From: Patescibacteria group bacterium
GTDB taxonomy: Bacteria > Patescibacteriota > UBA1384 > XYA2-FULL-43-10 > 1-14-0-10-43-13
DNA length: 64,000 nt
Direction: 5' to 3'
Assembly (NCBI GenBank): GCA_041674765.1
Contig: JBAYVE010000003.1
Location: forward strand, 66,040 to 130,039
Shown: positions 1-64,000 of the stretch, piece by piece
How positions within the stretch are numbered: the stretch's first letter is position 1
Layout of the letters: the number at the start of each line of letters is the position of its first letter
Notes under the pieces: generated by a model
The model's database searches: none
What the model saw: only the letters and a program-made list of their open reading frames with translations
Told to the model about the DNA's origin: nothing
Made by a program: the position numbers and the translations under genes

Positions 1-738
1 ACCGTCGATAACTACAACTGTATGCTCGAAATGAGCGGCGATTGAATTGTCAGCGCTTTGAACCGTCCAACGATTCGGATGAACAGAAGTTTCGCCTGCA
101 CCCAGAGTCAGCATCGGCTCTATTGCCAAAGCCATACCTTCCTCTATCACAGGACCGGTATTTTGAGTACCAAAATTTGGAATTTGAGGCTGAACGTGCA
201 CGCCGGTTCCAACTCCATGACCGACATAATCACGAACTATTCCAAGACCCTTTGATAGCGCATATTTTTCGATGCTGTAACCGATATCTCCGATATGATT
301 TCCGGCTTTGACTTGTGAGATTCCTTGATTTAGGGCCTCTTTGGTGCTCTCAATCAGAATTTTCACATCCTCCGACACTGGGCCGACAGTAACAGTAATT
401 GCCATATCCGTGAATACTCCCTTATATTCAGCGCCCAAATCGAGTGAAACAACATCCGCTTCTCGAAGTATACGTTCGCTAGAGGGCAGCCCGTGAACAA
501 TTTCATTATTTACAGAGACACAGAGTGAAAAAGGAAACTCGCCGGCTCCCGGGACATAGTAATTTTTGAAGGCAGGACGGCAGCCATGTGTTAGGAGGTA
601 TTCTTCTGCAAGCGCGTCTAAAGAAAGTGTGTCAACGCCCGCTCTACAGAAATCTGCAGCCTTATGGATCGCTTCAGAAAGAATGCGGCCACAAACTTTG
701 ATATCATCAATTTGTTTTTTGTTAAGTATATTTTCCAT
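1..738 (-). CDS. map: Methionine aminopeptidase type I; the C-terminal part runs off the window edge.
   Basis: The minus frame from the ATG at 736-738 translates MENILNKKQIDDIKVCGRILSEAIHKAADF...GHGVGTGVHVQP...AIEPM, a MetAP fold. Its start overlaps the adk stop (TAATG), and it is the canonical secY-adk-map neighbour. Confidence 0.85.
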   Translation of the reverse strand, partial: MENILNKKQIDDIKVCGRILSEAIHKAADFCRAGVDTLSLDALAEEYLLTHGCRPAFKNYYVPGAGEFPFSLCVSVNNEIVHGLPSSERILREADVVSLDLGAEYKGVFTDMAITVTVGPVSEDVKILIESTKEALNQGISQVKAGNHIGDIGYSIEKYALSKGLGIVRDYVGHGVGTGVHVQPQIPNFGTQNTGPVIEEGMALAIEPMLTLGAGETSVHPNRWTVQSADNSIAAHFEHTVVVIDG

Positions 739-1376
739 TAAATTCTCATATCAATCTCTACTGTTACCTTCTCAACTGGCTCGTTGCCGTTGATTTCAAT
801 AATATCAATGTTATTTTCCCGATAGAATGAAAGGACCTCTTCGATAACAGGTATATTATAACTCATCCTTTCACGCATAATTTCGACGGTATCGTCGGTA
901 CGGCTGATCAATTTACCGCCACATTTTTCACATAATTCTAATTCGGTGCTTGCATAAATTGCGCTACATTTTCCGCAAATCTTTCTGGAAAGCGCGCGTT
1001 TGATTGCTTTTTCAGGATCAACTTTGATATAGATGATCTTCAAATTGTTGAGATCGTTGGCTAGATATTCGATCAGGAACTTAGCTTGTCCTTTACTCAG
1101 CGGGAAATTATCAAAAATAATATCTTCTTGATGAGAGTCCAAATAGTCACTGGCTAATTTTACGGCAACTTCATCGGGCTGTGGGATGCCTTTTTCATAA
1201 CGGTCTTTTACAGACGCAACAAAACTATCATCAGGGTTCCCCTCATTTATTATTTGACGCACGAGGCCACCCACTCCGATAATCTTTTCAATATTTAGTT
1301 TTTGGGCCAGAATTTCAGCCTGAGTGCCTTTGCCAGAGGCTGGCAAGCCTAAAAATGAGTAAATGTGTCTATCCAT
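738..1376 (-). CDS. adk: Adenylate kinase with a zinc-binding LID (CGKC...CEKCGG).
   Basis: P-loop GLPASGKGTQ, a four-Cys lid, 212 aa, and it lies directly after secY. Confidence 0.92.
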   Translation of the reverse strand: MDRHIYSFLGLPASGKGTQAEILAQKLNIEKIIGVGGLVRQIINEGNPDDSFVASVKDRYEKGIPQPDEVAVKLASDYLDSHQEDIIFDNFPLSKGQAKFLIEYLANDLNNLKIIYIKVDPEKAIKRALSRKICGKCSAIYASTELELCEKCGGKLISRTDDTVEIMRERMSYNIPVIEEVLSFYRENNIDIIEINGNEPVEKVTVEIDMRI

Positions 1377-1387
1377 AGTATTATTTC

Positions 1388-2662
1388 TTAATATCTTTCA
1401 TATGTGTGCATCGACATCTGCGATTGAACCTGACGCATCGTTTCGATTACAACCGAAACAATAATCAAAATGCCTGTGCCACCCAATGTCAGCGTCGTAA
1501 TGTTTGTTATGGATTGGACAACGAAGGGCAACACAGCAATCAATCCTAAAAATAGAGCCCCTACAAGAGTGATTCTTGTTACAACCAATTTCACAAAGTC
1601 TTTCGTTTCCGTGCCTGGACGAATGCCAGGTATAAAACCACTTTGTTTCTGGAGATTTTCAGCAATTTGACTTGGCTTGAATACAATGCTGGTATAAAAG
1701 AAGGTAAACAGTATTACCAATATGAAATATGTAACAGCGTAAAAAGTATGATTATTGTTAAAAAGATCTGAAGTGTATTTGGCGGCATTTGCAAGCCAAA
1801 CTGTCTTTGCACTTTCAAGGTATTTCCCGATGACACCAGGTACAACCAAGATGCTCATAGCAAAGATGATCGGTATTACACCGGCGATATTTACCCTGAT
1901 CGGCAGATTACTGCTATACCCAGCATTTGCGCCAGAACGCATTTTTCTGGCATAAGTAACAGGAATATTCCGTTGTCCTTCTTGAATAAAAACAATCGCT
2001 GCCGTAACGCCGATAAAAAGTAAGAGGAAACTAATAGCGCCGATAATCTTGCCCGTATCACCTGATTGGACAAGCAGAACAGTGTTTCTGATTTGATCCG
2101 GAAAACCTGAAACAATACCTAATGCAATGATTAATGAAATGCCGTTACCAATCCCCTTTTCTGAGATAATCTCACCTATCCACATCAATAGCATCGTTCC
2201 AGCTGTAACGGAGATTAACATCAGAGAAAGGTCATAAATGCTCCACGTAGGAATGATGCCCTGGTTCCGAAGTAGTATAAGCATGCTGTAGGCCTGAAGA
2301 ACTGCCAGCGGAACAGTCGCCAGACGAGTGTATTGGGTTATTTTATGCTTTCCTGATTCCCCTTCTTTCTGCATCTCCTCAAGAGAAGGGACAATCATCG
2401 CGAGAAGTTGGAAGATGATTGAAGCCGTGATATAGGGACCGACACCCATCAGGATAATTGAAAAATTACTCATTGTTCCGCCAGAAAACATATTCAGAAA
2501 ACCAAAAACTTGGTTTTGGCTGAAGAATTCTTGCAATCTGGCCAAATCAACTCCTGGCAATGGAATATGGGCCAATACTCTGGTTAGCAGCAAAAGAGAG
2601 ACAGCAACAATAATCTTGTTCCGCAAATCCTTGTATTCCCAAATTTTCAGTAGTCTGTCCAT
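1388..2662 (-). CDS. secY: Preprotein translocase subunit SecY.
   Basis: 424-aa polytopic membrane protein with SecY-like helices, in the canonical position before adk. Confidence 0.9.
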   Translation of the reverse strand: MDRLLKIWEYKDLRNKIIVAVSLLLLTRVLAHIPLPGVDLARLQEFFSQNQVFGFLNMFSGGTMSNFSIILMGVGPYITASIIFQLLAMIVPSLEEMQKEGESGKHKITQYTRLATVPLAVLQAYSMLILLRNQGIIPTWSIYDLSLMLISVTAGTMLLMWIGEIISEKGIGNGISLIIALGIVSGFPDQIRNTVLLVQSGDTGKIIGAISFLLLFIGVTAAIVFIQEGQRNIPVTYARKMRSGANAGYSSNLPIRVNIAGVIPIIFAMSILVVPGVIGKYLESAKTVWLANAAKYTSDLFNNNHTFYAVTYFILVILFTFFYTSIVFKPSQIAENLQKQSGFIPGIRPGTETKDFVKLVVTRITLVGALFLGLIAVLPFVVQSITNITTLTLGGTGILIIVSVVIETMRQVQSQMSMHTYERY

Positions 2663-2795
2663 TTATTTGACTATAACTTATTTTCCGCTCGAAATCAACG
2701 AAAAATTGCACTCATTTTTGAGATAAACAATAAGTTCGCAGGTTGATGTTTGTATCTTTTTACAAAAACTATTTTTACCTGACGATTAGGCTAAA

Positions 2796-3185
2796 TTACT
2801 CTTGAATGCCATCAATCGTTTCTCCGGATTTGACTCCCCCAATCAGCCCTCTTTCTCTGAGCTCCAACACTATGGCATTGAAGTAAGCAGGTCTGGTATG
2901 CCAAACATTCACGTCGCTCTCATTCACGCGGGAAATTAACTGATTATTTGAATCCTCGGAAAGGTGTAAATCACTACGCAATGTCTGGGATTGACGAATC
3001 AAACCAGGAGTTGTCTTTATCATACTTGCGAGCGATTTCAAAAGCTCCGCAATTTTCGAACTGTCCAAGTAAACTTTTGGTTCAACATCGACCGGCTTTT
3101 GAGTAGCAAATGCGAGACTAGAAAAGTCCCTATTATCATCGCTTGGAGTCTCAACTCTCGGCCGCAAAACAAATTTCTCATTCAT
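2796..3185 (-). CDS. Hypothetical protein, possibly with a C-terminal winged-helix.
   Basis: 129-aa ORF with no clear family; the C-terminus FNAIVLELRERGLIGG looks like a wHTH. Confidence 0.5.
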   Translation of the reverse strand: MNEKFVLRPRVETPSDDNRDFSSLAFATQKPVDVEPKVYLDSSKIAELLKSLASMIKTTPGLIRQSQTLRSDLHLSEDSNNQLISRVNESDVNVWHTRPAYFNAIVLELRERGLIGGVKSGETIDGIQE

Positions 3186-3315
3186 GTTTTCCCTTGTCTA
3201 TTTTTCTAGTAACTCTATTCTATCTCAAAGCGGCGAATAATAAAAAATTGTTACATGTTATGGTGATAAATGTGCGGTAAAGGAATATTTTATTAGGGTA
3301 ATAAGCAGGAGAACT

Positions 3316-3750
3316 ATGCAAAAATTTAAAGTAATGGTGAGGGCTATTATTATTTTGGGGCATCCCGACCAGTTGCTCCTTTATCGCAAGAAAGGGTCAG
3401 ACATCTATTTTCTCCCCGGGGTCGATATCGAACCAGGCAAACAGGCGACGGAATGCCTTGCAAATTATCTCAGAGAAAAATTAATGATTTCGCCTGGAAA
3501 ATTTTATTTTGTTGGAACGATGGAGCATATAGCTGGCACCGAACATATTTACACGCTCTTTTTCAAAGCAGATGAATTTGGAAGTTATCTCGAATTGCCT
3601 CAAACAGGTCTAGAGGTTTTCGAATGGAAAATGTTGCCGCTTGAACAAAATGTGAAATTAGAACCCAAATATTTGAAAGAAGATCTTTCTAGGTGGCTGA
3701 AAGGGAAAGAGATTTTCCTCTCAACAAAGGATAAGGCTTTCTCGGCATAA
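3316..3750 (+). CDS. Nudix-fold hydrolase-like protein with a degenerate Nudix box.
   Basis: PGVDIEPGKQATECLANYLREKL approximates GX5EX7REUXEE but lacks the EE pair. An AGGAGAA ribosome-binding site precedes the ATG. Confidence 0.6.
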   Translation: MQKFKVMVRAIIILGHPDQLLLYRKKGSDIYFLPGVDIEPGKQATECLANYLREKLMISPGKFYFVGTMEHIAGTEHIYTLFFKADEFGSYLELPQTGLEVFEWKMLPLEQNVKLEPKYLKEDLSRWLKGKEIFLSTKDKAFSA

Positions 3751-3813
3751 TTAAAGAGTCAACTATAAACTAAATGGCAAGAAAACAAAAAAGAGTTGTT
3801 TCTGCCAGCCTTT

Positions 3814-3844
3814 GTAAACGCCCCACCCCCCATGGGGTGTTTAC
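3814..3844. terminator. Stem-loop GTAAACGCCCCA..GGGGTGTTTAC in a convergent intergenic region.
   Basis: Inverted repeat read from the sequence. Confidence 0.5.
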
Positions 3845-3846
3845 AA

Positions 3847-3873
3847 AAATTACTCTCGAATTGAGAGTAATTT
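3847..3873. terminator. Perfect palindrome AAATTACTCTC-GAATT-GAGAGTAATTT flanked by A and T runs (bidirectional terminator).
   Basis: Perfect 9-bp stem with T-runs on both strands, 97 nt after the Nudix-like gene. Confidence 0.7.
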
Positions 3874-3917
3874 TTGTGCTACCTCTTAGCTCAAATAATT
3901 GAGATAAAAGGAGCGGT

Positions 3918-3941
3918 GGAAACGGGTGTGAACCCGTTTCC
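3918..3941. terminator. Hairpin GGAAACGGGT-GTGA-ACCCGTTTCC downstream of the minus-strand gene 3968..4330.
   Basis: Perfect 10-bp stem. Confidence 0.55.
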
Positions 3942-3967
3942 TGAAACCTCCTGTTTCCCGCTTCATC

Positions 3968-4330
3968 TTAGGATCGGCCAAATCCGCAGGGATTCGCGCT
4001 GAATTCCCTATAGATTTTGATGGCAGTCTGTATCGACGGACTAATCTGGGTAATCGTAACCAACTGATCAGTACCAGTCACTTCGATCTTTGATTTTCCA
4101 GAGTGCCGGAATCCAAGCGGACATGGCGTAAATGGATACTGCGCGCTGACAAAGCGCACAACGTTGTTGGGAATCATCCCTAACACAGGATCGAGCCACG
4201 AACCAACAGGGATGAAATCCATCCCCGCGTCTTTGTCATGATTAGTGGTCACATTGCCAATCATGCCATCCATGGCAAGCTGAGAGAGGACTGTCATCCA
4301 TCCGGGGTAAAGATAAATACGGATCGTCAT
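3968..4330 (-). CDS. Hypothetical protein; start set at the internal Met that follows a GGAAAGGGGAA ribosome-binding site.
   Basis: The ORF is in the six-frame track. The better start is MTIRIY at 4330. No recognisable motif. Confidence 0.45.
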   Translation of the reverse strand: MTIRIYLYPGWMTVLSQLAMDGMIGNVTTNHDKDAGMDFIPVGSWLDPVLGMIPNNVVRFVSAQYPFTPCPLGFRHSGKSKIEVTGTDQLVTITQISPSIQTAIKIYREFSANPCGFGRS

Positions 4331-4483
4331 GGTATTCCCCTTTCCGTTCAAGGCTCATGCAAATAATCAAGTATTTGTCAGGCCTTTGATACGGTGAGAT
4401 AGATATATCATAACATCAGTTATAACCTTTGTCAATAATTTTTATGCTTAAGGTGTCATCTTAAGCTCTTTGAGCTTTCCTGA

Positions 4484-4517
4484 GGTTGATATAAAAAATC
4501 ACTCTCGATTCGAGGGT
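4484..4517 (-). terminator. Intrinsic terminator after rplO (ATCACTCTCG..CGAGGGTGAT followed by a T-run).
   Basis: Stem-loop plus TTTTTT on both strands immediately downstream of the rplO stop. Confidence 0.7.
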
Positions 4518-4582
4518 GATTTTTTATAAAGAGATTCTTTGCTTACGCTCAGAATTACAGTTCTATGTAGATAAACAATATT

Positions 4583-5116
4583 TTATTCAGCTTTTTTCTT
4601 TGGAGCAGATTTCTTGGCTACGGTCTTCTTCTCGACTAGTTTCTCGGCTACTACTGCCTCTTCGGTTTTTACTTCAGCGGGTTTATTTTCAGCTTTTGGC
4701 TTTTCGCTTTTGACTTCAGTGAATAGCGCCCTGACGGGGCCTGAGACTCTAACCCCAACACCCAATTCAACTTTTACAGTCAAGGTGCCGTTGCTTAAGA
4801 TCTTCGGAGTCTGACGTCGTGTAACCAATCCTTTTTCTACTAAAGTTGTCTTGGAAACCGTATCTCCGTCCTTGAAAGCTTGAGATATTTGGTCCAGAGA
4901 AACTACTTCATTCTTCGCCTTATGAGATTTGAAGCCAGGAAGTTTTGGTAATCTCATCGAAAGAGGAGTCTGACCACCTTCAAAACGGTTTGGCAAGTTG
5001 TAGCCACTGCGGGATTTTTGACCCTTAGTACCACGTCCGGCCGTTTTGCCACCGCCAGCAGAGATACCCCTGCCGATGCGTTTTCTATTTTTTGTTTGTA
5101 CTGATTCTAATTTCAT
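4583..5116 (-). CDS. rplO: 50S ribosomal protein L15 with a K/A/E-rich C-terminal tail.
   Basis: RIGRGISAGGGKTAGRGTKGQKSR motif, in the canonical position. 177 aa against roughly 145 typical. Confidence 0.92.
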   Translation of the reverse strand: MKLESVQTKNRKRIGRGISAGGGKTAGRGTKGQKSRSGYNLPNRFEGGQTPLSMRLPKLPGFKSHKAKNEVVSLDQISQAFKDGDTVSKTTLVEKGLVTRRQTPKILSNGTLTVKVELGVGVRVSGPVRALFTEVKSEKPKAENKPAEVKTEEAVVAEKLVEKKTVAKKSAPKKKAE

Positions 5117-5160
5117 TTGAAACCTAATGTCTAATTGTTCTAATTAATCGAATCTTTTGA
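5117..5160 (-). promoter_or_regulatory. Copy 1 of a conserved leader motif (TTCGATtAATTAGAACAATTAGACATTAGGTTTCAA-ATG) directly upstream of rplO.
   Basis: Shared with three other copies at 9661, 10852 and 20270. It has a -35-like TTCGAT, a 17-nt spacer and a -10-like (T/C)ATTAG. Confidence 0.5.
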
Positions 5161-5197
5161 ATTATCTATTGGATTTATTGATTCGATATTTGGCTGT

Positions 5198-5875
5198 CTA
5201 TTTTTTCTTTGCTGCCTTCTTCACGGCTGCTTTACTCTTTACCGCCTTGATTTCTTCTTTTGTCTCTACTGCCGGAGCTTCCTCAACCGGAGCTTCTGTA
5301 ACTTTCACCGCAGTTTTTTTGTCAGCATATTTTTGAACGGTCTTTGTATATTCAGGATTGAATGAGGATAAGGCTTTTAAAGTAGCAAGTACATTGTTTA
5401 CTTTGTTGGCACTACCTAGCATCTTTGAAAGTAGGTCGGAAATCCCTGCAAGGTCAGCAACAGCACGAACACTTCCACCGGCAACGATTGAAGTACCGGA
5501 TGCTGCAGGTCTAAGCATTACGACAGCCGAACCATATTTGGCAGTAATTTCATAAGGAATGGTACCATCAATAATTGGTATAACCACAAGACTTCTCTTT
5601 GCCCGAGTTACAGCTTTTTTTACTGCTTCAGAAACATCATTCGCTTTTGCTACGCCCATTCCCACTTTACCTTTGCGGTTTCCAATTACAACAAGCGCGC
5701 GGAAACGGATACGTCTTCCACCTTTTACAGTTCTGGCAACCCGACGAACTTCGATGACGCGTTCTTCAAACTCCGACAGCTCTCTTCGATCCCCATCAAA
5801 ACGCTTTGGACGCATAAAGTTTTTACTTGGTCGCTCTGTTGATTCTGTTGTTGTTGCTTGTTTTTGGATAGCCAT
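5198..5875 (-). CDS. rpsE: 30S ribosomal protein S5 with N- and C-terminal extensions.
   Basis: GGRRIRFRALVVIGNRKGKVGMGVAKANDV core in a 225-aa protein. Confidence 0.92.
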   Translation of the reverse strand: MAIQKQATTTESTERPSKNFMRPKRFDGDRRELSEFEERVIEVRRVARTVKGGRRIRFRALVVIGNRKGKVGMGVAKANDVSEAVKKAVTRAKRSLVVIPIIDGTIPYEITAKYGSAVVMLRPAASGTSIVAGGSVRAVADLAGISDLLSKMLGSANKVNNVLATLKALSSFNPEYTKTVQKYADKKTAVKVTEAPVEEAPAVETKEEIKAVKSKAAVKKAAKKK

Positions 5876-5893
5876 AAATAAATCCTTAGTATA

Positions 5894-6199
5894 TTAAATC
5901 GTGACGCCGGCGTCCCGGATACCATCGGCGAAGGCCTTCACCTGACCATGATAACGGTAACCATTTCTATCGAATACAAGACTGCCAATCTTTTTTTCTG
6001 TAATTTTGGCGCCGAGAATTCTCCCAGCTTCAAATGCTTTCTCAGTTGGTTTGCCGGTCTTTACAATTTGGCTCGAAACCGAAAACAGAGTTTTGCCTGC
6101 AACATCATCAATCACCTGACCGGAGATGAATCTGTTTGAACGATAAACCGATACTCTCGGTTTATCTTTTGTACCATTGATTTTAACTGATTTTGACAT
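5894..6199 (-). CDS. rplR: 50S ribosomal protein L18.
   Basis: 101 aa with a PRVSVYRSNRFISGQVIDD motif, in operon order. Confidence 0.9.
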   Translation of the reverse strand: MSKSVKINGTKDKPRVSVYRSNRFISGQVIDDVAGKTLFSVSSQIVKTGKPTEKAFEAGRILGAKITEKKIGSLVFDRNGYRYHGQVKAFADGIRDAGVTI

Positions 6200-6222
6200 T
6201 TTATCCTTGTAGCGAAATAATA

Positions 6223-6762
6223 TTATTTAGAAGCAGCAGTTTTACCGGCTTTTCTTCTGATATGTTCATCTTTGTATTTAATACCTTTGCCTTTATAGAC
6301 TTCCGGCGGTCGAACTTCTCGGACTACAGCCGCAAATTGTCCAACACTACTTTTGTCCATACCTGAAATCTGAATAGTATTCTTCACAACCTTGACCTCG
6401 AGTCCCTGAGGAATCGCTAACCTAATCTCATGTGAGTAGCCCATATTTAAGACAAGTTCGTTGCCTGAAATTGCTGCCCGATAGCCAGTACCTGTGAAAG
6501 TTAACTCTTTAAGGAAACCTTCTTTTACTCCGTGAATAATATTTGATATAAGACGGGCATAAAGACCATGGAGCGATCTGGCAACTTTTGTGTCGTTGGC
6601 TCTGCTAACCTGTATATTTCCATCCTCAACAGAAGCACCGATTTCTCGAGGAAGAGTCAATTCTGAAGTTTTGCCGTTAAAAGAAGCGCTGATATTTTGA
6701 TCGGCGATTTTAATCTCGACACCTTCTTCAATTTTTATTGGTCTTTTACCTATTTTTGACAT
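6223..6762 (-). CDS. rplF: 50S ribosomal protein L6.
   Basis: 179 aa with an MSKIGKRPIKI start and a two-domain L6 pattern. Confidence 0.9.
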   Translation of the reverse strand: MSKIGKRPIKIEEGVEIKIADQNISASFNGKTSELTLPREIGASVEDGNIQVSRANDTKVARSLHGLYARLISNIIHGVKEGFLKELTFTGTGYRAAISGNELVLNMGYSHEIRLAIPQGLEVKVVKNTIQISGMDKSSVGQFAAVVREVRPPEVYKGKGIKYKDEHIRRKAGKTAASK

Positions 6763-6809
6763 AATTACCTTTTATTCGTTTATTTGTATGATTCGTAATC
6801 TGTTTTGGA

Positions 6810-7193
6810 TTACCATATTTCGCAGATTAATTCCCCGCCAAAACCGCCTTTTCGAGCTTCTTTGCCAGTAATAACCCCTTTGGAGGTGGAAATTACGACA
6901 GTCCCAAGTCCTCGAAGAGGCATAGGGATTTCGGCATTCTTTGCGTATACTCTTCGTCCCGGTTTGCTGATTTGTTTCAAATGGCTTGGGGTTTTTGTCC
7001 TAGAAATAATGACAGTAAGGGTAGATTTACCGTTGTCCTTGTCTGCCACCATCTCATAGCTTTGAATAAAACCTTCAGCTTTTAGAATATTCAAAATAGC
7101 TTCCTTCATCTTTGAATATGGAAGAGTTATCTCGTATTTACCGATTGCACTCGAGTTTTTGATTCTGGTTAATAAGTCTGCTATTTGATCCAT
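6810..7193 (-). CDS. rpsH: 30S ribosomal protein S8.
   Basis: 127 aa with MDQIADLLTRIKN and an S8 C-terminus, in order. Confidence 0.9.
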   Translation of the reverse strand: MDQIADLLTRIKNSSAIGKYEITLPYSKMKEAILNILKAEGFIQSYEMVADKDNGKSTLTVIISRTKTPSHLKQISKPGRRVYAKNAEIPMPLRGLGTVVISTSKGVITGKEARKGGFGGELICEIW

Positions 7194-7228
7194 TTTTTTC
7201 CTCTATTTTGTAATATTCCGAAAAACTT

Positions 7229-7414
7229 TTACCAACTTGATTTAACAACTCCTGGAATTTCTCCCTTGGAAGCAAGCTCCCGGAAGCAAATTCTGCAGAG
7301 TGCAAACTTTCTAATATAAGCATGTTTGCGGCCGCAGCTTTTGCATCGGTTGATTGTTCTTGTTGAATATTTTGGCGTTTTCAGCGCCTTTAATATCATT
7401 GATTTTTTTGCCAT
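7229..7414 (-). CDS. rpsZ: 30S ribosomal protein S14 type Z (zinc-binding).
   Basis: 61 aa with CKSCGRK...CRIC, between rplE and rpsH. Confidence 0.9.
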
Positions 7415-7423
7415 TTTTGCTCC

Positions 7424-7966
7424 TTATTCCTTTGCAAACGGAAAACCTAGCTTATGAAGTAACACCCTGGCCTCGTCTTTGCTCTTTGCCGTAGTCTTTA
7501 TATTTATCTGTAAGCCGAAATTAACGGATATCTCTTCGTATTTAACTTCCGGAAAGATAGAATAATCTCTGATACCGACAGAGTAATTGCCCTGATCGTC
7601 AAAAGCTTTTGTCGACAGACCTCTGAAGTCACGGACCCGAGGCAAGGCAACATTTACAAGCTTCTCGATAAAGTCGTACATTCTGACATTTCGAAGAGTA
7701 ACTGTAACTCCAACTGGCTGGCCAATTCTGAGTTTAAAGGCAGAGACTGCTTTTCTGGCGTGATTGATTTTCGGTTTCTGACCGGCAATTCTGGAAATTT
7801 CCCCAGAAATTTTTTCAACGGCATTTTTGTCTTCCTTAAAATCACCAATTCCTGAAGAAATAACTATTTTGGTAATTCTCGGTACATCCAAATCATTCTT
7901 TTTCGAAAGTTCTTTTTTGAGCTCCGGCAAAATAACTTTGTTGAATTTTTCAGCTAATTTTTCCAT
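7424..7966 (-). CDS. rplE: 50S ribosomal protein L5.
   Basis: 180 aa in the canonical position after rplX. Confidence 0.9.
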   Translation of the reverse strand: MEKLAEKFNKVILPELKKELSKKNDLDVPRITKIVISSGIGDFKEDKNAVEKISGEISRIAGQKPKINHARKAVSAFKLRIGQPVGVTVTLRNVRMYDFIEKLVNVALPRVRDFRGLSTKAFDDQGNYSVGIRDYSIFPEVKYEEISVNFGLQINIKTTAKSKDEARVLLHKLGFPFAKE

Positions 7967-8286
7967 TATTTATTTCCACCTTCTAAACTTTGACCGCATT
8001 TTTTGCAAATTCGAAGTTTGCCTTTTTCGGTCAGTTTATATCCAATCTTTGTTAACTTGCCACAATTGGCGCAAACAATCATCATCTTCGAAACATCAAC
8101 TTTCTGATTGATTTCGATTATTCCGCCCTGTGGGTTTTTCTTTGACGGCTTAACATGTTTTTTTGCCAATGCGATACCTTTGACAACGACCTTTCCTTCG
8201 GTCGGAAAGACACGTTCAATAACTCCGGACTTTCCCTTGTCCTTGCCTGCTATGATTGCTACGTTGTCATTTTTCTTTAATTTCAT
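7966..8286 (-). CDS. rplX: 50S ribosomal protein L24 with a C-terminal Cys4 (CANCGK...CKKCG) module.
   Basis: KOW motif IIAGKDKGKSG and the canonical position. Four Cys replace the usual non-Cys C-terminus. Confidence 0.9.
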   Translation of the reverse strand: MKLKKNDNVAIIAGKDKGKSGVIERVFPTEGKVVVKGIALAKKHVKPSKKNPQGGIIEINQKVDVSKMMIVCANCGKLTKIGYKLTEKGKLRICKKCGQSLEGGNK

Positions 8287-8329
8287 GATATTGTTTGCTT
8301 TATAAACTTTATAAACTTTTAACTTTGAT

Positions 8330-8695
8330 CTAAAGAACCTCTGGCGCTAATGAAATAATTTTCATATAGCCTGCGCGCAACTCACGAGGGATTGGTCCGA
8401 AAATTCTGGTACCGCGTGGCTCTTTGTTGGTATCTATAATGACTGCTGCATTCTCAGAGAAGCTAATATATGAGCCATCTTCTCTGGAAATGGGCTTGAC
8501 CTGACGGACGACCACAGCTTTAACAACCTCTTTTTTCTTAACGGTGCCTCTTGGTAGCGCATCTTTGACTGAGGCTGAAATGATATCACCGACCTCGGCG
8601 CCGTCTCTTTTGGCACGCCCAAGAACAGTGATGCATTCTATCTCTTTTGCACCGGTGTTGTCTGCAACTTTTAATCTTGTACCTGGCTGAATCAT
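8330..8695 (-). CDS. rplN: 50S ribosomal protein L14.
   Basis: [18 protein letters not shown] start, 121 aa. Confidence 0.93.
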
Positions 8696-8940
8696 TATTT
8701 AACCTTCTTTAACACTGAAAAGTTTTTATCCTTCGAGATTGGTTTTGTTTCAACTATTTCAACAATCTCGCCGGTCTTATATTCATTCTTTTCGTCATGA
8801 GCCTTGAATTTCTGGCTTGTAACGTATTTCTTCTTATAAATAGGATGAGTTTTGACAGAATCTATTCTAACGACAACTGTCTTGTCCATCTTATCGGAAA
8901 CAACTTCGCCTGTTCTGATTTTTTGATTGCTTTTTGTCAT
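8695..8940 (-). CDS. rpsQ: 30S ribosomal protein S17.
   Basis: 81 aa, OB-fold pattern, in order. Confidence 0.88.
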
Positions 8941-9146
8941 TATATCTCCAAACTCTTTTCACTAATTATCGTTTTTACTCTGGCTATATCTTTGCGCACT
9001 TTGGTAATTTCGGAGTAATTATCAAGTTTACCTGCCTTAACACGAAGATTGTCACCAGAAAGCTTCTTCTCCAAAACAATCAGCTCAGTTAAAAGCTTTT
9101 CTATACTCATCTCACGATAATTTTTTAATTTTTCAATCGATTTCAT
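8940..9146 (-). CDS. rpmC: 50S ribosomal protein L29.
   Basis: 68 aa, helical, between rplP and rpsQ. Confidence 0.85.
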   Translation of the reverse strand: MKSIEKLKNYREMSIEKLLTELIVLEKKLSGDNLRVKAGKLDNYSEITKVRKDIARVKTIISEKSLEI

Positions 9147-9243
9147 ATTGTTCTTCGATACTAATAACTAATGTAACCAATGGAGCGAATTAAAGAAATT
9201 TGACTATTCGTTTTATTTGCTTTATTCGTTATTCGTTCTGTCG

Positions 9244-9654
9244 CTATTCTTCTTTACTGATGAATTTAGTCTTTAATGGAATTTTGTGCTCTGCTAATCT
9301 CATGGCTTCCTTTGCAATATCGTGAGGAACACCATCCATCTCAAAGAGAATTCTACCTGGACGAATAACAGCAACAAAATGATCGACTGCACCTTTTCCC
9401 GACCCCATTGGAACTTCTGGTGAAGTGGACGTCACCGGCTTATCAGGGAAAACTCTGATCCAGATCTGACCGCCACGCTTGATATAACGAGTCATTGCAC
9501 GTCTAGCGGCTTCGATCGAACGAGCAGAAATCCAACCCGGCTCCATCGCCTTGATACCAAACTTGCCAAAAGCAAAATCATTTCCACGGCTAGCAAGCCC
9601 ACGCATATCACCGCGCTGCTGCTTTCTGTATTTCATTTTCTTTGGCATTAACAT
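9244..9654 (-). CDS. rplP: 50S ribosomal protein L16.
   Basis: [15 protein letters not shown] start, 136 aa. Confidence 0.93.
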
Positions 9655-9660
9655 ATATTC

Positions 9661-9710
9661 AATTCCAATTTCTAACTGTTCTAATTGTTCTAATTGACCT
9701 AAACAAATCT
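9661..9710 (-). promoter_or_regulatory. Copy 2 of the conserved leader motif (GGTCAATTAGAACAATTAGAACAGTTAGAAATTGG), about 20 nt upstream of the rplP ATG.
   Basis: Sequence match to the copies at 5117, 10852 and 20270. Confidence 0.45.
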
Positions 9711-9799
9711 CAAATCTTTAATCTCTAATCGGATAATTTAGTATTTGGTTCTTGTTTAGGTTAACTAGTAATTAGGTTAATTAGATTAATTTATTTTTG

Positions 9800-10447
9800 T
9801 TATTTAATGAATTCTTCGATATTAAAGACTCTTTCGCCCTTGTAAACCCAGACCTTGACGCCAATAATTCCATAAGTGGTAAGAGCAGTCAAGTATTTAT
9901 AATCAATATCAGACTTAAATGTTGAGAGAGGCACAGTACCGTAGATAAGCTTCTCTGTCCGTGCGATGTCGGCACCATTTAATCTACCTGCGACCTGAAC
10001 CTTTATTCCTTTTACACCAGCTGCTTTTGCTTTTTCGATAGACTGCTTCATTGCTCTCTTGAACGGAATACGTTTTTCAATTTGAGAAGCAATATTTTGC
10101 GCTACAATTGCGGCATCAGAATCAGGCTTCTTGATCTCAATGATGTTAATCTGAATCTTCTCTTTGATGAATGTAGCAAGAAATTTCTTCAATTCCTCGG
10201 TACCCGCACCGCCACGGCCAATGACAACACCGGGGCGACCTGAGTAGATATCGATCGAAACCTTATTTGCATCTCGGCTGATAATAATTTTTGAGATTGA
10301 GGCATCTTTGAGCCGTTTTTCAAGAGCACGTCGAATCTGCACATCCTGAATAAGCGATTCGCTATAATTTGTCCGTCCAAACCATTTGGACTGCCACAAC
10401 TCATTTATTTTCAACCGGATAGATTTTGGGTTAACTTTTTGTCCCAT
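9800..10447 (-). CDS. rpsC: 30S ribosomal protein S3.
   Basis: MGQKVNPKSIRL start, KH and S3-C domains, 215 aa. Confidence 0.93.
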   Translation of the reverse strand: MGQKVNPKSIRLKINELWQSKWFGRTNYSESLIQDVQIRRALEKRLKDASISKIIISRDANKVSIDIYSGRPGVVIGRGGAGTEELKKFLATFIKEKIQINIIEIKKPDSDAAIVAQNIASQIEKRIPFKRAMKQSIEKAKAAGVKGIKVQVAGRLNGADIARTEKLIYGTVPLSTFKSDIDYKYLTALTTYGIIGVKVWVYKGERVFNIEEFIK

Positions 10448-10851
10448 TATTCTGCTTTCTTATCCTTGTTATTGCTTTTAATATCTTCTGACTTTTTAGC
10501 TTCTGTTTTCTTCAAAGGTTCTTCGACTGATTCCAGTGTTAAAACTATATGTGAAAGTCTCTTTGTGATTCTACGAGCCTGACCCTTTGACCAAGGAATA
10601 ATCCTTTTCAAACGTGGACCTTCGTTGCAATAAATACTCTTAATTACTACCTGATTTGGCTCAAAGTAATTCTCCTTTGCGGCAGCGATGCCGGACTTAA
10701 CCAAATTGTGAAGCAATGGTGCAGACTTTTTATTTACAAACTGAAGATTGATTTTTGCTTGATCTGCTGTCATCCCACGGAGACCATGTAAAACAGGCCG
10801 GACCTTCCGGGGTGAAATTCTCAAATATGTTGTTTTAACTGTAAATTCCAT
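10447..10851 (-). CDS. rplV: 50S ribosomal protein L22.
   Basis: 134 aa, in order, with a K/E-rich tail. Confidence 0.9.
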   Translation of the reverse strand: MEFTVKTTYLRISPRKVRPVLHGLRGMTADQAKINLQFVNKKSAPLLHNLVKSGIAAAKENYFEPNQVVIKSIYCNEGPRLKRIIPWSKGQARRITKRLSHIVLTLESVEEPLKKTEAKKSEDIKSNNKDKKAE

Positions 10852-10895
10852 AATAACCTAATATCTAATTGGTCTAATTGATCGAATCAAAGGAA
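10852..10895 (-). promoter_or_regulatory. Copy 3 of the conserved leader motif (TTCGATCAATTAGACCAATTAGATATTAGGTTATT-ATG) upstream of rplV.
   Basis: Sequence match. The intergenic gap between rpsS and rplV is about 90 nt. Confidence 0.5.
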
Positions 10896-10938
10896 TTTCT
10901 CTATTAGATTTATTCGCTTGATTCGACATTCGGTTGTC

Positions 10939-11226
10939 TTATTTACCCTTTGCTTGTTCCTTGGCCATCTTACCACCATGACTTCTAAACTTTCGCGTCG
11001 GTGAAAATTCACCTAGTTTATGTCCAACCATCTCTTCAACAACAAACACCGGTAGATGATCCTTACCATTGTGGACGCCGAAGTTAACTCCAACCATTTC
11101 AGGCACTATCGTGCAACTTCTTGCCCATGTCTTGATTGGTTTTTTGTCTCCTGATTGTGCTGCTTTTTGGACCTTCATCAACAGTTTCTCATCAACGAAA
11201 GGGCCTTTTTTAAGTGATCTAGACAT
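10939..11226 (-). CDS. rpsS: 30S ribosomal protein S19.
   Basis: [15 protein letters not shown] start, 95 aa. Confidence 0.93.
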
Positions 11227-11233
11227 AATCCTA

Positions 11234-12064
11234 CTATTTCTTTCTTCTGCTAATTATGAGGCCCGAACTTGACTTCTTCTTGTTTCTGGTTCTTCGGCCA
11301 AGAGCTGGAGCGCCCCAAGGTGTCTTTGGATATTTCATACCGATTGGTGAATGTCCTTCACCACCACCATGTGGGTGGTCGACCGGATTCTTTGATTTAC
11401 CCAAAACTGTCGGTTTTACACCAAGGTGACGGACTCGGCCGGCCTTGCCATAAACGACTTTGGAGTGATCAACATTTGAAACAACTCCTAAAGATGCAAA
11501 ATTCTGCGACCGGATTTTTCTAACTTCACCAGAAGTTAGGCGAATCAATGCAAAGTCTCCATCGAGACCGAGCATTGTTGCAAAAGTTCCGGCGCTACGG
11601 CAGATTTGTCCACCTTTACCAGTTGTCAATTCAATATTATAAATTTGAGTTGCGGGAGGAATATTTTTAAGTTGCATTCTGTTGCCAAGACGAATTGGGG
11701 CATTTTCATCACAGATAATTGTCTGAGCTTTTTTTAAATTTTCAGGAGCGATCATATAGATTTTGCTGCCGTCTTCATATGAGATCAGAGCAATATTTGC
11801 AGTTCTGTTCGGATCGTACTCAATAGCCTTGACGATACCTTTTTTGCCAAGAAAACCAGTCATTGAGAAATCAACAATACGGTATCTTCTCTTGGCTCCG
11901 CCACCTTTGTGAGCAGTTAGAATTCTACCGTCTGATCCTCTTCCTACACCTCTTTTAATACCAAAGGTTAGAGACTTCTCCGGACTCTTCTTTTCAATAT
12001 CGAAAACCTGGAAGGACATTTTCCTTCTAGCATTGGTTGTCGGTTTTGTTTTGATTATTGTCAT
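11234..12064 (-). CDS. rplB: 50S ribosomal protein L2.
   Basis: 276 aa with a GRNxxGxITxRHRGGGHK-like core ([11 protein letters not shown]) and PHGGGEG. Confidence 0.93.
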
Positions 12065-12138
12065 ATGTAATAATGCTAAAGGCTAAATTAAACGAAATAA
12101 CGAAATTATATTTTTAGTTATTTAGTTTATTTTCGTTT

Positions 12139-12537
12139 TTAGCGTGCCTTATTTCTTACCTTAACTGTTGTATCTTTGTCTTCTTTTTGAGCCTCAGCCT
12201 TCTGGCTCTTCTTTTCTGCCTTGGCTTTTTCACTCTTTGCAGGCTTTGTTTCTTCTTTCTCAATCTCGAAGAGGTCAATCTTCTCACCCTTTCTGAGCGT
12301 CACAATGGCCTTCTTGAAATCTGACCGCTTTCCGGAACCCTTCTTTGTCCGCTTGATCTTACCTTTGAAGATGGCAGCATCAACATGTTCGACATGAACA
12401 CCGAAAAGTTCTTCTAAACAGGCGGCAACTTCTTCCTTGGTTGATTTTTTGTCAACAATAAAGGTGAATTTGCCAGCGGCAGCCTCTTTGAAACTCTTTT
12501 CTGTAATTACAGCTTTTTTTAAAATACTTGTGTTCAT
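12139..12537 (-). CDS. rplW: 50S ribosomal protein L23 with a K/E/A-rich C-terminal extension. The start is taken at the Met that gives the canonical MNTSILKKAVITEKS N-terminus; the track ORF begins 36 nt upstream and overlaps rplD.
   Basis: L23 N-terminal motif, in the canonical position. Confidence 0.85.
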   Translation of the reverse strand: MNTSILKKAVITEKSFKEAAAGKFTFIVDKKSTKEEVAACLEELFGVHVEHVDAAIFKGKIKRTKKGSGKRSDFKKAIVTLRKGEKIDLFEIEKEETKPAKSEKAKAEKKSQKAEAQKEDKDTTVKVRNKAR

Positions 12538-12541
12538 ATGA

Positions 12542-13165
12542 CTATTTGTTATAAATCTCTTTAAGCTGATCAAGTGAACTCTCAGAAATAACGATCTTAT
12601 CAGTTGAGATAATGTTTAATATATCCAGCTTCATCGGTGTCATCAGATTAATCCCGGCGATATTTCCGAAAGCTCTTCTGGCATTCTCGTCTTTTTCGCT
12701 AAACAATAAGGCCACTTTACCTTCTGCCTTCACGTTTGACAAAATGTTGACAGCATTCTTCGTTTTTGGGTCATCGATAGCCAGAGTATCGAGGACAACC
12801 GCTTTCTTATCACTGAAAGCTTCGCCAAGACAAGCAAGGATTGCTTTTCTCTTCAGACTCTTGTTGATGCGAATCCGAAAATTCTGATCGCTAGTAGGGC
12901 CGAAAGTTACGCCGCCGCCAACCCAAAGAGGCGATCTGGTGGAACCCTGACGTGCACGGCCAGTACCTTTTTGTTTGAACGGTTTCTTGCCGCCGCCGGA
13001 AACTTCGCTACGGTCCTTGGTGTTGGCAACAGGACCACGAAGAGCATTCCGCAGGTAATTTATGTATAAAGTTAAAGCTTTATCGGATATTTTGGCATCA
13101 AAAGCTTGATCTAGTGTTAGATCTTTGACTTTTTCGCCTTTTTGATTTAAAACTTCAACTTTCAT
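12542..13165 (-). CDS. rplD: 50S ribosomal protein L4.
   Basis: 207 aa in the L3-L4-L23 order. Confidence 0.9.
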   Translation of the reverse strand: MKVEVLNQKGEKVKDLTLDQAFDAKISDKALTLYINYLRNALRGPVANTKDRSEVSGGGKKPFKQKGTGRARQGSTRSPLWVGGGVTFGPTSDQNFRIRINKSLKRKAILACLGEAFSDKKAVVLDTLAIDDPKTKNAVNILSNVKAEGKVALLFSEKDENARRAFGNIAGINLMTPMKLDILNIISTDKIVISESSLDQLKEIYNK

Positions 13166-13170
13166 ATAAA

Positions 13171-13767
13171 CTACTCGCTTGCTTCTGCTGATTTTTTAGC
13201 TGATTTAGAGAAAATCCGAACAATTGATTTGTTGGGGCCGGGAATTGCACCTGAGACAAGAATGATATCTTTGTCTATGTCTATAACCTTCAGATTTTTG
13301 ACTGTTACCTTCAAATCACCCATATGGCCTGGCATACGTCTGCCTTTGACAACTCTCTCTGGAAAGCCGCCGCCGATAGACCCTGGCTCTCTCACATTGT
13401 TGCTACCGTGAGATTCAGGACCTCTGTGAAAGCCATGTCTTTTGATAGTACCGGCAAAACCTTTGCCTTTGCTTGTACCCTCGACCTCGACTTTTTCGCC
13501 TGCTTCAAACTGACCTAAAGTGATTTTTTCGCCTACCTTGTAGTCACCAGGGGTCTCAATGCGAAATTCAACAATTTTTGCAATTTTTGAATTCTCTTTG
13601 CTGTCTTTTGATGCCTTTACCTGCACGGCGTTGTAGCCATTCTTCTCAATGGTTCTGATTTCAGACACAAAACATGGCAGAGCTTGTACTTTTACTACAG
13701 CAATGCTTTTTCCGTCAGCGTCGAAGACGCGTGTCATGCCTAATTTTCTGCCTAAAATAAATTTCAT
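13171..13767 (-). CDS. rplC: 50S ribosomal protein L3. The start is taken at the ATG that gives MKFILGRKLGMTRVF; the track ORF begins at a TTG 15 nt upstream.
   Basis: L3 N-terminal GxKxGMT motif, in the canonical position. Confidence 0.9.
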   Translation of the reverse strand: MKFILGRKLGMTRVFDADGKSIAVVKVQALPCFVSEIRTIEKNGYNAVQVKASKDSKENSKIAKIVEFRIETPGDYKVGEKITLGQFEAGEKVEVEGTSKGKGFAGTIKRHGFHRGPESHGSNNVREPGSIGGGFPERVVKGRRMPGHMGDLKVTVKNLKVIDIDKDIILVSGAIPGPNKSIVRIFSKSAKKSAEASE

Positions 13768-13782
13768 ACAAACCGATAACAA

Positions 13783-14406
13783 ATTATATTAGTGTACAGA
13801 TAGCGATCTAACCTCGTCCAAGAACTTAAGTTATTAAATTCTTGGAAAGATGGGAACACGGTAGCGGTATATGCTCCGTGTTCCCCGAAACCAAGGTATC
13901 TGACCGCAATTGGCGGATTAGTGCGATAAGATACCTCAGGGGTGGCAAAAGAAAAGTGTTAAGACACACGCAATCCCAAGTGAGAGAAGGATTACCTGTG
14001 CAGAGCCGATACTCTCCAGTGGCACACCCCACAGACAATCTCAAGTGAGAAAGAAAGATCGTCTGTGTTGACCTAAAAATTTTTGTTTTCAATACAAGCT
14101 GAACATATTGTTGAGCTCTGATAGAAGGTGTTTCCTTTGTATCAAGGCTCAAACGAATAAATAGCCGTAGATCACATTCGACAGACTGTAGTCTTCTGAA
14201 AGAAAACGAGCCGGGTCGAAGGATATCCATGACCTGTTAATGAGATAACAAATTTATCTATCAACAAGTAATAATCTAACCTATTTTGGAACGAAAGTCA
14301 ACGGTCACCACCAGCTGAAAGCTGAAAGCCAAAAGCCTAAGGGAATAAACTGAATTTTCTTTAAGCTTTTGGACTTTATGCTTTTAACTAGTCAATCGAA
14401 GATTGA
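13783..14406. other. Spacer of about 620 bp between rpsJ and rplC with locally raised GC and many stem-loops; no credible ORF.
   Basis: rpsJ and rplC are normally adjacent. Hairpins such as GGAACACGG..CCGTGTTCC, GGTATCT..AGATACC and TAGTCAATC-GAA-GATTGACTA are visible. The ORFs in the six-frame track here have implausible L/R/S-rich composition. Confidence 0.5.
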
Positions 14407-14730
14407 CTACATCTTTATCTCAATGTCGACGCCGTGAGGCAAATCGAGGCTCATTAAGCTATCGATTGTCTTTGGGGTCGGGTTTACAATATCGATAAGT
14501 CGCTTGTGTGTTCGCATTTCAAACTGCTCTCTGGCATCCTTGTGGACATGGGTAGATTTTAGAACAGTAATCTTGTCCTTCTCTGTTGGCAGAGGAATGG
14601 GACCTGCGACGGTTGCACCTGAGCGGACTGCAGTCTCGATAATCTGTTGAGCAGATTTGTCAATAATCCGGTGATCGTACGCTTTTAGCCGTATCCGAAT
14701 TTTTTGTTTAGCTTGTGCTTTTTCAGCCAT
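14407..14730 (-). CDS. rpsJ: 30S ribosomal protein S10.
   Basis: 107 aa with a [17 protein letters not shown] motif, immediately after tuf. Confidence 0.93.
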
Positions 14731-14745
14731 AATAATATTTACTGC

Positions 14746-15921
14746 TTACTTTATGATTTTTGTTACGACACCGGCTCCGACAGTTCTACCACCCTCACGG
14801 ATAGCAAACTTGAGACCTTCGTCCATAGCGATAGGTTGGATCAGGGCAACCTTGATGTTGGTGTTATCACCAGGCATGATCATTTCTTGTTCGAAAACAA
14901 TATCACCAGTAACATCGGTTGTTCTAATATAGAACTGAGGTTTGTATCCCTTGAAGAATGGGGTGTGTCTTCCACCCTCTTCTTTGGTCAATGCGTAAAC
15001 TTCAGCTTCAAACTCTGTATGAGGAGTAATAGAACCTGGCTTGGCTAAAACCTGACCACGTTCGATATCTTCACGCTCTATACCACGAAGCAACAAACCA
15101 ACGTTGTCACCAGCTTGACCTTGCTCGAGCTGTTTCTTGAACATCTCGACGCCGGTTACGACCGTGCTAGAAGTTTTTCTGATACCGACGATTTCTACAG
15201 TATCACCGATTTTGACAATACCCTGCCCTATTCTACCAGTGGCAACTGTACCACGACCTTTGATTGAGAAAACATCTTCAATCGGCATAAGAAAAGGCTT
15301 ATCAAGATCACGTTTTGGTTCTGGAATAGAAGCATCAACAGCATCCATAAGTTCGTCAATTGACTTCTCCCATTTATCATCACCCTCGAGGGCTTTCAAA
15401 GCTGAACCACGGATGATTGGAGCGTTGTCGCCATCAAATTTGTATTTGGTCAAAAGTTCACGAACTTCCATCTCAACGAGATCAATGAGCTCGGGATCAT
15501 CAACCATATCGCACTTGTTCAAATAAACTACGATTGCTGGTACACCGATCTGATTTGCAAGAAGAATGTGCTCGCGTGTCTGAGGCATAGGGCCATCGGT
15601 CGCAGCAACTACAAGAATTGCGCCGTCCATTTGAGCAGCACCGGTAATCATGTTTTTGACGTAGTCAGCATGCCCTGGACAGTCAACGTGAGCATAGTGT
15701 CTGTTGGCTGTTTCGTACTCTTGGTGAGAAGTAGCGATAGTGATACCGCGCTCTTTTTCTTCTGGAGCGTTGTCGATATCCTCAAATTTTTTCTCTACAG
15801 CTAATCCTTTTTTCGCAAGCACGTGTGTGATTGCAGCTGTTAAAGTGGTCTTACCATGGTCAACGTGACCGATAGTACCAATGTTTACATGTGGCTTAGT
15901 TCGTTTGAATACTTCTGCCAT
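14746..15921 (-). CDS. tuf: Elongation factor Tu.
   Basis: [25 protein letters not shown], 391 aa. Confidence 0.97.
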
Positions 15922-16092
15922 TTGAAACTCCTATTAATAATTTTCAATTTATTTAACTAATTCTAGCAAACTATAACAAAATTCGGGTCTTAATGCAAGA
16001 GGAAATTAATACTAAAAGCGAAAGGTTACGAAATATACGAAATAGAAGTTTTCGTAATTTTGGTTAGCCGAAGGCTTTTCGTCTTTCGTATG

Positions 16093-18174
16093 TTATTTGC
16101 TTCTTTTCTCAATGATTTCTTTTGCAACGTTACCTGGGACTTCGGCATAATGGTCGAATTCCATCGCATATGAGGCCCGTCCCTGTGACATTGATCGCAG
16201 ACTGGTGGAATAACCAAACATGGAGGCAAGCGGAACAAATGCGTTGATACGCTTGATGCCATTTGGTAGGTCTTCCATCTGGTTGATCTGACCGCGCTTG
16301 GCGTTCAAATCACCGATGATATCACCCATGAAGTCCTCAGGGGTAGTCGCTTCGACCTTCATAATTGGCTCCAGAATTACAGGATTTGCCTTCTTGAAAC
16401 CATCTTGAAATGCCATCGAACCGGCAATTTTGAAGGCCATTTCAGAAGAGTCAACCTCGTGGAAGCTACCGTCGTAAACCTCAACAGAGACGTCGACTAC
16501 TGGATACCCGGCGATTACACCACGATCAAGTGCCTCTTTGATACCAGCTTCGATAGGATTGATGTACTCTTTTGGAATTGCTCCACCGACGATCGAATTA
16601 ATGAAAGTAAAGCCGACACCGGATTCGTTTGGCTTGATGCGAAGCAGACAATGCCCATATTGTCCCCGTCCACCGGTCTGCCTGATATATTTTCCTTCTG
16701 AAGTAACTTCATTTCGGATTGTTTCACGGAAAGCTACTTGAGGAGCACCAACGTTCGCTTCGACTTTGAATTCTCTCTTCATTCTGTCGACAATAATCTC
16801 AAGATGCAGTTCACCCATTCCGGCGATGATGGTCTGGCCAGTCTCTTCATTTGATTTGACCCGAAATGTTGGATCTTCCTCAGCCAATCTTTGGAGTGCA
16901 ATGCCCATCTTCTCTTGGTCAGCCTTTGTTTTCGGCTCGATCGCAATATCGATAACTGGTTCAGGGAAGGTAATCTTTTCGAGAATGACTGGCTTGGCTG
17001 GGTCGCAAAGAGTATCGCCAGTGGTTGTGTTGGAAAGTCCGACTGCTGCAGCAATTTCACCTGCGTATACCTCGTCAACCTCTTCCCTGTGGTTAGCGTG
17101 AAGACGGACAACCCGTCCGATGCGCTCTTTTTCATCTGCAGTGGCATTATAAATATATGATCCCTTTTTGAGAACACCGCGGTAGACACGGAAGAAGATC
17201 AACTTACCGACAAACGGATCGGTTGCAACCTTAAAAGCTAGGGCCGCAAATGGCTCATCGTCCGTCGATTTGACATCAATGTCCTCGCCGGTCTTTGGAT
17301 CGATGCCGCGAGCAGGAAGAACATCAAGTGGAGAAGGCAAATAACTCACAATTGAATCAAGCAGTGAAGCAACGATGATGCCACGGCCGTCCCCGCCCAA
17401 GACAGGATAGAATTTGCTGGAGAGACAGGCTTTTCTGATAAGTTCCTTCAATTCAGCATTAGTAACAGCTTCGCCGCCGAGATATTTTTCCATCATTGCG
17501 TCATCATATTCGACAACGCTTTCAACCAATTTTTCACGCCACTCATTGGCTTTTTCAACCATATCAGCCGGAATTTCACCTTCGGTGAGAGCATGATCCT
17601 TATATTCTTTATAGGTATAAGCTTTCATATTCACGAGGTCAACGACACCATTGATAGACTGCTCGAAACCAATTGGAATCATGATCGGTGTAGCATTTTT
17701 TGAAAGTCGTTGATGAATAGATTCAAGAGATCGATAAAAATCACCACCAGTCTGATTGATTTTGTTGATAAAGCACATTCTTGGCACCTTGTAGGTATCG
17801 GCTTGACGCCAAACAGTCTCAGACTGAGGTTCTACACCCATTTTGCCGTCAAAGATAACAACAGCACCATCAAGTACACGAAGAGAACGCTCGACTTCAA
17901 CTGTGAAATCTACGTGTCCGGGAGTATCAATAATGTTTATCCGGTGATCTTTCCAGAAACAGGTGGTGGCAGCCGAAGTGATAGTGATGCCGCGTTCGCG
18001 CTCCTGCTCCATCCAGTCCATAGTGGCCGCACCTTCATGAACTTCGCCGATTTTGTGGACACGGCCAGAAGTGTAGAGAATTCCTTCTGTCACGGTAGTT
18101 TTACCAGCATCAATGTGTGCAATTGTTCCAATATTCCGAACTTTTTCTAGAGGGTAATCTCTTCCCATAGTCAA
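16093..18174 (-). CDS. fusA: Elongation factor G.
   Basis: [22 protein letters not shown], 693 aa, in the str operon. Confidence 0.97.
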
Positions 18175-18330
18175 TTTCCTAAAAAATAATTAAATAATCA
18201 TTTCGAGCTCAATAAAGACGCAGCTGATCTGTTTTGTATCAAATTAAAAATCCCCCCAATTTCAAGGATAATGATAACATTTTTAGCCGCTTACTGTCAA
18301 CGGCTTTTATAGATATTTATTTTTGGTATC

Positions 18331-18359
18331 TTGACAAATACTTACTATGGTTATATATT
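18331..18359 (+). promoter_or_regulatory. Sigma-70-like promoter (TTGACA, 17 nt, TATATT) for the lipoprotein gene.
   Basis: Consensus -35 and a near-consensus -10 with a 17-nt spacer, about 45 nt upstream of the GGGAGGG ribosome-binding site. Confidence 0.6.
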
Positions 18360-18404
18360 TGCCGGTTGCTCTTTTTAATTCAAGATTGAGCACGGGAGGG
18401 TAGT

Positions 18405-19082
18405 ATGTACGGTTCCAAAACGCTTCTGGCGTTGATCGCACTGGCACTCTTGATGTCAGGGTGCAGCCAACATGTGAAGATCGGCCTCAACGGCATCCAC
18501 GTTGATGAACTTGAGACCCAATGGGTCACGTTCGATGCTTCAACCAAGCTTGTGACGGTCCATTTTCATCCGGATAATTCCGGTATCGAGATCAGCGCCG
18601 GGCTAGAAAGTCCGACCTATGGCCACGGATCGGTTTATATCCATGATGATGTGTTTGATGAAGGCATACATCACAGCAACGGCATTGTCCAATCTCATTT
18701 TACCGATGTTTACTGGTCGAATGGGCCGAATAATGTTGTGCCCGGGAACGCGACCGTAACTGTCTATGTCCGTCAGTTCAAGGACAACGATGTTCTCTAT
18801 TCGACTTGGCAGGGGCAAAGCGGCTCACTCGCAACCAGAGGCACGACAGAGACCACACTTAAAGAGTGCTGCTGCTATTTCACCGTTGTGGAGACACCGG
18901 AGGCCAAAGATGAACAGGGTAAAGTCATCCGACCGGCGATACGGAAAGAAGTCATTCTGCAGGACGGTCGCCGGTATGAACGCGGTGAGTTCCACGAGAT
19001 CGATTCAGCTATCCTTGACGCAATGCATACGGATAAACGAATTCCCGAGGTAATGTTGGATGATTGGAAGCAGATCCAGTAG
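18405..19082 (+). CDS. Predicted lipoprotein (lipobox LMSGC), inserted on the opposite strand between fusA and rpsG. It is GC-rich relative to its flanks.
   Basis: Signal peptide plus lipobox, 225 aa, roughly 50% GC locally against about 40% nearby, with its own promoter and terminator. Confidence 0.75.
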   Translation: MYGSKTLLALIALALLMSGCSQHVKIGLNGIHVDELETQWVTFDASTKLVTVHFHPDNSGIEISAGLESPTYGHGSVYIHDDVFDEGIHHSNGIVQSHFTDVYWSNGPNNVVPGNATVTVYVRQFKDNDVLYSTWQGQSGSLATRGTTETTLKECCCYFTVVETPEAKDEQGKVIRPAIRKEVILQDGRRYERGEFHEIDSAILDAMHTDKRIPEVMLDDWKQIQ

Positions 19083-19103
19083 TTTAAGCGTTTGACAAGG
19101 TCC

Positions 19104-19147
19104 GCGGTCAGGTTGGCATAGAGGATGTCACCCTGACCGCTTTTTTA
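19104..19147 (+). terminator. Intrinsic terminator GCGGTCAGG...CCTGACCGC followed by TTTTTT.
   Basis: Read from the sequence, directly after the lipoprotein stop. Confidence 0.75.
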
Positions 19148-19185
19148 TCTCTATCTTTCGTCAGCAATACCTTTTAAAATTCATA

Positions 19186-19217
19186 CTAAAAAACGGCCTT
19201 TTGGACCGTTTTTTAGT
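19186..19217. terminator. Bidirectional hairpin CTAAAAAACGGCC..GGACCGTTTTTTAG; terminates the rpsL-rpsG transcript.
   Basis: Stem with flanking A and T runs, 75 nt downstream of the rpsG stop. Confidence 0.65.
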
Positions 19218-19290
19218 ATATATAGCTTTATATTTAGTAGGTTCTTCGTTACACCCCATCTAACTTCCCCTTAAAGATGGGGGGGAACCG

Positions 19291-19767
19291 TTAAAATCGT
19301 GCGAAATGAGCAAAAGCCTTGTTTGCTTCCGCCATCCGATGAGTATCTTCCTTCTTCTTGATAGCGGAACCTTCACCGTTGTAGGCATTTATCATCTCAA
19401 AAGCCAATTTATCCGCCATCGGTTTGCCTTTACCGGCCTTAGCTGCAGCAATGATCCATCTCATCGCAAGAGTGTTTTTGCGCTCTCGTCCGACTTCCAT
19501 TGGTACCTGGTAGTTGGCGCCGCCGATTCTCTTGCTCTTAACCTCGACTATTGGTCCAACATTCTTCAATACCTGGTCGAATACATCCATCGCAGGAGCA
19601 TTCAAAGTCTCGGCAGATTTTTCCAGAGCTTGGTAGACAATTCTCGTAGCAACAGTTTTCTTGCCGTTTACCATGATATAGTTGATAAATTTGGTTATAG
19701 CAGGATTGCCATATTTACTATCGGCTGGAATTTCAATTTTCTTGATTTTTGCGTTTCCTCTTGGCAT
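19291..19767 (-). CDS. rpsG: 30S ribosomal protein S7.
   Basis: 158 aa, MPRGNAKIKK start, in the str operon. Confidence 0.93.
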   Translation of the reverse strand: MPRGNAKIKKIEIPADSKYGNPAITKFINYIMVNGKKTVATRIVYQALEKSAETLNAPAMDVFDQVLKNVGPIVEVKSKRIGGANYQVPMEVGRERKNTLAMRWIIAAAKAGKGKPMADKLAFEMINAYNGEGSAIKKKEDTHRMAEANKAFAHFARF

Positions 19768-19855
19768 ATTTTTTTTCGTATTAGGTATTTGGTAGTAAGT
19801 ATTAGGTCAACAATGTAATTATGCGACTGCATAATACCTACCACATAATACAGGT

Positions 19856-20269
19856 TTATTCGTTTGCTCTCTTCGCGCCATACTTGCTGCGAGCCTTTTT
19901 CCGTCCTTTGACACCAGCAAGATCAAGCTTGCCACGGACAATGTGGTATCTCATACCAGGAAGGTCTTTAACACGGCCGCCTCTAATCATAACAACTGAG
20001 TGTTCCTGGAGGCCATGGCCTTCGCCACCGATATAAGCGTTTACCTCATATCCATTTGTAAGACGAACTCTCGCAAATTTACGAAGAGCTGAGTTTGGTT
20101 TCTTCGGGGTCATAGTACCAACTTTGATGCAGACTCCCCTCTTTTGGGGGCATCCCAATTTAACCGGTCTGTTTGACAAGTAATTGAATGTAGTTTTCAA
20201 AGCAGTGGTCTTCGACTTTTTGACCACGCTTTTTCTTGGTTTTCGAACTAATTGGTTTATTGTTGGCAT
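19856..20269 (-). CDS. rpsL: 30S ribosomal protein S12.
   Basis: 137 aa with [13 protein letters not shown] and [10 protein letters not shown]. Confidence 0.95.
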
Positions 20270-20315
20270 TATTCAAACCTAATATCTAATTTATCTAATT
20301 GATCGAACCTACTGA
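20270..20315 (-). promoter_or_regulatory. Copy 4 of the conserved leader motif (GGTTCGATCAATTAGATAAATTAGATATTAGGTTTGAATA-ATG) upstream of rpsL.
   Basis: Sequence match to the copies at 5117, 9661 and 10852. Confidence 0.5.
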
Positions 20316-20609
20316 TTCTAAATCGATTAATGTTACTTTGTTAATTTAGCATATTTTAGACTCTCTGTCAAAGGTACTCCACCATGATTCCGAAAACCTT
20401 GCTATTTCCCTGTTTCTTATTGTTCGAGGAGGAACGACGAGAACTATGGTCACTTATTAGTACAGAGACAGACTTCTCATTTCAAGAGCACCATTCGAAG
20501 AATGAATACATTTAATAGGGTTTTCGGAATGACGGTACTCCAGCTATCAGCTATGAAACACTCTCTAATAGCTGATAGCTGTTTCTCAAGGGCTATACTG
20601 ACAGTTCGT

Positions 20610-23600
20610 TTATAATGTTTGACTTACGATTCCCGGGTTTGTAATTCCGTCAGCTTCTGACTCTTCTAGCAGGCCTGTGCCAGCTGGAATTAATTTACCA
20701 ATTATGACGTTTTCTTTCAGACCCCTTAGATAGTCTACTCTGCCAGAGATGGCAGCATCGATTAGGACAGAGGTAGTCTCCTGGAACGAGGCTGCCGATA
20801 AGAAGCTTTCGGTCTTCAGCGCGACTCTGGTAATTCCGAGTATTATGTCCTCAAACGCCACTTTCTTCTTACCTTCTTCAGCGATTTTTTTGTTCTGTTG
20901 CTGCACCTCGATGCGGGAGATTATTTGACCTGGAAGATATCTGGAATCACCGCTATCGAGTATTTTGACCTTGCTGTGCATCATCCGGACAATTACCTCG
21001 ATGTGTTTGTCATTAATATCTTGACCCTGAGATTCATAAATCGTCTGAACGGATTTGATAATGTAGTTTTGAGTCTTGGCGGCTCCGTTCAGCTTCATGG
21101 CGTTGCCTAAATCATAATGACCTTCTGTTAATGCAGTCCCCCGCTCAACTGCCTCACCGTTCTTGATCAATAATTCGGTATTCTTAGTAGTTGTATATTC
21201 TTTTACCGTCTCACCTTCTCCAGTAACTTTTGCCTTTGTGCCGGAAATCTCTATTTTTCCAGGAACCGGGCTCCGGAAAGGCTTCTCTTTTGGATTTTCG
21301 GACTCAGCAATAATCTGATTCTTTTGAACAAGAGACTTGTTTTCGACATTGAACTTAAATCCGGCCGGTAGAACGATCTGCTCTGAGTAAGAGCCGACTC
21401 CAGACACCGAAATTTTGATGATGTCTCCGTCGCGCTTAATAGAAGCCTTGCCCGGTATTTCAGACATAATAGCCGGTTTCTTTGGCATTCTGGCCTCAAA
21501 TATTTCCTCAACACGAGGCAGACCTTGTGTGATGTCCTCACCCGCAGCACCACCAGTATGGAAGGTACGCATGGTCAACTGTGTTCCAGGCTCACCGATA
21601 GCTTGAGCGGCGATGATACCGACTGCGGAACCGATCTCGACAGGTTTACCGGTCGCAAGATCGATACCATAACATTTCTGGCAAACGCCTCGATCTGATT
21701 CACAAGTAAGCAAGGAAAAGATCTCTATAGACTCGACTGCAGCATCATTGATCTTCTTGAGCTCTTCAAGGCCGATATTAGAACCAGCTTTTATACCGGC
21801 GACAGCCTTGCCAAGAGTACGGCCGAGAATATATTTATCCCATTGTTCACCAAAATCCGCGTAAAACTTTCTGGTGATCAATCTAGTTGCGGATGTACCA
21901 CAATCAGTCGAAGTAATCACTACATCCTGCGAGACATCAACTAATCTTCTGGTTAGATATCCTGCTTCTGAAGTTCTAAGCGCTGTATCAGCCCGTCCCT
22001 TTCTGGAACCGTGAGTTGACACGAAGTATTCAAACACTGAAAGACCTTCTTTGAAGTTTGAAGTGATCGGAAGTTCGATTACCGCTCCAGTCGGATCAGC
22101 AACCAGGCCTTTCATTGCCGCAACCTGAGTCATCTGAGAAATATTACCACGAGCTCCGGAGTTCATAATGATATAGATATCATTATCGTGCGGAAACTGA
22201 ATCATCATATCTTTTTCCATCTGTGACTGGGCACTCATCCAGATTTCAATAACCTTATTGTATCTTTCCTCTTCTGTGATCAGACCTCTGAGATACAGTT
22301 TTTCAACCTTCTGGACGTTCTCATTTGACTCTTTCAAAATTCTGCCCTTAGTAGATGGAATTTTAATATCTTCGACAGCAAATGTAAATCCTGACAACTC
22401 AGCATATTTGAAACCAACAGATTTAATATCGTCTACTAGTTTAGCAGTTATCTCAGCTCCCATTGTACGGTAAACGTTCTCGGCGAGCTTTGCGATTGTC
22501 TTTTTTGTCATGGCATCGTTGATAAACTCGATACCTTCCGGCAAGATCTCATTGAAGAGAATCCGGCCAACGGAAGTTTCTAGTAGTTTGCCATCGTTTA
22601 ATCTTACTTTTATCAGCGCATTGATATCTATAGCACCGAGGTCATATGCCGTAACTGCCTGACGCTCACTGGCAAATACCTTGCCTTCGCCTTTGGTGTT
22701 GTCAACAACGGCTGTCATATAATGGCAGCCAAGTACAATATCGAATGATAATGAAACTACCGGATCGCCTGAAGCTGGCTTCAGGAGGTTATGAGAAGCA
22801 AGCATGATTGTGCGGGCTTCTTCCTGCGCTTTATCAGAAAGAGGAAGGTGGACGGCCATTTGGTCACCATCAAAGTCAGCGTTGAAAGCAGAACAGACCA
22901 ACGGATGAATCTGAATCGCCTTACCTTCAATCAATACTGGTTGGAAAGCTTGAATACCAAGACGGTGCAGTGTTGGGGCACGGTTTAGCAATACATATTT
23001 ATCTTTAATCACGTCTTCTAGAATATCCCAAACAAATGTTTCGCCTTTTTCAATTAGCCTTGTGGCATTTTTGACGTTATGAACGTAGCCATCGCCGATA
23101 AGACGTCCGATGATAAATGGCTTGAATAGTTCCAATGCCATTATCTTTGGCAGTCCACATTGATGAAGCTTCAAACGAGGGCCGACAACAATAACCGAAC
23201 GTCCGGAGTAATCAACCCGTTTACCGAGCAAATTCTGGCGGAAACGTCCCTGTTTGCCGCGAAGCATATCTGAGAGTGATCTAAGCTTCCTTTTCCCACC
23301 AGCAGAAGATGCGATTTTGTCTTTTCTGGCGGAATTATCAATCAAAGCATCGACAGCTTCCTGCAGCATTCTTTTTTCATTCCGGCAAATTACTTCCGGA
23401 GCGCCCTGGGAAAGTAATCTTTTCAGGCGATTATTTCTATTAATAACTCTCCGATATAGGTCATTTAGATCTGAGGCAGCAAAACGTCCACCATCTAACT
23501 GTACCATTGGACGCAAATCTGGTGGGATAACCGGTAACCGTGAGAGAACGAGCCAGTCAGGCTTGATTCCGGCCTGTTTCATATTCTGCAAAATGCGGAG

Positions 23601-24389
23601 CCTTTTTAAAGTTTTGGTCCGAACCAAGCCGGTTTGTTTTCTTGAAAGTGTCTCAAGACCAACAATTGCATCATCGATATTGACTCTCTTTAGGAGGTCG
23701 AGTATAGCTTCAGCGCCTATGCCAACTTTGACAATCTGACCATACTTCATATTGAGTTCGCGGTATGCTTGCTCTGAAATGGTTACACCGGCAACTAATC
23801 CCGACAATTCACTCTTTGTCTCCTTATAGGCTTGATCAATCTCCTCTTTGGAAACGTCGGATGCCTGCTCGGTAGAGCCATTTTCGCTCAAATAATCCTT
23901 ATATTCTTTCTCTAAACTCTCGAGACTAGTCTTTTTTAACTCCTCGTTGACCTCAAGAATTGCATAGCTGGCAAAGTAGGCTACCTTCTCGATATCAGCA
24001 CCTGACATGCTCAAGATAGCCGAAATTACACTGGAAGTTCCACGTGAATACCAGATGTGAGCTACAGGCACAGCCAGATCGATATGACCCATCCGAACAC
24101 GTCGAACAGCGGAACGGGTGACTTCAACGCCGCACTTATCGCAGATTACACCTTTATAGCGAATTTTTTTGTACTTACCGCAATAACATTCCCAGTCTTT
24201 GGTCGGACCAAAAATTTTCTCGCAGAAAAGACCATCTCTCTCGGGCTTCTGCGTGCGATAATTTATTGTTTCAGGCTTGAGAACTTCGCCATGAGACCAG
24301 GATAAGATATCCTCTGGAGAAGCGACGGAGATTCGAATTGCTTCGAAATCTGATACCGTAACTTGATCTTTTACTTCTAGACTTGCCAT
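20610..24389 (-). CDS. rpoC: DNA-directed RNA polymerase beta-prime subunit.
   Basis: 1259 aa with a zinc finger CYCGKYKK...CDKCGVEV and NADFDGD. Confidence 0.97.
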   Translation of the reverse strand: MASLEVKDQVTVSDFEAIRISVASPEDILSWSHGEVLKPETINYRTQKPERDGLFCEKIFGPTKDWECYCGKYKKIRYKGVICDKCGVEVTRSAVRRVRMGHIDLAVPVAHIWYSRGTSSVISAILSMSGADIEKVAYFASYAILEVNEELKKTSLESLEKEYKDYLSENGSTEQASDVSKEEIDQAYKETKSELSGLVAGVTISEQAYRELNMKYGQIVKVGIGAEAILDLLKRVNIDDAIVGLETLSRKQTGLVRTKTLKRLRILQNMKQAGIKPDWLVLSRLPVIPPDLRPMVQLDGGRFAASDLNDLYRRVINRNNRLKRLLSQGAPEVICRNEKRMLQEAVDALIDNSARKDKIASSAGGKRKLRSLSDMLRGKQGRFRQNLLGKRVDYSGRSVIVVGPRLKLHQCGLPKIMALELFKPFIIGRLIGDGYVHNVKNATRLIEKGETFVWDILEDVIKDKYVLLNRAPTLHRLGIQAFQPVLIEGKAIQIHPLVCSAFNADFDGDQMAVHLPLSDKAQEEARTIMLASHNLLKPASGDPVVSLSFDIVLGCHYMTAVVDNTKGEGKVFASERQAVTAYDLGAIDINALIKVRLNDGKLLETSVGRILFNEILPEGIEFINDAMTKKTIAKLAENVYRTMGAEITAKLVDDIKSVGFKYAELSGFTFAVEDIKIPSTKGRILKESNENVQKVEKLYLRGLITEEERYNKVIEIWMSAQSQMEKDMMIQFPHDNDIYIIMNSGARGNISQMTQVAAMKGLVADPTGAVIELPITSNFKEGLSVFEYFVSTHGSRKGRADTALRTSEAGYLTRRLVDVSQDVVITSTDCGTSATRLITRKFYADFGEQWDKYILGRTLGKAVAGIKAGSNIGLEELKKINDAAVESIEIFSLLTCESDRGVCQKCYGIDLATGKPVEIGSAVGIIAAQAIGEPGTQLTMRTFHTGGAAGEDITQGLPRVEEIFEARMPKKPAIMSEIPGKASIKRDGDIIKISVSGVGSYSEQIVLPAGFKFNVENKSLVQKNQIIAESENPKEKPFRSPVPGKIEISGTKAKVTGEGETVKEYTTTKNTELLIKNGEAVERGTALTEGHYDLGNAMKLNGAAKTQNYIIKSVQTIYESQGQDINDKHIEVIVRMMHSKVKILDSGDSRYLPGQIISRIEVQQQNKKIAEEGKKKVAFEDIILGITRVALKTESFLSAASFQETTSVLIDAAISGRVDYLRGLKENVIIGKLIPAGTGLLEESEADGITNPGIVSQTL

Positions 24390-24429
24390 ATGTTTTCCTA
24401 TTTTAAGTTGCTTTAGTATTTTTTAGTTA

Positions 24430-27400
24430 TTACTCTTGTTCTTTGCCCTCTTCTTCGAAGACGATGTCCTCATCGGCAGCAGTCTGCTCTGCAGCGATTT
24501 CAGTCAATTTCTCATCGAGCTCTTCATCAAATTCGCCATCTTCAGGAATATCGTATTCTGTAGCGATGGAGACCGGCCCCGCAACTTCTGTCGGCTTTTC
24601 GACCGGTTTGTTTTCAAGCTCTGCTGCTTCCTCTCTTGAGGTGATTAAATCAACATCGAGACAAAGACTTTGGAGTTCCTTAACCATTACATTGAAAGCT
24701 TCTGGAATAATTGGCTTTTGAATCTTTTCGCCCTTGATAATAGCCTCGTAGATCCTGCTTCTTCCAATAATATCGTCAGACTTTATAGTCAGCATTTCCT
24801 GGAGAGTATGAGCAGCACCGTAAGCTTCGAGCGCCCAAACTTCCATCTCTCCAAACCTCTGACCACCAAACTGAGCTTTACCGCCGAGAGGCTGCTGAGT
24901 AATCATAGAGTATGGCCCAACGCTACGGGCGTGCATTTTATCATCAACAAGATGATGAAGTTTCAAAATATACATGACGCCAACAGTTGCTTTGCGGGCA
25001 AAAGGTTCGCCAGTTTTACCATCGGAAAGTTGAATTTTACCATCATCAGGCAGATTTTGATCTCTCAATCTCTCCTGTATTTCCTCCCATTTGAGACCCT
25101 CAAACACTGGTGTGGCGATCTTGTAGCCCCCAGTCATAGCAGCAAGTCCCAGATGAGTCTCAAGGATTTGTCCGACGTTCATACGGGAGATCACACCAAG
25201 TGGATTCAAGATTACATCGACAGGGCGGCCATCAGGCATAAAAGGCATGTCTTCTTCCGGAAGGATAGTCGAAATAACACCCTTATTACCATGGCGTCCG
25301 GCCAATTTATCTCCGACTGATATTTTTCTAAGCTGAGCGACTGAAACTTCAACCATCTGGAAAACACCGGTTGGAAGCTCATCACCGTTATCTTTTGTAA
25401 ATACCTTCACATTGACGACTTTACCATATTCACCATGAGGCAGACGAAGCGATGAATCGCGAACATCTTTGGCTTTTTCGCCGAAAATTGCCCGGAGCAG
25501 CTTCTCCTCTGAGGAAAGCTCCGTTTCACCCTTTGGCGATATTTTTCCAACAAGGATATCTCCTGACTGAACTTCTGCGCCGATTCTGATTATTCCCATC
25601 TCATCAAGGTTAGCCAGTGCTTCCTCGGAAACATTTGGGATATCTCTAGTGAGTTGCTCAGGCCCGAGCTTTGTATCACGTACTTCGATTGAATATTGTT
25701 CGATGTGAACTGAGGAAAGAGTATGATTTTTTACCAGTCGGTCAGAGATAATTATAGCGTCCTCAAAGTTTGATCCGCCCCATGACATGAACGCAACTAA
25801 CAAATTTTGTCCGAGAGCGAGCTCTCCTTTATCTGTAGCGGAAGAGTCTGCAATTACATCACCTTCATTTACCTCTTCACCCACGCTCACCATGGGACGC
25901 TGGTTAATCAAGGTTCCCTGATTAGATCGGGAAAATTTTTCCAGATAGTATTCATCTTGGTCATTTTTTTCTGTCTTAACACGGATTAATCGAGAAGAAA
26001 CATGGGTGACTGTACCAGAGTGCTTTGCCACGACGATTTGACCAGAATATTTGGCCGCGGACTCTTCCATACCAGTACCAACAACCGGAGAATCCGGTTT
26101 GATTAGAGGAACAGCCTGGCGTTGCATATTCGAACCCATCATCGCTCTAGCACCATCATCATGTTCGACAAAAGGGATAAGCGAGGTAGCAATCGATACA
26201 ATCTGTTTTGGCGAAACGTCCATATATTCGACTTCGGCTAGGTCGGCCATATCAGGATGTCCGTTTCTGCGAACTATCACTCGACTATCTTTTATAAAGC
26301 TATTTTCGTCAACCATAACTGATGCCGGGGCGATAATTGACTTTTCTTCCTCGCCCGCATCCAAATAAACCGTTTCGTTCGTAACTTTGGCTTTTCCATT
26401 TTCAATCTTTACCTTCCGGTAAGGGGTTTCCATAAAGCCGTAATCATTGATTCTTGCATAAGTTGCCATATAACTCACCAGTCCGATATTCGGACCTTCA
26501 GGAGATTCAATAGGACATATCCGTCCATAATGACTTTCATGTACGTCACGAACCTCGAAGCCGGCACGCTCTCTTGATAGACCGCCAGGACCTGTTGCAG
26601 AGAGTGTCCTTTTGTGTTCAAGCTCGGAGAGAGGATTTGTCTGATTCATAAATTGCGAAAGTTGAGAAGAGGAGTAAAATTCCTGAAGAGCAGCAACAAT
26701 TGGTCGAGAATTGACCAAGGCCTGTGGGGCAATCTCAAGCGGGTCCAACACACTCATACGGTCTTTGACGATTCTTTCAACACGTAGAAGTCCAACCCGG
26801 ACCCGGCCCTGAACTGACTCTCCGACGGCTTTTATTCTTCGATTTTTCAAAGCGTCAGTATCATCAGGCAAGGCGCCTGGCGTGTTGTTCAAGCGAATAA
26901 TTTCCTTAACGATGCTAATTAGGTCATCAAGTCTAAAGACCCGGTTCTCGGGAGTGTTTGGAATATTAACCCCGAGTCGTTGGTTGAGCTTATATCGTCC
27001 AACGCGACCAAGATCATATCTTTTGGAATTGAAAAGCATCATCTCTATAAATGATTTGGCGGACTCAGGAGTGGCCAAATCACCAGGACGGATTCTCTTG
27101 TATGTCTCGACAAGGCCTTCCTCGTAGCTCTTAGCCGGATCTTTATCGATAGTTACATCAATATATTTAAGATCATCATTGGTATCTACATCGGCGAATG
27201 CTGCCTTGATTTTCTCGTCCGTGTCCAATCCAAGGGCACGGAGAAAAGTTGTGATCGGAATTCTTCTCTTGCGATCAACCTTGATTGAAATGACACCTTT
27301 GGCGTTACTTTCGAGCTCAAGCCAGGCACCTCTATTTGGAATTACCTTAGCACCGAAATAACTTCGGCCATTGATTTTTTCAGCTGTAAACAAAACTCCG

Positions 27401-27816
27401 TACGAACGAACAATTTGCGATACAACACAGCGCTCTACACCGTTGATAATGAAAGTGCCACAATTTGTCATAATAGGAAAATCACCGAGGAATACTTCAC
27501 CTTCCTTGATCTCTTTGGTCTGTTTGTTCAAAAGGGAGACTTTGACACGAAGAGGAGCTTTATAGGTAAGATTCTTCTCTCTGGCGGTTTTTTCATCAAT
27601 TCTGGGCTTATCAAGATAATAGTCGCCAAAAGTCAGAGAAAACAATTCGCCGGTAAAGTCTTCTACAGGTGAAATCTCGTCAAGCAAGTCACGAAGACCC
27701 TCTTTGAAAAACCATTCATAGGACTTGGTCTGAATTTCAATCAGATTCGGAAGATCCTCAAAAACGCTCGTCTTTCTTGGCAAAATTCTTTGGTTTACTT
27801 TGCTAGCAGTTGGCAT
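24430..27816 (-). CDS. rpoB: DNA-directed RNA polymerase beta subunit with an acidic C-terminal tail.
   Basis: 1128 aa with conserved beta-subunit blocks, adjacent to rpoC. Confidence 0.97.
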
Positions 27817-28107
27817 CTATTCTCCTTAGAATTATATATTTGTATGATAAATAAAAAATTAAATTATCGGTAAGCAAAAAATGGCCCGTTTCGGTCTGGG
27901 GCTTATTTTTATCTACTGGCTTGGTTTAGAGTGCATTCAATACCCAAGTTTTCCCACTCGAAAATAATTGTATTAATAAAATGTTAGCACACAATAAAAC
28001 ACTTGTCAACACAAGTATTGCACTTAAATTTTTCACATTTCTCGAGTTCAAGATAAGTATATGAGAGCAATAGACTCTTGTCAATTAGCAATATATTCAA
28101 TACTGCT

Positions 28108-29079
28108 TTAGCAAATTTTGGACTTTATTTCATTGATTAACTTGTCGATATTCTGGTGAGTTGAAGCAGAGATAAGGATCGTCTTCTTACGAATTCTCCC
28201 GAAGGCCGATTTTATCTCCTCTTTTTTATCATCGCTAATAAGTTCAATCTTGTTTATTGCGATGATCTCAGGTTTTTTGGAGAGTTCCTTGGAAAATTTC
28301 TTTAGCTCATTCCGAATCATCTTGTAGCCCGCGACTGAGTCCGGTGAAGAGGCATCTATGAGGTGAACAATGATCTTTGTACGTTCAATATGTTTTAGAA
28401 AAGTACACCCAAGCCCCTTGCCGCCTGATGCGCCTTCGATGAGTCCAGGAATGTCTGCAATGATGATTCTACTATCACGATCAACATAGGTGCCCAAATT
28501 TGGCTCAAGTGTGGTAAAGGGATAGTCAGCAATTTTTGGCCTTGCACTAGTCAAAACAGAGAGCAAGGTTGATTTACCGGCATTTGGTAGGCCTACAAGT
28601 CCGACGTCTGCTATGGTTTTCAACACAAGATCGAGCTTCAGGGATTCCCCTTTCTGACCCTCTTTAGCCCACTCTGGCGCCTGCTTAATAGAGGTTGCGA
28701 AGTGCTGGTTTCCCCAACCGCCATTTCCACCCTTCAACAGGACTATCTGCTCGCCTTTTTGCGTCAAATCATACATCAACTCACCTTTGTGATATATCAA
28801 AGTACCTGTCGGAACTTTAAGAATCAGGTCCTCACCCTTCTTGCCTGCCCTGTTTCTACCCATACCATTCTGACCGTTTTGTGCCATAAAACGTTTTTTC
28901 CGAGCAAAGTCAGAGAGTGTATGGACCCTATCATCTACTTCAAAAAGAACATTGCCTCCTCGTCCACCATCACCACCATCCGGACCACCGTTTGGAATAT
29001 ATTTTTCATGCCGAAAAGAAACAGCTCCATCGCCGCCTTTACCAGCCCTCACATAAATTTCAACTTCATCAATAAACAT
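28108..29079 (-). CDS. obg: GTPase Obg; a short form without the C-terminal OCT domain.
   Basis: Gly-rich Obg fold GDGGRGG and G-domain GLPNAGKST, 323 aa. Confidence 0.9.
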   Translation of the reverse strand: MFIDEVEIYVRAGKGGDGAVSFRHEKYIPNGGPDGGDGGRGGNVLFEVDDRVHTLSDFARKKRFMAQNGQNGMGRNRAGKKGEDLILKVPTGTLIYHKGELMYDLTQKGEQIVLLKGGNGGWGNQHFATSIKQAPEWAKEGQKGESLKLDLVLKTIADVGLVGLPNAGKSTLLSVLTSARPKIADYPFTTLEPNLGTYVDRDSRIIIADIPGLIEGASGGKGLGCTFLKHIERTKIIVHLIDASSPDSVAGYKMIRNELKKFSKELSKKPEIIAINKIELISDDKKEEIKSAFGRIRKKTILISASTHQNIDKLINEIKSKIC

Positions 29080-29149
29080 ATTTTAGTCAAAAGTTTATAA
29101 AGTAAACAAGTTCATAAAGTGATACGCCTTCCCTTACCCGTTCCCCTCT

Positions 29150-29235
29150 CCCCCATTCCCCATTCTACATTCCCCATCCGATTCCCCCGTTCCACATTCT
29201 ACTTTCTCCATTCTACATCCCCATTATAATAGCAC
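29150..29235. repeat. Degenerate tandem pyrimidine-rich repeat (CCATTCTACATTCCCC-like units).
   Basis: Visible as ccattccccattctacattccccatccgattcccccgttccacattctactttctccattctacatcccc. Confidence 0.6.
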
Positions 29236-29300
29236 AAAATATCCTATCTGGCTACATGAACAAATTTGCTCCATTATAAGAGTAAAAGACTTGAAACCGT

Positions 29301-30419
29301 CTAATTAACAAAACCAATAATTTTGTAATAATTTCTGGACATCGTGCGTTCAGTAATCCAACCGTGAGTATAGTTACTCTCCCGAATATTAAATGAGCCG
29401 TCCGAATTGACGGAGGTAACGACTGCAACATGTCCAGCCCAGCTCTCATTTGTGACCACTAAGCCGCCGGCTTTTGGGGTCCTCGAGTTGGTGGGGATCC
29501 ATTTGGCAAGCCAATGACCGCCAACAGGATACCCTTGGGAGGTCACATAAGTATAACACTGCATCTCGTTCGCTTTGGCTTTACGGACATAACGAACACC
29601 GTTGATAGTCCCGACATAGGATTGTGTAGCGCTACGGATACTTGCCGTAGATCGAGCCACGGTTGTCCTATTTGCCGCTGCCAGTTTAGACTTTTTGGCA
29701 TTCTCCTTTTTGGCAATTTCTGTAGCACTGACTTCGTAGCCCCTCGGCGGTATCTTCAACTTCACACCCGGCTTTATGGAGTTTATATTATCAATATCAT
29801 TTAGATACTTCAGTGTAGAGAGTTTAACATCAAACTTCCAGCCAAGCCCTGTGAGTGTATCGCCACTTTCCACGATATAATATACGGTTTCAGAAGAATT
29901 ATCGGGCAAAGGAGTTGTCCGCTCTGTTATCTGAGTATCAACAGGAGCAGCGATTGCCAGAAAACCTTCCTTATCAGCCATCGCAGAATTACCTTTGGCT
30001 ACTGCTGTTTTGTCATCTAAGATACCGGGGATTGTTGTGAAACGATCAACATTTTCAACAATCGATTGCTCTTCGTCAGGATTAATATTAATAAAGCCCA
30101 ATGACAACGCACGAGCTTGAGCTGAATCACCAAAATTTGCAACTAAAACGATTAGCAGCAAAAAAACTAGGGCAAAATGGGGCAAGAACTTAAGATCAAA
30201 CAAACCGCTAAGAGAAGTACTTTTTATGTAAGTTAAAATAGTGTCAAAGCCCGCAAAGAAGAACTTCTTAGCGTCTCGCCTACACACTTTAGCTATCCCG
30301 AGTTTAATATGAGTCAGTAAATATTCTTTTTTATTGGCCTCTATCGTCTTTGCAGACGAGGGAGGCTCAGTTCGGTCATGTAAAACCATAATAATTATGT
30401 ACTGCTTTTCACAGTACAC
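29301..30419 (-). CDS. LysM plus CHAP-domain peptidoglycan hydrolase. The start is uncertain; the transmembrane segment begins near FLPHFALVFLLLIVL.
   Basis: LysM motif YIVESGDTLTGLGWKF...IKPGVKLKIP and C-terminal CHAP-like Cys and His residues (QCYTYV...GHVAVV). Confidence 0.75.
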   Translation of the reverse strand: MYCEKQYIIIMVLHDRTEPPSSAKTIEANKKEYLLTHIKLGIAKVCRRDAKKFFFAGFDTILTYIKSTSLSGLFDLKFLPHFALVFLLLIVLVANFGDSAQARALSLGFININPDEEQSIVENVDRFTTIPGILDDKTAVAKGNSAMADKEGFLAIAAPVDTQITERTTPLPDNSSETVYYIVESGDTLTGLGWKFDVKLSTLKYLNDIDNINSIKPGVKLKIPPRGYEVSATEIAKKENAKKSKLAAANRTTVARSTASIRSATQSYVGTINGVRYVRKAKANEMQCYTYVTSQGYPVGGHWLAKWIPTNSRTPKAGGLVVTNESWAGHVAVVTSVNSDGSFNIRESNYTHGWITERTMSRNYYKIIGFVN

Positions 30420-30456
30420 TCAAATAGTTTATCACCAAAATATAAATAGTCAAGCC

Positions 30457-31668
30457 TTATTTGACTTTCACAATGATCTGGGCAGAGGAAATATTGGAGA
30501 TAGAGATATCGCTTGGAACAATAAAGTTCTCTGGCTTAAGATCAAATTCGATTTCACGATTTGCGTTCGGTACCTTTCCCTCGAAATCAAAGGTCAGATT
30601 CACCTCTGACGGACTCAAATTGTTAATTTTATCGTCGGGACCGGTGCAGGTAAGCCTCAAGCTGTCCGGACTATATGAGATTATTATATTTTCACCTGCA
30701 TTTATTGGGCGGAAGTTGGTAATGATAATATCTTTGTATGCATTGTATTTGCTCAGTGAAAGAACAATATGTACACGATTACTACCGGAGATTGATATTC
30801 CTTGAGGAATAATCAGTGATATATCTTTTTCGAGGGTATCAGAAAGACCGACAATATCTATTGGCACTGTCTCAATGTTATTGATACTATTTATTTGGGA
30901 AGTCGCACCCATAATATCTACCACGTTTGGCGTGACGGTTAGACCAGAAATATAATATCCAACTTTCGGTGAACCGCTAAATTTTGCCTTAATCCCCACG
31001 GTCCGTATGTTTGCTCCTTTAATAATTGGAACTGTTGCCGTAACATGATCAGGGAAGAAGGAAAGACCATCTATTTCATCGCCATTTTCATTGCGCCCTT
31101 TCACCGTAATATCACGCTTAAATTCCGCACTTTCATTGTCCAGTCTGATTATCCCTGAAACCTCCTGTATCCTTTCAATCCTGCTTTTGGCACCACTTAC
31201 AGTTACTTTAGCTGGGTTGAATATAACATCGCCTGCGATCATTCCCTCAGCTGCACTACCCTCAATCTTGGCTGTTACATCGATTTCCTTCGTGATTTGC
31301 TTCTCCAAGCTAACCAAAACCGTACCTGGTGTTTTGTCGATAATTTTAATTCCCGGAACTTTTGTAGTCACTAATATTGGCAACTCATGGGTCCCTTCAG
31401 AGAAACCAGCGAGATCAATTGTGGCCAAGAAACTATCGGATGATAACTTCGACCAAACCGAAGGTTCCGCCATTACTTTTACAGACACTGTTCTAGCGTC
31501 ATAAACAGCTACATAACCTATAGGTGTATTGACGGCTTGAAGTGAAAGATCGCCAGGAAATTTTGCGATAGTACTCTGGCTTGAAGCCACATAAATCCAA
31601 AGCAGGGCAGCCATCCCAAAGCAGCTGAGTTTGATCCAAAAATTTTTAGTGAATTTAGAAATTTTCAT
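30457..31668 (-). CDS. cdaR: YbbR-domain protein (CdaR-like regulator of diadenylate cyclase).
   Basis: N-terminal transmembrane helix, repeated beta-rich YbbR-like modules, overlaps and follows cdaA. Confidence 0.7.
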   Translation of the reverse strand: MKISKFTKNFWIKLSCFGMAALLWIYVASSQSTIAKFPGDLSLQAVNTPIGYVAVYDARTVSVKVMAEPSVWSKLSSDSFLATIDLAGFSEGTHELPILVTTKVPGIKIIDKTPGTVLVSLEKQITKEIDVTAKIEGSAAEGMIAGDVIFNPAKVTVSGAKSRIERIQEVSGIIRLDNESAEFKRDITVKGRNENGDEIDGLSFFPDHVTATVPIIKGANIRTVGIKAKFSGSPKVGYYISGLTVTPNVVDIMGATSQINSINNIETVPIDIVGLSDTLEKDISLIIPQGISISGSNRVHIVLSLSKYNAYKDIIITNFRPINAGENIIISYSPDSLRLTCTGPDDKINNLSPSEVNLTFDFEGKVPNANREIEFDLKPENFIVPSDISISNISSAQIIVKVK

Positions 31669-32531
31669 TTGCCCTGTCTAAGCAATGCTATTAGTCTATT
31701 TTTCAGTCGTTCTTCTGTTATTCTCCTGTCAAGCTTGCCATTCACTGCCATTGAGATATAGCCGGTTTCTTCAGAAACAATAATAGCAACGGCGTCAGAA
31801 TTCTCTGTGATACCAAGTCCGGCCTTATGACGTGTTCCCAAATCAGAACTAAGGTATGCCTCAGAGACAGGCAAAATTGATCTGGCCGAAAGTATTTGAT
31901 CCCCAGAGATGATTACTGCACCATCATGAAGGGGTGACTTAGGAAAAAATATTGTCAAAAGCATATCTCTGGATACTTGTGCATTTATCTCTGTACTCTT
32001 CTCGATGTATTCGCGAAGACCAGTTTGACGCTGAAACACTATTAAAGCGCCAATTTTATTCTGAGACAAGGTTATAACTGTACTGACGATACTCTCGACC
32101 AGAGCTAGAGGCTTGGTATGAGAGTTTAATTCTCGTATAAACTTAGCCCGCCCAAGCTTTTCCAGCGCAGAACGCAGCTCAGGCTGAAATACGATCGGAA
32201 TAGCTACAACAAGCATCGTCATCAGATACTTCAAAATCCAGTTCAGAAGGATAAGATTAAATAAATTTCCTAGAGCGAAAAGACAGATAATTATAACGAG
32301 ACCATATAATATACGTGCTGCCCTTGTCTCACGAAGGAAGACATAACCCCAGTAGAGCAACAGACCGACGATGAGAATATCTAAGATAAATGTAAGATAA
32401 CCAGTTCCAGAAACAATCCTGAAACTGTCTATCAGATGACTTGCTTTGATTGCATCTCCAAAAATTTTGCCGCCAGCTTCCAAATTCCCTCTCTCAAGGT
32501 TAAACAATAATACTATTATATCATACAACAA
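31665..32531 (-). CDS. cdaA: Diadenylate cyclase CdaA.
   Basis: Three N-terminal transmembrane helices and a DAC domain with GALIVF, HDGAVII, GTRHKAG and SEETG. Confidence 0.88.
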   Translation of the reverse strand: MLYDIIVLLFNLERGNLEAGGKIFGDAIKASHLIDSFRIVSGTGYLTFILDILIVGLLLYWGYVFLRETRAARILYGLVIIICLFALGNLFNLILLNWILKYLMTMLVVAIPIVFQPELRSALEKLGRAKFIRELNSHTKPLALVESIVSTVITLSQNKIGALIVFQRQTGLREYIEKSTEINAQVSRDMLLTIFFPKSPLHDGAVIISGDQILSARSILPVSEAYLSSDLGTRHKAGLGITENSDAVAIIVSEETGYISMAVNGKLDRRITEERLKNRLIALLRQGK

Positions 32532-32540
32532 CCAAAAAAA

Positions 32541-34319
32541 TTATTCGACTACCCGTTTTCTATGCTCGGTCTTGAAAGTGATAAAAGTATCGCCGACAGC
32601 GATATTGGCGCCCGCAGGCAGGCTGAAGCCGCATTCGCTCCCTGATTCGCATTCCTTTACCTCACTCTTCTCTCGTCTGAGACTCAGTATTTTGGTTCTA
32701 TATTTTTCGTTTTTATCCTGAAAAAATTTGATCTCATCATTAGCGCTGATCTTACCACTTTCTACCGATCCTCCCGCAACAAAACCTTTTTTGTCATCTC
32801 GGAAAATCGCCAATACCTTGCCTGAACCAAGTTGCTCCTCGATTACCTCCGCGGGCAGTAAATTGGAAAGCTCTTCTTTAATATAATCAATCATCTCATA
32901 TATAACCGGAAATGTCTTGATGATGACGCCTTCTTTCTCGGCGATTCTTTTTGCGGCCCCAAAAACGGTAGCGCGGAAGCCTAGGACTTGGGATTTGGTT
33001 GACTTTGCCAAAGTGACATCTGATTCTGAAATAGGGCCGACTCCCTCAGAAATAATTTTTATACCATAATTTTCGCTTGTTATCTCGCCAATCGATTTCT
33101 TTACAGCTTCGAGGGAACCTTTTACGTCGCATTTAATCACAAGTTTTAGTTCGGTGAATTCGACGTATTCCTGGCCTTCTTCAGATTGTTTGATCCTGTG
33201 TGCAGTCGCAATATGAATTTGGGGTTTCGCAGAAAACGCCTTTGTGGCATTTTCCTTCGCTTCTTTCTCGTTTGCAAAAGCAGCAAGACGATCACCAAAA
33301 TCAGGTAGGGACTTCAAACCGGAAATTTTAATTGGAGTACTCGGACCGGCGGATTCGATCGTATTTCCACTGAAATCTTCGAGAGTCCTGATTTTACCAT
33401 AGACCGAACCGATCGCGACTGGTTCGCCTTTTCTCAAAGTACCATTTTCGATTAAAACCAGGGCCAAAGAACCTTTGCCTTTCTGCATCTTTGCCTCGAT
33501 GACAATACCAACAGCTGGGCTATCCGGATTAGCTTTGAGATCCATTATCTCCGCCTGAAGTAATATCATCTCGAGAAGGTCATCGACACCTTTGCCAGTT
33601 TTAGCCGATATTTCAACCATAATGGTTTTGCCGCCCCAGTCTTCCGCCACAAGTCCATATTCTGTCAGTTGCTGTTTAACCTTCATTATATCCGCGTCAG
33701 GAAGGTCAACTTTATTGATTGCAACGATGATCGGTACATTATTAATTCTGGCCTGCTCAATCACTTCAACCGTCTGGGGCATTACACCGTCATTTGCGGC
33801 GACGATCAAAACGATAATATCAGTTATGGCAGTGCCATGCTCACGCATAGCTGAGAAAGCAGCGTGTCCGGGGGTATCAATAAAAGTGATGGTTTTATTT
33901 TTTATTTCTTTGTTCCGAGTATTATCAAGAGTGACCTGGTATGCAGTAATATGCTGAGTAATTCCGCCTGATTCGCCAGCGGCGACATGAGCTCTTCGGA
34001 TATTATCCAAAAGTGTTGTTTTGCCATGGTCGACATGCCCCATAATTGTTACCACTGGCGGCCTTGGAACTAGGTTTTTCGTGCTCACCTCAGTCTTCGT
34101 GTGTATTTTTGGAGCCGCCTCTTCTTTGTGTTCAACGGCAATATCCAAGTAATCGCCGATAATAGAAGCTGTCTCAAAATCAATGGTCTCGTTGATAGTG
34201 GCCAAAATACCATTTTTCATCAGCTCAGAAATAACTGAGGTAACAGGCAAATCTGCCAAGTCTGAAAATTCCTTGACTGTTACGACATCGCCGATTTTTA
34301 TTGTTTTTTTGTCTGCCAC
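32541..34319 (-). CDS. infB: Translation initiation factor IF-2 (short form).
   Basis: [24 protein letters not shown], 592 aa. Confidence 0.93.
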   Translation of the reverse strand: MADKKTIKIGDVVTVKEFSDLADLPVTSVISELMKNGILATINETIDFETASIIGDYLDIAVEHKEEAAPKIHTKTEVSTKNLVPRPPVVTIMGHVDHGKTTLLDNIRRAHVAAGESGGITQHITAYQVTLDNTRNKEIKNKTITFIDTPGHAAFSAMREHGTAITDIIVLIVAANDGVMPQTVEVIEQARINNVPIIVAINKVDLPDADIMKVKQQLTEYGLVAEDWGGKTIMVEISAKTGKGVDDLLEMILLQAEIMDLKANPDSPAVGIVIEAKMQKGKGSLALVLIENGTLRKGEPVAIGSVYGKIRTLEDFSGNTIESAGPSTPIKISGLKSLPDFGDRLAAFANEKEAKENATKAFSAKPQIHIATAHRIKQSEEGQEYVEFTELKLVIKCDVKGSLEAVKKSIGEITSENYGIKIISEGVGPISESDVTLAKSTKSQVLGFRATVFGAAKRIAEKEGVIIKTFPVIYEMIDYIKEELSNLLPAEVIEEQLGSGKVLAIFRDDKKGFVAGGSVESGKISANDEIKFFQDKNEKYRTKILSLRREKSEVKECESGSECGFSLPAGANIAVGDTFITFKTEHRKRVVE

Positions 34320-34375
34320 TTAGCTCCTTATAAAGTATGAAGATGTATGATACCAAACTTAAATCGAATTAGCAA

Positions 34376-37300
34376 TTATTCTTTACCCCAATAATTGGCC
34401 TTGGTGGACGAATCACTTTCGTCCACTAAATTCTCCGTTTCTTTCTTGCCGGCATTCTCATTCGCAATTTCAATATTATCGCCATAAAATTTTACATTGA
34501 TTTGTGGTTTTTTGATGGCATTTATCTCTTTTGGAACTACTGGGGTAGATATAGCCGAGGCCGAATCTGTTGGTTTAGCCTCCTTAGTAATTTTCTTCCT
34601 ATTATCTACCTTCGGTTGCCCTATTTCTGCCTTTCCTTTCGTAGGATCATCGGGAGCGTCAAAGGATATCTGCTCCTGTTCAGCCTCAGCATTGGTATCG
34701 GGCAAAATAAACGCGACAGAGGAGACCTTATCATTTTCCTTAAGCCTCATCAAAGTTACGCCTTGAGTATCTCGTCCCAATCTCTTGATATTCTTTAATT
34801 CCATTCGAATAAACTGCCCTTTTCTTGAAGCCAAAACAACGTCACCCTTTTCGCCATATACAATATGCATTCCAATCACATTGCCAGTTTTGCTAGTACA
34901 GTTTGCTGCTCTTATCCCCATCCCACCTCTCTTCTGAATATGGAACTGCCGCAGACCACTTCGCTTGCCAAACCCGTTTTCAAGAACTACTAGCATATCA
35001 GGGGAAACAGCTGTCTTCTTCGTAGACTCGGTTGGCCACAGATTGCCAGGTACAACATCCATCGACATAACACGGTCGTTGGCCCTAAGTTTCATGCCGG
35101 TGACGCCCGAAGCACTTCTGCCCATAGGCCTGACGTCGGATTCTGCGTAACAGATGGCTTGACCCTTTTCTGAAACCTCAACGATATAGTCATCTCCACC
35201 CGTCGTTTGAACCCACTTCAGCTCATCTTTTCCCTTCAACCCCATTGCAAGAATACCTGTTTTCCGGATATTGTCATATTTTTCGATTTCTGTCTTTTTT
35301 ATCTGACCATGAGTAGTACCCATGACGAAATATTTGCTTTTATCGCTCGTCGCTGAAGTGAGCAAGGCAGTAACTTTCTCATCTGAACCGATCTGAATAA
35401 TATTGACGACTGGAGTACCCTTTGATTGTCTGGACGTTGCAGGGAGTTCATAGACCTTACTTTTGAAAACACGGCCCTTGTTAGTAAAGAAATAGATATC
35501 ATCATGTGTTCGGACACAAGCAAGATGATCCACAATGTCTTCCTCTTTTGTAGTCATTCCAACGACGCCGACCCCGCCACGAACTTGTCTGCGGTAAGTA
35601 TTGACTTCCTGTCTCTTAATGTAATTACCCCGACTCAAGGATACAATAACCTGCTCGTCTGGGATCAGATCCTCCGCTCGGAATTGACCGAGAGCTTGAG
35701 GGATGATAGTAGTCCGTCTCTTATCACCAAACCTTTCGGTAACATCAGCTAGATCGTCCTTAATCAAACCAAGAATCTTTTCAGGATGATCCAATAGATC
35801 CTTTAAGTAAGCGATCCTTGCCATAATCTCATTAAACTCATCTTCAATCTTTTTTCTCTCCAACGCGGCCAGTGCTGATAATCTCATATCGAGGATCGCA
35901 TCGGCCTGAACCACCGAAAAAGAAAACTTGGCAATCAAATTCTTCTTAGCCTCATCACGGTTAGCAGAGGCCCTGATTGTGGTTATAACCTCATCTATAT
36001 GATCAAGGGCAATCTTCAACCCTTCGAGGATATGGGCGCGGTCTTCCGCCTTTTTTAGTTCAAAAACCGTACGCCTCTTTATAACCTCTTTGCGATGGTC
36101 GATATAGAACTGCAAAATATCTTTGAGTGTCATAACCTGAGGTTCAAGTTCAGGAGTCAATGCAAGCATATTTACATGGAAAGCTGTCTGAAGGGGGGTC
36201 AGCTCGAAGAGGCGGTTTAATACTTTCTTTGGATATGCACTGGATTTGAGCTCAATTACCACCCGTACACCGTTTCGATCCGATTCATCCCTCAAATCAG
36301 AGATACCATCTATCCTTTTCTCTTTGACCAAATCAGCGATCTTCTCAATCATTGTTGATTTATTTACCTGGTACGGGATCTCGGTAACAATAATTTTAAA
36401 TCCTCTTTTTGTCTCCTCAATTTCCGCTTTGGCCCGCATCAAAATCCGGCCCTTGCCAGTAGCGTAAGCTGTTTTGATATCTTCAACATTATAAATATTT
36501 GCGCCCGTCGGAAAATCAGGACCTTTAATATGCTTCATTAGCTCATCAAGGTCTGCTTCCGGATTATCGATCAAAGCGCAAATGCCCTTACAAAGTTCAC
36601 CCAGATTGTGTGGGGGAATATTGGTAGCCATACCGACAGCAATGCCCATAGTTCCGTTTAAAAGCAGATTAGGAACACGCGCAGGCATAACAATCGGCTC
36701 TTGAGTTGTGCCGTCATAATTATCCTGCCAGTCTACAGTGTCCTTATCAAGATCAGCCACCATCTCTTCAGCGATAGCAGACATCCGGCACTCTGTATAA
36801 CGCATGGCAGCTGCAGAGTCACCGTCCATTGAGCCAAAATTGCCCTGTCCGTCAACCATAGGATAGCGCATTGAGAAATCTTGAGCCAAACGAACTAACG
36901 TATCGTAGGCAGCGACATCGCCGTGAGGGTGGTAATTACCGATTACTTCACCGACTACTTTGGCAGATTTACGGTATTTAACATTGTGGCGAAGACCAGT
37001 TGCATACATTGCATAGAGAACCCGGCGATGAACAGGTTTTAGACCGTCCCTGACGTCCGGGAGAGCTCTAGAGATGATAACGCTCATTGCATACGAAAGA
37101 TATGAAGTCTCCATCTCAGAGACAAGCTCCTGCGGCCTAATATGGCCAACCGCTGGATCGTAAACATTTTCGACAATAGACTTATCATCCAAACCTTCAG
37201 ATTTCACAAAACCGGACCGGTCTATAACTGAATCGGAATTTTCTAGTTCCTCTTCGACGCCTGACTCTTCAGAATTTTCCACTTCGTCAGTAGAAATCTG

Positions 37301-37393
37301 ATCATTTTCTTCCTCTTGATCAGTATCAAGGGTTTCAACCTCAGGCTCAAACTCTGTATTTTCTTCTAAATTATTATTTTGTTCGTCAACCAT
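34376..37393 (-). CDS. gyrA: DNA gyrase subunit A with an acidic N-terminal extension and a C-terminal extension.
   Basis: [23 protein letters not shown], active-site Tyr region and beta-pinwheel repeats, 1005 aa. Confidence 0.95.
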
Positions 37394-37422
37394 TTCTATC
37401 CTCTATATTAGAAAACTAACTT

Positions 37423-39468
37423 TTAGATATCAAGATTCTGCGCCGTTTTGGCCCTAGTCTGAATAAACTTCTTACGTGGCGGGACTTGATCACCCATAAG
37501 CATCGTGAAAACAGCATCGGACTTCTCTGCATCATCAATTGTAACTTGGAGCAAAATCCGGTTTTCTGGATTCATCGTAGTCTCCCAAAGCTGAGTTGGA
37601 TTCATTTCTCCAAGACCTTTAAATCGCTGAATCATCACACCAGTTGCTTCGACTTTGTCGCCTCTGAATTTTTTGACGATCTTATCTCTTTCTTCATCGC
37701 TATAAACCCAGTGTTTCTCTTTGCCTTTCGAAACCGAATAAAGTGGAGGCTGTGCGATATAGATATGGCCATGCGATATTAAATCCGGGAAATTACGATA
37801 GAAAAAGGTGAGAAGCAACGTCCTAATATGAGCACCATCTACATCTGCATCAGTCATAATAATTATCCGGTCATAACGAAGTTTTGAATAATTAATATCT
37901 TCACCGACGCCTACCCCCATTGCCACGATAAGGGCTTTTATCTCGTCTGAAGAAAGCATCCTATCTAGACGAGCTCTTTCTACATTTAAGATCTTGCCAC
38001 GAAGGGGCAAAATAGCTTGAAAGTTTCGATCCCGGCCTTGCTTGGCAGAACCGCCAGCTGAATCACCCTCAACGATATAGATTTCAGTTTTTTTCGAATC
38101 TTTAGAGGAACAATCAGCGAGCTTTCCAGGCAAAGTCATGCCCTCAAGAGCGCCTTTTCTGATAATAGTATCCCGTGCTGCTCGAGCTGCCAATCTAGCT
38201 TTTGCTGAAAGTGTACATTTGTCGATAATTTTTTTGGCTTCACTGGGATGCTCTTCCAGGTAAATTGTGAGCGCTTCGGCAGTAACAGAATCAACAACCG
38301 TTCTAACTTCGGTATTACCAAGCTTTGCTTTTGTCTGCCCCTCAAACTGAGGATCTGGCAACTTCACAGATAAAACTGCGGTAAGACCTTCTCTAACATC
38401 CTCGCCCGTCAAAACATCCTTGGTTAGATTGTTCTTTCTGGCATAATCATTTAGAGCTCGGGTTAGAGCAGTTTTGAATCCAGTGAGATGAGTTCCACCC
38501 TCAGGTGTATTAATGTTATTTGCAAACGAGTAAAGATGCTCTTTGAAATCATTAGTGTAGGCAAGAGAAAGTTCTACGATGACACCACTCTGCTGTTTTT
38601 CGATATAAACAGGGGGCTCAGTATATGATTCTCTATTCTTGTTGAGATGACGAACATAAGAGGAGATACCACCCTCAAAATAAAATGAATAATGCTGAGG
38701 ACCGTTTTTTTCAATAATCTCTTCGTCTTCGTCTCCACCGGCCCTGCCGGTTCGGACGGTCTCGTCTCCAGTTTCCTCCTCGTCCTTCTCGGCCTTTGGT
38801 GCCTGTAGATGTTTGTCCTCACGCTCATCAACAATACTAATCATCACACCTTTTGTGAGGTACGCCTGCTGACGGCAACGGTTCAGGACGGTCTGATAAG
38901 AAAACTCGGTAGTCGAGGTAAAGATTTCCGGATCAGGTATAAAAGTAATCTTTGTTCCGGTGCCTTCAGCCACGCCAACCGCTTTTACATTCGCGACGGC
39001 ATCGCCTTGCCTAAACTCTTGAGAGTACAGTTTACCATTCCTTTTGACCTCAGCCTTGACCCACAAGCTCAAAGCGTTTACCACAGAAACACCAACACCA
39101 TGCAGACCGCCAGATATTTTATAACCGCCGTCGCCAAACTTTCCCCCGGCATGAAGGACGGTCAATACTGTTTCTAGCGCAGACTTCCCAGTTGCCTTGA
39201 CGATATCGACGGGGATACCACGTCCGTTATCATCGACGGAAACCGAGCCATCTTTATGAATAGTGACAATAATTTTGTCGCAGAAACCGGCCATTGCCTC
39301 ATCGATAGAGTTATCTAAAACTTCCCAGATCAGGTGGTGCAGACCATCACTGCCTGTGCCGCCGATGTACATTCCGGGACGTTTGCGGACAGGGGCCAGC
39401 CCTTCAAGAACTGTAATTTTTGAAGCATCATATGATTCGGTTACTTTTTTCTTTTGATCTTCAGACAT
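37423..39468 (-). CDS. gyrB: DNA gyrase subunit B.
   Basis: GHKL ATPase LHHLIWEVLDNSIDE and a TOPRIM EGDSAGG motif, 681 aa. Confidence 0.95.
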   Translation of the reverse strand: MSEDQKKKVTESYDASKITVLEGLAPVRKRPGMYIGGTGSDGLHHLIWEVLDNSIDEAMAGFCDKIIVTIHKDGSVSVDDNGRGIPVDIVKATGKSALETVLTVLHAGGKFGDGGYKISGGLHGVGVSVVNALSLWVKAEVKRNGKLYSQEFRQGDAVANVKAVGVAEGTGTKITFIPDPEIFTSTTEFSYQTVLNRCRQQAYLTKGVMISIVDEREDKHLQAPKAEKDEEETGDETVRTGRAGGDEDEEIIEKNGPQHYSFYFEGGISSYVRHLNKNRESYTEPPVYIEKQQSGVIVELSLAYTNDFKEHLYSFANNINTPEGGTHLTGFKTALTRALNDYARKNNLTKDVLTGEDVREGLTAVLSVKLPDPQFEGQTKAKLGNTEVRTVVDSVTAEALTIYLEEHPSEAKKIIDKCTLSAKARLAARAARDTIIRKGALEGMTLPGKLADCSSKDSKKTEIYIVEGDSAGGSAKQGRDRNFQAILPLRGKILNVERARLDRMLSSDEIKALIVAMGVGVGEDINYSKLRYDRIIIMTDADVDGAHIRTLLLTFFYRNFPDLISHGHIYIAQPPLYSVSKGKEKHWVYSDEERDKIVKKFRGDKVEATGVMIQRFKGLGEMNPTQLWETTMNPENRILLQVTIDDAEKSDAVFTMLMGDQVPPRKKFIQTRAKTAQNLDI

Positions 39469-39600
39469 TGAAGCGCTCCCTTTAATATTTCCAAACTAAG
39501 AAACCACAAAAGTGATTCTTTACTTATTTTAAACCCTTTCTGACCAAATCGCAAGCCATTAAACCCTAGCGGCTGTTATACAAAAAAAATGCATTCTGAC

Positions 39601-39627
39601 GCATCCTGCAGGTTTTTAGAGGGATGC
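39601..39627 (-). terminator. Hairpin GCATCC..GGATGC followed by a T-run on the minus strand; terminates the DUF4012-like gene.
   Basis: Read from the sequence. Confidence 0.5.
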
Positions 39628-39635
39628 CAAGATAG

Positions 39636-41717
39636 CTAAATCTTTTTGAAGTGAAGAGTAATCTCTTTATCCGATTGAAGATCGAAATTTAACTTCATTT
39701 TGCCATTGTATGAGTCTTTTACATTCTCGGGGAAAAAAGTTAGAGGATAATAGATGGTCAATTCAACCTTATCATTAGGGGCGCCAGGCTGCTTTTGAAA
39801 AAGGATCGAATAGTCAAAGTTATCGTTTGTTTGGACTTTGTAGTTCGGACGATACTCTATCTTTGCTCTGCTTGTGTCACCAGGAATTGTCGACATCCAA
39901 AAATTTATCACAGTTTTTCCAGCCTCCTTTGATATCCATGAAGGTTGTCCATCATGATAGCCTCGATCACAATAACGTTCGAAATTGCCCGAGAGAGGCA
40001 CGAAGTTAAGCAATTTACTCTCTTCCGGTACTAAAAAACGCACATAATTTCTATCCAATCCGTTTGGAAATTCATTCTTACCAGTGTGTTGCCTGATTAA
40101 TTCCAACGAGTTTTGAATAGTGCCGTCATCATTGATTCTAACATCAATTTTGGCCGTTTCGATCATACTCTGATTAGTCTTGGCGCCAGCGAGGTTAGAG
40201 TTATTCAAATAGAAATAGTCTGCAGTAGTCGGCTTCACTTCTCCTGTGAGATTTAATAATTGCAATCTGTTTTGAAAATCATCATTCTCAAAATTAAACA
40301 GTATATTTTTGGACTCCATTGATTTTACGAGAGAGGAAACAATAAGAGAACAGCTACCCGCCTTTCCGCATTCGGCGATCCTGTCGATCACGATCGGCAT
40401 CATATCGCCAAGCATTTTTTTAGGCTCATTTTCTTTCATTCCACCTTCGCGGCCAAAATAGGTAACTTGAACTTCATTTTCTACCGCGAGACGGAAATTA
40501 TCTGCATTGACTTCAAGATTATAAGCGGGCATGGCGATTGGACCAATCACTTTAAGCAAGGAGATAAATGCGGTGGTATCGATTGTAATGGCTCCGTCGA
40601 CATGCTGGACAGCTTCCTTTTCATAGAAATCACGGATTGTGTCCAATGCTTCCTTTCCGTCGACAGAAAAGCCGGATTGCTTTAAGGTCAAATATCCCCC
40701 GTTGAATGCCTCAAGTTCCGTTGGCGCTGGAATCTGCTCTCTCTTTAGAAATGCATCGTCTAGCTTATAGATATTTGTACCAAAGTCGATATTCCTTAGC
40801 TTCCCTCCCTCAAATTTGGCGATACCGAAAGATCCAAAAGACCCTCCGCTGCCTCCGCGAAGCTCATCATTATTCTGAAAAATTATCAAAATATTCTTTT
40901 GGCCGGCATCCGGAACTGACAACCAAGGTAGATCTTTAGTAAGTAAAGGTCCGGCCTTCGCAAAAATCACCTCCATTCGATCAATATAATCTCTAAGTTG
41001 GACAGACTTCTCATCATCATAAAACTGAAGACGGCCCTGCTGAAATTTCAGCTCGTCTGAAACTTGATTAATTAAACTTATCGAACTTTTGCCAAGGAGA
41101 GTTAAATCCGCAAGATAATCAGAACCAGGCTTTTTTAGAATTCCGTCTTTATCGACTTCTATTCTCTCGGGCAATTTTGTAATATCTGCAATAACATTTA
41201 ATAAAGTCAGACTTCTGGTTATTCTCGATTTACTATGCAAAATATTGAAATAAGGCAAGTTTTGTCCAAATGACTCGGAAAATAACTGTGCCTCAGACGT
41301 TATTTTTCCCATATCTTGTAGATTTGAGGTTAGAACGCCAAAGTTTCCTGTTTCCAAAGAATTTTTGATGTTTGAAAGAATTTGGCTGAAAGAGTCGTTG
41401 TATAATCTTTCGCCTTTTTTTAATTTATGAGCATGTGTATAAAAGAAGAAGGCTAAAAAGGACAAAAACATTATATATAATATCTTCTTTAAAAGTTTCG
41501 GGAACTTTTTGGTGGAAGTTGTCCTGTGGGTTTGAACCGCGAAAGCAGTCTCATCCGACGGCAGAGTCCAACTCTCATTGATATTCTGGAAATCAACGCC
41601 CGGTTTGACAAGCTCGGCAGTCATTTGGGATTCGTTGATATCAAATAGACCATCCCCTATTTCCGAATGGTGTTCTTTTTCTCCTTGATTTCCTTTTAGA
41701 CCATCGATATGCTTCAA
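39636..41717 (-). CDS. Large membrane-anchored extracytoplasmic protein, possibly DUF4012-like.
   Basis: 693 aa with an N-terminal transmembrane helix, next to glycosyltransferase genes. The family assignment is from memory only. Confidence 0.45.
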   Translation of the reverse strand: MKHIDGLKGNQGEKEHHSEIGDGLFDINESQMTAELVKPGVDFQNINESWTLPSDETAFAVQTHRTTSTKKFPKLLKKILYIMFLSFLAFFFYTHAHKLKKGERLYNDSFSQILSNIKNSLETGNFGVLTSNLQDMGKITSEAQLFSESFGQNLPYFNILHSKSRITRSLTLLNVIADITKLPERIEVDKDGILKKPGSDYLADLTLLGKSSISLINQVSDELKFQQGRLQFYDDEKSVQLRDYIDRMEVIFAKAGPLLTKDLPWLSVPDAGQKNILIIFQNNDELRGGSGGSFGSFGIAKFEGGKLRNIDFGTNIYKLDDAFLKREQIPAPTELEAFNGGYLTLKQSGFSVDGKEALDTIRDFYEKEAVQHVDGAITIDTTAFISLLKVIGPIAMPAYNLEVNADNFRLAVENEVQVTYFGREGGMKENEPKKMLGDMMPIVIDRIAECGKAGSCSLIVSSLVKSMESKNILFNFENDDFQNRLQLLNLTGEVKPTTADYFYLNNSNLAGAKTNQSMIETAKIDVRINDDGTIQNSLELIRQHTGKNEFPNGLDRNYVRFLVPEESKLLNFVPLSGNFERYCDRGYHDGQPSWISKEAGKTVINFWMSTIPGDTSRAKIEYRPNYKVQTNDNFDYSILFQKQPGAPNDKVELTIYYPLTFFPENVKDSYNGKMKLNFDLQSDKEITLHFKKI

Positions 41718-41734
41718 CGCCCCTCCCTGGCAAC

Positions 41735-42844
41735 TTACTTTTCCATAATCGAAACAACCTGTTCATAGAATTCTTTTTTGAACCTCTCACAAGAGAATCT
41801 CTCTGCATGACTGCGGATCACCTTTGAATCGAAGCCTTCTGACTTGAATGATTGAACCGCCCTGATGAGCGATTGTGCATTTTGTTCAGGAAATAAAATA
41901 CCTGTCTCGCCATCAATAACCGATTCTGAGACACCTCCCTTGGCGAAGGCAATGACCGGCCGGCCGGCCGACATGGCTTCGACTGGCACAATGCCGAAGT
42001 CCTCCTCGGCGGCAAATATAAAAGCCCGAGCTTCTGCATAATACTTTTTCATCTCATCATCCGACAGAAAACCTAAAAATTCGATATTACTTTTAGCTAT
42101 TTTCTGGAGATTACCCTTATCCGGACCGTGACCGATAATTTTCAAAGGCAATTTTAGCTCATTGAAAGCTTCTATAACCAAATCACATCTCTTGTAATCG
42201 ATCAGCCGGCTAACAAACAGAAAATAATCCTTAACGTTATCTTGATCCGTCGGCAGAAATTTATTTACATCAACACCCGGATATATGACATTGGCATCAC
42301 GCCGATAGTACTTTTTGATCCGGTTGGCAATATATTTGGAATTGGCTATATAATGATCTACCCGGGTAGCTGCGACACTATCCCAGATTCTCATTTCATG
42401 AATGACTTTTTGCCTAAGCCAGTTGAATCTACCTTTCGAGGCTCTGGGATCGACTTGCGGTTCCCAGAGATATCTCGGTGGCGTATGGCAGTATGAAATA
42501 TGAGTTGTTCCCGGTTTTGTAATAACACCCTTGGCTGCCACTGTAGTAGAGGATATGACAAGATCATACTTTGATAAATCGAACTGCTCAAAAGCAAAAG
42601 GAGTGAAAGGAACAAGAAGCTCCCTTTTGGTTTTCGTATATGGAATCTTTTGCAAAAATGAAGGCCGAACATCCAATTTAGCAAATGGTTTTGCCTTCTT
42701 GGGATCAAAAACAGCTGTAAAAATAGGAGCCTTTGGAAACAGCTCATGTAAATTTAGAAGGACCCGCTCGGCGCCAGCAACATTTGTGATCCATTCATGT
42801 ACGAGCGCGATATTCAGATTTTCCAAGGATTGCTTCATATACAA
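41735..42844 (-). CDS. Glycosyltransferase, GT4-type (retaining, GT-B fold).
   Basis: EDFGIVPVEAMSAGRPVIA motif, 369 aa. Confidence 0.85.
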   Translation of the reverse strand: MYMKQSLENLNIALVHEWITNVAGAERVLLNLHELFPKAPIFTAVFDPKKAKPFAKLDVRPSFLQKIPYTKTKRELLVPFTPFAFEQFDLSKYDLVISSTTVAAKGVITKPGTTHISYCHTPPRYLWEPQVDPRASKGRFNWLRQKVIHEMRIWDSVAATRVDHYIANSKYIANRIKKYYRRDANVIYPGVDVNKFLPTDQDNVKDYFLFVSRLIDYKRCDLVIEAFNELKLPLKIIGHGPDKGNLQKIAKSNIEFLGFLSDDEMKKYYAEARAFIFAAEEDFGIVPVEAMSAGRPVIAFAKGGVSESVIDGETGILFPEQNAQSLIRAVQSFKSEGFDSKVIRSHAERFSCERFKKEFYEQVVSIMEK

Positions 42845-44216
42845 CCAACCAAAAAGTTTTAATAATTATTTTTAAGTCGAACCACAATGACCAATTTTCG
42901 ATATAATAAAGATCATATTTTACCCGCTCAGAAACCGAGGTATCTCCTTTGAGGCCGTTCACTTGTGCCCAGCCGGTCAACCCCGTTTTTACCTTGTGCC
43001 GGCGGAAGTAATCAGGAATCTCTTTCTCGAACTTTTCCACTAATTTAGGCAACTCCGGCCGGGGCCCAACGAAACTCATTTCTCCCAGCAAAATATTCCA
43101 GAGTTGGGGAAGCTCGTCGAGATTTGTTTTGCGTAAAATTTTGCCTATCGGGGTAACTCTGGTTTTCTCATCCTCTGCCGTTGTCCAATAGATGCCCCCT
43201 TTAAAATCACATTTATCGATATACATCGATCTGAATTTATAGAAATCAAAGACAATCTCGTCTCTGCTCACGCGCTGATGGCGATAGAAAACCGGGCCGC
43301 GTGAAGTCAATTTGATAAAAAGTGCAATCAATAGGCCGATCGGCGATAAGATAGCCAAGAAAATTGCAGAAAAAAACACATCAAAAAATCGTTTGGCAAT
43401 TCTGCCCCATCCATCGAGAGGAATCGGCCTTAGCTCCATTACCGGGATAGAACCAGCGAGGCCTGGCTTGAAGCTGGATGTCATAATAGCTAAATCGTCC
43501 GGTATGTATTTAAAAGAGATTCTTTTATCATCGCAAAGTCTAACTAAATTGGACAGCTTATCTTTTGTTAGATTAGAATCGGCAAAAATTACCTCGTCGA
43601 TCTCTTTTTTATTCAATATTTCGGCAATATTATCAAAACATCCTATAATCTTTGTATTGCAATCTTTATTTTCTGTTGTGAGCACAGTTCCGACAACTGA
43701 AAATCCGAAACGAAGTTCTCTCTTCACCCTCATGGCAATCTCATCAATGTTCGGAGCACTTCCGATTAGCAAAATATTACGCCGGCCAAGGTCAAAATAT
43801 GCAAGCAATGTCCTTTGAAGACATTTTAGGACCATTCTGGCAATAAAAACAGCAAGAATACTGGTCAGCCAAATTAGAACCAGAATAATCCGTGAAAAGA
43901 AAAGCGTCTTGGCGAAAAAGATTATGACTATAAGACAGAGAATTGCGGTCGAGGCTGAAAGAAATATGCGGTAGAATTCAAAAGCCGGACCAGTATAGTT
44001 CCTAATTGAATATAAGCCGTTTAAAGCATTTAGTCCGATCCAGATAGGCAAAAGATAGAAGCCGTAACGTAAATACTCAGAGATACCGATGGCGGAAAAT
44101 GCTGTCGAGGTTTCAATCTGGGTTCGTAAATAATATGCAAATACGAACGCAATAATGACCGCTATCATGTCGATAGGGATCAGAAGAAATGCAAAAAAAA
44201 GTTCCGAACGTTTCAT
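42795..44216 (-). CDS. Polyprenyl-phosphate sugar phosphotransferase (bacterial sugar transferase, WbaP/CpsE-like).
   Basis: Four or five N-terminal transmembrane helices and a C-terminal DELPQLWNIL.GEMSFVGPRP motif. Confidence 0.85.
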   Translation of the reverse strand: MKRSELFFAFLLIPIDMIAVIIAFVFAYYLRTQIETSTAFSAIGISEYLRYGFYLLPIWIGLNALNGLYSIRNYTGPAFEFYRIFLSASTAILCLIVIIFFAKTLFFSRIILVLIWLTSILAVFIARMVLKCLQRTLLAYFDLGRRNILLIGSAPNIDEIAMRVKRELRFGFSVVGTVLTTENKDCNTKIIGCFDNIAEILNKKEIDEVIFADSNLTKDKLSNLVRLCDDKRISFKYIPDDLAIMTSSFKPGLAGSIPVMELRPIPLDGWGRIAKRFFDVFFSAIFLAILSPIGLLIALFIKLTSRGPVFYRHQRVSRDEIVFDFYKFRSMYIDKCDFKGGIYWTTAEDEKTRVTPIGKILRKTNLDELPQLWNILLGEMSFVGPRPELPKLVEKFEKEIPDYFRRHKVKTGLTGWAQVNGLKGDTSVSERVKYDLYYIENWSLWFDLKIIIKTFWLVVYEAILGKSEYRART

Positions 44217-44282
44217 ATACTTAATAATAGCCTTAAACTGTCAAATTTTCAATTCTGTTCTCCCAAACAAAAAAGTCCCGCC

Positions 44283-44311
44283 GAAGCGGGATTTTTTTGT
44301 TGGATCAAAAA
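44283..44311. terminator. Bidirectional terminator AAAAAAGTCCCGC-CGAA-GCGGGATTTTTTT.
   Basis: Read from the sequence. Confidence 0.75.
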
Positions 44312-44328
44312 CAAAAATTTGGTTCCAA

Positions 44329-44484
44329 TTATTTGGCTGCACCAATTTTAAACATCTTTGTGCCGCACGCTGGACAAGTACCAGACTGAGCTGGTTTGCC
44401 GTTCTTCATGGTAACTTGCTGTGGCTCAACCATTTCCTGCTTTGCCTTGCATTTTACACAATAACCTACTACTGCATCTGCCAT
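44329..44484 (-). CDS. Small (51 aa) zinc-ribbon protein MADAVVGYCVKCKAKQEMVEPQQVTMKNGKPAQSGTCPACGTKMFKIGAAK.
   Basis: Perfect AAGGAGGTGA ribosome-binding site 7 nt before the ATG, CxxC...CxxC, followed by a terminator. It is not in the six-frame track because it is under 60 aa. Confidence 0.7.
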   Translation of the reverse strand: MADAVVGYCVKCKAKQEMVEPQQVTMKNGKPAQSGTCPACGTKMFKIGAAK

Positions 44485-44760
44485 TTTTATTCACCTCCTT
44501 CCTTATTTTCGACCCGCTGACATTTTATAAACTCAATGAGCTTAAAAAATCATTTCCGGGTTATTTATATAACATATCAATTTTATTCGTGTTTACTCGT
44601 GGCTGTCAAGGAACCCGCACATGAATTGATATTATCTTGGCAATATTATAAGCAAAAGTAATTTTTCTCCAGATCCAGAGTAAACAATTCAGCCCCAATC
44701 AAATTGACAAGTTCACCTTTCCTTTTTTTACTTCTGGCAGTTATCCCCAGCGAACGTACA

Positions 44761-44789
44761 AAAATAGACCGTTTGAATGGTCTATTTTA
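44761..44789 (-). terminator. Hairpin AAATAGACC..GGTCTATTT after the thioredoxin-like gene.
   Basis: Read from the sequence. Confidence 0.6.
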
Positions 44790-44821
44790 AGCAAATTTCT
44801 CTGTAGATTAACTATAGGATA

Positions 44822-45331
44822 CTAATTCTCTGGAGTCGTGGCATTAGTATTATCATTAGTATTTGTATTAATTTCAGCATCCGACTCAGCATCCGACCGG
44901 TCAGTAAAGCCAACAATCTCGGCAAGTTCGCTCATTTTTCGCTCTCCACTATATTTCTGACCCTTATAGACCCAGGTCGGATATCCGTCAATTCCCTGCG
45001 CAGTACACTCATCGGGGTTAGCATTTTGGCCTTTCGGGTCACATTCAACATAATCCAAATATTTAGCAGCGTCACCGAACATTTTCTTTTGGGAGTTACA
45101 ATGCGAACACCAGTATGCACCATACATTACCATTCCTTCTGAATTCAGGAATTTCGCAAGTTTCTCCACATACGCATCATCATACTGCTGGTCATTGTTT
45201 GTAATTTCAATTTCGCTATCATCGTTATTCTCAGTCTTGGCGGAGTTTTTGCCGGCAGCGTAAATTAAACCCCCGGCTATCACGATAACTACGATCACAA
45301 TTGATAAAAATGTCTTGGTGTTACTGTTCAT
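44822..45331 (-). CDS. Membrane-anchored thioredoxin-like protein (VKOR-associated Trx-like family, WCSHC active site).
   Basis: N-terminal transmembrane helix, YGAYWCSHC...GYPTW. Confidence 0.75.
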   Translation of the reverse strand: MNSNTKTFLSIVIVVIVIAGGLIYAAGKNSAKTENNDDSEIEITNNDQQYDDAYVEKLAKFLNSEGMVMYGAYWCSHCNSQKKMFGDAAKYLDYVECDPKGQNANPDECTAQGIDGYPTWVYKGQKYSGERKMSELAEIVGFTDRSDAESDAEINTNTNDNTNATTPEN

Positions 45332-45385
45332 ATAACCTTCACTTAATACTAACTCTAACCATAGTATTGTAAGAGTATGTATTTG

Positions 45386-45904
45386 TCAAAACCTTCCGGA
45401 CAAAAGAATCTCTGCGGGTGCTTCACCGTCATTTTGTCCCTCTGTGATATGTATTTCTGTATGTTTACCAATCTGATTATCCAGTCTAAAGGTTTTTGTA
45501 TAAAAAGTACCGCTTGGCCGAAGATTCTCCTTCAATAGTGTATATGCATCATCAATCTCTAGCCAGCACTCATATTGATGCTCATCTTTCACATTCTCAA
45601 TCTTTGCGATCACAACTAACATCGCCTGATTGTCTTCTTCAATATATTTAGCAAGACCAAAATATGTATTATTTTTTATCCCATACAAATATGTTCCCCT
45701 AACATCATCACCGGTTATGTCCTCGCTCGCTACAGAAAGAACCTGCTTATTCAAATCCGAATTTCTAGAACGAAAAAGAAAATTTAGGGTTAACGAAAAT
45801 AACATCAAGAATACGAATGGAAGAATAACTTTAAATGTTTTCATTTTTTGTTTCTTTGAAATTGCCGCCACCAGTTTGACCAGTACCTCTTGTTGAAAGG
45901 CCAA
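45386..45904 (-). CDS. Hypothetical membrane-anchored protein; start uncertain (TTG at 45904 or ATG at 45844).
   Basis: The ORF is in the track and has an N-terminal hydrophobic segment. Confidence 0.45.
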   Translation of the reverse strand: MAFQQEVLVKLVAAISKKQKMKTFKVILPFVFLMLFSLTLNFLFRSRNSDLNKQVLSVASEDITGDDVRGTYLYGIKNNTYFGLAKYIEEDNQAMLVVIAKIENVKDEHQYECWLEIDDAYTLLKENLRPSGTFYTKTFRLDNQIGKHTEIHITEGQNDGEAPAEILLSGRF

Positions 45905-46016
45905 AGATTCACCCTAAACTTTAGACGTCTTCTTTCCGCCAAGTGTTCCCTCATACGTCTATCTCCAGCTGGCTTTGAGCGATATATAGAAAGTTTCTTC
46001 TCGGCAGTTTTTTTCA

Positions 46017-46502
46017 TTATTCAGCTCTATTTTCAAAATATTTCCTAACAACTTGTGGCAACATCGTTTTGAGTTTCTCGCCAGTTCTGGTTTCTTCTTT
46101 GACCAAGTCCATTGCCAGCTCTCGGGTCGCAGGTTCATCGGCGATCTCTGCTGCTGTGGCTATGGCTTCGTAAGTAGCCATTTCTAAGTGTTCGGTTGCA
46201 TGTTCTGCAATCGCATTTTTTACTATTTTGTCTTTAAAGAGATCTGAGCCCATCCCGGTCATCATTCCCATTGCTTCGGCCAATCCGCTCTTCACACTAG
46301 AGACCTCATCTCCTAATCTCTCAACTTCCATTTTGACCCTGTCTGCCTGATCCTTAGTCTCTTCGATATGTTGTTCAATCATTTCCTGCATTTCTGGCAT
46401 GCTATCGAAATCTTTGGCATGGGCTTCTAGCGTCTGCACTATCTGTTGTTCCATTGCGTAGGCATTTTTCAGCCACTCTATTAAAATCTCCTTGGGTTCC
46501 AT
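46017..46502 (-). CDS. Ferritin-like DUF892 (YciE/YciF-family) protein.
   Basis: 161 aa, helical and acidic; LKNAYAMEQQ resembles the YciF N-terminal motif. Confidence 0.6.
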   Translation of the reverse strand: MEPKEILIEWLKNAYAMEQQIVQTLEAHAKDFDSMPEMQEMIEQHIEETKDQADRVKMEVERLGDEVSSVKSGLAEAMGMMTGMGSDLFKDKIVKNAIAEHATEHLEMATYEAIATAAEIADEPATRELAMDLVKEETRTGEKLKTMLPQVVRKYFENRAE

Positions 46503-46579
46503 AAATTCCTTCCTTTACTTAATTATGCAAATCATAAGTCTATGGGATGCTGTTTCCAATGGATTTTTGACCAAAAACC

Positions 46580-46603
46580 AAGGGCCGGCATATGCCGGCC
46601 CTT
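46580..46603. terminator. Palindromic GC hairpin AAGGGCCGGCATATGCCGGCCCTT.
   Basis: Read from the sequence. Confidence 0.6.
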
Positions 46604-46612
46604 ACTCAATAG

Positions 46613-47116
46613 CTATCTAATACTTAACGAAACATCTCCGGAGACTACATCTCCGACAACAGTATTGAGTGACACTGTATTGTTCCCTGTATCGACTGTG
46701 ATATCGACGGTTTGAGTTGAAGATAGATTGCTTACTATCTCACGATATAAGTCATCGCTTACATTGATGACCACGCGGTTAACGGAGAAAGGACCGGTAT
46801 TTGAGTTTCTAATCATAAACATATTGTACGGCTGATCAACATTTACGATCATCACTCTGCGGGCGATACCGATATTTCCTAATCCATTAATATCAAACGA
46901 TATCGGCATGGTGTAGAGTCTTTGCTGATAAAGAAACATCTGATCTAAATAATAAGTGGATTGTCTCTGTAGAAACATCGATGAATAGGCGTTTCTGTAA
47001 ATATTATCACCGTTATAGAAATCCATATTGTAGCTAGCGTTAGCAGTTGGAGCTGATAATGCCAAACTTCCGGCGAGAAGCAATCCAAATAATGATGCTG
47101 CAATTATCTTTTTCAT
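46613..47116 (-). CDS. Secreted hypothetical protein; start taken at the second Met, behind an AAGGAGGTGA ribosome-binding site.
   Basis: Signal peptide MKKIIAASLFGLLLAGSLALSAPTANA. Confidence 0.55.
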   Translation of the reverse strand: MKKIIAASLFGLLLAGSLALSAPTANASYNMDFYNGDNIYRNAYSSMFLQRQSTYYLDQMFLYQQRLYTMPISFDINGLGNIGIARRVMIVNVDQPYNMFMIRNSNTGPFSVNRVVINVSDDLYREIVSNLSSTQTVDITVDTGNNTVSLNTVVGDVVSGDVSLSIR

Positions 47117-47277
47117 TTTTCTCACCTCCTTCATAAAGATATTATAAGGAGGTGAAATGAAAATTTATTTTGACAAAAGATAAAAATAAAAAGTTTATTC
47201 TTTAAAGGCATTCCCCATTTTTGAGGTTGCACAAATTAAAAGATCTATCAGAATTGCTCGATCCTTTGCAACTTTGT

Positions 47278-49551
47278 CTACTTATCCATAGAGCTATTTT
47301 CCGGCCATCCTGCAATCATAATCGATTCAGCCAGCGGCGTGATAGCTTTGAGTTCCTGCCAAACTGCCTCCGTCACAAATGGAATAAAAGGGTGAAGCAA
47401 AATCAAAGATTCAGACAAAATCTTGATCAATATTTTCTTGGTATTTTCTGATATTTCAGTTGACTTGTCTATTTCTACTACAATAGTGTCATCCTCGGGC
47501 CTGACCCGGGGATCCAATTCCTTGTCATCCTGAGGCACCGAAGGATCTCCTTGCGTCTGAGTTTTCGCACTTTCGATATAAACATCGCAAAATTGATGCC
47601 AGAAATATTCATACAATTCCTCACCCGCTCCAGAGAATTGATATTTATCCAATTTTGAAGTGACTGATTTAATAATTTCTGAATGCTTTTTAAGTATCTC
47701 CCGATCAGCCTTGGTCAGTGCTTTCTCGTCGACATTCAAATCACCAATTTTCTCCTGACCGATTTCGCCCGATTGCAAATCACCGTCTGTCACTCGAAGC
47801 ATTACAAATCGAGAAGCATTCCAAATTTTATTCGAAAAATTACGATAACCCTTTATTTTGGATTCGCCAACAGCAAGGTCCTGTCCGGGCGATGAGCCGA
47901 CAACCAAAGCCATACGGAGCGCATCTGTGCCGTATTTTGGGATAATGTCCAATGGATCAAGCACATTACCCAAAGATTTGCTCATCTTGCGATTGTGCTC
48001 GTCCCGGACAAGGCCATGAAAGTAAACAGTTTCAAATGGAACTTTATCTGTGAATTCGAGACCAAAAGCGGCCATCCGGGCAACCCAGAAAGGCAAAATG
48101 TCATAACCTGTTTCCATAACAGCTGTCGGATAGAAATAATCATAATCTTTGCTTTTGTCTGGCCAGCCCAGGGTAGAAAACGGCCACAACGCCGAAGAAA
48201 ACCAAGTATCGAGCACGTCAAAATCCTGTGTCCAGCCCTCGCCATCGGGTGCTTCCATTCCACAATAAATCTCTTCCCCCCTGTACCATACGGGAATTTG
48301 ATGTCCCCACCAGATTTGACGGGAAATGCACCAATCACGGATATTTTCCATCCAGTTGATATACATTTTTTTAAAACGGTCAGGTATGATATCCATCTCG
48401 CCTTTTTCAACAACATCCTTTGCTCTCCCGGCCATCTCCTTCATCTTCACAAACCACTGTTTTGAAGGAATAGGCTCAATCGTTCCACCGCAACGGTAGC
48501 AAGTAGGCAAGCTGTTATCATACTCATCAACGTGATCGATTAGTCCCATTTTCTCCATATCTTCGACAATCGCTTCTCTAGCTTGCGCCGTGGTCATACC
48601 GGCATACTTACCTGTATTTGGCATCATACGGCCATTTTCATCAATTATCTGCTTCATCGGCAGATCATTGCGCTGTGCAATTTCATAATCGGTAAAACTG
48701 TGAGCTGGAGTAACTTTGACCGCGCCACTGCCGAATGACGGATCTACAGCATTATCAGCAACAACGATGATCTCAAATTCGCCAAGAACCCCTGGAATCA
48801 TATATTTTTTGCCTACCATATCGAAATAACGGTCATCCTTGGGACTTACAGCCACGGCAGTATCACCCAGTTTTGTTTCAGGCCGGGTAGTTGCCAAAAT
48901 AAACGGACCGTATTTAATCCAATAAAGTTTAGATTTTTGCTCTTTGTATTCTACTTCATCATCAGCAATCGCCGTGTGGCAACGTGGGCACCAATTTACC
49001 ACTCGAAGACCCTGATAAATTTGCCCTTTGTTATATAGATCGACAAATGCAGTTCGAACGGCTTTATTTAGACCCTCGTCAAGAGTAAATCTTTCACGCG
49101 ACCAATCGCACGAAGCGCCCATCCGCCGTAATTGCCGCGTAATAGTGCCGCCATATTCCTCTTTCCATTTCCAGACTTCGGCAATAAATTTCTCCCGGCC
49201 AAGTTCGCGTTTATCAATCCCCTTTTTCTTCAGCATTTTATCAACAACCGTTTGAGTTGCGATGCCGGCATGATCTGTACCCGGCAACCAAAGAGTTGGC
49301 TCGCCCTTAAGCCGATGATAACGGGTCATAATATCTTGCAAAGTTACAAACAAAGAGTGGCCAACGTGAAGTTTACCAGTCACGTTTGGCGGCGGCATTG
49401 AAATCACAAATGGCTTGCCGTCGATTTTACGGTCATATTTCGGATTACCACCCATATTGATCTCCGGCCGGAAATAACCGGAGTTTTCCCAGCTGTCGTA
49501 GATCTTTTCCTCAAACTCTTCGTGGTTGTAGGCTTTGGCAATTTGTTTCAT
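47278..49551 (-). CDS. valS: Valyl-tRNA synthetase (short form without the C-terminal coiled coil).
   Basis: PPPNVTGKLHVGHSL (HIGH), KMSKSLGN and an editing domain, 757 aa. Confidence 0.88.
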   Translation of the reverse strand: MKQIAKAYNHEEFEEKIYDSWENSGYFRPEINMGGNPKYDRKIDGKPFVISMPPPNVTGKLHVGHSLFVTLQDIMTRYHRLKGEPTLWLPGTDHAGIATQTVVDKMLKKKGIDKRELGREKFIAEVWKWKEEYGGTITRQLRRMGASCDWSRERFTLDEGLNKAVRTAFVDLYNKGQIYQGLRVVNWCPRCHTAIADDEVEYKEQKSKLYWIKYGPFILATTRPETKLGDTAVAVSPKDDRYFDMVGKKYMIPGVLGEFEIIVVADNAVDPSFGSGAVKVTPAHSFTDYEIAQRNDLPMKQIIDENGRMMPNTGKYAGMTTAQAREAIVEDMEKMGLIDHVDEYDNSLPTCYRCGGTIEPIPSKQWFVKMKEMAGRAKDVVEKGEMDIIPDRFKKMYINWMENIRDWCISRQIWWGHQIPVWYRGEEIYCGMEAPDGEGWTQDFDVLDTWFSSALWPFSTLGWPDKSKDYDYFYPTAVMETGYDILPFWVARMAAFGLEFTDKVPFETVYFHGLVRDEHNRKMSKSLGNVLDPLDIIPKYGTDALRMALVVGSSPGQDLAVGESKIKGYRNFSNKIWNASRFVMLRVTDGDLQSGEIGQEKIGDLNVDEKALTKADREILKKHSEIIKSVTSKLDKYQFSGAGEELYEYFWHQFCDVYIESAKTQTQGDPSVPQDDKELDPRVRPEDDTIVVEIDKSTEISENTKKILIKILSESLILLHPFIPFVTEAVWQELKAITPLAESIMIAGWPENSSMDK

Positions 49552-49619
49552 AGATTTTTTATAACATAATGCATCTATTTTTTCTATATTAGGAGAGAGT
49601 TTTTGAAATTATTGATTGG

Positions 49620-49648
49620 TTGACTTGTGTCTGTTTTCAGGGTAGTAT
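49620..49648 (+). promoter_or_regulatory. Sigma-70-like promoter TTGACT, 17 nt, TAGTAT.
   Basis: Read from the sequence, about 65 nt upstream of the AAGGAG ribosome-binding site of the GreA-like gene. Confidence 0.55.
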
Positions 49649-49713
49649 ATCTCTCAAATCGATCGACTCCCCGAAAGCCGATCGGTGAACACCCAATAAG
49701 GAGCACACCCCCG

Positions 49714-50253
49714 ATGTATTTTGCTACCAGAAGGACGCTAACACGTTCTGGCCAGATCTTGAAAGAGATCACTCAACGGCGAGACGAAGCACGCCATGAA
49801 CTTTCCGGGGCGACCGGAGCCATCGAGGATCGCGAGATCCATCCCACCTCACTGGCCGTACTTGAGCAGAAAAACTCGGCAAATTATGATAGTTTAGTTG
49901 CCGAGGTCTTGGGCTCGATTGACATTCAGGTCATCGAAGACCAATTCGACATCGCAAAAGAACATATCGTACAAATCGGCTCCGAGGTTGTATTGGAGAT
50001 CAAAGGCGCAGGTCGACCAAACCCGCGTACAGCAACCTATCAAATCCTCGGGCCTGTAGAAGCTGCCCCGGATGCCGGTACGGTGATCTGTAGTACAAAC
50101 GTACTGGCGCGTGCTATCATCGACCATTGCGTAGGTGACGTAGTCGCCTACAACGGCGGAAATACGGCCAAGATCATCAGCACCAAGCGATGGTCTGGGC
50201 TTGAAAAACCCGTGCGTCGGCGGAAGCCCCGCCATGAAGCCAAAGCATCATAA
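49714..50253 (+). CDS. GreA/GreB-family transcription factor homologue with an atypical N-terminal domain; GC-rich.
   Basis: C-terminal IGSEVVLEIKGAGRPNPRTATYQILGPVEAAPDAGTVICSTNVLARAIIDHCVGDVVAYNGGN matches the GreA FKBP-like domain. The start is at the ATG after AAGGAG. Confidence 0.7.
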   Translation: MYFATRRTLTRSGQILKEITQRRDEARHELSGATGAIEDREIHPTSLAVLEQKNSANYDSLVAEVLGSIDIQVIEDQFDIAKEHIVQIGSEVVLEIKGAGRPNPRTATYQILGPVEAAPDAGTVICSTNVLARAIIDHCVGDVVAYNGGNTAKIISTKRWSGLEKPVRRRKPRHEAKAS

Positions 50254-50291
50254 TTGTGATGCACCCCCCTTTTTTTTACTCCCCGCTGTAT

Positions 50292-50329
50292 CCGCCACCA
50301 GCTCTCCCGAGCTGATGGCGGTCTTTTTT
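50292..50329 (+). terminator. Terminator CCGCCACCAGCTC..GAGCTGATGGCGG followed by TTTTTT.
   Basis: Read from the sequence. Confidence 0.75.
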
Positions 50330-50331
50330 AT

Positions 50332-50373
50332 AAAAAAAAGACCCGCGACTACTCATGTGAGTAGAAGCGGGCC
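50332..50373 (-). terminator. Terminator for the minus-strand HD gene (CCCGCGACTACTCA..TGAGTAGAAGCGGG after an A-run).
   Basis: Read from the sequence. Confidence 0.65.
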
Positions 50374-51074
50374 TAGCACTTTCCGGCCGCTGTGAGTTCG
50401 GCGAGCCGGAGATGAGCCCGATAAAGGATCTCATCGAAAATTTCATTGTACTTGGCAAGCAAGCACTTGGGGATAAACATTCGGCACTCGATAGCCATCC
50501 GGTAGAAATCCCCACCTTCGATAGTTTCTCGGAGCATCCGCAATTCTGCTTTTTCTGAGCCTCCGTGAGGACGGCGCAGATTGTGCAGCCGATCCAGTAG
50601 TTTGGCAAATGGTATCTGCCACATTTGCCTGAAGAAAAGCAGGAAATGCCTTTTCGACGCAGCCTCGATAATCTGATCGAAGTAGTGTCTTAAGTACAAA
50701 TCCCTTTCTTCGTCTGAGTTGAATTTTCCATGCTCCTCTTTGGTCAATGCCTTCACGCCGAAGGTGACAAGCGGGCCAAAGATGGGGCCGAATGACCTAG
50801 ACAGTTCACGTGCCTTTATCTTGCCATCCTCAAAAACATCATGAAGAACGCAGATCAACACTAGAAGAAAATTGTAGAAAAACTCCTTTGACATGTCAGA
50901 TACTGCCAAGAGATGTTCTACTTGAGGATGTCCAGACCGGTCAACTTTTCCTTTGAGCTGTGAGGTTGTGATATGAACAGCTAAGTGCTCCAATCCCAGA
51001 AAAAGCCAATTTGTTCCATGGAGATGCCGCTCCATGTATCTATCGGCGTTTACACCTAGGGGTACATGAATCAT
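50373..51074 (-). CDS. Small alarmone hydrolase (RelA/SpoT-type HD-domain (p)ppGpp pyrophosphohydrolase, Mesh1-like).
   Basis: HD-domain His...HD pattern (HLLAVSDM ... LHDVFED) and an LDRLHNLRR motif, 233 aa; GC-rich. Confidence 0.7.
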   Translation of the reverse strand: MIHVPLGVNADRYMERHLHGTNWLFLGLEHLAVHITTSQLKGKVDRSGHPQVEHLLAVSDMSKEFFYNFLLVLICVLHDVFEDGKIKARELSRSFGPIFGPLVTFGVKALTKEEHGKFNSDEERDLYLRHYFDQIIEAASKRHFLLFFRQMWQIPFAKLLDRLHNLRRPHGGSEKAELRMLRETIEGGDFYRMAIECRMFIPKCLLAKYNEIFDEILYRAHLRLAELTAAGKC

Positions 51075-51316
51075 CGATCATCTCCTTTCGATTTTGTATG
51101 TGCTCGACCAACAAAAAAGGGCCCCGAGGGGTCCTAGTAGTTGGTCGCGTGTTTTTGTGCGCAGAGATCTAGTTTCTTTGAAATAAAGTGCCAAAATTTT
51201 TGCCAAATCTTGCTCATTAAAATGATAATAGAGCAAGCACTTGCCAGTGTCAATACGCTATATAAAATAGATCTGGACCGGTGCTAACATTTTCCTACTG
51301 TGGATAACTTTATACA

Positions 51317-51348
51317 AAAATTAGCCAGCCCCGAAGCTGACTAATTTT
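51317..51348. terminator. Hairpin AAAATTAGCCAGC-CCCGAA-GCTGACTAATTTT in a 720-bp ORF-free region.
   Basis: Read from the sequence, with T-runs on both strands. Confidence 0.5.
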
Positions 51349-51795
51349 CTGCTCATAGATATCTATTGTCTGCCTTAAGTCAGACACCGCCTGATTAGCG
51401 GTTTGCAGTCTTCCCGAATTTAGCGCGAGTACGAAAGTGCGCTAACTATTGTTTACCTTATATATATGATCGGAAAATATGTCTAAAGTTATTAGGAAAT
51501 TACTTTTTTTTGTAATAAGTTACAGAATCATTAGCATTTATACTCCATTCCTAAGCTTCAGCTTGCCATGCAAACGCGTGCAATATCTTAGGTTTGACAA
51601 CGAACAACCTGACGATCTAACCATAGGCTGGCGATGACACAAAATTATGACATTCGCTTTTCATTTTTTTTACCTCTCAATTCAGAAATCGCAGTTGGTA
51701 CGATACAATAAATTTGTTTTTTAACAAGTATTTATTCTTATTGTCTTTTTAGAAATTCAGTAGTATGCTTTTGTCATACAATTAAACAAATCAAA

Positions 51796-52608
51796 ATGCC
51801 AAAGCCAGATAAAGATGTCTTTCGGTTAGCGCATCATTCTCGCAATTTGGGCCTTCTGACCGAAGACAACCAAGACAAGATCAGCAATACCACATTGTTG
51901 ATTGCTGGCTGTGGTGTCGGTTCTCAAGTTGCTCTCTCGGCTGTCCGCATGGGATTTGAGAAATTTATCATTGTTGATGGCGACACAGTCGAGCTTTCAA
52001 ACAACAATCGGCAAGGTTACAGTTGGCGCGATGTCGGACGGACTAAAGTCGATGCACTAGCCAAAAAAATAAAATCCATAAATCCTCACGCTCATATTCG
52101 AAAATATCCTATTTTTATTGATGCCAAAAATGCTGAACGGATTTCCAAAAAGGCCGATATTATCATAGACACTATTGATCCAGATGCTGTGATTGCAGTT
52201 GTGGCGCTTCATCGATCTGCACAGAAGCACAAACAAACTATAATACAACCAACTGATGTTGGATGGGGCGCAATGGTTCAAATTTTCACTCCAGATTCTA
52301 TTTCATATGAAGAAATGATTGGGATGAATCCAAAGACTAGAATCGATAGAATTGATGAGAAAGAAGGCTTTGCTAAGTTTGTTGAATTTTTTATGAAATT
52401 GATGCCTACTTATGTACAGGAGTTAGCTCTTGATGTCGCCGAAGGCAGACGAGATCATTACCCTCAACCAGTCTCAGCTTCATATATACTTTCTGCCATG
52501 GCTATAATTGCAGCAAAACGTATAGCTTTGGGATTACCTATTAGAATCGCGCCGGAAGTGATCGACTTTGATCCCAATCTAATGTTTACGCCAGATGAAG
52601 AAAAATAA
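51796..52608 (+). CDS. ThiF/MoeB/MccB-type E1-like adenylyltransferase.
   Basis: LLIAGCGVGSQVALSAVRMGFEKFIIVDGDTVELSNNNRQ, a Rossmann GxGxxG plus the NRQ motif, 270 aa. Confidence 0.8.
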   Translation: MPKPDKDVFRLAHHSRNLGLLTEDNQDKISNTTLLIAGCGVGSQVALSAVRMGFEKFIIVDGDTVELSNNNRQGYSWRDVGRTKVDALAKKIKSINPHAHIRKYPIFIDAKNAERISKKADIIIDTIDPDAVIAVVALHRSAQKHKQTIIQPTDVGWGAMVQIFTPDSISYEEMIGMNPKTRIDRIDEKEGFAKFVEFFMKLMPTYVQELALDVAEGRRDHYPQPVSASYILSAMAIIAAKRIALGLPIRIAPEVIDFDPNLMFTPDEEK

Positions 52609-53923
52609 TCTGATATTAGTATTGATCGCACTCTCAGTAGCTGACTTTCTTGGTGCAGTTGATTCAACAAGTGTGAATATTGCACTCCCAAAAATTACTG
52701 AAACTCTACATACTTCAGTAATCGTCTCTCAGTGGATTCCGAATGCATTTACCCTGACACTGGTGGCATTCCTAATACTAGCTGGCAAAATCGGCGATAA
52801 AATAGGAGCCAAAAAACTATATCTATCAGGATTATTATTATTTGGGTTGGCTTCTCTAATTCTTGGATTTACAAATATTACTTGGCTTTTGATCGGATTT
52901 AGAGCAATTCAAGGAATAGCTACGGCAATCCTTTATACAATGCCCATGATTATCATCGCACACCATTGGAAAGATAGAGAAAAAGCTTTTGCTGTTACTG
53001 CTGCCACTTTTGCTGGCGGAATGCTGGTGGGACCAGTGCTTGGTGGAATTCTCACAAATTTAAATCTTGGCAATTTTTTCAGTTGGCATTTGATCTTTCT
53101 AATTAATATCCCATTTGTCATATTTGGTCTAATTATTGCCAACAAATACATTCCTGAGACACCAGCAAAGTCATCTATGAAACTCGATTATTGGAGCGCA
53201 CTCATACTCGCATTTTCATTAGTCATACTTGTTCTTGCCTTCTCAATCATCAGCAGGTATTTTATCATATTGGGATTTCTTCTACTGGTCCTACTTTATT
53301 TCTATCAGAAGAAAACAGAAAACCACCTCCTCGATTTTACGCTTTTTCAAAATCAAACTTTTGCCGCAGCTAATGTTTTAAGTTTTATTTCCATGGTATC
53401 GGTAATTGGCATGTCTTTTGTTCTGACTTTTTATCTCCAAGACACCTTACATTGGAACCCAATGCAATCCGGATTCGCATTGCTCCCAGTGCCAATCATT
53501 ACTGGAGTATTCTCTGGAATCGGTGGTCAAATCAAAAACTGGAAATTAGCAGGGTTTTTGTCTAGTATTTTTATTTTCCTTGGCATCGTATATTTGACTC
53601 AAATAAAACCAGAATCTTCATACGTTATATCTATATTGCCAGGCCTCGCATTGGTATCGGCCGGAGCCGGATTTTTGATGACAACAATCTTTGCAGCTAT
53701 ACTTGGATCGGCTCCAACTGAGAATTCGGGTAGCGCTTCTGGTATACTAAATACATTACAACAAATGGGTTCTTTAATTGGAATTGCCCTAATATCAAGC
53801 ATGGTATTACAATACAAATTATCCTTTACAATACTATCTATATGTAGTATAATAGGTATATTATCGGCATTTTTTATAAAAAATAACAGCTCTTCAAAGA
53901 GCGGAAAGTTAGGATATAGGTAG
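52595..53923 (+). CDS. MFS transporter (drug or metabolite efflux type).
   Basis: 442 aa with 12-14 predicted transmembrane helices; overlaps the end of the E1 gene. Confidence 0.8.
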   Translation: MKKNNLILVLIALSVADFLGAVDSTSVNIALPKITETLHTSVIVSQWIPNAFTLTLVAFLILAGKIGDKIGAKKLYLSGLLLFGLASLILGFTNITWLLIGFRAIQGIATAILYTMPMIIIAHHWKDREKAFAVTAATFAGGMLVGPVLGGILTNLNLGNFFSWHLIFLINIPFVIFGLIIANKYIPETPAKSSMKLDYWSALILAFSLVILVLAFSIISRYFIILGFLLLVLLYFYQKKTENHLLDFTLFQNQTFAAANVLSFISMVSVIGMSFVLTFYLQDTLHWNPMQSGFALLPVPIITGVFSGIGGQIKNWKLAGFLSSIFIFLGIVYLTQIKPESSYVISILPGLALVSAGAGFLMTTIFAAILGSAPTENSGSASGILNTLQQMGSLIGIALISSMVLQYKLSFTILSICSIIGILSAFFIKNNSSSKSGKLGYR

Positions 53924-53928
53924 GTAAA

Positions 53929-55470
53929 ATGAAAGAAAAAAAAGCTCCAGACATTAAAGAGATCATGGCTGATTATGATAAAGCTGTTGAATTTTTAGCT
54001 AATACCCCGGCTGAAGTATGGGAAAATATCGGTACTAAGACTGCACTGTCTGTTTTTGAAGATACTACTGAGAACATACCTGCATATAAGAGGTTTCTTC
54101 AAAATGAAAAATTCGATCCTAAGCAAATTAAAACAATGGATAGTTTTTTTGAAATTCCAGTTAGCGATAAATATAATTATGTTCAACCTTTTGGGTTCAA
54201 TGAGATAAACTCGGTGCAAGCAGGCAAGAACTTGTATAGTTTTTCTTTGAGCTCGGGTACCGCTGACGATCCGACGATATGGCCACGATATATACAATAC
54301 GAGGATTTTTTACCTTCAGTCTTCGATGTATTTATGCGCCAATATTGGAATATAGATAAAAAATCGAGCCTTGTACTTAATGCTTTTGCTATGGGCCCCT
54401 GGATTGCCGGATTCTGTGTCCATCAAGCTCTGCGGCCTTTGACACAGAAATATAAATTGACTATGGGCACCACAGGTGCTGACATTGAGAGTATAATTTA
54501 TGCAATTTCAAAAATATCTCAGTACTACGACCAGACAATCATTATGTCATATCCAACCTTTGCTAGAACAATTTTAGACCGTTTGGAACAAACAGGAATT
54601 AATATTAAGAAATTGAACCTGAAAATGTTTATTGCCGGGGAAGGGCATACTGTCGAATGGCGACAATACATTAATAAAATGACTTCTGGTAACAAAAATG
54701 ACTTAATATCCATCATTGATGGATATGGTGTTACAGATACAGGGCTAGCGGGACAAGGATCAGCGTTAACAAACCTGATACGAGATCTCGCATTCAAGGA
54801 TGAAAAACTATCGAAGAGCTTGTTTGGGGAAGCTAATTCTGTCCCTTCTCTCTTCCAATATAATCCCGGTAATTATTTTATCGAAGAATATAATGGAGAA
54901 ATATTATTTACGACAAAAGCTACTACTCCGCTAATAAGATATAATATTCACGATAGAGGTGGAATTATTAAATTTCGAGAAATGGAAAGTATCCTTGCAA
55001 ACCATGGCTATGATTATAAGAGACTGATCAAAAAGGCTGGGCTTCCACTAAGTATTATCAGTCAGCAACCATTTGTTTATTGCTTTGGTCGTCGAGATGA
55101 CACCATTATTATTGGCGGAGCAAATATTTTTCCAGAACAAATTGCTCCTGCATTATTTAATGAAAAGGTTAAGGATATTCATAGTTTTAAATTGACAACA
55201 AAATTTGACAAGAAACAACATCAACTTTCATATGCTATTCTTGAATTAAAATCGGGGATCACTTACAAAAAAAATCAATTAGTAAGGCTAAAAAATAAAT
55301 ATCATAATACTATTCTTAATAGACTGCTGAAGACTAGCAGTGATTATGCTGTTTCTTACAAGGCAGATCCTAAATATGCAGATATAATTATAGAGATTTT
55401 CGAGAATGGGCAGGGACCATTTGCCAGCGATAGCAGTCGAACCAAACCTAGACTTATTCTAAAAAAATAG
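53929..55470 (+). CDS. Adenylate-forming enzyme of the GH3/PaaK/F390-synthetase superfamily.
   Basis: SSGTADDPT, a variant of SSGTTGKPT, and a YGVTDTG-like motif, 513 aa. Confidence 0.6.
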   Translation: MKEKKAPDIKEIMADYDKAVEFLANTPAEVWENIGTKTALSVFEDTTENIPAYKRFLQNEKFDPKQIKTMDSFFEIPVSDKYNYVQPFGFNEINSVQAGKNLYSFSLSSGTADDPTIWPRYIQYEDFLPSVFDVFMRQYWNIDKKSSLVLNAFAMGPWIAGFCVHQALRPLTQKYKLTMGTTGADIESIIYAISKISQYYDQTIIMSYPTFARTILDRLEQTGINIKKLNLKMFIAGEGHTVEWRQYINKMTSGNKNDLISIIDGYGVTDTGLAGQGSALTNLIRDLAFKDEKLSKSLFGEANSVPSLFQYNPGNYFIEEYNGEILFTTKATTPLIRYNIHDRGGIIKFREMESILANHGYDYKRLIKKAGLPLSIISQQPFVYCFGRRDDTIIIGGANIFPEQIAPALFNEKVKDIHSFKLTTKFDKKQHQLSYAILELKSGITYKKNQLVRLKNKYHNTILNRLLKTSSDYAVSYKADPKYADIIIEIFENGQGPFASDSSRTKPRLILKK

Positions 55471-55491
55471 CAAGAAATAGGAGGGACAACG

Positions 55492-57144
55492 ATGCATGAT
55501 TATGATTTAATTTTAGGACCACTAATATCTTTGTCGTGCGTTGCCATAGGCCTTGTAATGCTTTTTAACGGTGGTCACCATTCAGAAACAAAAGTGGCTT
55601 CTATTCTCTCCATCTCGATTGGCATTTGGATAATCAGTGCATTTTTTTCAGATTTACCCTCGCTAGCGAACTATTCACTGTTCTTAAATCGATTGGTATT
55701 CTGCGCTCTTGTTATAATCATGAGCTCGTTATTATATTTGCCGTATATTTTTCCTAGACAAACTAAACCAGCAAAGTACATAAAATGGCCTCTAATAATA
55801 TTTAGTATGATTTTTAGTATTTATGCGATTGTCACTACAGGAATTGTGGAACATATAGAATTTATGAGTTGGGGTACTAATTTAGTTTATGGAAAATTTT
55901 TCCCTATTTTTTATTATTATGCAATGACAGCAATTACATTCTCTTTGGGAATGTTTATCTACCACTACATTAAATTAGACAAAAAAGAACGATTAAAAAT
56001 TATCTATTTTCTAGAAGGTCTTTTCATCTTTATGATAATTACGGTTCTAATCCATACAGTTATAAGGTCTCTAGCGGGCAGCGATGAATATTACCGCTTT
56101 GGTAATTATTCAGCTATTGTATTTGTGTATTTCACCGCCTACGCAATCGCAAAGCACCATTTGTTTAACATCAGAATATTCCTTACAGAAATTGCCTTCT
56201 CTTTAATTATGTCTGCCATAGTTGTGCAAGCAGGTTTATCGCGAGGAATCTTTGATCTGAGTGTGAACATAGTAATACTATTTATAACTTCTTACGGCGG
56301 TTATTTGTTACTAAAATCTATTCGGACGGAAATTAAACAGAAGGAAGATCTTGCTATCCTTGCACAGGAACTCAAAGAAGCCAATGAACACTTGAAAGAA
56401 GTTGATAAATTGAAAGACGACTTCTTGTCCATGGCTTCGCATGAATTGAATACCCCTATCGCCGCTATCGAGGGATATTTATCGATGATTTTGGAAGAGG
56501 GCATGGGAGGAAAGATACCAGAAAAAGCGCGTGGATATCTAGATAGCGTTTTTGTATCATCAAAAAGGCTCGCTAGCATGGTCAAGGATCTTCTGAATGT
56601 GTCCAGAATCGAATCCGGTCGTATTCATATCATCTGGGAACAAAAGCCTGTCGAGGACATTGTAAATCAAGCCATCACTGAGGTCATGTCAAAAGCGAGG
56701 GAAGCAAAACACTCTCTTACTTTTGAAGAGCCGAAACACAAAATGCCTGCTACGTGGTTCGACATAACCAGAATTACCGAGGTTGTGATAAATATTCTTG
56801 GCAATGCTATCAAATACACTGACCCTGGTGGAAAAATTGTTGCCCGAGTCACAAATGATGAGCACAAGATTGTTGTTTCTGTAGAAGATAATGGCAAGGG
56901 TATCCCGAAGGAACGCCAACAAGCGGTTTTCGAGAAATTCACTCAAGTTGATGTGATGAAAGATGAAGTCAAAGGTACAGGGCTTGGAATGTATATTTCG
57001 AAGAGATTCATAGAGCTAATGGGAGGTAAAATCTGGTTTACTTCCGAGGGAGCCGGCAAAGGCACAACTTTCTATTTTTCTCTGCCTATTATAAAAGAAA
57101 AACCCTCCGACCCGCATGAAGGCGAAGGTTTAGTCCTAAAATAA
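55492..57144 (+). CDS. Sensor histidine kinase with seven N-terminal transmembrane helices, HisKA and HATPase_c; no adjacent response regulator.
   Basis: H-box SMASHELNTPIAAIEGY, N-box NAIKYT, G-boxes DNGKGIP and GTGLGM. Confidence 0.88.
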   Translation: MHDYDLILGPLISLSCVAIGLVMLFNGGHHSETKVASILSISIGIWIISAFFSDLPSLANYSLFLNRLVFCALVIIMSSLLYLPYIFPRQTKPAKYIKWPLIIFSMIFSIYAIVTTGIVEHIEFMSWGTNLVYGKFFPIFYYYAMTAITFSLGMFIYHYIKLDKKERLKIIYFLEGLFIFMIITVLIHTVIRSLAGSDEYYRFGNYSAIVFVYFTAYAIAKHHLFNIRIFLTEIAFSLIMSAIVVQAGLSRGIFDLSVNIVILFITSYGGYLLLKSIRTEIKQKEDLAILAQELKEANEHLKEVDKLKDDFLSMASHELNTPIAAIEGYLSMILEEGMGGKIPEKARGYLDSVFVSSKRLASMVKDLLNVSRIESGRIHIIWEQKPVEDIVNQAITEVMSKAREAKHSLTFEEPKHKMPATWFDITRITEVVINILGNAIKYTDPGGKIVARVTNDEHKIVVSVEDNGKGIPKERQQAVFEKFTQVDVMKDEVKGTGLGMYISKRFIELMGGKIWFTSEGAGKGTTFYFSLPIIKEKPSDPHEGEGLVLK

Positions 57145-57166
57145 ATACAATATCTCAAATAAAAAA

Positions 57167-57198
57167 TGAGAGTAGGCGTCCGTTGGGAAGCTTACTCT
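57167..57198 (-). terminator. Hairpin GAGAGTAGGCG..GCTTACTCTC followed by a T-run on the minus strand; cysS terminator.
   Basis: Read from the sequence. Confidence 0.55.
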
Positions 57199-57237
57199 CT
57201 TAGGATCTTGAATGCTATGTTTTTTTTGCTCTGGATA

Positions 57238-58623
57238 TCAAATCTTCGATAATGTGAAGCCGGACCTCATGTCCTTGACCTGATATCCCTTCTCCTTGAT
57301 CGTGTGCCGCAGTACATCAGCACGCGCCCAGTCCTTGGCTTGTCTGGCGGTCTCACGCTGATTTGCCAGCTCAATTACTTCCGCCGGTACCTCGTCCTCA
57401 TCTGCGAGCAAATCGAGCCCCAGCACTTCGTCATAGCGAGAAAACAAGGCAATCTTCGTCGCATTGCTCATCGATGAATCCACAGTCTCCTGCAAAAGCG
57501 CCGTGACCATCGGTGTGTTCAAGTCGTCGCTGATGTACCCGAGGAACGACTTCTCATACCGGTCAAAGGCAGCTTGGTTCAACGGCCCGTTATCAGATGA
57601 CTTGATCATAGCGATCTTTTCGCGGAGTCGCAGACGAGTGTTCCGAGCGGTCGTCATCGCGTTGTCCGAGAAGACGACTGGGTTGCGGTAAACAGAGCCA
57701 AGCAACATAAATCGGTAATCCATCGGCTCATATCCTGCTTCAACAAGGGACTTTATCGTCAGCAGATTACCTTCCGATTTACCCATCTTGGCGTTCTCGC
57801 CCAGAACGAGAAATGCATTGTGCATCCAGTAATTGACCCACTTGTGGCCAAAGGCTGCTTCGCTTTGAGCAATCTCGTTGGTGTGATGAACGGGGATGTG
57901 ATCAATACCACCAGTGTGAATATCGAAGTGCTCGCCCAGATACTTTGATGACATCGCTGAGCATTCGATATGCCAGCCCGGGAATCCACGACCCCATGGT
58001 GAATCCCACTCCATCGCGTGATTGGTGTACTTGTGTCGGGTAAACCACAGAACAAAATCGAAAGGTGACCGCTTGTTCGGATCGACCTCAACCCGGCTTT
58101 GGATCGCCTCAGGACTCAGGTTGAGGCGCGCCATCTTCCCATAATCAGGAAATGCCGAGGTGTCAAAATAGACGTTGCCTCCAGCCGTGTAAGTAAACCC
58201 ACGGCTCTCGAGCTGTACGATCATTTGGATCATTTCGGAGATGTGCTCAGTCGCCTTGCAGACGACATCGGGAGTGATAATATGAAGAGTTTCAGCATCG
58301 TGGAAGAAGGCGTCGGTGTAATATTGGGCAATTTCCCATACCGATTTACCTTCGCGACGCGCTCCTTTCTCCATCTTCTCTTCTCCTTTTTCCGAATCAT
58401 CCGCCAAATGACCCACATCGGTCAGATTCATGACGTGGCGCACTTCATAGCCGAGGGTTTGGAGAGTTCTCTTCAAGACATCCACAAATACATATGCCCG
58501 CAGATTTCCGATATGGGCATAGTCATAGACCGTGGGTCCACAGGAATACAGTCCGACAAAACTCTCGGTGATAGGGACAAAGGGCTCTTTCCCGTGTGTC
58601 AGAGTATTGGTAATATACAGCAT
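57238..58623 (-). CDS. cysS: Cysteinyl-tRNA synthetase. The start is taken at MLYITNT behind a GAAGGAGAAG ribosome-binding site; the track ORF extends 26 codons upstream. GC-rich.
   Basis: CGPTVYDYAHIGN (HIGH), KMGKSEGN (KMSKS), Zn-binding Cys and His. Confidence 0.9.
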   Translation of the reverse strand: MLYITNTLTHGKEPFVPITESFVGLYSCGPTVYDYAHIGNLRAYVFVDVLKRTLQTLGYEVRHVMNLTDVGHLADDSEKGEEKMEKGARREGKSVWEIAQYYTDAFFHDAETLHIITPDVVCKATEHISEMIQMIVQLESRGFTYTAGGNVYFDTSAFPDYGKMARLNLSPEAIQSRVEVDPNKRSPFDFVLWFTRHKYTNHAMEWDSPWGRGFPGWHIECSAMSSKYLGEHFDIHTGGIDHIPVHHTNEIAQSEAAFGHKWVNYWMHNAFLVLGENAKMGKSEGNLLTIKSLVEAGYEPMDYRFMLLGSVYRNPVVFSDNAMTTARNTRLRLREKIAMIKSSDNGPLNQAAFDRYEKSFLGYISDDLNTPMVTALLQETVDSSMSNATKIALFSRYDEVLGLDLLADEDEVPAEVIELANQRETARQAKDWARADVLRHTIKEKGYQVKDMRSGFTLSKI

Positions 58624-58730
58624 GCTCTTCTCCTTCAATTCAATCGACCAAGTTATCCACAATCTACAATTCTTTAATTTATTTGTCAACTTGTCAAGCA
58701 AGTCTTGTCTTCCATAAAAAATTTTGCTAC

Positions 58731-58805
58731 TATGAATTCAATGAAAGAATATTCTCAAAAAGTTTGTTGTTGCACTTTCTCGGCTCTCTCGGGTTTGTTT
58801 TGTTG
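58731..58805 (+). CDS. Candidate leader peptide MNSMKEYSQKVCCCTFSALSGLFC (24 aa) with three consecutive Cys codons, upstream of cysK.
   Basis: ORF read from the sequence: TGT TGT TGC at 58764-58772, stop TGA at 58803-58805. The ribosome-binding site is weak. Confidence 0.5.
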
Positions 58806-58839
58806 ATATTGAAAGTAATATTTTAAACAAGCAAAATAC

Positions 58840-58863
58840 GACTCGGGAAAACCGAGTTTTTTT
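58840..58863 (+). terminator. Intrinsic terminator or attenuator ACTCGG-GAAAA-CCGAGT-TTTTTTT, 25 nt before the cysK ribosome-binding site.
   Basis: Read from the sequence. Two upstream CTCGG copies (58778-58782 and 58787-58791) could pair with the 3' arm as an antiterminator. Confidence 0.55.
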
Positions 58864-58890
58864 ATTTTAGAGAAATAATTAGGAGATCAA

Positions 58891-59790
58891 ATGAAAAATA
58901 ATGTTTATGACAATGTTCTCGGGTTGATCGGAAATACACCGTTGGTAAAAGTAACTAAGTTTAACACGAACAAGAACGTCAGGATATATGCAAAACTCGA
59001 AGGGCAAAATCCTGGAGGATCGATCAAGGACCGCATCGGTCTTAAGATGATTGAGGATGCTGAGAAAAATGGCGAATTAACAAAAGATAAAATTATCATC
59101 GAGCCTACCTCCGGGAACACAGGCATCGGTTTGGCTATGGTAGCAGCAGTTAAAGGTTATAAAATTCAGATAACAATGAGTGCAGCAATGAGTGATGAAA
59201 GAAAGAAAGCTCTTCGAGCATTCGGAGCGGAACTTATCGAAACCGATCCGACTAAAGGAACCGATGGTGCAATCGTCAAAGCGCATGAATTGTTGGATAA
59301 AAATCCGAATACTTATTGGATGCCAAACCAATTCGAGAATGATAGCAATCCGCTAGCGCATTACGTCGGAACAGCAGAAGAAATAATCTCTCAAATGCCA
59401 AAAATAACTCATTTCATCGCTGGAATGGGCACTTCCGGCACATTGATGGGCGTATCAAAACGACTCAAAGAATATAATAGCAAAATAGAGATAATAGGCG
59501 TAGAACCGATTCTCGGACACAAGGTTGCAGGCCTGAAAAATATGCAAGAAGCAATTCAGCCAAAAATTTATAATGAGGCAGAGCTAAGTAGAAAAATTAA
59601 TGTAAATGATGAAAATGCTTATGAGACTTCTCGACAGCTCGCGCTGAAAGAAGGCATATTTGTGGGAATGAGCAGCGGGGCAGCCATGTTCGCCGCTCTG
59701 GAATTGGCGAACTCCCTTGAGAAAGGCAATATCGTCGTAATCCTACCCGATCGAGGCGATAGATACACAAGCACTAACTTATTTGGCTAG
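58891..59790 (+). CDS. cysK: Cysteine synthase (O-acetylserine sulfhydrylase).
   Basis: KLEGQNPGGSIKDRIG, a PLP-lysine motif, 299 aa. Confidence 0.92.
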   Translation: MKNNVYDNVLGLIGNTPLVKVTKFNTNKNVRIYAKLEGQNPGGSIKDRIGLKMIEDAEKNGELTKDKIIIEPTSGNTGIGLAMVAAVKGYKIQITMSAAMSDERKKALRAFGAELIETDPTKGTDGAIVKAHELLDKNPNTYWMPNQFENDSNPLAHYVGTAEEIISQMPKITHFIAGMGTSGTLMGVSKRLKEYNSKIEIIGVEPILGHKVAGLKNMQEAIQPKIYNEAELSRKINVNDENAYETSRQLALKEGIFVGMSSGAAMFAALELANSLEKGNIVVILPDRGDRYTSTNLFG

Positions 59791-59892
59791 CATTTACTTG
59801 CTTTATAAACTTATGTAATATTCTATTCAAGAACGAAAGTCAGAGACCTGACTAATTTTGCACAAGATGTGCCGTTCCTAAGGAAAAGCGCC

Positions 59893-61197
59893 ATGTCAGC
59901 CCAGACGCTCCTCCTCAAAGAGGTACTAAGGCGTGATGTACAGCCGGCATTAGGTTGTACCGAGCCTGTAGCAGTAGCACTCGCTTGCAGTGTTGCCGCG
60001 CAGGCTGCCCGTACTAGCGAAGTCATCGCAAAAGGTTCTCCGATTGAACATGTTTCAATCGTCGTTGACCCCGGAGTGATGAAAAACGGCAACGCCGTCG
60101 CCGTCCCGAACAGCTTTGGCAAGAAGGGCAACCTTATTGCTGCGGCGCTTGGCACAGTTTGCACTCACCCCGAACTGGGGCTCGAACTGCTGCAAGGAAC
60201 CGACGCTCAGGCCTTGGCTTCCGCCGAACATTTGCTTCGCAGTAACATGATTTCGCTCGTCTATGATGAAAATCAGACTTCCCTCTACATTCGAGCGACG
60301 GTAACAATCGGAGCCAATACAGCTATCGCCGTCATAAAAGACACCCACACGAACATCGCTTCAATTACCCTGAACGGGGTGCGGCTTGACAGCCAAGTGA
60401 CGGGTCAAACGGCGAGGGAAGAATCAACTCTTGACGGTCGACTTTCGTCATTGAGCATTACCGATCTCGTCCAGATAGCCAACAAAGCCGACAAAGACGA
60501 TATCTGCTACCTCCTTTCCGGTGCTGATATGAATTCAGCTCTTTCCACCGCCGGAATGTCTCTACAAAAGGTAGGACACCATCTCGAGACAATGCTGCTA
60601 AGTCGAACCATCGATGACGGACCGATCAATCGTGCAAAAATCGCCGTTGCGGCAGCTACAGATGCACGGATGGCCGGCATAGCACTTCCAGCCATGAGCA
60701 GTGGCGGCAGCGGAAATCAGGGAATAGTTGCGATTCTCGTCCCTTACCTGATGGGTAAATACTCGAACGTGCCAGACACTCAGATTGGGAAGAGCCTCGC
60801 ACTCTCCCACCTCGTCAACAGTTACGTCAAGTGCTTCACCGGAAAACTCTCCTCTATGTGTGGTTGCGCTGTTGCGGCGGGGGTCGGCGCATCTAGCGCA
60901 ATTGTCCTCCAAGAAAACGGTGACGCGCTAGTGGTCGGCAATGCCATCAACAACGTTCTTGCCAACATCGCCGGTGTCCTATGTGATGGGGCAAAGGGCG
61001 GTTGTGCACTCAAGGTGGCAAGTTCCGCCGAAACGGCGATCATGTCAGCCAATTTGGCACTCGGCGGCTATTCGCTTGGCGGTCCCGAGGGCATCATCGG
61101 CAAAACTGCCGATGAAACGATCGCCAACCTGGGCAAACTCGCTACAAGCTCTGATCCGGTTGTCAATCAGGAAGTCCTCTCCATCCTCGGACGGTAA
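59893..61197 (+). CDS. UPF0597/CyuA-like L-cysteine desulfidase family protein; GC-rich. The start is taken at MSAQT behind an AGGAAAAG ribosome-binding site.
   Basis: Conserved GCTEPVAVALA motif near the N-terminus, about 435 aa, Gly/Ala-rich. Confidence 0.65.
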   Translation: MSAQTLLLKEVLRRDVQPALGCTEPVAVALACSVAAQAARTSEVIAKGSPIEHVSIVVDPGVMKNGNAVAVPNSFGKKGNLIAAALGTVCTHPELGLELLQGTDAQALASAEHLLRSNMISLVYDENQTSLYIRATVTIGANTAIAVIKDTHTNIASITLNGVRLDSQVTGQTAREESTLDGRLSSLSITDLVQIANKADKDDICYLLSGADMNSALSTAGMSLQKVGHHLETMLLSRTIDDGPINRAKIAVAAATDARMAGIALPAMSSGGSGNQGIVAILVPYLMGKYSNVPDTQIGKSLALSHLVNSYVKCFTGKLSSMCGCAVAAGVGASSAIVLQENGDALVVGNAINNVLANIAGVLCDGAKGGCALKVASSAETAIMSANLALGGYSLGGPEGIIGKTADETIANLGKLATSSDPVVNQEVLSILGR

Positions 61198-61224
61198 TGC
61201 ATACCGCCTCTAACACAACACAAA

Positions 61225-61266
61225 AGACCCACGCTGGTTTCGAACTAGTGTGGGTCTCATTATTTT
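61225..61266 (+). terminator. Terminator AGACCCAC..GTGGGTCT followed by a T-rich run.
   Basis: Read from the sequence. Confidence 0.7.
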
Positions 61267-61287
61267 ATGGTTCAGTTAAATAATAAA

Positions 61288-61316
61288 CGGCGGGTCACAA
61301 TCCATGTGATCCGCCG
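61288..61316 (-). terminator. Terminator CGGCGGGTCACA-ATCCA-TGTGATCCGCCG for the minus-strand gene.
   Basis: Read from the sequence; a T-run follows on the minus strand. Confidence 0.65.
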
Positions 61317-61343
61317 AGTTTAGGTTCATTCAAAAGAAGCTCT

Positions 61344-61994
61344 TCAACTTATCATACTGCTAAGCTTCTTAATCGCAAGTTGTCCGATCCCACTTTCGAG
61401 GGAGAAATCGGCACAGATTTGGAGCCATTGCTCTTCCGTTAGCTGCATTTTCGCCAGAGAGGTAATCCCAACATCGTACAGATTATTCGTTGAAGTAATG
61501 TCCTTGATGAGAGCTATCCAATCATCAGCTTGCCCAACCTCGACCAGTCTCTCCGACACCTTACTTTTCCCCCGAATATCGCTATCCGGGATTGCTTGGT
61601 AAGCTGTCCGCCATTGCTGAAAAGTGATTGCGGTCGAACACATCTCACTCACAGCCTTGACCTCAAGCTGATTACCACGAGGGCATATGGCGTAGATATG
61701 GTGCCAATGATCGAAGCTAGCGGCTGTTTCGGTCATTTTCTGCAACACCGTTGATTTAAGCGTCTGGTGACTTTGCAAGGTTGCGCAGACTTCCAGCCAC
61801 TGCTCAAACGATGTTGCGCGTGTACAGAGGACCTTTATGACCGCAAGCTTGAGATTGCTACTGCCTCCTTTGGCGACTTCGAGCAACCGCTCGAAAGTAA
61901 ACTGTCCTATGAAATCAGGCGGCAATCTGTGCTGCCAGATTTCAAGTGCCTTAACAAAGCCGACCCGGCTAGCCATTTGATCAAAGGTATACAT
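61344..61994 (-). CDS. Hypothetical protein with internal (S/T)FxQW helical repeats. The start is taken at MYTFDQ behind an AGGAGAA ribosome-binding site.
   Basis: Repeats SFEQWLEVC, SFDHWHHIY, TFQQWRTAY and TEEQWLQIC spaced about 35-45 aa apart. Confidence 0.5.
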   Translation of the reverse strand: MYTFDQMASRVGFVKALEIWQHRLPPDFIGQFTFERLLEVAKGGSSNLKLAVIKVLCTRATSFEQWLEVCATLQSHQTLKSTVLQKMTETAASFDHWHHIYAICPRGNQLEVKAVSEMCSTAITFQQWRTAYQAIPDSDIRGKSKVSERLVEVGQADDWIALIKDITSTNNLYDVGITSLAKMQLTEEQWLQICADFSLESGIGQLAIKKLSSMIS

Positions 61995-62171
61995 CACGAT
62001 TCTCCTAATTGGAACTGGCTTAGTAAAAATTATATCAATATTGAACAAAAAGCAAGGGCTAGGAAAAGCTGAATATCAATTTTGAGTTATTTTCTTGACA
62101 AAAATAACTCCTTCACTTACAATATCACACAACGGTAGCCAAGCTATCGGTGTACAAAGGGGGTGATTCAC

Positions 62172-62204
62172 ATGGTGCTCAAGGGCCACTGTGGCGACGA
62201 CTAA
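62172..62204 (+). CDS. Tiny ORF MVLKGHCGDD (10 aa) behind a strong AAAGGGGGTGA ribosome-binding site.
   Basis: Read from the sequence, 6 nt between the ribosome-binding site and the ATG. Confidence 0.3.
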   Translation: MVLKGHCGDD

Positions 62205-62207
62205 GCC

Positions 62208-62282
62208 ATGCCACTAACCGACGCTATGTCGGATGACACGCGTGCGGGGAAGGGTTTTACCCTGAACCGCACGTATTTTTGA
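62208..62282 (+). CDS. Small ORF MPLTDAMSDDTRAGKGFTLNRTYF (24 aa) whose stop overlaps the radical-SAM gene start (TGATG).
   Basis: Read from the sequence. It is translationally coupled: the TGA at 62280-62282 overlaps the ATG at 62282-62284. Confidence 0.35.
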   Translation: MPLTDAMSDDTRAGKGFTLNRTYF

Positions 62283-63433
62283 TGAGGGGGACAAGAATTT
62301 TGAGAAAACGGTTTCATCTGGAGGTAACAGGCAAATGCAACCTTCGCTGCCGGTATTGTTACAACTCTGCCTTCAGTACTCCTGAACAGCTCGATAATGA
62401 GCTAACTCTCGAAGAACAGCTCATGCTGATCTCTCAGGCATCTACTATGGGTTGTAACAAGTTTATCTGGTCTGGTGGTGAACCTTTCATCTACGACCAT
62501 ATCTTCGACCTGATCGAAGCGTGTCCGAAAACGAGCCACGTCTCTGTGATCACCAATGCATCACATCTCGGCGATAGCATCATCGAGCGGCTCGACAGCA
62601 TTGAACAGTTCAAGGAGTTGAAGATTTCATGGGATGGCTTTAGCGCCCACGACTCAGTTCGACTAGGTAGTTCACACCAGCAAGTTTATGATGCTATCAG
62701 GTCGGCGCGATCACACGCTCCTCGACTCAACATCATCATAAACACGATGATGAGCAAATATAGTGCCGGTGAAATAGGCCGGCTCTATGGTACGCTCAAG
62801 GACCTTGGCGTCCACCATTGGCGCATTGATATGCCGTTCAACTCCGGCCGCTGCACAGAGAATGCCGACATTATGGACATATCCTTTGAGCAAATTGTCC
62901 TGACATATCGTGATCTGCTGACGCAGTACTTCGCGGACGGCAAGCCGATGATTCTGGAGGTGTTCAATGTCTATAAGTCGATGATGGGCACTGATGCCTA
63001 TTACGACTTTGACTCCAACGTACATCCGTGTGCGTACTACGACAATACCATTGTTATGCGGCCGAATGGCGACCTGACCTATTGTCCATCACTCGGTTTC
63101 CCGCTTGCCAACTGGCGAGACGGAAAAGATCTCGCTGAGACAGAGAGACTTGCTAATCTGCATCCTTATCACGACCTTTTGCTGAGCGATATCGGCGCAT
63201 GTCTGAATTGCCGCTATATGAAGCTGTGCGGGGGTGGATGCAGAGCGGATGCAATCACATGGGGCAGTAGACTTACAGGATGCGATCCCTTCAACTGTTC
63301 GATGATGCCATATATCGAGCGACACATCATACCGATTCTGCCGCCGGTAGAGCAAGCAATGTACAGGTACTACATCGATCCGTCGAAAAATAACCCACGC
63401 TCCTACGTCAAGGCCAGTGATATCGACGTCTGA
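62282..63433 (+). CDS. Radical SAM enzyme with a C-terminal SPASM domain.
   Basis: CNLRCRYC (Cx3Cx2C) and a SPASM CLNCRYMKLCGGGC (Cx2Cx5Cx3C), 384 aa; GC-rich. Confidence 0.85.
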   Translation: MRGTRILRKRFHLEVTGKCNLRCRYCYNSAFSTPEQLDNELTLEEQLMLISQASTMGCNKFIWSGGEPFIYDHIFDLIEACPKTSHVSVITNASHLGDSIIERLDSIEQFKELKISWDGFSAHDSVRLGSSHQQVYDAIRSARSHAPRLNIIINTMMSKYSAGEIGRLYGTLKDLGVHHWRIDMPFNSGRCTENADIMDISFEQIVLTYRDLLTQYFADGKPMILEVFNVYKSMMGTDAYYDFDSNVHPCAYYDNTIVMRPNGDLTYCPSLGFPLANWRDGKDLAETERLANLHPYHDLLLSDIGACLNCRYMKLCGGGCRADAITWGSRLTGCDPFNCSMMPYIERHIIPILPPVEQAMYRYYIDPSKNNPRSYVKASDIDV

Positions 63434-63466
63434 CCTTAGATTACACCATTGACCTCGCGCCTAAAT

Positions 63467-63501
63467 CATCCAGGCCGGCATACCAGCCGGCCTGGATTTT
63501 T
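63467..63501 (+). terminator. Strong terminator ATCCAGGCCGGC-ATACCA-GCCGGCCTGGAT followed by TTTTT.
   Basis: 12-bp GC-rich perfect stem plus a T-run. Confidence 0.85.
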
Positions 63502-63577
63502 ATTTACGTTGCAAAGATGATTGATTTGATAGATACTAAAAGGACGATAACTTAACTAACTTTTCTATTTGAAAATC

Positions 63578-64000
63578 ATGGAAAAAGATTACTCATATGG
63601 GATCATACCCATCAGAAAAACAGATGACGCGTATCAGTTCCTGATAATTCTCCATATGGCGGGGCATTGGGGTTTCCCGAAGGGACACAAAGAAGATGGC
63701 GAAAACGATAATGAAGCTGCCAGGCGTGAGCTACTTGAAGAGGTCGGTATCGGAGACATTCGAATTGACCAGTCGATTAAATTATATGATAAATATATTT
63801 ACTCGTTCAACGAAATCACCTATGACAAGACAGTAACTTATTTCCCCGGCTTTGTTCCGGAGAATATCGAGATCAAGATAGACCAAAAAGAAGTTGTAGA
63901 CTACAAATGGGCATCCTTTGAAGAGGCTTTGGATATTCTAACCTTTGATAATCAAAAAAATAATCTCAAAGAGATTAATAAGTGGTTGAATGATGATAGT
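63578..64000 (+). CDS. Nudix hydrolase; the 3' end is truncated by the window.
   Basis: Canonical Nudix box GHWGFPKGHKEDGENDNEAARRELLEEVGI. It starts at the ATG at 63578 and is in frame to the window end. Confidence 0.8.
   Translation, partial: MEKDYSYGIIPIRKTDDAYQFLIILHMAGHWGFPKGHKEDGENDNEAARRELLEEVGIGDIRIDQSIKLYDKYIYSFNEITYDKTVTYFPGFVPENIEIKIDQKEVVDYKWASFEEALDILTFDNQKNNLKEINKWLNDDS

Follow-up and report, generated by a model that had tools for sequence, protein, structure and literature searches.

Two leaders are among the described systems closest to the locus reported here. The S10 leader of E. coli governs the operon that contains rplC and rplD through L4-mediated, NusA-dependent attenuation combined with translational control; it lies shortly past its promoter and consists of two hairpins followed by a U-rich tract, with a ribosomal protein stabilising a weak terminator. 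In Archaeoglobi, an L4 r-leader candidate has been described as a conserved structured element directly before rplC, rplD, rplW and rplB, and is a precedent for leaders upstream of rplC-rplD with L4 as ligand (Eckert & Weinberg 2020, PMC7247131). The candidates of that study were found by comparative analysis, with the ligand assigned by prior knowledge or proximity, and none was described for Patescibacteria (PMC7247131). A search of Rfam and of a set of papers revealed no described ribosomal-protein leader for the candidate phyla radiation (CPR), whose members have small genomes and unusual ribosomes.

The gap between rpsJ and rplC studied here, from a Patescibacteria group bacterium, resembles both systems in part. 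As in E. coli, a conserved element with two hairpins and a U-rich tract follows shortly after a putative promoter, and we propose that a ribosomal protein would likewise stabilise a weak terminator. Unlike its E. coli counterpart, this element is placed between rpsJ and rplC, with rpsJ outside the controlled unit; it is unrelated in sequence and without a match in Rfam, L4 is only a candidate ligand, and the distance to the ribosome-binding site is variable, reaching ~620 nt in relatives. Like the candidate of Archaeoglobi, it is a conserved, structured element immediately before rplC, but it comes from a different domain of life and has a different structure.

Architecture of the gap between rpsJ and rplC

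In the window (the whole 64-kb stretch of DNA that was analysed), rpsJ and rplC lie on the minus strand and are separated by 639 nt (13768-14406). These limits were adopted because the L3 protein at NCBI corresponds to the ATG start at 13767 (100%/100%). An earlier, sequence-only reading of the window, which left the strand of the operon unstated, had taken TTG at 13782 as the start of rplC, which gives a gap of 624 nt; its observation of a long gap is confirmed. Its premise that the S10 and L3 genes are almost always adjacent applies to most non-CPR genomes sampled, with spacers of 15-90 nt, but not to CPR relatives (134-887 nt) or Planctomycetota (236-449 nt). A long S10-L3 spacer is therefore unusual but not unique.

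The strong structure noted earlier is borne out. The sense strand of the gap has a minimum free energy (MFE) of -222 kcal/mol, compared to -149.5 +/- 5.6 kcal/mol in shuffled sequences (z -13.0), whereas the antisense strand reaches -183.6 kcal/mol (z -6.0); likewise, the fold contains 28 G.U pairs in sense and 17 in antisense orientation. In a 200-nt scan of the whole 64 kb, no other stretch of strongly negative z is as long as this one. All four hairpins named in the sequence-only reading are present. The features, in transcript order, are as follows.

14746-15921, minus: tuf, a gene of the operon
14407-14730, minus: rpsJ (S10), the upstream neighbour; open reading frame (ORF) 72-92% identical to S10 of CPR relatives (tblastn)
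14389-14409, minus: 9-bp hairpin UAGUCAAUC-UUC-GAUUGACUA starting at the rpsJ stop codon (read earlier as TAGTCAATC-GAA-GATTGACTA)
14311-14391, minus: long imperfect hairpin in the rpsJ 3' UTR, with A-rich 5' arm and U-rich 3' arm (MFE)
14273-14301, minus: putative sigma-70-like promoter TTGACT-N17-TAGATT (consensus scan, 9/12 matches)
14233-14268, minus: P1, a short variable hairpin, then a conserved WAAYARG linker (MFE)
14164-14233, minus: conserved leader stem-loop (alignment A1, model R1, RNAalifold)
14222-14233 with 14164-14173, minus: lower stem of the leader, 5' strand GUCAUGGA[UA]UC paired with 3' strand GAUCUACGGC
14177-14220, minus: P2, the variable apical hairpin
14150-14163, minus: U-rich tract UAUUUAUUCGUUUG, immediately behind the stem of the leader
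14106-14159, minus: hairpin D1 of the array, UUGAGC...GCUCAA (MFE and centroid); its base overlaps the U-rich tract
14030-14067, minus: hairpin Hc, with a 12-bp stem and the loop UUCUUUCUCACUUG, paralogous to the inner part of Hd
13939-14030, minus: hairpin Hd, 92 nt, extended, GGGGUG...CACCCC
13965-14000, minus: inner part of Hd, which repeats Hc, loop UUCUCUCACUUG
13893-13937, minus: hairpin He, GAGGUAUCU...AGAUACCUU (read earlier as AGGTATCT../..AGATACCT)
13852-13886, minus: hairpin Hf, GGGGAACACGG...CCGUGUUCCC, then C/U-rich AUCUUUCC
13817-13846, minus: hairpin Hg, UCCAAGAAUUUAA-UAAC-UUAAGUUCUUGGA
13768-13815, minus: segment proximal to the rplC start, holding GAGGUUAGAUCGC, complementary to the 3' strand of the leader
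13171-13767, minus: rplC (L3; PF00297), the gene downstream of the gap and the first of the unit
12542-13165, minus: rplD, a gene of the operon

The product of rplC is identical to the NCBI entry 'MAG: 50S ribosomal protein L3 [Patescibacteria group bacterium]', and the genes called at the position of rpsJ in relatives carry PF00338. Hf corresponds to the hairpin GGGAACACGG/CCGTGTTCCC of the earlier reading, at 13852-13885. The gap is thus a composite region and not one RNA gene, with all features on the minus strand, in operon sense: two hairpins at the end of rpsJ, a putative promoter, the leader stem-loop with its U-rich tract and an array of hairpins follow one another.

The two hairpins behind rpsJ recur in related loci. 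The 9-bp hairpin at the stop codon is found in the same place, with a different sequence, in four of them (L084, L125, L114, L121), and analogues of the long hairpin with periodic UAAAGU/ACUUU occur in seven (L002, L003, L084, L114, L119, L121, L125). We considered and rejected the idea that they are canonical terminators, because the real terminators of the window, located between convergent genes, consist of a stem and a U-tract, and such a tract is absent here, including after the 9-bp hairpin. Their role is probably that of 3'-end or processing structures and not of an efficient terminator, and the long one is possibly a processing or stabilising element.

A conserved leader upstream of rplC

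The promoter TTGACT-N17-TAGATT is located ~105 nt past the rpsJ stop codon, with a predicted transcription start near 14266. Sigma-70-like sites are no more numerous in the region than in shuffled sequences, and the case for a promoter rests on conservation of the boxes and their spacing: TTGAC(T/A) and TAnnnT are kept in 19 related spacers at a distance of 15-19 nt (mostly 17), while the sequence between them varies. We therefore regard it as a putative sigma-70-type promoter. The leader does not always come with it, as no promoter is evident in two of the related loci (L006, L007).

Behind the predicted start, most relatives show a P1-like UUGAG-loop-CUCAA followed by UAAC (compared by eye), and then the leader stem-loop. 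Its lower stem has a GGAUA core, a bulge of 2 nt (UA) and one position with A.C or G.U. In an alignment of 20 leader sequences (A1), in which 14 pairs were counted, 83.5% of the cells are paired, compared to at most 51% when the partner strand is slid by 1-3 columns. Changes on both sides of a pair occur in 20 cells, against 9.2 +/- 2.3 in shuffles (none of 500 shuffles reaches 20), and involve six pairs; for example, U-A is replaced by A-U in four sequences and A.C by G.U in three, and GAUAUC/GAUC switches to GAUAAC/GUUC. RNAalifold gives the same stem, and each sequence folded alone yields the same lower stem. Support from covariation is nevertheless of modest strength, since variation in the lower stem comes from few independent lineages (L003, L006, L007, L121, L124, L125), and twelve of the leader sequences were taken from a pattern search that fixes the lower-stem bases.

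The leader is also confined to its genomic context. The leader of the window reaches 60 bits (E 4.5e-8) with model R1, which across 126 sources (~970 kb) matches only S10-L3 spacers of one subclade of Patescibacteria. The motif pattern has 36 metagenome matches, of which 13 are in S10-L3 spacers and the other 23 have no S10 or L3 gene nearby. The latter were discarded as coding coincidences, because those examined sit within long ORFs and reach ~22 bits in model R1. The element at 14164-14233 is a conserved and previously uncatalogued leader, absent from Rfam, and has two of the characteristics of ribosomal-protein leaders: a conserved structured RNA with covariation, restricted to the 5' context of ribosomal-protein genes.

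The stem is directly followed by the conserved sequence CYAUUUAUU.GUUUG. In the 20 leaders, U makes up on average 59% of the 12 nt after the stem, compared to 36% upstream of it. This tract is modest and interrupted, being A/U-rich with U at 5-9 of the 12 positions, and the genome itself is rich in AT; a simple terminator scan did not call the hairpin and its U-tract. The leader hairpin has a dG of -9 to -23 kcal/mol (correctly delimited leaders) with a weak lower stem, and the bona fide terminators of the window look much stronger.

These features suggest a weak, factor-dependent transcription attenuator. A transcript from the putative promoter, starting near 14266, and any read-through from rpsJ, would first form P1 and the leader stem-loop; an operon ribosomal protein could then bind the conserved lower stem and favour termination. 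By analogy the candidate ligand would be L4, and by proximity L3. The logic would be that of the E. coli S10 leader with another sequence and before rplC instead of rpsJ. Control would act ahead of the U-tract, and the stretch from there to rplC would therefore be free to vary. The array would be co-transcribed within a ~500-nt 5' UTR of rplC, most likely as a stabilising or processing structure or as the remnant of a former tRNA cassette. We regard this composite, an attenuator-like leader with co-transcribed hairpin cargo in the 5' UTR, as the best explanation of the gap, with about an even chance of being correct. For the leader itself, the best reading by analogy is an attenuator responsive to a ribosomal protein, outside the family of the E. 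coli S10 leader. The autoregulatory leader for L3-L4 suggested in the sequence-only reading is thus the best-supported of its proposals for ~120 nt (14150-14268), but does not extend to the rest of the gap. Such a stem-loop would be a concrete candidate operator for balancing the synthesis of ribosomal proteins in CPR, and the S10 operon would be wired differently than in E. coli, because rpsJ is outside the controlled unit.

Alternatively, the leader may not be an operator for a ribosomal protein, and could instead serve for RNase processing, stabilise the 5' end, mediate processive antitermination or sense a small molecule as a riboswitch, which we consider rather unlikely. No mimicry of rRNA was found: local alignments of the leader with E. 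coli 23S and 16S rRNA stay within the null range, and nothing similar to the leader is present in the classical L4 region of 23S. A match of GGAUAAC to 23S positions 2446-2452 (peptidyl-transferase loop) was rejected as only a 7-mer, contradicted by the covariation, which shows these leader bases to be paired. A long untranslated and structured cargo would moreover profit from antitermination, and the distance between the leader and the ribosome-binding site ranges from 21 to 623 nt. However, the motif occurs solely before rplC, a hairpin with a U-rich tract suits attenuation, and a metabolite aptamer would be expected to be larger than one irregular hairpin. As to antitermination, a boxA-like sequence in the U-rich tract was considered and dropped, since an informal comparison gave no match to the boxA consensus of E. 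coli and B. subtilis.

The hairpin array and the variable slot

Between the attenuator-like leader and rplC lies the array, ~340 nt on the minus strand (13816-14159) and unique to this lineage. The distal two thirds of the gap are an insert specific to this lineage, at a place occupied by tRNA genes in relatives; comparison of spacers among related genomes shows conservation of promoter and leader, with covariation in the latter, but not of the distal array. The distance from the leader to the ATG of rplC is 21-68 nt in some relatives (L001, L002, L081-L084, L114, L119) and 247-623 nt in others (L003, L004, L095, L098, L104, L112, L116, L125). Long slots contain tRNA or tRNA-like genes with accompanying hairpins; tRNAs are found in L003, L004, L112, L116 and L125, cloverleaves resembling tRNA in L095, L098 and L112, and L123 has one tRNA upstream of rplC on a contig that ends before any leader. 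In the window no tRNA was found anywhere, and over 13500-14700 RF00005 gave no match at E<=10. A tRNA hidden in the array, or one interrupted by an intron, was likewise rejected, the relaxed, intron and mitochondrial modes of ARAGORN all being empty.

The slot invites comparison with the E. coli thrU-tyrU-glyT-thrT-tufB operon, in which tRNA genes are co-transcribed upstream of a translation gene. In the relatives, too, tRNAs lie between a putative strong promoter and a translation gene and must be excised from a common transcript; by contrast, the slot of the window has no tRNA, and the slot in general follows a conserved stem-loop and varies in content by lineage. It could serve as a natural experiment on how stable-RNA genes could piggy-back on ribosomal-protein promoters, and could tell whether it is transcription, and not the ribosome-binding site, that is regulated.

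Homologues of the array in relatives are restricted to two hairpins of L116. The counterpart of Hf there (GGGGAUUGCC...GGCAUAUCCCC) has the same position and a different distal stem that still pairs (two sequences, compared by eye), and Hg resembles UCCAAGAACUUAAAAUUUAAGUCCUUGGA, likewise directly before rplC, with a local score of 38 against a null maximum of 25; both appear in the same order before rplC. When the insert was compared with those of relatives, only the tail of the leader and Hg (in L116) scored above shuffles, and a second copy of the array was found neither in the 64-kb window nor in 126 loci. For the Hf-Hg module a covariance model was dropped, as the four-sequence alignment was too poor. 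A long-range helix closing the insert from the leader to the ribosome-binding site, hinted at by MFE folds, was rejected as a general feature, because a duplex test on eight insert-bearing loci gave a mean z of -0.34 with only L116 significant.

Within the array, Hc and the inner hairpin of Hd have nearly identical loops, while 5 of the 12 pairs in their stems differ (two double compensatory changes, two wobble-compatible changes and one mismatch). A ~40-nt imperfect direct repeat, which spans conserved leader sequence and has its second copy in the segment next to rplC, links 14282-14244 with 13814-13775 (29/41 identical, p about 0.005).

As stable sense-strand hairpins upstream of a ribosome-binding site, these structures are reminiscent of 5' UTR stabilisers such as that of ompA, or of 5' stem-loops that block the entry of RNase J or RNase E, but seven hairpins over ~340 nt are far beyond what stabilisation needs. 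The twin, near-identical loops suggest a specific function that a role as cargo or stabiliser does not explain. It is conceivable, if rather improbable, that the array encodes one or more new stable small RNAs cut from the rplC leader transcript, with the twin loops UCUCACUUG binding a protein or RNA. The slot carries tRNA or tRNA-like genes in eight related lineages; the array is very stable (z -9.3 for the distal 396 nt of the gap alone, 100 shuffles), its hairpins abut without linkers, and the loops of Hc and Hd-inner have stayed near-identical while the stems drifted with compensatory changes. On the other hand, neither the twin hairpins nor their loop motif have homologues in 126 loci or the rest of the window, no Rfam family matches, a tRNA-like fold or CCA end for recognition by RNase P or RNase Z is absent, and the array is known from one genome. 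In an extended form, which we consider unlikely, the stretch between leader and rplC would be the clade's dedicated slot for expressing stable RNAs, here occupied by a new processed RNA with the loops UCUCACUUG as functional sites. Relatives would then use it for tRNAs, aberrant tRNAs and cloverleaves that end in CCA, and the output of non-coding RNA would be coupled to ribosomal-protein synthesis.

Finally, the array may be a neutral or selfish insertion without function, derived from hairpin-rich mobile or duplicated sequence or from decayed flanks of a tRNA cassette. This is quite unlikely in our view, even though the array occurs in this lineage only, no two lineages have the same content in the slot, a sign of frequent gain and loss, and both the duplication of Hc and Hd-inner and the ~40-nt repeat are present. 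With REP, BIME and MITE elements it shares stable intergenic hairpins with internal duplication; unlike them, it is single-copy in 64 kb, lacks terminal inverted repeats and has no family in 126 loci. Moreover, compensatory changes keep the duplicated hairpins paired, Hf and Hg are retained in L116 despite an L3 identity of 59%, and the excess of G.U pairs in sense orientation speaks for selection acting on the RNA of that strand.

Readings of the gap as a single gene

Rfam 15, which covers RNase P, tmRNA, 6S, SRP, group I/II introns, riboswitches, known ribosomal-protein leaders and OLE, ROOL, GOLLD, HEARO and others, gave no match over the whole window at the gathering score. Over 13500-14700, only three spurious miRNA/lncRNA matches far below threshold were obtained at E<=10, none of them credible, and in relatives the leader matched no family at E<=0.1. 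This agrees with the earlier failure to recognise RNase P or tmRNA by eye, and there is no evidence for RNase P, tmRNA, 6S RNA, an intron or a decayed gene in the gap. That the whole ~620 nt form a single large structured non-coding RNA gene, as was also suggested, is very improbable: the folding energy is very low over the entire gap, but its parts differ in conservation, a conserved promoter lies inside it, relatives retain only the first ~240 nt, within a basic spacer of 200-290 nt, unrelated sequence replaces the distal part in other lineages, and no Rfam family matches.

It is extremely improbable that the gap represents the remains of an intron or of a protein gene that has decayed or been frameshifted, since the only long ORF of the gap (134 aa, 13826-14230, minus strand), although annotated as a gene by automatic pipelines, matches only itself among 5.8 billion proteins, no ORF of the gap has a Pfam match, and neither group I nor group II introns match at E<=10. 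The earlier view that the gap has no plausible ORF can therefore be retained. The ATG of the 134-aa ORF falls within the conserved RNA motif GUCAUGGAUAUC, where relatives read AUA or GCG, and the 'gene' called there is spurious, which should be borne in mind when annotations of this region are used. As for base composition, the raised GC noted earlier holds relative to the remainder of the gap (0.45 at 13800-14100, compared to 0.37-0.41 elsewhere), but does not exceed that of the flanking genes.

The rpsJ-rplC spacer in the window and in relatives

The S10 and L3 genes (rpsJ and rplC) of the window lie, with their neighbours, in the following order:

14746-15921, minus strand: tuf
14407-14730, minus strand: rpsJ
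13768-14406: rpsJ-rplC gap, 639 nt
13171-13767, minus strand: rplC
12542-13165, minus strand: rplD

The long gap claimed by a sequence-only reading is thus confirmed, and the four hairpins named in that reading are all real. L3, read from the ATG at 13767, is identical to the NCBI-annotated L3 of a Patescibacteria (candidate phyla radiation, CPR) MAG, while the second-best match among 5.8 billion proteins reaches only 70% identity, so that the organism has no close sequenced relative. Loci for comparison (L handles) were assembled from L3 loci of species-representative genomes, contigs encoding the closest L3 homologues, and a single pattern-based search of metagenomes for the motif. The S10-L3 spacer measures mostly 15-90 nt in the non-CPR genomes sampled and 134-887 nt in CPR relatives. 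Planctomycetota likewise possess spacers of 236-449 nt, far above those of most other sampled phyla (L017, L018, L024-L026, L030, L031, L033, L034, L036, L044, L048, L054 and L064; upstream of position 4001 in most of these loci).

In its initial ~240 nt, the gap of the window shares its layout with a 'basic' set of spacers (200-290 nt; L001, L002, L081-L084, L114, L119). One hairpin begins at the rpsJ stop codon and a long one follows, A-rich in its 5' arm and U-rich in its 3' arm. Next come GTTGACTTT, with a TAnnnT box 15-19 nt (mostly 17) further on, the short hairpin P1, the motif GTCATGGATATC, the variable P2 hairpin, GATCTACGRC and a U-rich tail, CYATTTATT.GTTTG. From this tail to rplC there are 21-68 nt in the basic relatives as against ~395 nt in the window. 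The gap is best described as four elements, i.e. the hairpins at the 3' end of rpsJ, a conserved putative promoter, a leader candidate and a lineage-specific structured cargo.

The entire gap is strongly folded in the sense (minus) direction (MFE -222 kcal/mol versus -149.5 +/- 5.6 in shuffles, z -13.0), as are its distal 396 nt (-140.9 versus -91.9 +/- 5.3 kcal/mol, z -9.3), and in a 200-nt scan of the whole window the gap forms the longest run of strongly negative z. The antisense fold is weaker (-183.6 kcal/mol, z -6.0) and contains 17 G.U pairs as opposed to 28 in the sense fold; the structure therefore belongs to an RNA of the operon direction.

Three possibilities had been raised for the gap in the sequence-only reading. 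A single structured ncRNA gene is unsupported, as the gap falls into separate parts when set against its counterparts in relatives and no Rfam family matches it. The Rfam search proposed at the time returned no match at gathering score (Rfam 15) in the whole 64 kb and, at E<=10 over the gap, nothing but spurious microRNA-like matches, which leaves the suggested intron remnant without backing. ARAGORN found neither tRNA nor tmRNA within the window, and no tRNA in the gap insert under relaxed, intron and mitochondrial settings; 64 kb devoid of tRNA genes and gathering-score families are unusual for a stretch holding a ribosomal-protein cluster. Nor is there support for a decayed gene: the sole sizeable ORF (134 aa, 13826-14230, minus strand), called as a protein by automatic pipelines (JGI/ENA/Logan), has no Pfam family and matches only itself among 5.8 billion proteins. 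It overlaps the conserved leader and the hairpin array, its ATG falls in the conserved RNA motif where relatives read AUA or GCG, and the call is almost certainly spurious. A MITE-like element was likewise dropped, given the absence of terminal inverted repeats and the single copy; no part of the gap recurs within the window. The third possibility, a relocated leader of the L4 attenuation type, is the best supported of the three, although it accounts for only ~120 nt out of ~640 and we infer its function.

A conserved putative promoter and a leader candidate

The elements preceding the cargo are arranged as follows:

14311-14409, minus strand: rpsJ 3' hairpins
14301-14273, minus strand: putative promoter, TTGACT-17-TAGATT
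14164-14233, minus strand: leader stem-loop with apical hairpin P2, preceded by P1

The rpsJ 3' hairpins have counterparts in L002, L003, L084, L114, L119, L121 and L125. The first retains its position exactly at the stop codon with differing sequences, and the long second one carries a periodic UAAAGU in its 5' arm and ACUUU in its 3' arm. Terminators between convergent genes of the window are classic stems with U-tracts; the rpsJ hairpins, by contrast, lack a U-tract, and read-through from rpsJ is therefore likely. Promoter-like matches such as that called by the promoter scan are not commoner in the region than in shuffles. The case for a conserved promoter 3' of the hairpins is instead that 19 relatives keep both boxes and their spacing, with variable sequence in between. 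L006 and L007 possess the leader but no evident promoter.

In an alignment of 20 leaders, the lower stem pairs 5' GUCAUGGA[UA]UC with 3' GAUCUACGRC. Standard pairs fill 83.5% of the cells over all 14 pairs, versus 29-51% when the partner is slid by 1-3 columns. Covariation among relatives, which the sequence-only reading had proposed to look for, is found in this stem: 20 cells show double-sided changes, whereas shuffles give 9.2 +/- 2.3 and none of the 500 attains 20, a signal resting on the protein-retrieved loci L003, L006, L007, L121, L124 and L125, as 12 of the aligned sequences were retrieved by a pattern fixing lower-stem bases. For example, one pair inside GAUAUC/GAUC (the second U with the A) is U-A in 16 sequences, A-U in four (GAUAAC/GUUC) and unpaired in none; another position is A.C in 16, G.U in three and G-C in one. 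RNAalifold independently recovers the same lower stem, as does folding each sequence singly, and P2 is paired in every case despite free variation in its length and sequence.

A covariance model of the leader scores 60 bits on the window (14146-14275, E 4.5e-8), and its matches are confined to S10-L3 spacers of one Patescibacteria subclade; it finds no motif in L005, L009, L057, L068, L070, L079 or any non-CPR locus. The motif pattern matched 36 times in metagenomes, 13 of them in S10-L3 spacers, and all inspected matches elsewhere lay within long ORFs and scored ~22 bits with the model. The element is best described as a candidate for a new ribosomal-protein leader, restricted to one clade of Patescibacteria. 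The literature searched contains no description of this arrangement of the gap; what the gap offers is a new leader motif, from a radiation that has been little studied, together with an unusual variable slot. The 590-nt spacer of a Saccharibacteria locus (L005:3411-4000), strongly folded (z -6.6) with neither leader motif nor Rfam match, thus holds another, unexplained structured RNA at this junction.

The leader would most likely act as a factor-dependent attenuator, as suggested by its weak conserved lower stem, the U-rich tract directly after it and its place right after the putative promoter. The sequence of the stem is conserved, and the stem is weak in itself, containing a mismatch, a bulge and wobble pairs; the 12 nt 3' of it average 59% U versus 36% upstream. 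In the S10 leader of E. coli, L4 together with NusA stabilises a weak terminator. The proposed logic would be the same here, although the window's leader belongs to no catalogued family. Since the distance from stem to rplC start ranges from 21 to >600 nt among relatives, control of transcription is favoured over occlusion of the ribosome-binding site. By proximity the ligand might be L3; the prior candidate would be L4, to which the Archaeoglobi leader, the only catalogued candidate upstream of rplC-rplD, has been assigned (PMC7247131). With E. coli rRNA as comparator, nothing in the classical L4 region of 23S resembles the leader, and local alignments to 16S and 23S rRNA fall within the null range. 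No rRNA mimicry emerged from these comparisons: GGAUAAC matches 23S 2446-2452 as a 7-mer only, and its leader bases are paired according to the covariation.

The variable slot before rplC

Eight other lineages carry 247-623 nt between the U-rich tract and rplC, mostly built around stable-RNA genes, and the window's is the only slot insert among those compared without a tRNA-like element.

tRNAs and tRNA-like elements upstream of rplC in other loci
L003:2491-2642 (CPR MAG): tRNA-Leu(CAA), interrupted by a 78-nt insertion at 37/38, the canonical site of introns (ARAGORN -i); Rfam tRNA score 47 bits across 152 nt
L004 (= L105): tRNA-Lys(CUU)
L112: tRNA-Val(AAC) and, at 8344-8416, a 73-nt cloverleaf with ACCA end and 5-nt 'anticodon' loop
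L098:7568-7641 and L104: cloverleaf of the L112 kind, 3-nt loop
L116:4384-4459: tRNA with 6-nt anticodon loop
L125: tRNA-Lys(UUU) and, at 1459-1534, tRNA with 8-nt anticodon loop, UUUAUAGG
L095:7224-7331 and 7400-7473: two tRNA-like elements, called neither tRNA nor tmRNA by ARAGORN and Rfam
L123: tRNA-Ala(CGC); contig stops before any leader

Several of these elements are peculiar in themselves. The usual bacterial tRNA intron is a group I intron, for which the insertion in L003 is far too short. The cloverleaves of L112, L098 and L104 (73-74 nt, 7-bp acceptor stem, encoded ACCA) are called by neither ARAGORN nor Rfam, and the stem below their 3-5-nt loop covaries (UGGCAA/UUGCCA versus AGAUGAU/AUCAUCU). 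The first L095 element (108 nt) combines a T-arm and ACCA end with an acceptor GGGGUC/GACUCC containing G3:U70, the alanine/tmRNA identity pair. The abnormal loops in L116 and L125 could mark frameshift-type tRNAs, tRNA-like processing signals that do not decode, or errors of assembly.

The window's cargo, which lies in the slot that carries tRNA genes elsewhere, consists of seven hairpins:

14106-14159, minus strand: D1
14090-14110, minus strand: Hb
14030-14067, minus strand: Hc
13939-14030, minus strand: Hd
13893-13937, minus strand: He
13852-13886, minus strand: Hf
13817-13846, minus strand: Hg

The array is most likely a co-transcribed stabilising or processing structure, or the remnant of a tRNA cassette. 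Some constraint on it is indicated by counterparts in L116, whose L3 is only 59% identical, and by internal paralogy with compensatory changes. Hg scores 38 against the L116 hairpin at the same place (null maximum 25), and Hf has a positional counterpart whose distal stem differs and still pairs. Hc and inner Hd are paralogues with almost identical loops (UUCUUUCUCACUUG and UUCUCUCACUUG), and five of 12 stem pairs differ (two double compensatory, two wobble-compatible, one mismatch). A new processed small RNA seems unlikely; none of the other DNA fetched contains the Hc/Hd loop motif. Slightly less probable still is a neutral insertion, to which the constraint is opposed; apart from Hg and Hf, slot inserts of different lineages have no common sequence, and all are strongly folded (z -7.9 in L116). 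The idea that a long-range helix generally closes the insert was dropped (mean z -0.34 over eight loci). An Hf-Hg covariance model was likewise abandoned, its alignment being too poor.

An imperfect direct repeat of ~40 nt (AGGTTAGAT...AATTTGTTATC; 29/41 identical, p ~0.005) has one copy at 14282-14244, spanning half of P1 as well as the -10 box, and another at 13814-13775, just before the rplC start. The leader 3' strand also shows 8-bp complementarity with 13803-13810.

Other structured spacers in the window

Between divergent genes for an HD-domain and a ThiF-family protein lie 721 nt (51075-51795) without an ORF of at least 60 aa, which may hold a small RNA: the minus strand folds with z -5.2, terminator-like hairpins are present, and Rfam gives no match at E<=1. 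A 340-nt spacer (20270-20610) separates ORFs of 1259 aa and 137 aa, probably rpoC and rpsL, and contains a long-range stem, CAUUCCGAAAACC / GGUUUUCGGAAUCAUG, around ~170 nt; it is a further leader of elaborate structure within the ribosomal super-operon.

Follow-up and report, generated by a model that had tools for sequence, protein, structure and literature searches.

Genes and upstream region

The genes discussed here lie in a 64-kb stretch of DNA from a Patescibacteria group bacterium (64,000 nucleotides, referred to below as the window, whose numbering is used throughout). Every feature that a first-pass annotation of this DNA had named was present where it had been placed:

51796-52608, + strand: E1/ThiF-like gene, 270 aa (Pfam ThiF, 3.7e-33)
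52595-53923, + strand: MFS transporter gene, 442 aa (Pfam MFS_1, 2e-43)
53929-55470, + strand: PaaK-type adenylate-forming ligase gene, 513 aa (weak TIGR02155 match)
55492-57144, + strand: 7TM sensor histidine kinase gene, 550 aa (HisKA and HATPase_c)
51765-51785, + strand: mini-ORF MLLSYN, listed because the first-pass annotation named it

The E1 and MFS genes overlap by 14 nt, the MFS and ligase genes are 5 nt apart, and the 21-nt gap between the ligase and kinase genes holds an AGGAGG Shine-Dalgarno sequence. With this close packing, the four genes look like an operon. Upstream, the largest ORF in 51075-51795 does not exceed 53 aa and the hairpins are real (z = -5.3 at 51100-51150), in agreement with the earlier description of an ORF-free stretch with hairpins.

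The E1-like enzyme

The E1 protein carries the motifs GCGVGS (residues 38-43) and NNNRQ (residues 69-73), and its ATP-site residues G38, G40, D61, N69, Q73, K84, D125 and D128 are invariant. It contains one Cys and, as a result, has no Zn site. Among NCBIfam models, PRK08223 gives the best match over the full length (109 bits, under the cut-off); the Rv1355c model matches the N-terminal half only, at 47.8 bits where the cut-off is 476. When an E1 profile was compared with the PDB, AclA (9egb) was matched over the full length at 1.4e-51, while the matches to ThiF (7e-23) and MccB (4e-15) were limited to the core. Likewise, 9egb is the best Foldseek match (TM 0.80/0.86, E 7e-21) of the E1 AlphaFold model (pLDDT 94.7).

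AclA of Tenacibaculum discolor (PDB 9EGB, 9EGC and 9EGD, released 2025-08-13) is the closest solved structure. It is a standalone E1 of about 265 aa that aligns over the whole length of the window protein. The two proteins share a C-terminal helical subdomain, and neither has a peptide clamp. They are, however, only about 27-30% identical, and AclA orthologues are found with an NAS-like GNAT (NAS, N-acyl amino acid synthase) and a LuxR-type regulator, while the window E1 is found with a PaaK-like ligase, an MFS transporter and a kinase. A search of the literature and structure records returned no publication, substrate or ligand identity for AclA. The window E1 is a standalone adenylating enzyme of an AclA/PRK08223-like clade, and this clade, judged by sequence, differs from that of the proven oxazolone cyclases.

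The PaaK-type ligase

A Pfam search of the 513-aa ligase gave no match, and TIGR02155 (PaaK) was matched at 1e-15 with 57 bits, where the cut-off is 646. In Foldseek, the AlphaFold model (pLDDT 90.3) matched BT_0428 and PaaK1/2 at 1e-24 to 1e-22 and NatL2, AjiA1 and ClxA at 1e-18 to 1e-16, but GH3 only at 3e-12. The window protein has the two-domain fold of these PaaK-family ligases and its adenylation motifs are intact, namely SSGTADDPT (residues 108-116, as annotated at first), GYGVTD, RYNIHDRG, GRRDD and the invariant K506. The window protein differs from these enzymes in being about 16% identical and about 80 residues longer, and no phenylacetate catabolic context surrounds it. By its predicted fold, the ligase belongs to the PaaK family (ANL superfamily), which settles the choice among GH3, PaaK and LuxE left by the first-pass annotation. 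It represents a large uncharacterised family, with 1,103 representatives at E<=1e-30 and neither a Pfam model nor NCBIfam membership.

PaaK enzymes normally produce CoA thioesters. NatL2, AjiA1 and ClxA need no CoA to condense acyl-adenylates. GH3 enzymes, a functional analogue of the window ligase, join acids to amino acids.

The transporter and the sensor kinase

The transporter is of the DHA2/EmrB type (NCBIfam TIGR00711, 9e-50, under the cut-off) and is translationally coupled to the E1 gene. The kinase has HisKA (1.7e-16) and HATPase_c (2e-29) domains preceded by about seven hydrophobic segments in its first 265 residues; the HisKA_7TM score of 18.7 bits falls short of the gathering cut-off. 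Three response regulators used as tblastn queries detected no receiver domain in the 64-kb window, and the kinase is an orphan there, as had been noted.

An iterated HMM of kinase residues 1-285 was used to search for the sensor domain. This domain is found in sensors that adjoin E1 and/or PaaK-like genes at nine loci (L008, L012, L013, L014, L080-L083 and L085), and the HMM also matches five Clostridium 7TM-PAS-GGDEF-EAL proteins. Taken together, the domain flanks E1/ligase-type genes in five Clostridium and about ten CPR loci, and the output attached to it varies (kinase, GGDEF-EAL or HD). The position of the sensor beside these genes is no proof that its ligand is the product.

Gene neighborhoods in sister and distant loci

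The E1-MFS order is kept in all sister contigs of sufficient length bar one, the MFS gene coming immediately after the E1 gene in 12 of 13, and the PaaK-like and kinase genes are kept in most of them. This recurrence means that the four-gene order exceeds chance. In the sister Berkelbacteria locus L013, the E1 gene is followed by an NAS-like gene and then by a 7TM kinase 51% identical to that of the window, so that the synthase occupies the place of the MFS transporter and the ligase. Locus L001 has the E1 and MFS genes but neither ligase nor kinase; this locus appears decayed, its MFS being truncated and carrying a NUDIX fusion. Conversely, L081 and L082 have the ligase and a 7TM sensor and no ThiF gene. 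Each half can thus occur on its own.

Outside the CPR, a FeeM/TIGR03694-type NAS is encoded within four genes of the E1, and mostly adjacent to it, in 30 of 50 loci; none of the 50 has the MFS or the PaaK-like gene. The Bacteroidetes AclA orthologues (44-61% identity) all have the NAS-like GNAT and LuxR-type regulator, and hhalign relates this GNAT to true NAS proteins with 98.4% probability (E 6e-15). The window itself contains no NAS and no nitroreductase-type oxidase over its 64 kb. In Patescibacteria, the NAS is replaced by the PaaK-like ligase family.

A TrzS-type ThiF domain is fused to a PaaK-like domain in three natural fusions (P0236, P0268 and P0282), in both orders, and one of the three also includes a ScyB-like tryptophan dehydrogenase. 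In L080 and L083, distant family members (31-35% identity) adjoin HisKA_7TM kinases and ThiF genes of the Rv1355c/TrzS type; there and in L085, the ligase gene forms operons with ThiF and 7TM kinase genes in which genes overlap, and a nitroreductase-type FMN oxidase is present in L083 and L085. Genes for aminotransferases, an ammonia-lyase and an amino-acid dehydrogenase also occur near distant homologs.

Production of acyl-oxazolones by an NAS paired with a ThiF-like cyclase has been established by experiment [PMC10404671, PMC12856293, PMC12596934; bioRxiv 10.1101/2020.06.11.147165]. The neighboring enzyme makes a small N-acyl amino acid, whose carboxylate is adenylated and cyclised by the ThiF-like enzyme [PMC10404671, PMC12856293, PMC12596934]. 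The pairing known from OxzA/OxzB (Pseudoalteromonas rubra), TyzA/B/C and TrzA/TrzS (Mycobacterium tuberculosis) is the one seen where, in other phyla, an NAS stands beside relatives of the window E1, the AclA-like clade included. The likeness extends to the CPR ligase relatives that adjoin or fuse to TrzS-type ThiF domains and nitroreductase-type oxidases. The window differs in the clade of its E1, in having neither an NAS nor a flavin oxidase, in an amide step that would be ATP-dependent (ANL ligase) and not acyl-CoA-dependent, and in the addition of the MFS transporter and a dedicated 7TM kinase.

A model for the four-gene operon

We favor, with about even confidence, a model in which this operon of a Berkelbacteria-like Patescibacteria genome serves to make a small metabolite derived from a carboxylate, to export it and to monitor it. 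The gene identities, folds, intact catalytic motifs and conserved gene order are observed, as are the synthase-for-ligase swap between sister loci, the ligase-ThiF fusions and the repeated occurrence of the 7TM sensor beside these genes. The substrates and ring chemistry are inferred, the latter from genomic context. The PaaK-type ligase would adenylate a free carboxylic acid, probably amino-acid- or aryl-derived, and couple it to an amino acid at the amino group. We propose that the resulting N-acyl-amino-acid-type amide, of the kind made in other bacteria by N-acyl amino acid synthases, is the substrate of the E1, the ligase taking the place of the synthase; direct amide formation by a PaaK-like ligase is our assumption. 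The AclA-like E1 would then adenylate the free carboxylate of this small acyl-amino-acid-type amide, and an internal nucleophile might displace AMP to give an oxazolone-type or other ring, or else an activated acyl donor for transfer. Several points count against the model: the E1 is not of the oxazolone-cyclase clade, the window has no NAS and no nitroreductase-type oxidase, a saturated oxazolone would be labile, and the two halves of the operon can occur apart. The coupled MFS pump is proposed to export the product, a direction of transport deduced from its setting, and the HisKA_7TM kinase might sense product or precursor in the membrane and signal to a regulator encoded elsewhere, a role suggested by gene context.

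Alternative interpretations

The first-pass annotation saw in the locus a possible module that makes and exports a small molecule or peptide-adenylate and is accompanied by an orphan sensor kinase; the small-molecule part is supported and is sharpened here, while its microcin-C part fails. A microcin-C-like antibiotic, with the E1 adenylating the C-terminal Asn of MLLSYN and the MFS transporter exporting the peptide-nucleotide, could draw on the mccB-mccC order of the E1 and MFS genes and on an Asn-terminal six-codon ORF that ends 10 nt before the E1 ATG, as originally reported; in L015, MAINN lies 4 nt upstream of the E1 gene. However, MLLSYN has no Shine-Dalgarno sequence, MLLSYN and MAINN are unrelated, and an Asn-terminal mini-ORF is absent in 10 of 12 sister loci, where the L001 counterpart is MLSNYL and the others show no candidate close to the start of the E1 gene; such mini-ORFs are not significantly more frequent than in the background (P about 0.06). 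MLLSYN is judged to be a chance ORF in AT-rich promoter-proximal DNA, outside the system, and not an MccA-like precursor. The E1 aligns to MccB over MccB residues 110-211 only and its Rossmann fold begins at about residue 15; it therefore has no counterpart of the peptide clamp, nor an RRE domain. Compared with MccA/MccB/MccC and pantocin PaaP/PaaA/PaaC, which likewise place an E1-like enzyme with a common ATP-binding core beside an MFS exporter, the window lacks the N-terminal peptide-binding domain, the Zn site, a conserved precursor ORF and immunity genes (none within the operon by Pfam and NCBIfam searches). Moreover, the conserved partners of the E1 clade are NAS or PaaK-like enzymes. With no clamp, one Cys and no conserved mini-ORF, the microcin-C identity is not supported; this reading is already largely refuted and is highly improbable. 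The same low probability attaches to a housekeeping ThiF/MoeB/TcdA enzyme (thiamine, molybdopterin, thiolation or tRNA ct6A) that stands beside a transporter by chance. Its database label, 'ThiF family adenylyltransferase', and its top NCBIfam match by E-value, the ThiF model PRK08644 (7.6e-32), suggest such a role, but the scores fall far under the cut-offs (ThiF 110.7 vs 159; MoeB 82.9 vs 275; TcdA 47 vs 304) and these matches are confined to the nucleotide-binding half. The E1 also lacks a catalytic Cys, and the conserved E1/MFS overlap would have no rationale. A search of the 64-kb window for a ThiS/MoaD-like carrier gave no ORF of 40 aa or more that ends in GG, and the sulfur-carrier role that the first-pass annotation had set against its own proposal is not borne out.

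Two other readings were considered. Inducible detoxification, in which a toxic aromatic or fatty acid from outside is sensed by the kinase and conjugated by the ligase, the conjugate then being modified further by the E1 and pumped out by the DHA2-type transporter, is unlikely in our judgment. The drug-efflux type of the transporter agrees with it, as does the use of free acids by PaaK-family and GH3 folds (GH3 enzymes inactivate auxin); the accessory genes near distant ligase homologs handle common amino-acid-derived acids, and efflux operons commonly have neighboring sensor kinases. Against this, a dedicated dehydrogenase fused to ligase and ThiF and a flanking FMN oxidase look like biosynthesis from a cellular amino acid, the E1 clade in other phyla pairs with a biosynthetic NAS and LuxR or c-di-GMP sensors, and the window has no regulator to make the operon inducible. 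A slightly more doubtful reading is that two independent modules, E1 with MFS and ligase with 7TM kinase, lie side by side and have no common pathway. The separate halves in L001 and in L081 and L082 fit this, but L001 appears decayed, L013 retains E1 and kinase while it exchanges MFS and ligase for an NAS, and both the ligase-ThiF fusions and the overlapping-gene operons speak against it.

If the operon does build and monitor a metabolite, it resembles LuxI/LuxR-type quorum sensing, where a small-molecule synthase gene adjoins a dedicated sensor; here the sensor input domain is kept and the output varies by lineage (kinase, GGDEF-EAL, HD or LuxR). It differs in that the window has no LuxI or LuxR homology and no response regulator was found in its 64 kb, and a signaling role, with the kinase as sensor of product or precursor, is proposed purely from context. 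Relatives of the four-gene kit recur across the poorly understood Patescibacteria.

Organization of the operon and its sister loci

Four genes on one strand were found at the positions, and with the general identities, assigned to them in the first-pass annotation:

51796-52608, plus strand: E1/ThiF-like protein, 270 aa (Pfam ThiF, 3.7e-33)
52595-53923, plus strand: MFS transporter, 442 aa (MFS_1, 2e-43; DHA2/EmrB subfamily, 9e-50)
53929-55470, plus strand: adenylate-forming enzyme, 513 aa (no Pfam match; weak PaaK match)
55492-57144, plus strand: histidine kinase, 550 aa (HisKA and HATPase_c; weak 7TM-sensor matches)

The E1 gene shares 14 nt with the MFS gene, and only 5 nt and 21 nt separate the MFS gene from the ligase gene and the ligase gene from the kinase gene; therefore, the four genes look like a single operon. 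The 21-nt gap carries an AGGAGG ribosome-binding site ahead of the kinase gene. At its 3′ side the operon is limited by a convergent cysteinyl-tRNA synthetase-like gene, named only via its similarity to a gene with Pfam tRNA-synt_1e in a related locus, L004. The kinase had been described as lacking a response regulator, and this is borne out within the 64-kb window, where tblastn with three receivers as queries found no receiver domain.

The E1 protein is recorded, identical, from a "Patescibacteria group bacterium" MAG, and its closest relatives carry the label Berkelbacteria. In this Berkelbacteria-like clade (53-73% identity), an MFS gene directly follows the E1 gene on its 3′ side in 12 of 13 contigs. 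Seven of the loci, where the contig extends far enough, contain the 513-aa ligase, and five contain the 7TM kinase. The sole exception to the E1-MFS order, locus L013, carries, in this order, the E1, a FeeM-like N-acyl amino acid synthase (NAS) and a kinase with 51% identity to that of the window. Here, the NAS holds the position that the MFS and ligase genes hold in the window.

Other sister loci differ in content. In one lineage (L001/L006, 8800-10347; also L002) the MFS stops short after ~307 residues and continues in frame into a NUDIX domain, and the PaaK-like and kinase genes are absent; this locus is either decayed or rewired. In L003, a four-gene insertion on the opposite strand (10173-14360) separates the MFS gene from the PaaK-like gene. 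It encodes two methyltransferases, a LuxE-type acyl-protein synthetase and a radical SAM enzyme, and suggests that the locus is open to tailoring genes. In L004, the MFS and ligase genes have two small ORFs between them, which were considered as precursor peptides and rejected: by eye, one reads as a HicB-like antitoxin and the other as a coiled-coil protein.

The E1 protein resembles AclA

By a wide margin, the best solved relative of the E1 protein is AclA (PDB 9EGB/9EGC/9EGD, "AclA from Tenacibaculum discolor in complex with substrate", released 2025-08-13). The E1 profile matches 9egb over its full length (positions 5-255) with an E-value of 1.4e-51, compared to 7e-23 for ThiF. In agreement, the E1 AlphaFold model (pLDDT 94.7) aligns with 9egb in Foldseek at E 7e-21 (TM 0.80/0.86). 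The E1 shares the C-terminal helical subdomain of AclA and thus the full-length similarity that characterizes the AclA/PRK08223-like clade; its ATP-site residues are conserved. PRK08223 itself aligns across residues 14-259 with 109 bits, under its cut-off of 266. No publication on AclA was found in the full-text literature, nor within a review of ThiF-like enzymes (PMC12596934).

To place the E1, one genome per species was scanned for relatives, giving 74 loci in which ORFs were called, clustered and HMM-classified. In 30 of the 50 loci from outside Patescibacteria and kin (CPR), a NAS is encoded no more than four genes away from the E1, usually next to it. These NAS proteins (~190-400 aa, median ~250) were identified by Pfam FeeM above the gathering cut-off and by TIGR03694 (up to 1e-56). 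AclA orthologues (44-61% identity) occur in Chryseobacterium, Sphingobacterium and Chitinophaga. In all of the Bacteroidetes loci L065-L079 they adjoin a LuxR-type (GerE) regulator whose N-terminus is PAS-like, and in nine of ten they also lie beside a NAS-like GNAT of 218 aa, which was undetected in L076. Current Pfam and NCBIfam models miss this protein, but hhalign shows its homology to NAS (probability 98.4%, E 6e-15). The gene layout of these loci resembles a quorum-sensing circuit.

An adjoining NAS, a feature of the AclA/PRK08223-like clade, is present in the sister locus L013; a search for NAS in the window found none. By analogy, the PaaK-like ligase of the window may fill the role held elsewhere by NAS.

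The pairing of NAS with a ThiF-like cyclase is experimentally established in the acyl-oxazolone pathways OxzA/OxzB, TyzA/B/C and TrzA/TrzS, in which the carboxylate on the amino-acid part of an N-acyl amino acid is adenylated by the ThiF enzyme and the ring then closes (PMC10404671; PMC12856293; PMC12596934; bioRxiv 10.1101/2020.06.11.147165). Acyl-oxazolones are the one pathway type for which small-molecule ThiF-like enzymes are documented, and the biological role of the products is still unsettled (review PMC12596934). A ThiF-like enzyme acting on an acyl-amino-acid-type small molecule is, therefore, a kind of system already known, and the relatives of the window's E1 share the same kind of partner. 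However, the E1 falls outside the Rv1355c/TyzB clade: the Rv1355c model, which describes TrzS-type ThiF proteins, gives 47.8 bits (cut-off 476) over residues 5-147 only. Moreover, a search of the window for a homologue of the nitroreductase-superfamily flavin oxidase found none, which would leave a simple saturated oxazolone unstable. New in the operon are the other E1 clade, an ANL ligase replacing NAS and the lack of an oxidase, together with the coupled exporter, the dedicated 7TM sensor and a phylum, Patescibacteria, with minimal metabolism.

Microcin-C-like, housekeeping and defence readings of the E1

The first-pass annotation had tentatively proposed a microcin-C-like system, in which the E1 and MFS genes would correspond to mccB and mccC and a mini-ORF, MLLSYN, would encode the precursor peptide. 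The operon resembles the microcin C system in that the MFS exporter gene adjoins the E1 gene (MFS_1, 2e-43; 14-nt overlap). In single-sequence and profile searches of all PDB chains, however, MccB and PaaA match the E1 over the nucleotide-binding core only, with E1 profile positions 26-125 pairing with MccB residues 110-211 (E ~4e-15) and the MccB alignments confined to residues 106-214. A counterpart of the ~100-residue N-terminal peptide clamp (RRE-like) of MccB is absent from the E1, whose fold begins at about residue 15 of 270, and the Foldseek TM of the E1 model relative to MccB is ~0.5. The only cysteine, C39, is situated in the GCGVGS loop (P-loop), which leaves the E1 without Zn-binding cysteine pairs and without a catalytic cysteine. 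The mini-ORF does exist (51765-51785), with no Shine-Dalgarno sequence ahead of it, but it is not conserved as an Asn-terminal precursor. An ATG mini-ORF ending ≤40 nt from the E1 start is found in four of 12 distinct sister loci, and in just two of these 12 does it end in Asn (MLLSYN and MAINN, unrelated in sequence). Of 184 further genes from these AT-rich loci, 3.3% have such an Asn-terminal mini-ORF on their 5′ side, giving P ~0.06. Collectively, these data make a microcin-C-like system a very improbable explanation of the operon. A housekeeping ThiF/MoeB/TcdA role is unlikely too, and as an account of the operon we rate it just as low: the curated models match the N-terminal half alone, far under their cut-offs (PRK08644, 110.7 against 159; TIGR02356, 82.9 against 275; TIGR02355, 53.3 against 377), so that the grouping with MoeB/ThiF sulfur carriers that would have spoken against the microcin proposal was not found either. 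In addition, no ORF of ≥40 aa with a Gly-Gly end, as expected of a ThiS/MoaD-like carrier, was found anywhere in the 64 kb.

An anti-phage defence system was also considered and rejected, because the PADLOC match covers the generic E1 core of Cap2-type models alone, with no E2/JAB partner.

A PaaK-like ligase family coupled to ThiF-type enzymes

The AlphaFold model of the 513-aa protein (pLDDT 90.3) has the two-domain ANL fold of the PaaK family. Its best Foldseek matches are BT_0428 and PaaK1/2 (1e-24 to 1e-22), followed by NatL2, AjiA1 and ClxA (1e-18 to 1e-16), while GH3/JAR1 reach 3e-12 at best. NatL2, AjiA1 and ClxA carry out acyl-adenylate condensation without CoA. All adenylation motifs sought (SSGT..PT, YGxTE-like, GRxDD and a C-terminal Lys) are intact, at residues 108-116, 265-270, 387-391 and the invariant K506. 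The protein has no Pfam match whatever, including AMP-binding, GH3 and LuxE, and TIGR02155 (phenylacetate-CoA ligase) gives 57 bits against a cut-off of 646, well short of orthology.

A full HMM scan recovered 4,289 representatives, of which 1,103 at E ≤1e-30. A word-indexed search gave 93 homologues; those with a named source are mostly from Patescibacteria or related candidate phyla. The ligase thus belongs to a large, uncharacterised family, among whose members are three natural fusions:

P0236: ligase, then TrzS-type ThiF domain
P0268: TrzS-type ThiF domain, then ligase
P0282: ScyB-like tryptophan dehydrogenase, ligase, TrzS-type ThiF domain

Unfused distant members (31-35% identity) lie in operons with related genes. 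TrzS-type ThiF genes stand beside them in L080 and L083, where the Rv1355c model scores 269-292 bits (E 8e-80 and 1e-86), and nitroreductase-type FMN oxidases occur in the operons of L083 and L085. Amino-acid dehydrogenases, aminotransferases or an aromatic ammonia-lyase are neighbours in various loci. The fusions and shared operons indicate that the ligase family is coupled to ThiF-type cyclases, and it holds the position that NAS holds in other bacteria. CPR bacteria are generally not known to have a fatty-acid or acyl-carrier metabolism. A possible rationale for the exchange is, therefore, that an ATP-dependent free-acid ligase could substitute for a NAS dependent on acyl-CoA or acyl-ACP.

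The triple fusion P0282 is 1,242 aa long and lies in a block of L085 (4986-12237), with genes for a nitroreductase-like protein, an alpha/beta-hydrolase and a HisKA_7TM kinase on its flanks. In compact form, this block may encode a pathway that turns an aromatic amino acid into a heterocycle. In L084 (4367-7347), a distant PaaK-like member of 448 aa overlaps the 3′ end of an aromatic amino-acid ammonia-lyase gene, which hints at aryl-acrylic acids as ligase substrates in some lineages.

A recurrent 7TM sensor domain

The kinase consists of an N-terminal 7TM sensor domain with ~7 hydrophobic segments followed by HisKA and HATPase_c. Its direct score with PF16927 (HisKA_7TM) is 18.7, below the gathering cut-off of 28.6. 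An iterated HMM of residues 1-285, used to find matching membrane domains, nevertheless recovers proteins with precomputed PF16927 matches (L080-L083, 1e-55 to 1e-87; L085, 8e-35). Matching domains are present in kinases of L008, L012, L013, L014, L080, L081, L083 and L085, in HD-output proteins (L082), and in a 7TM-PAS-GGDEF-EAL protein directly beside NAS and E1 genes in five Clostridium loci. One input domain that is joined to varied outputs and always found beside the biosynthetic genes is the pattern expected of a receptor, and we infer the ligand of the HisKA_7TM-type domain to be the pathway product or a precursor.

Proposed pathway and its alternatives

Genomic context suggests the following model, in which each functional step is deduced from the gene neighbourhood. 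The ligase would adenylate a free acid, probably amino-acid- or aryl-derived, and couple it to an amino acid. The E1 would then adenylate the carboxylate of the ligase product, and an internal nucleophile would close an oxazolone-like ring or another ring of the lactone or lactam type; alternatively, an amine might attack the activated carboxylate. The coupled MFS would export the product, and the 7TM kinase would sense it and signal to a regulator encoded elsewhere. We consider this mechanism as a whole to stand at about even chances.

Some loci speak against a shared pathway. In L001, the E1 and MFS genes occur without the ligase (the MFS being truncated and NUDIX-fused), and L081 and L082 have the ligase and sensor with no ThiF gene. 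These favour two unrelated modules that are adjacent only, an explanation to be weighed against the ligase-ThiF fusions and the ThiF-ligase-kinase operons of L080, L083 and L085, and one that we regard as quite unlikely. An inducible acid-conjugation and efflux system would likewise account for a ligase, an exporter and a sensor in one operon; with an AclA-like E1 whose relatives partner NAS, we find it unlikely, if a little easier to entertain.

The proposed pathway can be extended to a more tentative idea, possible though doubtful at present: that CPR encode an unrecognised family of self-produced small-molecule signals, made by a ligase and a ThiF-like cyclase, released by an MFS and detected by HisKA_7TM. 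In this scenario, acids that are scavenged or derived from amino acids would be turned into an acyl-amino-acid-derived heterocycle by the PaaK-like ligase and a cyclase (AclA-type here, TrzS-type elsewhere). The arrangement would be quorum-sensing-like, with analogues in NAS + AclA + LuxR of Bacteroidetes and NAS + E1 + 7TM-GGDEF-EAL of Clostridium.

The operon and the ~1,100 ligase-family representatives suggest that ThiF small-molecule chemistry is far more widespread, that an ATP-dependent ligase may feed it in place of an acyl-CoA-dependent synthase, and that it is repeatedly linked to one kind of membrane sensor. CPR bacteria have a minimal metabolism and are thought to be host-dependent. 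If the product is the sensor ligand, this would be a first candidate for a CPR signal system of the cell-cell or host-sensing kind, and HisKA_7TM receptors would gain a ligand class. The breadth of the ligase family, the ThiF fusions and the recurrent sensor make the system a worthwhile experimental target, testable with four genes.

The upstream spacer and other features of the window

The spacer upstream of the E1 gene (51075-51795, 721 bp) is not conserved in length, which varies among loci from 67 to ~1,400 bp, or in sequence (blastn and tblastx against 79 related loci). No RNA was found with Rfam at the gathering threshold in the whole window, with Rfam at E ≤1 in 50900-51900, or, for tRNAs, with ARAGORN, and a promoter/terminator scan gave counts no higher than shuffled sequence. 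The spacer's features seem to concern the divergent HD-domain gene more than the operon. This gene, RelA/SpoT-hydrolase-like, starts at 51074. Between its start and an 11/12-match promoter-like site on the minus strand (51253-51225) lies a very stable hairpin (51100-51150; -26.5 kcal/mol, z = -5.3), with no Rfam match, after which a six-U run follows on the minus strand. It may serve the HD-domain gene as a leader or attenuator. Two further hairpins, at 51317-51377 (TTAGCCAGC...GCTGACTAA, resembling a terminator on both strands) and 51420-51460 (TTAGCGC...GCGCTAA), are each followed by an 18-nt box, TA(T/A)CTATTGT(C/T)T(G/A)CCTTA. The two copies share 83% identity, with 83 nt from one start to the next, and hairpin plus box is a small repeated unit.

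Two neighbouring genes lie farther downstream in the window:

61344-62048, minus strand: 234-aa protein without clear family
62279-63433, plus strand: radical SAM/SPASM protein

The best sub-threshold matches of the radical SAM/SPASM protein are peptide maturases (ScmE, StsB and DynA types), and it could be a RiPP-type maturase.

Follow-up and report, generated by a model that had tools for sequence, protein, structure and literature searches.

Classical leader-peptide transcription attenuators are those of the trp, his, leu, thr, pheA, and ilv genes in E. coli and Salmonella. This textbook set has no cysK-type member, although the original prediction for the region studied here placed it in a classical class of that name. 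To our knowledge, cysteine has long been the missing case among leader-peptide attenuators. Apart from those of Actinobacteria and one prediction for Rhodobacterales, we know of no Cys-codon leaders, and the only experimentally studied ones that we know of are mycobacterial, act on translation, and have no terminators. In Firmicutes, cysS, cysE, and cysK are usually under the RNA control of T-box leaders (RF00230). Patescibacteria (CPR) resist cultivation, and very little is known about their gene regulation.

Three descriptions from other bacteria come closest to the present case. In Mycobacterium smegmatis, polycysteine leaderless uORFs act as translational attenuators by unmasking a Shine-Dalgarno sequence (Canestrari et al. 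2020, Mol Microbiol 114:93; bioRxiv 10.1101/834739), and, by that study's own account, uORF-mediated attenuation was previously undescribed for cysteine. Leader peptides with Cys runs, without terminators, were predicted before actinobacterial cys operons (Seliverstov 2005, PMC1262725). A terminator-type Cys uORF attenuator, the uORFC-8-2 motif, was predicted for cysS of Rhodobacterales (Brewer et al. 2021, PMC8632094). A full-text literature search for Patescibacteria combined with leader peptide and attenuation returned nothing.

The putative cysK leader described here lies within a 64,000-nucleotide stretch of patescibacterial DNA, which was analysed as a whole and is called the window. [quoted passage not shown] It differs from them in its amino acid, which is outside the classical set, in the lack of a Shine-Dalgarno sequence before the short ORF, in a start seemingly at the 5' end of the transcript, in its uncultured CPR host, in the weak 1:2 pairing in the window, and in a second Cys run at the stop codon in many members. 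The cysK leader would thus add to a known attenuator class a case that is cysteine-tuned, probably leaderless, located before cysK, and found in CPR bacteria. With the mycobacterial Ms5788A class it has in common a (probably) leaderless short ORF, consecutive Cys codons, an association with cysteine-biosynthesis genes, and a proposed stalling of the ribosome. In that class, however, pairing takes place between the Cys tract and the Shine-Dalgarno region of the gene downstream, and an intrinsic terminator is absent, whereas in the cysK leader the terminator and antiterminator are conserved and the Shine-Dalgarno sequence is free; the two show no sequence relationship.

The uORFC-8-2 motif resembles the cysK leader as a predicted attenuator with tandem Cys codons in an upstream short ORF and a terminator stem followed by a U-run. 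As described, it is located before cysS, is restricted to alpha-proteobacteria, and carries its two Cys codons, at positions 14-15, within stem 1 of a conserved two-stem consensus, whereas in the cysK leader the regulated gene is cysK, cysS is on the other strand, and the Cys codons are upstream of the stems. T-box leaders likewise sense tRNA charging, as is proposed here, through a terminator/antiterminator switch before amino-acid genes. The cysK leader, in contrast, has no RF00230 match, is about 120 nt long compared with roughly 220, and would sense through a translated ORF.

The product of cysK exceeds the cut-off of the TIGR01136 cysKM profile with 370 bits, also matches PF00291, and is identical to the NCBI entry 'MAG: cysteine synthase family protein [Patescibacteria group bacterium]'. 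The locus is also present on a Logan contig from run SRR6484325. For the divergent cysS, the longest ORF begins at an upstream TTG (58701), and the 189-nt intergenic region of the original prediction rested on that ORF. The cysS profile alignment, however, begins at ATG 58623, which is preceded by its own GGAG-type ribosome-binding site and is also the start of the public gene call of 461 aa. Therefore, the spacer comprises 58624-58890, i.e. 267 nt, and promoter-like sites for cysS itself are located in it on the - strand at 58697-58661. Neither a tRNA gene nor a second copy of the element was found in the window. An alternative genetic code in which UGA encodes an amino acid is unlikely, since the standard code yields full-length CysS and CysK proteins and 4 of 31 long ORFs end in TGA. 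The features of the locus are listed in Table 1.

Table 1. Positions of cysK, its putative leader, and the divergent cysS in the window
Feature	Position	Strand	Remarks
cysS, cysteine--tRNA ligase, 461 aa, divergent	57238..58623	-	outside the attenuator transcript, not downstream
Predicted sigma-70-type promoter	58705..58733	+	-35 TTGTCT 58705-10, 17-nt spacer, -10 TACTAT 58728-33
ATG-ORF from the first ATG, MNSMKEYSQKVCCCTFSALSGLFC	58732-58806	+	24 codons, as originally predicted
Leader short ORF, MKEYSQKVCCCTFSALSGLFC	58741..58806	+	from the second ATG; 21 codons closed by a TGA stop; probably leaderless
Regulatory Cys codons TGT TGT TGC	58765..58773	+	codons 9-11; proposed stall site; from the sequence
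Region 1, UCUCGG	58778..58783	+	pairs weakly with region 2, or with CCGAG (full-length fold)
Region 2, antiterminator 5' strand, UCUCGGGUUUGUUUUGUU	58787..58804	+	from folds; p = 0.0025-0.006 compared with shuffles
Region 3, antiterminator 3' strand, AGCAAAAUA-C-GACUCGGGA	58830..58848	+	contains the terminator 5' arm GACUCGG 58840-46
Intrinsic terminator, GACUCGG / GAAAA / CCGAGUU + U7	58840..58863	+	hairpin -10.0 kcal/mol; arms 58840-46 and 58852-58, loop 58847-51; 7 pairs, 4 G-C
cysK Shine-Dalgarno AGGAG	58881..58885	+	5 nt before ATG 58891
cysK, cysteine synthase, CysK/CysM type, PLP enzyme; proposed regulated gene	58891..59790	+	profiles TIGR01136, PF00291

The three consecutive Cys codons and the total of four Cys that had been predicted are indeed present, one nucleotide downstream of the interval first given (58764-58772), and the fourth codon, TGT at 58801-58803, adjoins the TGA stop at 58804-58806. 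The two predicted CTCGG copies are shifted in the same way, to 58779-58783 and 58788-58792 from 58778-82 and 58787-91. Cys makes up 0.77% of the residues in the long ORFs of the window. No Shine-Dalgarno sequence precedes either leader ATG in the window, while cysS and cysK each have one. The predicted promoter matches 8 of 12 consensus positions, with a TG at 58725-26 in the TGn position of an extended -10 element; such a match is weak and counts against the attenuator reading, and because of it the site was not reported by the promoter scan. The -10 hexamer overlaps the first ATG (58732) and ends 7 nt before the second (58741). Therefore, of the 24 codons that can be read from the first ATG, the 21 codons from the second are the likelier functional ORF, and ATG 58732 is the less likely start.

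The position of the promoter relative to the short ORF recurs in relatives. In 10 of 19 leaders, the window among them, the -10 hexamer ends 6-8 nt before the short-ORF ATG, and in most of the others the distance is only 11-14 nt. Several relatives have near-consensus hexamers, e.g. TTGACA-17-TATAAT-6-ATG in L083, and no Shine-Dalgarno sequence was found before the short ORF in any of the 19 leaders examined. On the basis of this recurrent geometry and the lack of a Shine-Dalgarno sequence, it appears rather probable that the 21-codon ORF is leaderless or nearly so.

The hairpin and U7 originally predicted at 58840-58863 are present, except that the T closing 'CCGAGT' is the first of the seven T (58857-58863) and not an additional one. 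The terminator ends 27 nt before the cysK ATG, and this interval has no room for a further promoter. In the minimum-energy fold of the full leader, a single long hairpin is formed (-31.8 kcal/mol, z = -2.6), in which CUCGG at 58779-83 pairs with CCGAG at 58852-56 and 58787-58804 pairs with 58830-58848. When the fold was begun at 58786, as a mimic of a ribosome stalled on the Cys codons, only the 58787-58804/58830-58848 helix was formed (-20.8 kcal/mol, z = -4.0, 0 of 200 shuffles), and neither CCGAG nor the U-run was paired. The same two segments again paired when the terminator 3' arm was omitted. Therefore, the stalled-mimic and terminator folds represent two mutually exclusive structures, as the original prediction had anticipated, with the terminator 5' arm as the switch segment. 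Its proposal that CTCGG pairs with CCGAG holds for the first copy in the full-length fold; the conserved antiterminator, however, pairs with the 5' arm of the terminator and not only with the 3' arm.

Some features of the pairing in the window count against the model. The core of the 2:3 pairing depends on G-U pairs, and the duplex reaches p = 0.09 with the short arm alone and p = 0.0025-0.006 with the extended arm or full helix. The 1:2 duplex, CUCGG/UCGGG with G-U pairs, amounts to only -4.1 kcal/mol. In addition, since the full-length minimum-energy hairpin likewise ends at the U-run, the untranslated RNA may also terminate. Region 2 spans the last codons of the short ORF, its C-terminal Cys codon, and the first base of the stop codon, which thus begins at the last base of the region.

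For the comparison with other genomes, relatives with 62-77% CysK identity were obtained by a CysK protein search and their contigs were fetched; those at 70-77% were reached through this search together with exact-protein look-ups. Scans with CysK of genome contigs (relatives of up to 65% identity, from many phyla) and of metagenome contigs (up to 67%) contributed 160 more distant loci. The closest cysK homologues (62-77% identity), mostly from Patescibacteria, share a four-part design upstream of cysK, consisting of a Cys-run short ORF, a first segment that follows the run closely, a second one able to pair with the terminator 5' arm, and the terminator (Table 2). The expected conservation of a Cys-run mini-ORF is thus borne out before the closest homologues, in differing contexts, since the genes upstream of the leader vary and include cysS, an acetyltransferase gene, proS, gcpE, and a tRNA gene (tRNA-Asn). 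More distant cases are L103, L161, L055 (a Clostridia MAG), L101, L119, and L004. Seven more close relatives were examined, and the leader design is present in six of them; in the seventh (L169/L170), cysK stands third in an operon, which accounts for the missing leader.

Table 2. Leader peptides upstream of cysK in close relatives
Locus	CysK identity to the window	Leader peptide
L082	77%	MNNVSLSCCCSTLL
L083	72%	MEKAIITRANICCCTLAFISRVGCCCPN
L171	about 70%	MNKVITTKVNICCCALVFISRVGCCCPN
L174	about 70%	MKKSTIKKVNFCCCTLAFISRVGCCCLCS
L172	about 70%	MNKAIIVKLNFCCSTLVFISRVGCCSLCS
L085	70%	MYKIVINKLNSCCQTLVFISRVGCCCPN
L167	about 70%	MRMTNNNSIPVCCCKSSIFLRVDYCRLK
L173	about 70%	MIIRKRQIFDCCLLEHPNCCLRF
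L087	67%	MNKTFLNKINSCCHSLNIRVQRRCCCR
L002	65%	MTKYIIKNLTFCCKGQNPRAFFWCC
L088	63%	MKSQTNPKITCCDCCTSLTEGVSFTNF
L003	62%	MVYQTKKTCCCCCCLISLRKRPV

The combination appears to be specific to cysK. Short ORFs with a CCC run occurred in 10 of 150 upstream regions and in none of the 150 reverse complements. When the window and 165 loci were scanned on both strands for a short ORF (with a CCC run or two CC runs) and a terminator within about 110 nt, all matches were directly upstream of cysK; within the 64-kb window itself, a Cys-run short ORF with a nearby terminator occurs solely at the cysK leader.

The pairing between the terminator and the upstream segment is kept along with the design. With the 3' arm omitted, the terminator 5' arm pairs with a segment starting 10-20 nt after the Cys run in all ten leaders folded, and in the window region 2 starts 13 nt after the run. 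In the MAFFT alignment of 15 leaders the stems were out of register; therefore, instead of column-by-column covariation, the best 2:3 duplex was compared with those from 1000 dinucleotide shuffles of the upstream segment, the procedure being identical for real and shuffled sequences. The duplex reached p <= 0.001 in five of the ten loci, with a Fisher combined p of about 2e-12. The stems vary by subgroup and the complementarity is kept, e.g. CUCGG, ACUCUCG/CGAGAGU, UCUCUU/AAGAGA, CCUCUU/AAGGGG, and GCCAGG/CCUGGC. Among the 14 relatives tabulated, 9 have a 1:2 duplex of -8 to -14 kcal/mol, for instance -10.1 kcal/mol for ACUCUCG/CGAGAGU in L083 and -13.8 kcal/mol in L087; in the window, L082, L167, L002, L003, and L161 the duplex is weak, at about -4 to -6 kcal/mol. 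The spacing hardly varies: the first Cys codon is codon 8-12 across the leaders, region 2 begins at nt 47-59, and the distance from the first Cys codon to the end of the U-run is 89-113 nt.

A hairpin followed by 5-7 U was found in all of the 15 leaders tabulated, mostly 23-32 nt before cysK. This bears on the least unlikely of the alternatives, namely translational attenuation of the mycobacterial kind, in which the Cys short ORF would expose or hide the cysK ribosome-binding site with no termination of transcription. The short ORF is Cys-rich and probably leaderless like those of the Ms5788A class, which act on translation (bioRxiv 10.1101/834739), and in L101 and L119 Cys-run short ORFs are present with no terminator detected. 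However, such a mechanism would leave the conserved terminators unaccounted for. Moreover, the AGGAG of cysK is unpaired in the centroid fold, no sequestration of it by the Cys tract was seen in the folds of the cysK leader, and several relatives have no recognisable cysK Shine-Dalgarno sequence that could be hidden. Translational attenuation is thus considered very unlikely.

The Cys runs themselves have 2-6 codons in the relatives, with TGT and TGC mixed, and always lie in frame between the ATG and the stop codon. Therefore, it is the meaning of the codons that is conserved and not a nucleotide motif. In many relatives a second Cys run is adjacent to the stop codon, where the window has a single Cys codon. 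The conserved position of the ORF, and the two Cys clusters (CCC...CCC) of several versions, which resemble metal-binding peptides, might suggest a functional Cys-rich micropeptide, e.g. a metal- or redox-active one, with the hairpin ending a small transcript or serving as a constitutive leaky terminator. This possibility is slightly weaker still, as the peptides of different subgroups share no sequence outside the Cys runs and their length ranges from 14 to 28 residues in the 15 leaders with terminators (9-19 in three further short ORFs). In the closest subgroup, the variation is in the hairpin loop rather than in the stems, and a micropeptide would explain neither the conserved 2:3 pairing nor the fixed place before cysK.

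About as improbable is an RNA that binds a ligand, a protein, or a tRNA (a riboswitch, a T-box-like element, or a protein-dependent antiterminator), in which the UGU/UGC repeats and the ORF would be incidental. Terminator/antiterminator pairs also form the expression platforms of riboswitches and T-boxes, and T-box leaders do occur in these genomes, as they were detected elsewhere in L083 (4574-4800) and L174 (2860-3086). These genuine T-boxes indicate that the Rfam search works, yet at gathering scores it gave no match in the whole window or on the leaders of 18 related loci. At E <= 10, the only matches in the interval 58500-59000 were to SpF25, PsrR1, and Flavivirus 5'UTR (E 2.6-4.9); these reflect a resemblance to terminators and stay far below the cut-offs. 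The Rfam scan proposed with the original prediction therefore leaves no T-box or other family to account for the region, and the T-box and riboswitch readings were rejected. In addition, at about 100 nt the leader is too short for a T-box, the MAFFT alignment of the 15 leaders has no aptamer-like conserved core, and the sole element conserved across subgroups is the in-frame Cys-codon run with its synonymous TGT/TGC variation.

Chance co-occurrence of a functionless Cys-run ORF and hairpin in an AT-rich spacer, where short ORFs and weak hairpins are common and where a terminator scan gave 7 sites in 3.5 kb compared with 3.0 expected, is effectively refuted by the comparative data, since the design was seen in more than 15 independent loci and only upstream of cysK. 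Moreover, when the spacer was dinucleotide-shuffled 20,000 times, no more than 9 of the shuffled sequences contained an ATG-ORF with a run of three Cys.

The recurrence of the design in relatives makes it very probable that the element is a genuine cysteine sensor and belongs to a known type. Judged from sequence, it would regulate cysK by ribosome-mediated transcription attenuation through a leader peptide, with charged tRNA-Cys as the signal sensed, a reading to which we assign a probability of about 0.85. The architecture originally predicted before cysK is thus supported by the alternative fold, by the conservation in relatives, and by the lack of an Rfam family. In L003, moreover, the terminator and cysK are separated by a tRNA-Cys(GCA) gene, which fits a cysteine-supply regulon. 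Its operation can be potentially described as follows. Transcription would begin no more than one base from the A of ATG 58741, and a ribosome would translate the 21-codon leader while RNA polymerase proceeds. When Cys-tRNA is scarce, the ribosome would stall with its A site on the three Cys codons and cover region 1 to about 58784, an estimate that takes a ribosome to extend, as is usual, some 15 nt to the 3' side of its P site. The free region 2 would then pair with region 3, leaving CCGAG and the U-run unpaired, and transcription would read through into cysK.

With ample Cys-tRNA, the ribosome would reach the TGA codon and mask region 2; the GACUCGG/CCGAGUU hairpin with U7 would form, and transcription would end before cysK. 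The spacing suits the ribosome footprint as generally known, in that a stall at the Cys run leaves region 2 free and a ribosome at the stop codon masks it. A ribosome held up at the Cys site adjoining the stop codon, however, should also mask region 2 and thereby promote termination; the simple model has no explanation for this, and it counts against it. What the analysis shows are the sequence features, the two mutually exclusive folds, and their conservation in relatives despite altered stems, whereas the transcription start, translation of the short ORF, stalling, termination efficiency, and the response to cysteine are inferred. With no ribosome on the RNA, the long hairpin (1:4 plus 2:3) ending at the U-run may also terminate transcription, a speculation made by analogy with 'superattenuation'.

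The cysK leader and its relatives present what appears to be a complete textbook four-segment terminator/antiterminator design in Patescibacteria, tuned to cysteine. If the attenuator is confirmed, it would mean that Patescibacteria couple transcription with translation, start translation on leaderless mRNAs, and set their own cysteine synthesis by the charging of tRNA-Cys. The design also offers a simple signature for annotating cysteine-regulated genes in metagenomic genomes: the transcript opens with an ATG, a run of Cys falls at codons 8-12, and a terminator follows after some 100 nt. General concepts of attenuation are left unchanged by it.

A broader reading is put forward more tentatively, at slightly less than even odds. 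The leaders may constitute an undescribed attenuator family, leaderless and cysteine-sensing, that is fairly widespread among Patescibacteria (CPR), has look-alikes in at least one MAG of Clostridia, and contains two Cys sites with opposite outcomes. If so, the family would provide the first evidence for ribosome-coupled attenuation and leaderless translation in the amino-acid sensing of these reduced-genome bacteria, and the Cys sites before segment 1 and at the stop codon may give a sharper or a two-threshold response.

Many of the leaders (those of the window and of the related loci L083, L171, L174, L085, L087, L002, and L161) encode Cys a second time, by a single codon or a run, just before the stop codon of the short ORF. 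A ribosome stalled at the first Cys run is expected, in the simple attenuation model, to free the 5' strand of the antiterminator (region 2) and to permit read-through into cysK; stalling at the second site would have the opposite effect, since the ribosome would then mask region 2 and termination would be favoured. The simple model leaves the second Cys site without explanation.

In a Minisyncoccales MAG (L003), a tRNA-Cys(GCA) gene is located between the leader terminator and cysK, and from this position it would be an additional target of the putative attenuator. In a Clostridia MAG (L055), the short ORF of the leader, MKNSTFAIVNCCCNI, is apparently leaderless, with the layout TTGACA-17-TAGTAT-7-ATG; between it and cysK are a large-looped, AT-rich hairpin of 11 bp and a U8 run. 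This locus suggests that the leader design originated or spread beyond Patescibacteria.

The Cys leader is absent before cysK in the more distant loci L090, L092, L096, L097, and L005. Here the last ~45 nt before the cysK ATG contain a near-consensus promoter, TTGACC-17/18-TATAAT, which ends 5-6 nt from the ATG; judging from this spacing, cysK itself looks leaderless. In a close relative (L169), cysK is the third gene of an operon and cysS lies downstream of it in convergent orientation. No leader was found in the 34-nt gap before this cysK, and any leader would precede the first gene of the operon, beyond the fetched DNA.

Positions of features at and around the cysK loci
Feature	Locus	Position	Strand	Detail
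Second Cys site	window	58801-58803		peptide end ...FC*
Second Cys run	L083	1171-1179		peptide end ...CCCPN*
Second Cys site	L002			peptide end ...WCC*
Second Cys site	L087			peptide end ...CCCR*
tRNA-Cys(GCA) gene	L003	2916-2988		
Cys leader	L055	2838-3000		
Operon	L169	1-2891		PALP enzyme / Cys-Met-metabolism PLP enzyme / cysK
Palindromic hairpin	window	59839-59854		
Serine dehydratase alpha family gene	window	59893-61197	+	PF03313, 153 bits; 434 aa
Trp-repressor-family gene	L083	2232-2552		PF01371, 106 aa
Trp-repressor-family gene	L167	3711-4031		PF01371, 106 aa
Trp-repressor-family gene	L171	2968-3288		PF01371, 106 aa
Trp-repressor-family gene	L172	2978-3298		PF01371, 106 aa
T-box leader	L083	4574-4800		RF00230, 127 bits
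T-box leader	L174	2860-3086		RF00230, 106 bits

The product of the PF03313 gene after the window cysK, for which no NCBIfam match was found, may be of the cysteine-desulfidase type. The hairpin between the two genes has no clear U-run, and therefore their co-transcription is uncertain. The G+C content of the PF03313 gene (~53%) is much above that of cysK. Overall, G+C varies from 32% to 54% within a few kb in window 54000-64000, being 32-37% in the histidine-kinase gene and the spacer and near 50-54% in cysS and the genes beyond 60000; gene transfer or a mosaic origin might account for these swings.

In four relatives, a Trp-repressor-family gene lies directly downstream of cysK (L083, L171, and L172) or one gene further (L167), and is followed by the histidine-biosynthesis genes hisG and PRA-CH. 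Genuine T-box leaders occur on the same Patescibacteria contigs as the Cys leader in L083 and L174, each in the gap upstream of a GNAT acetyltransferase gene.
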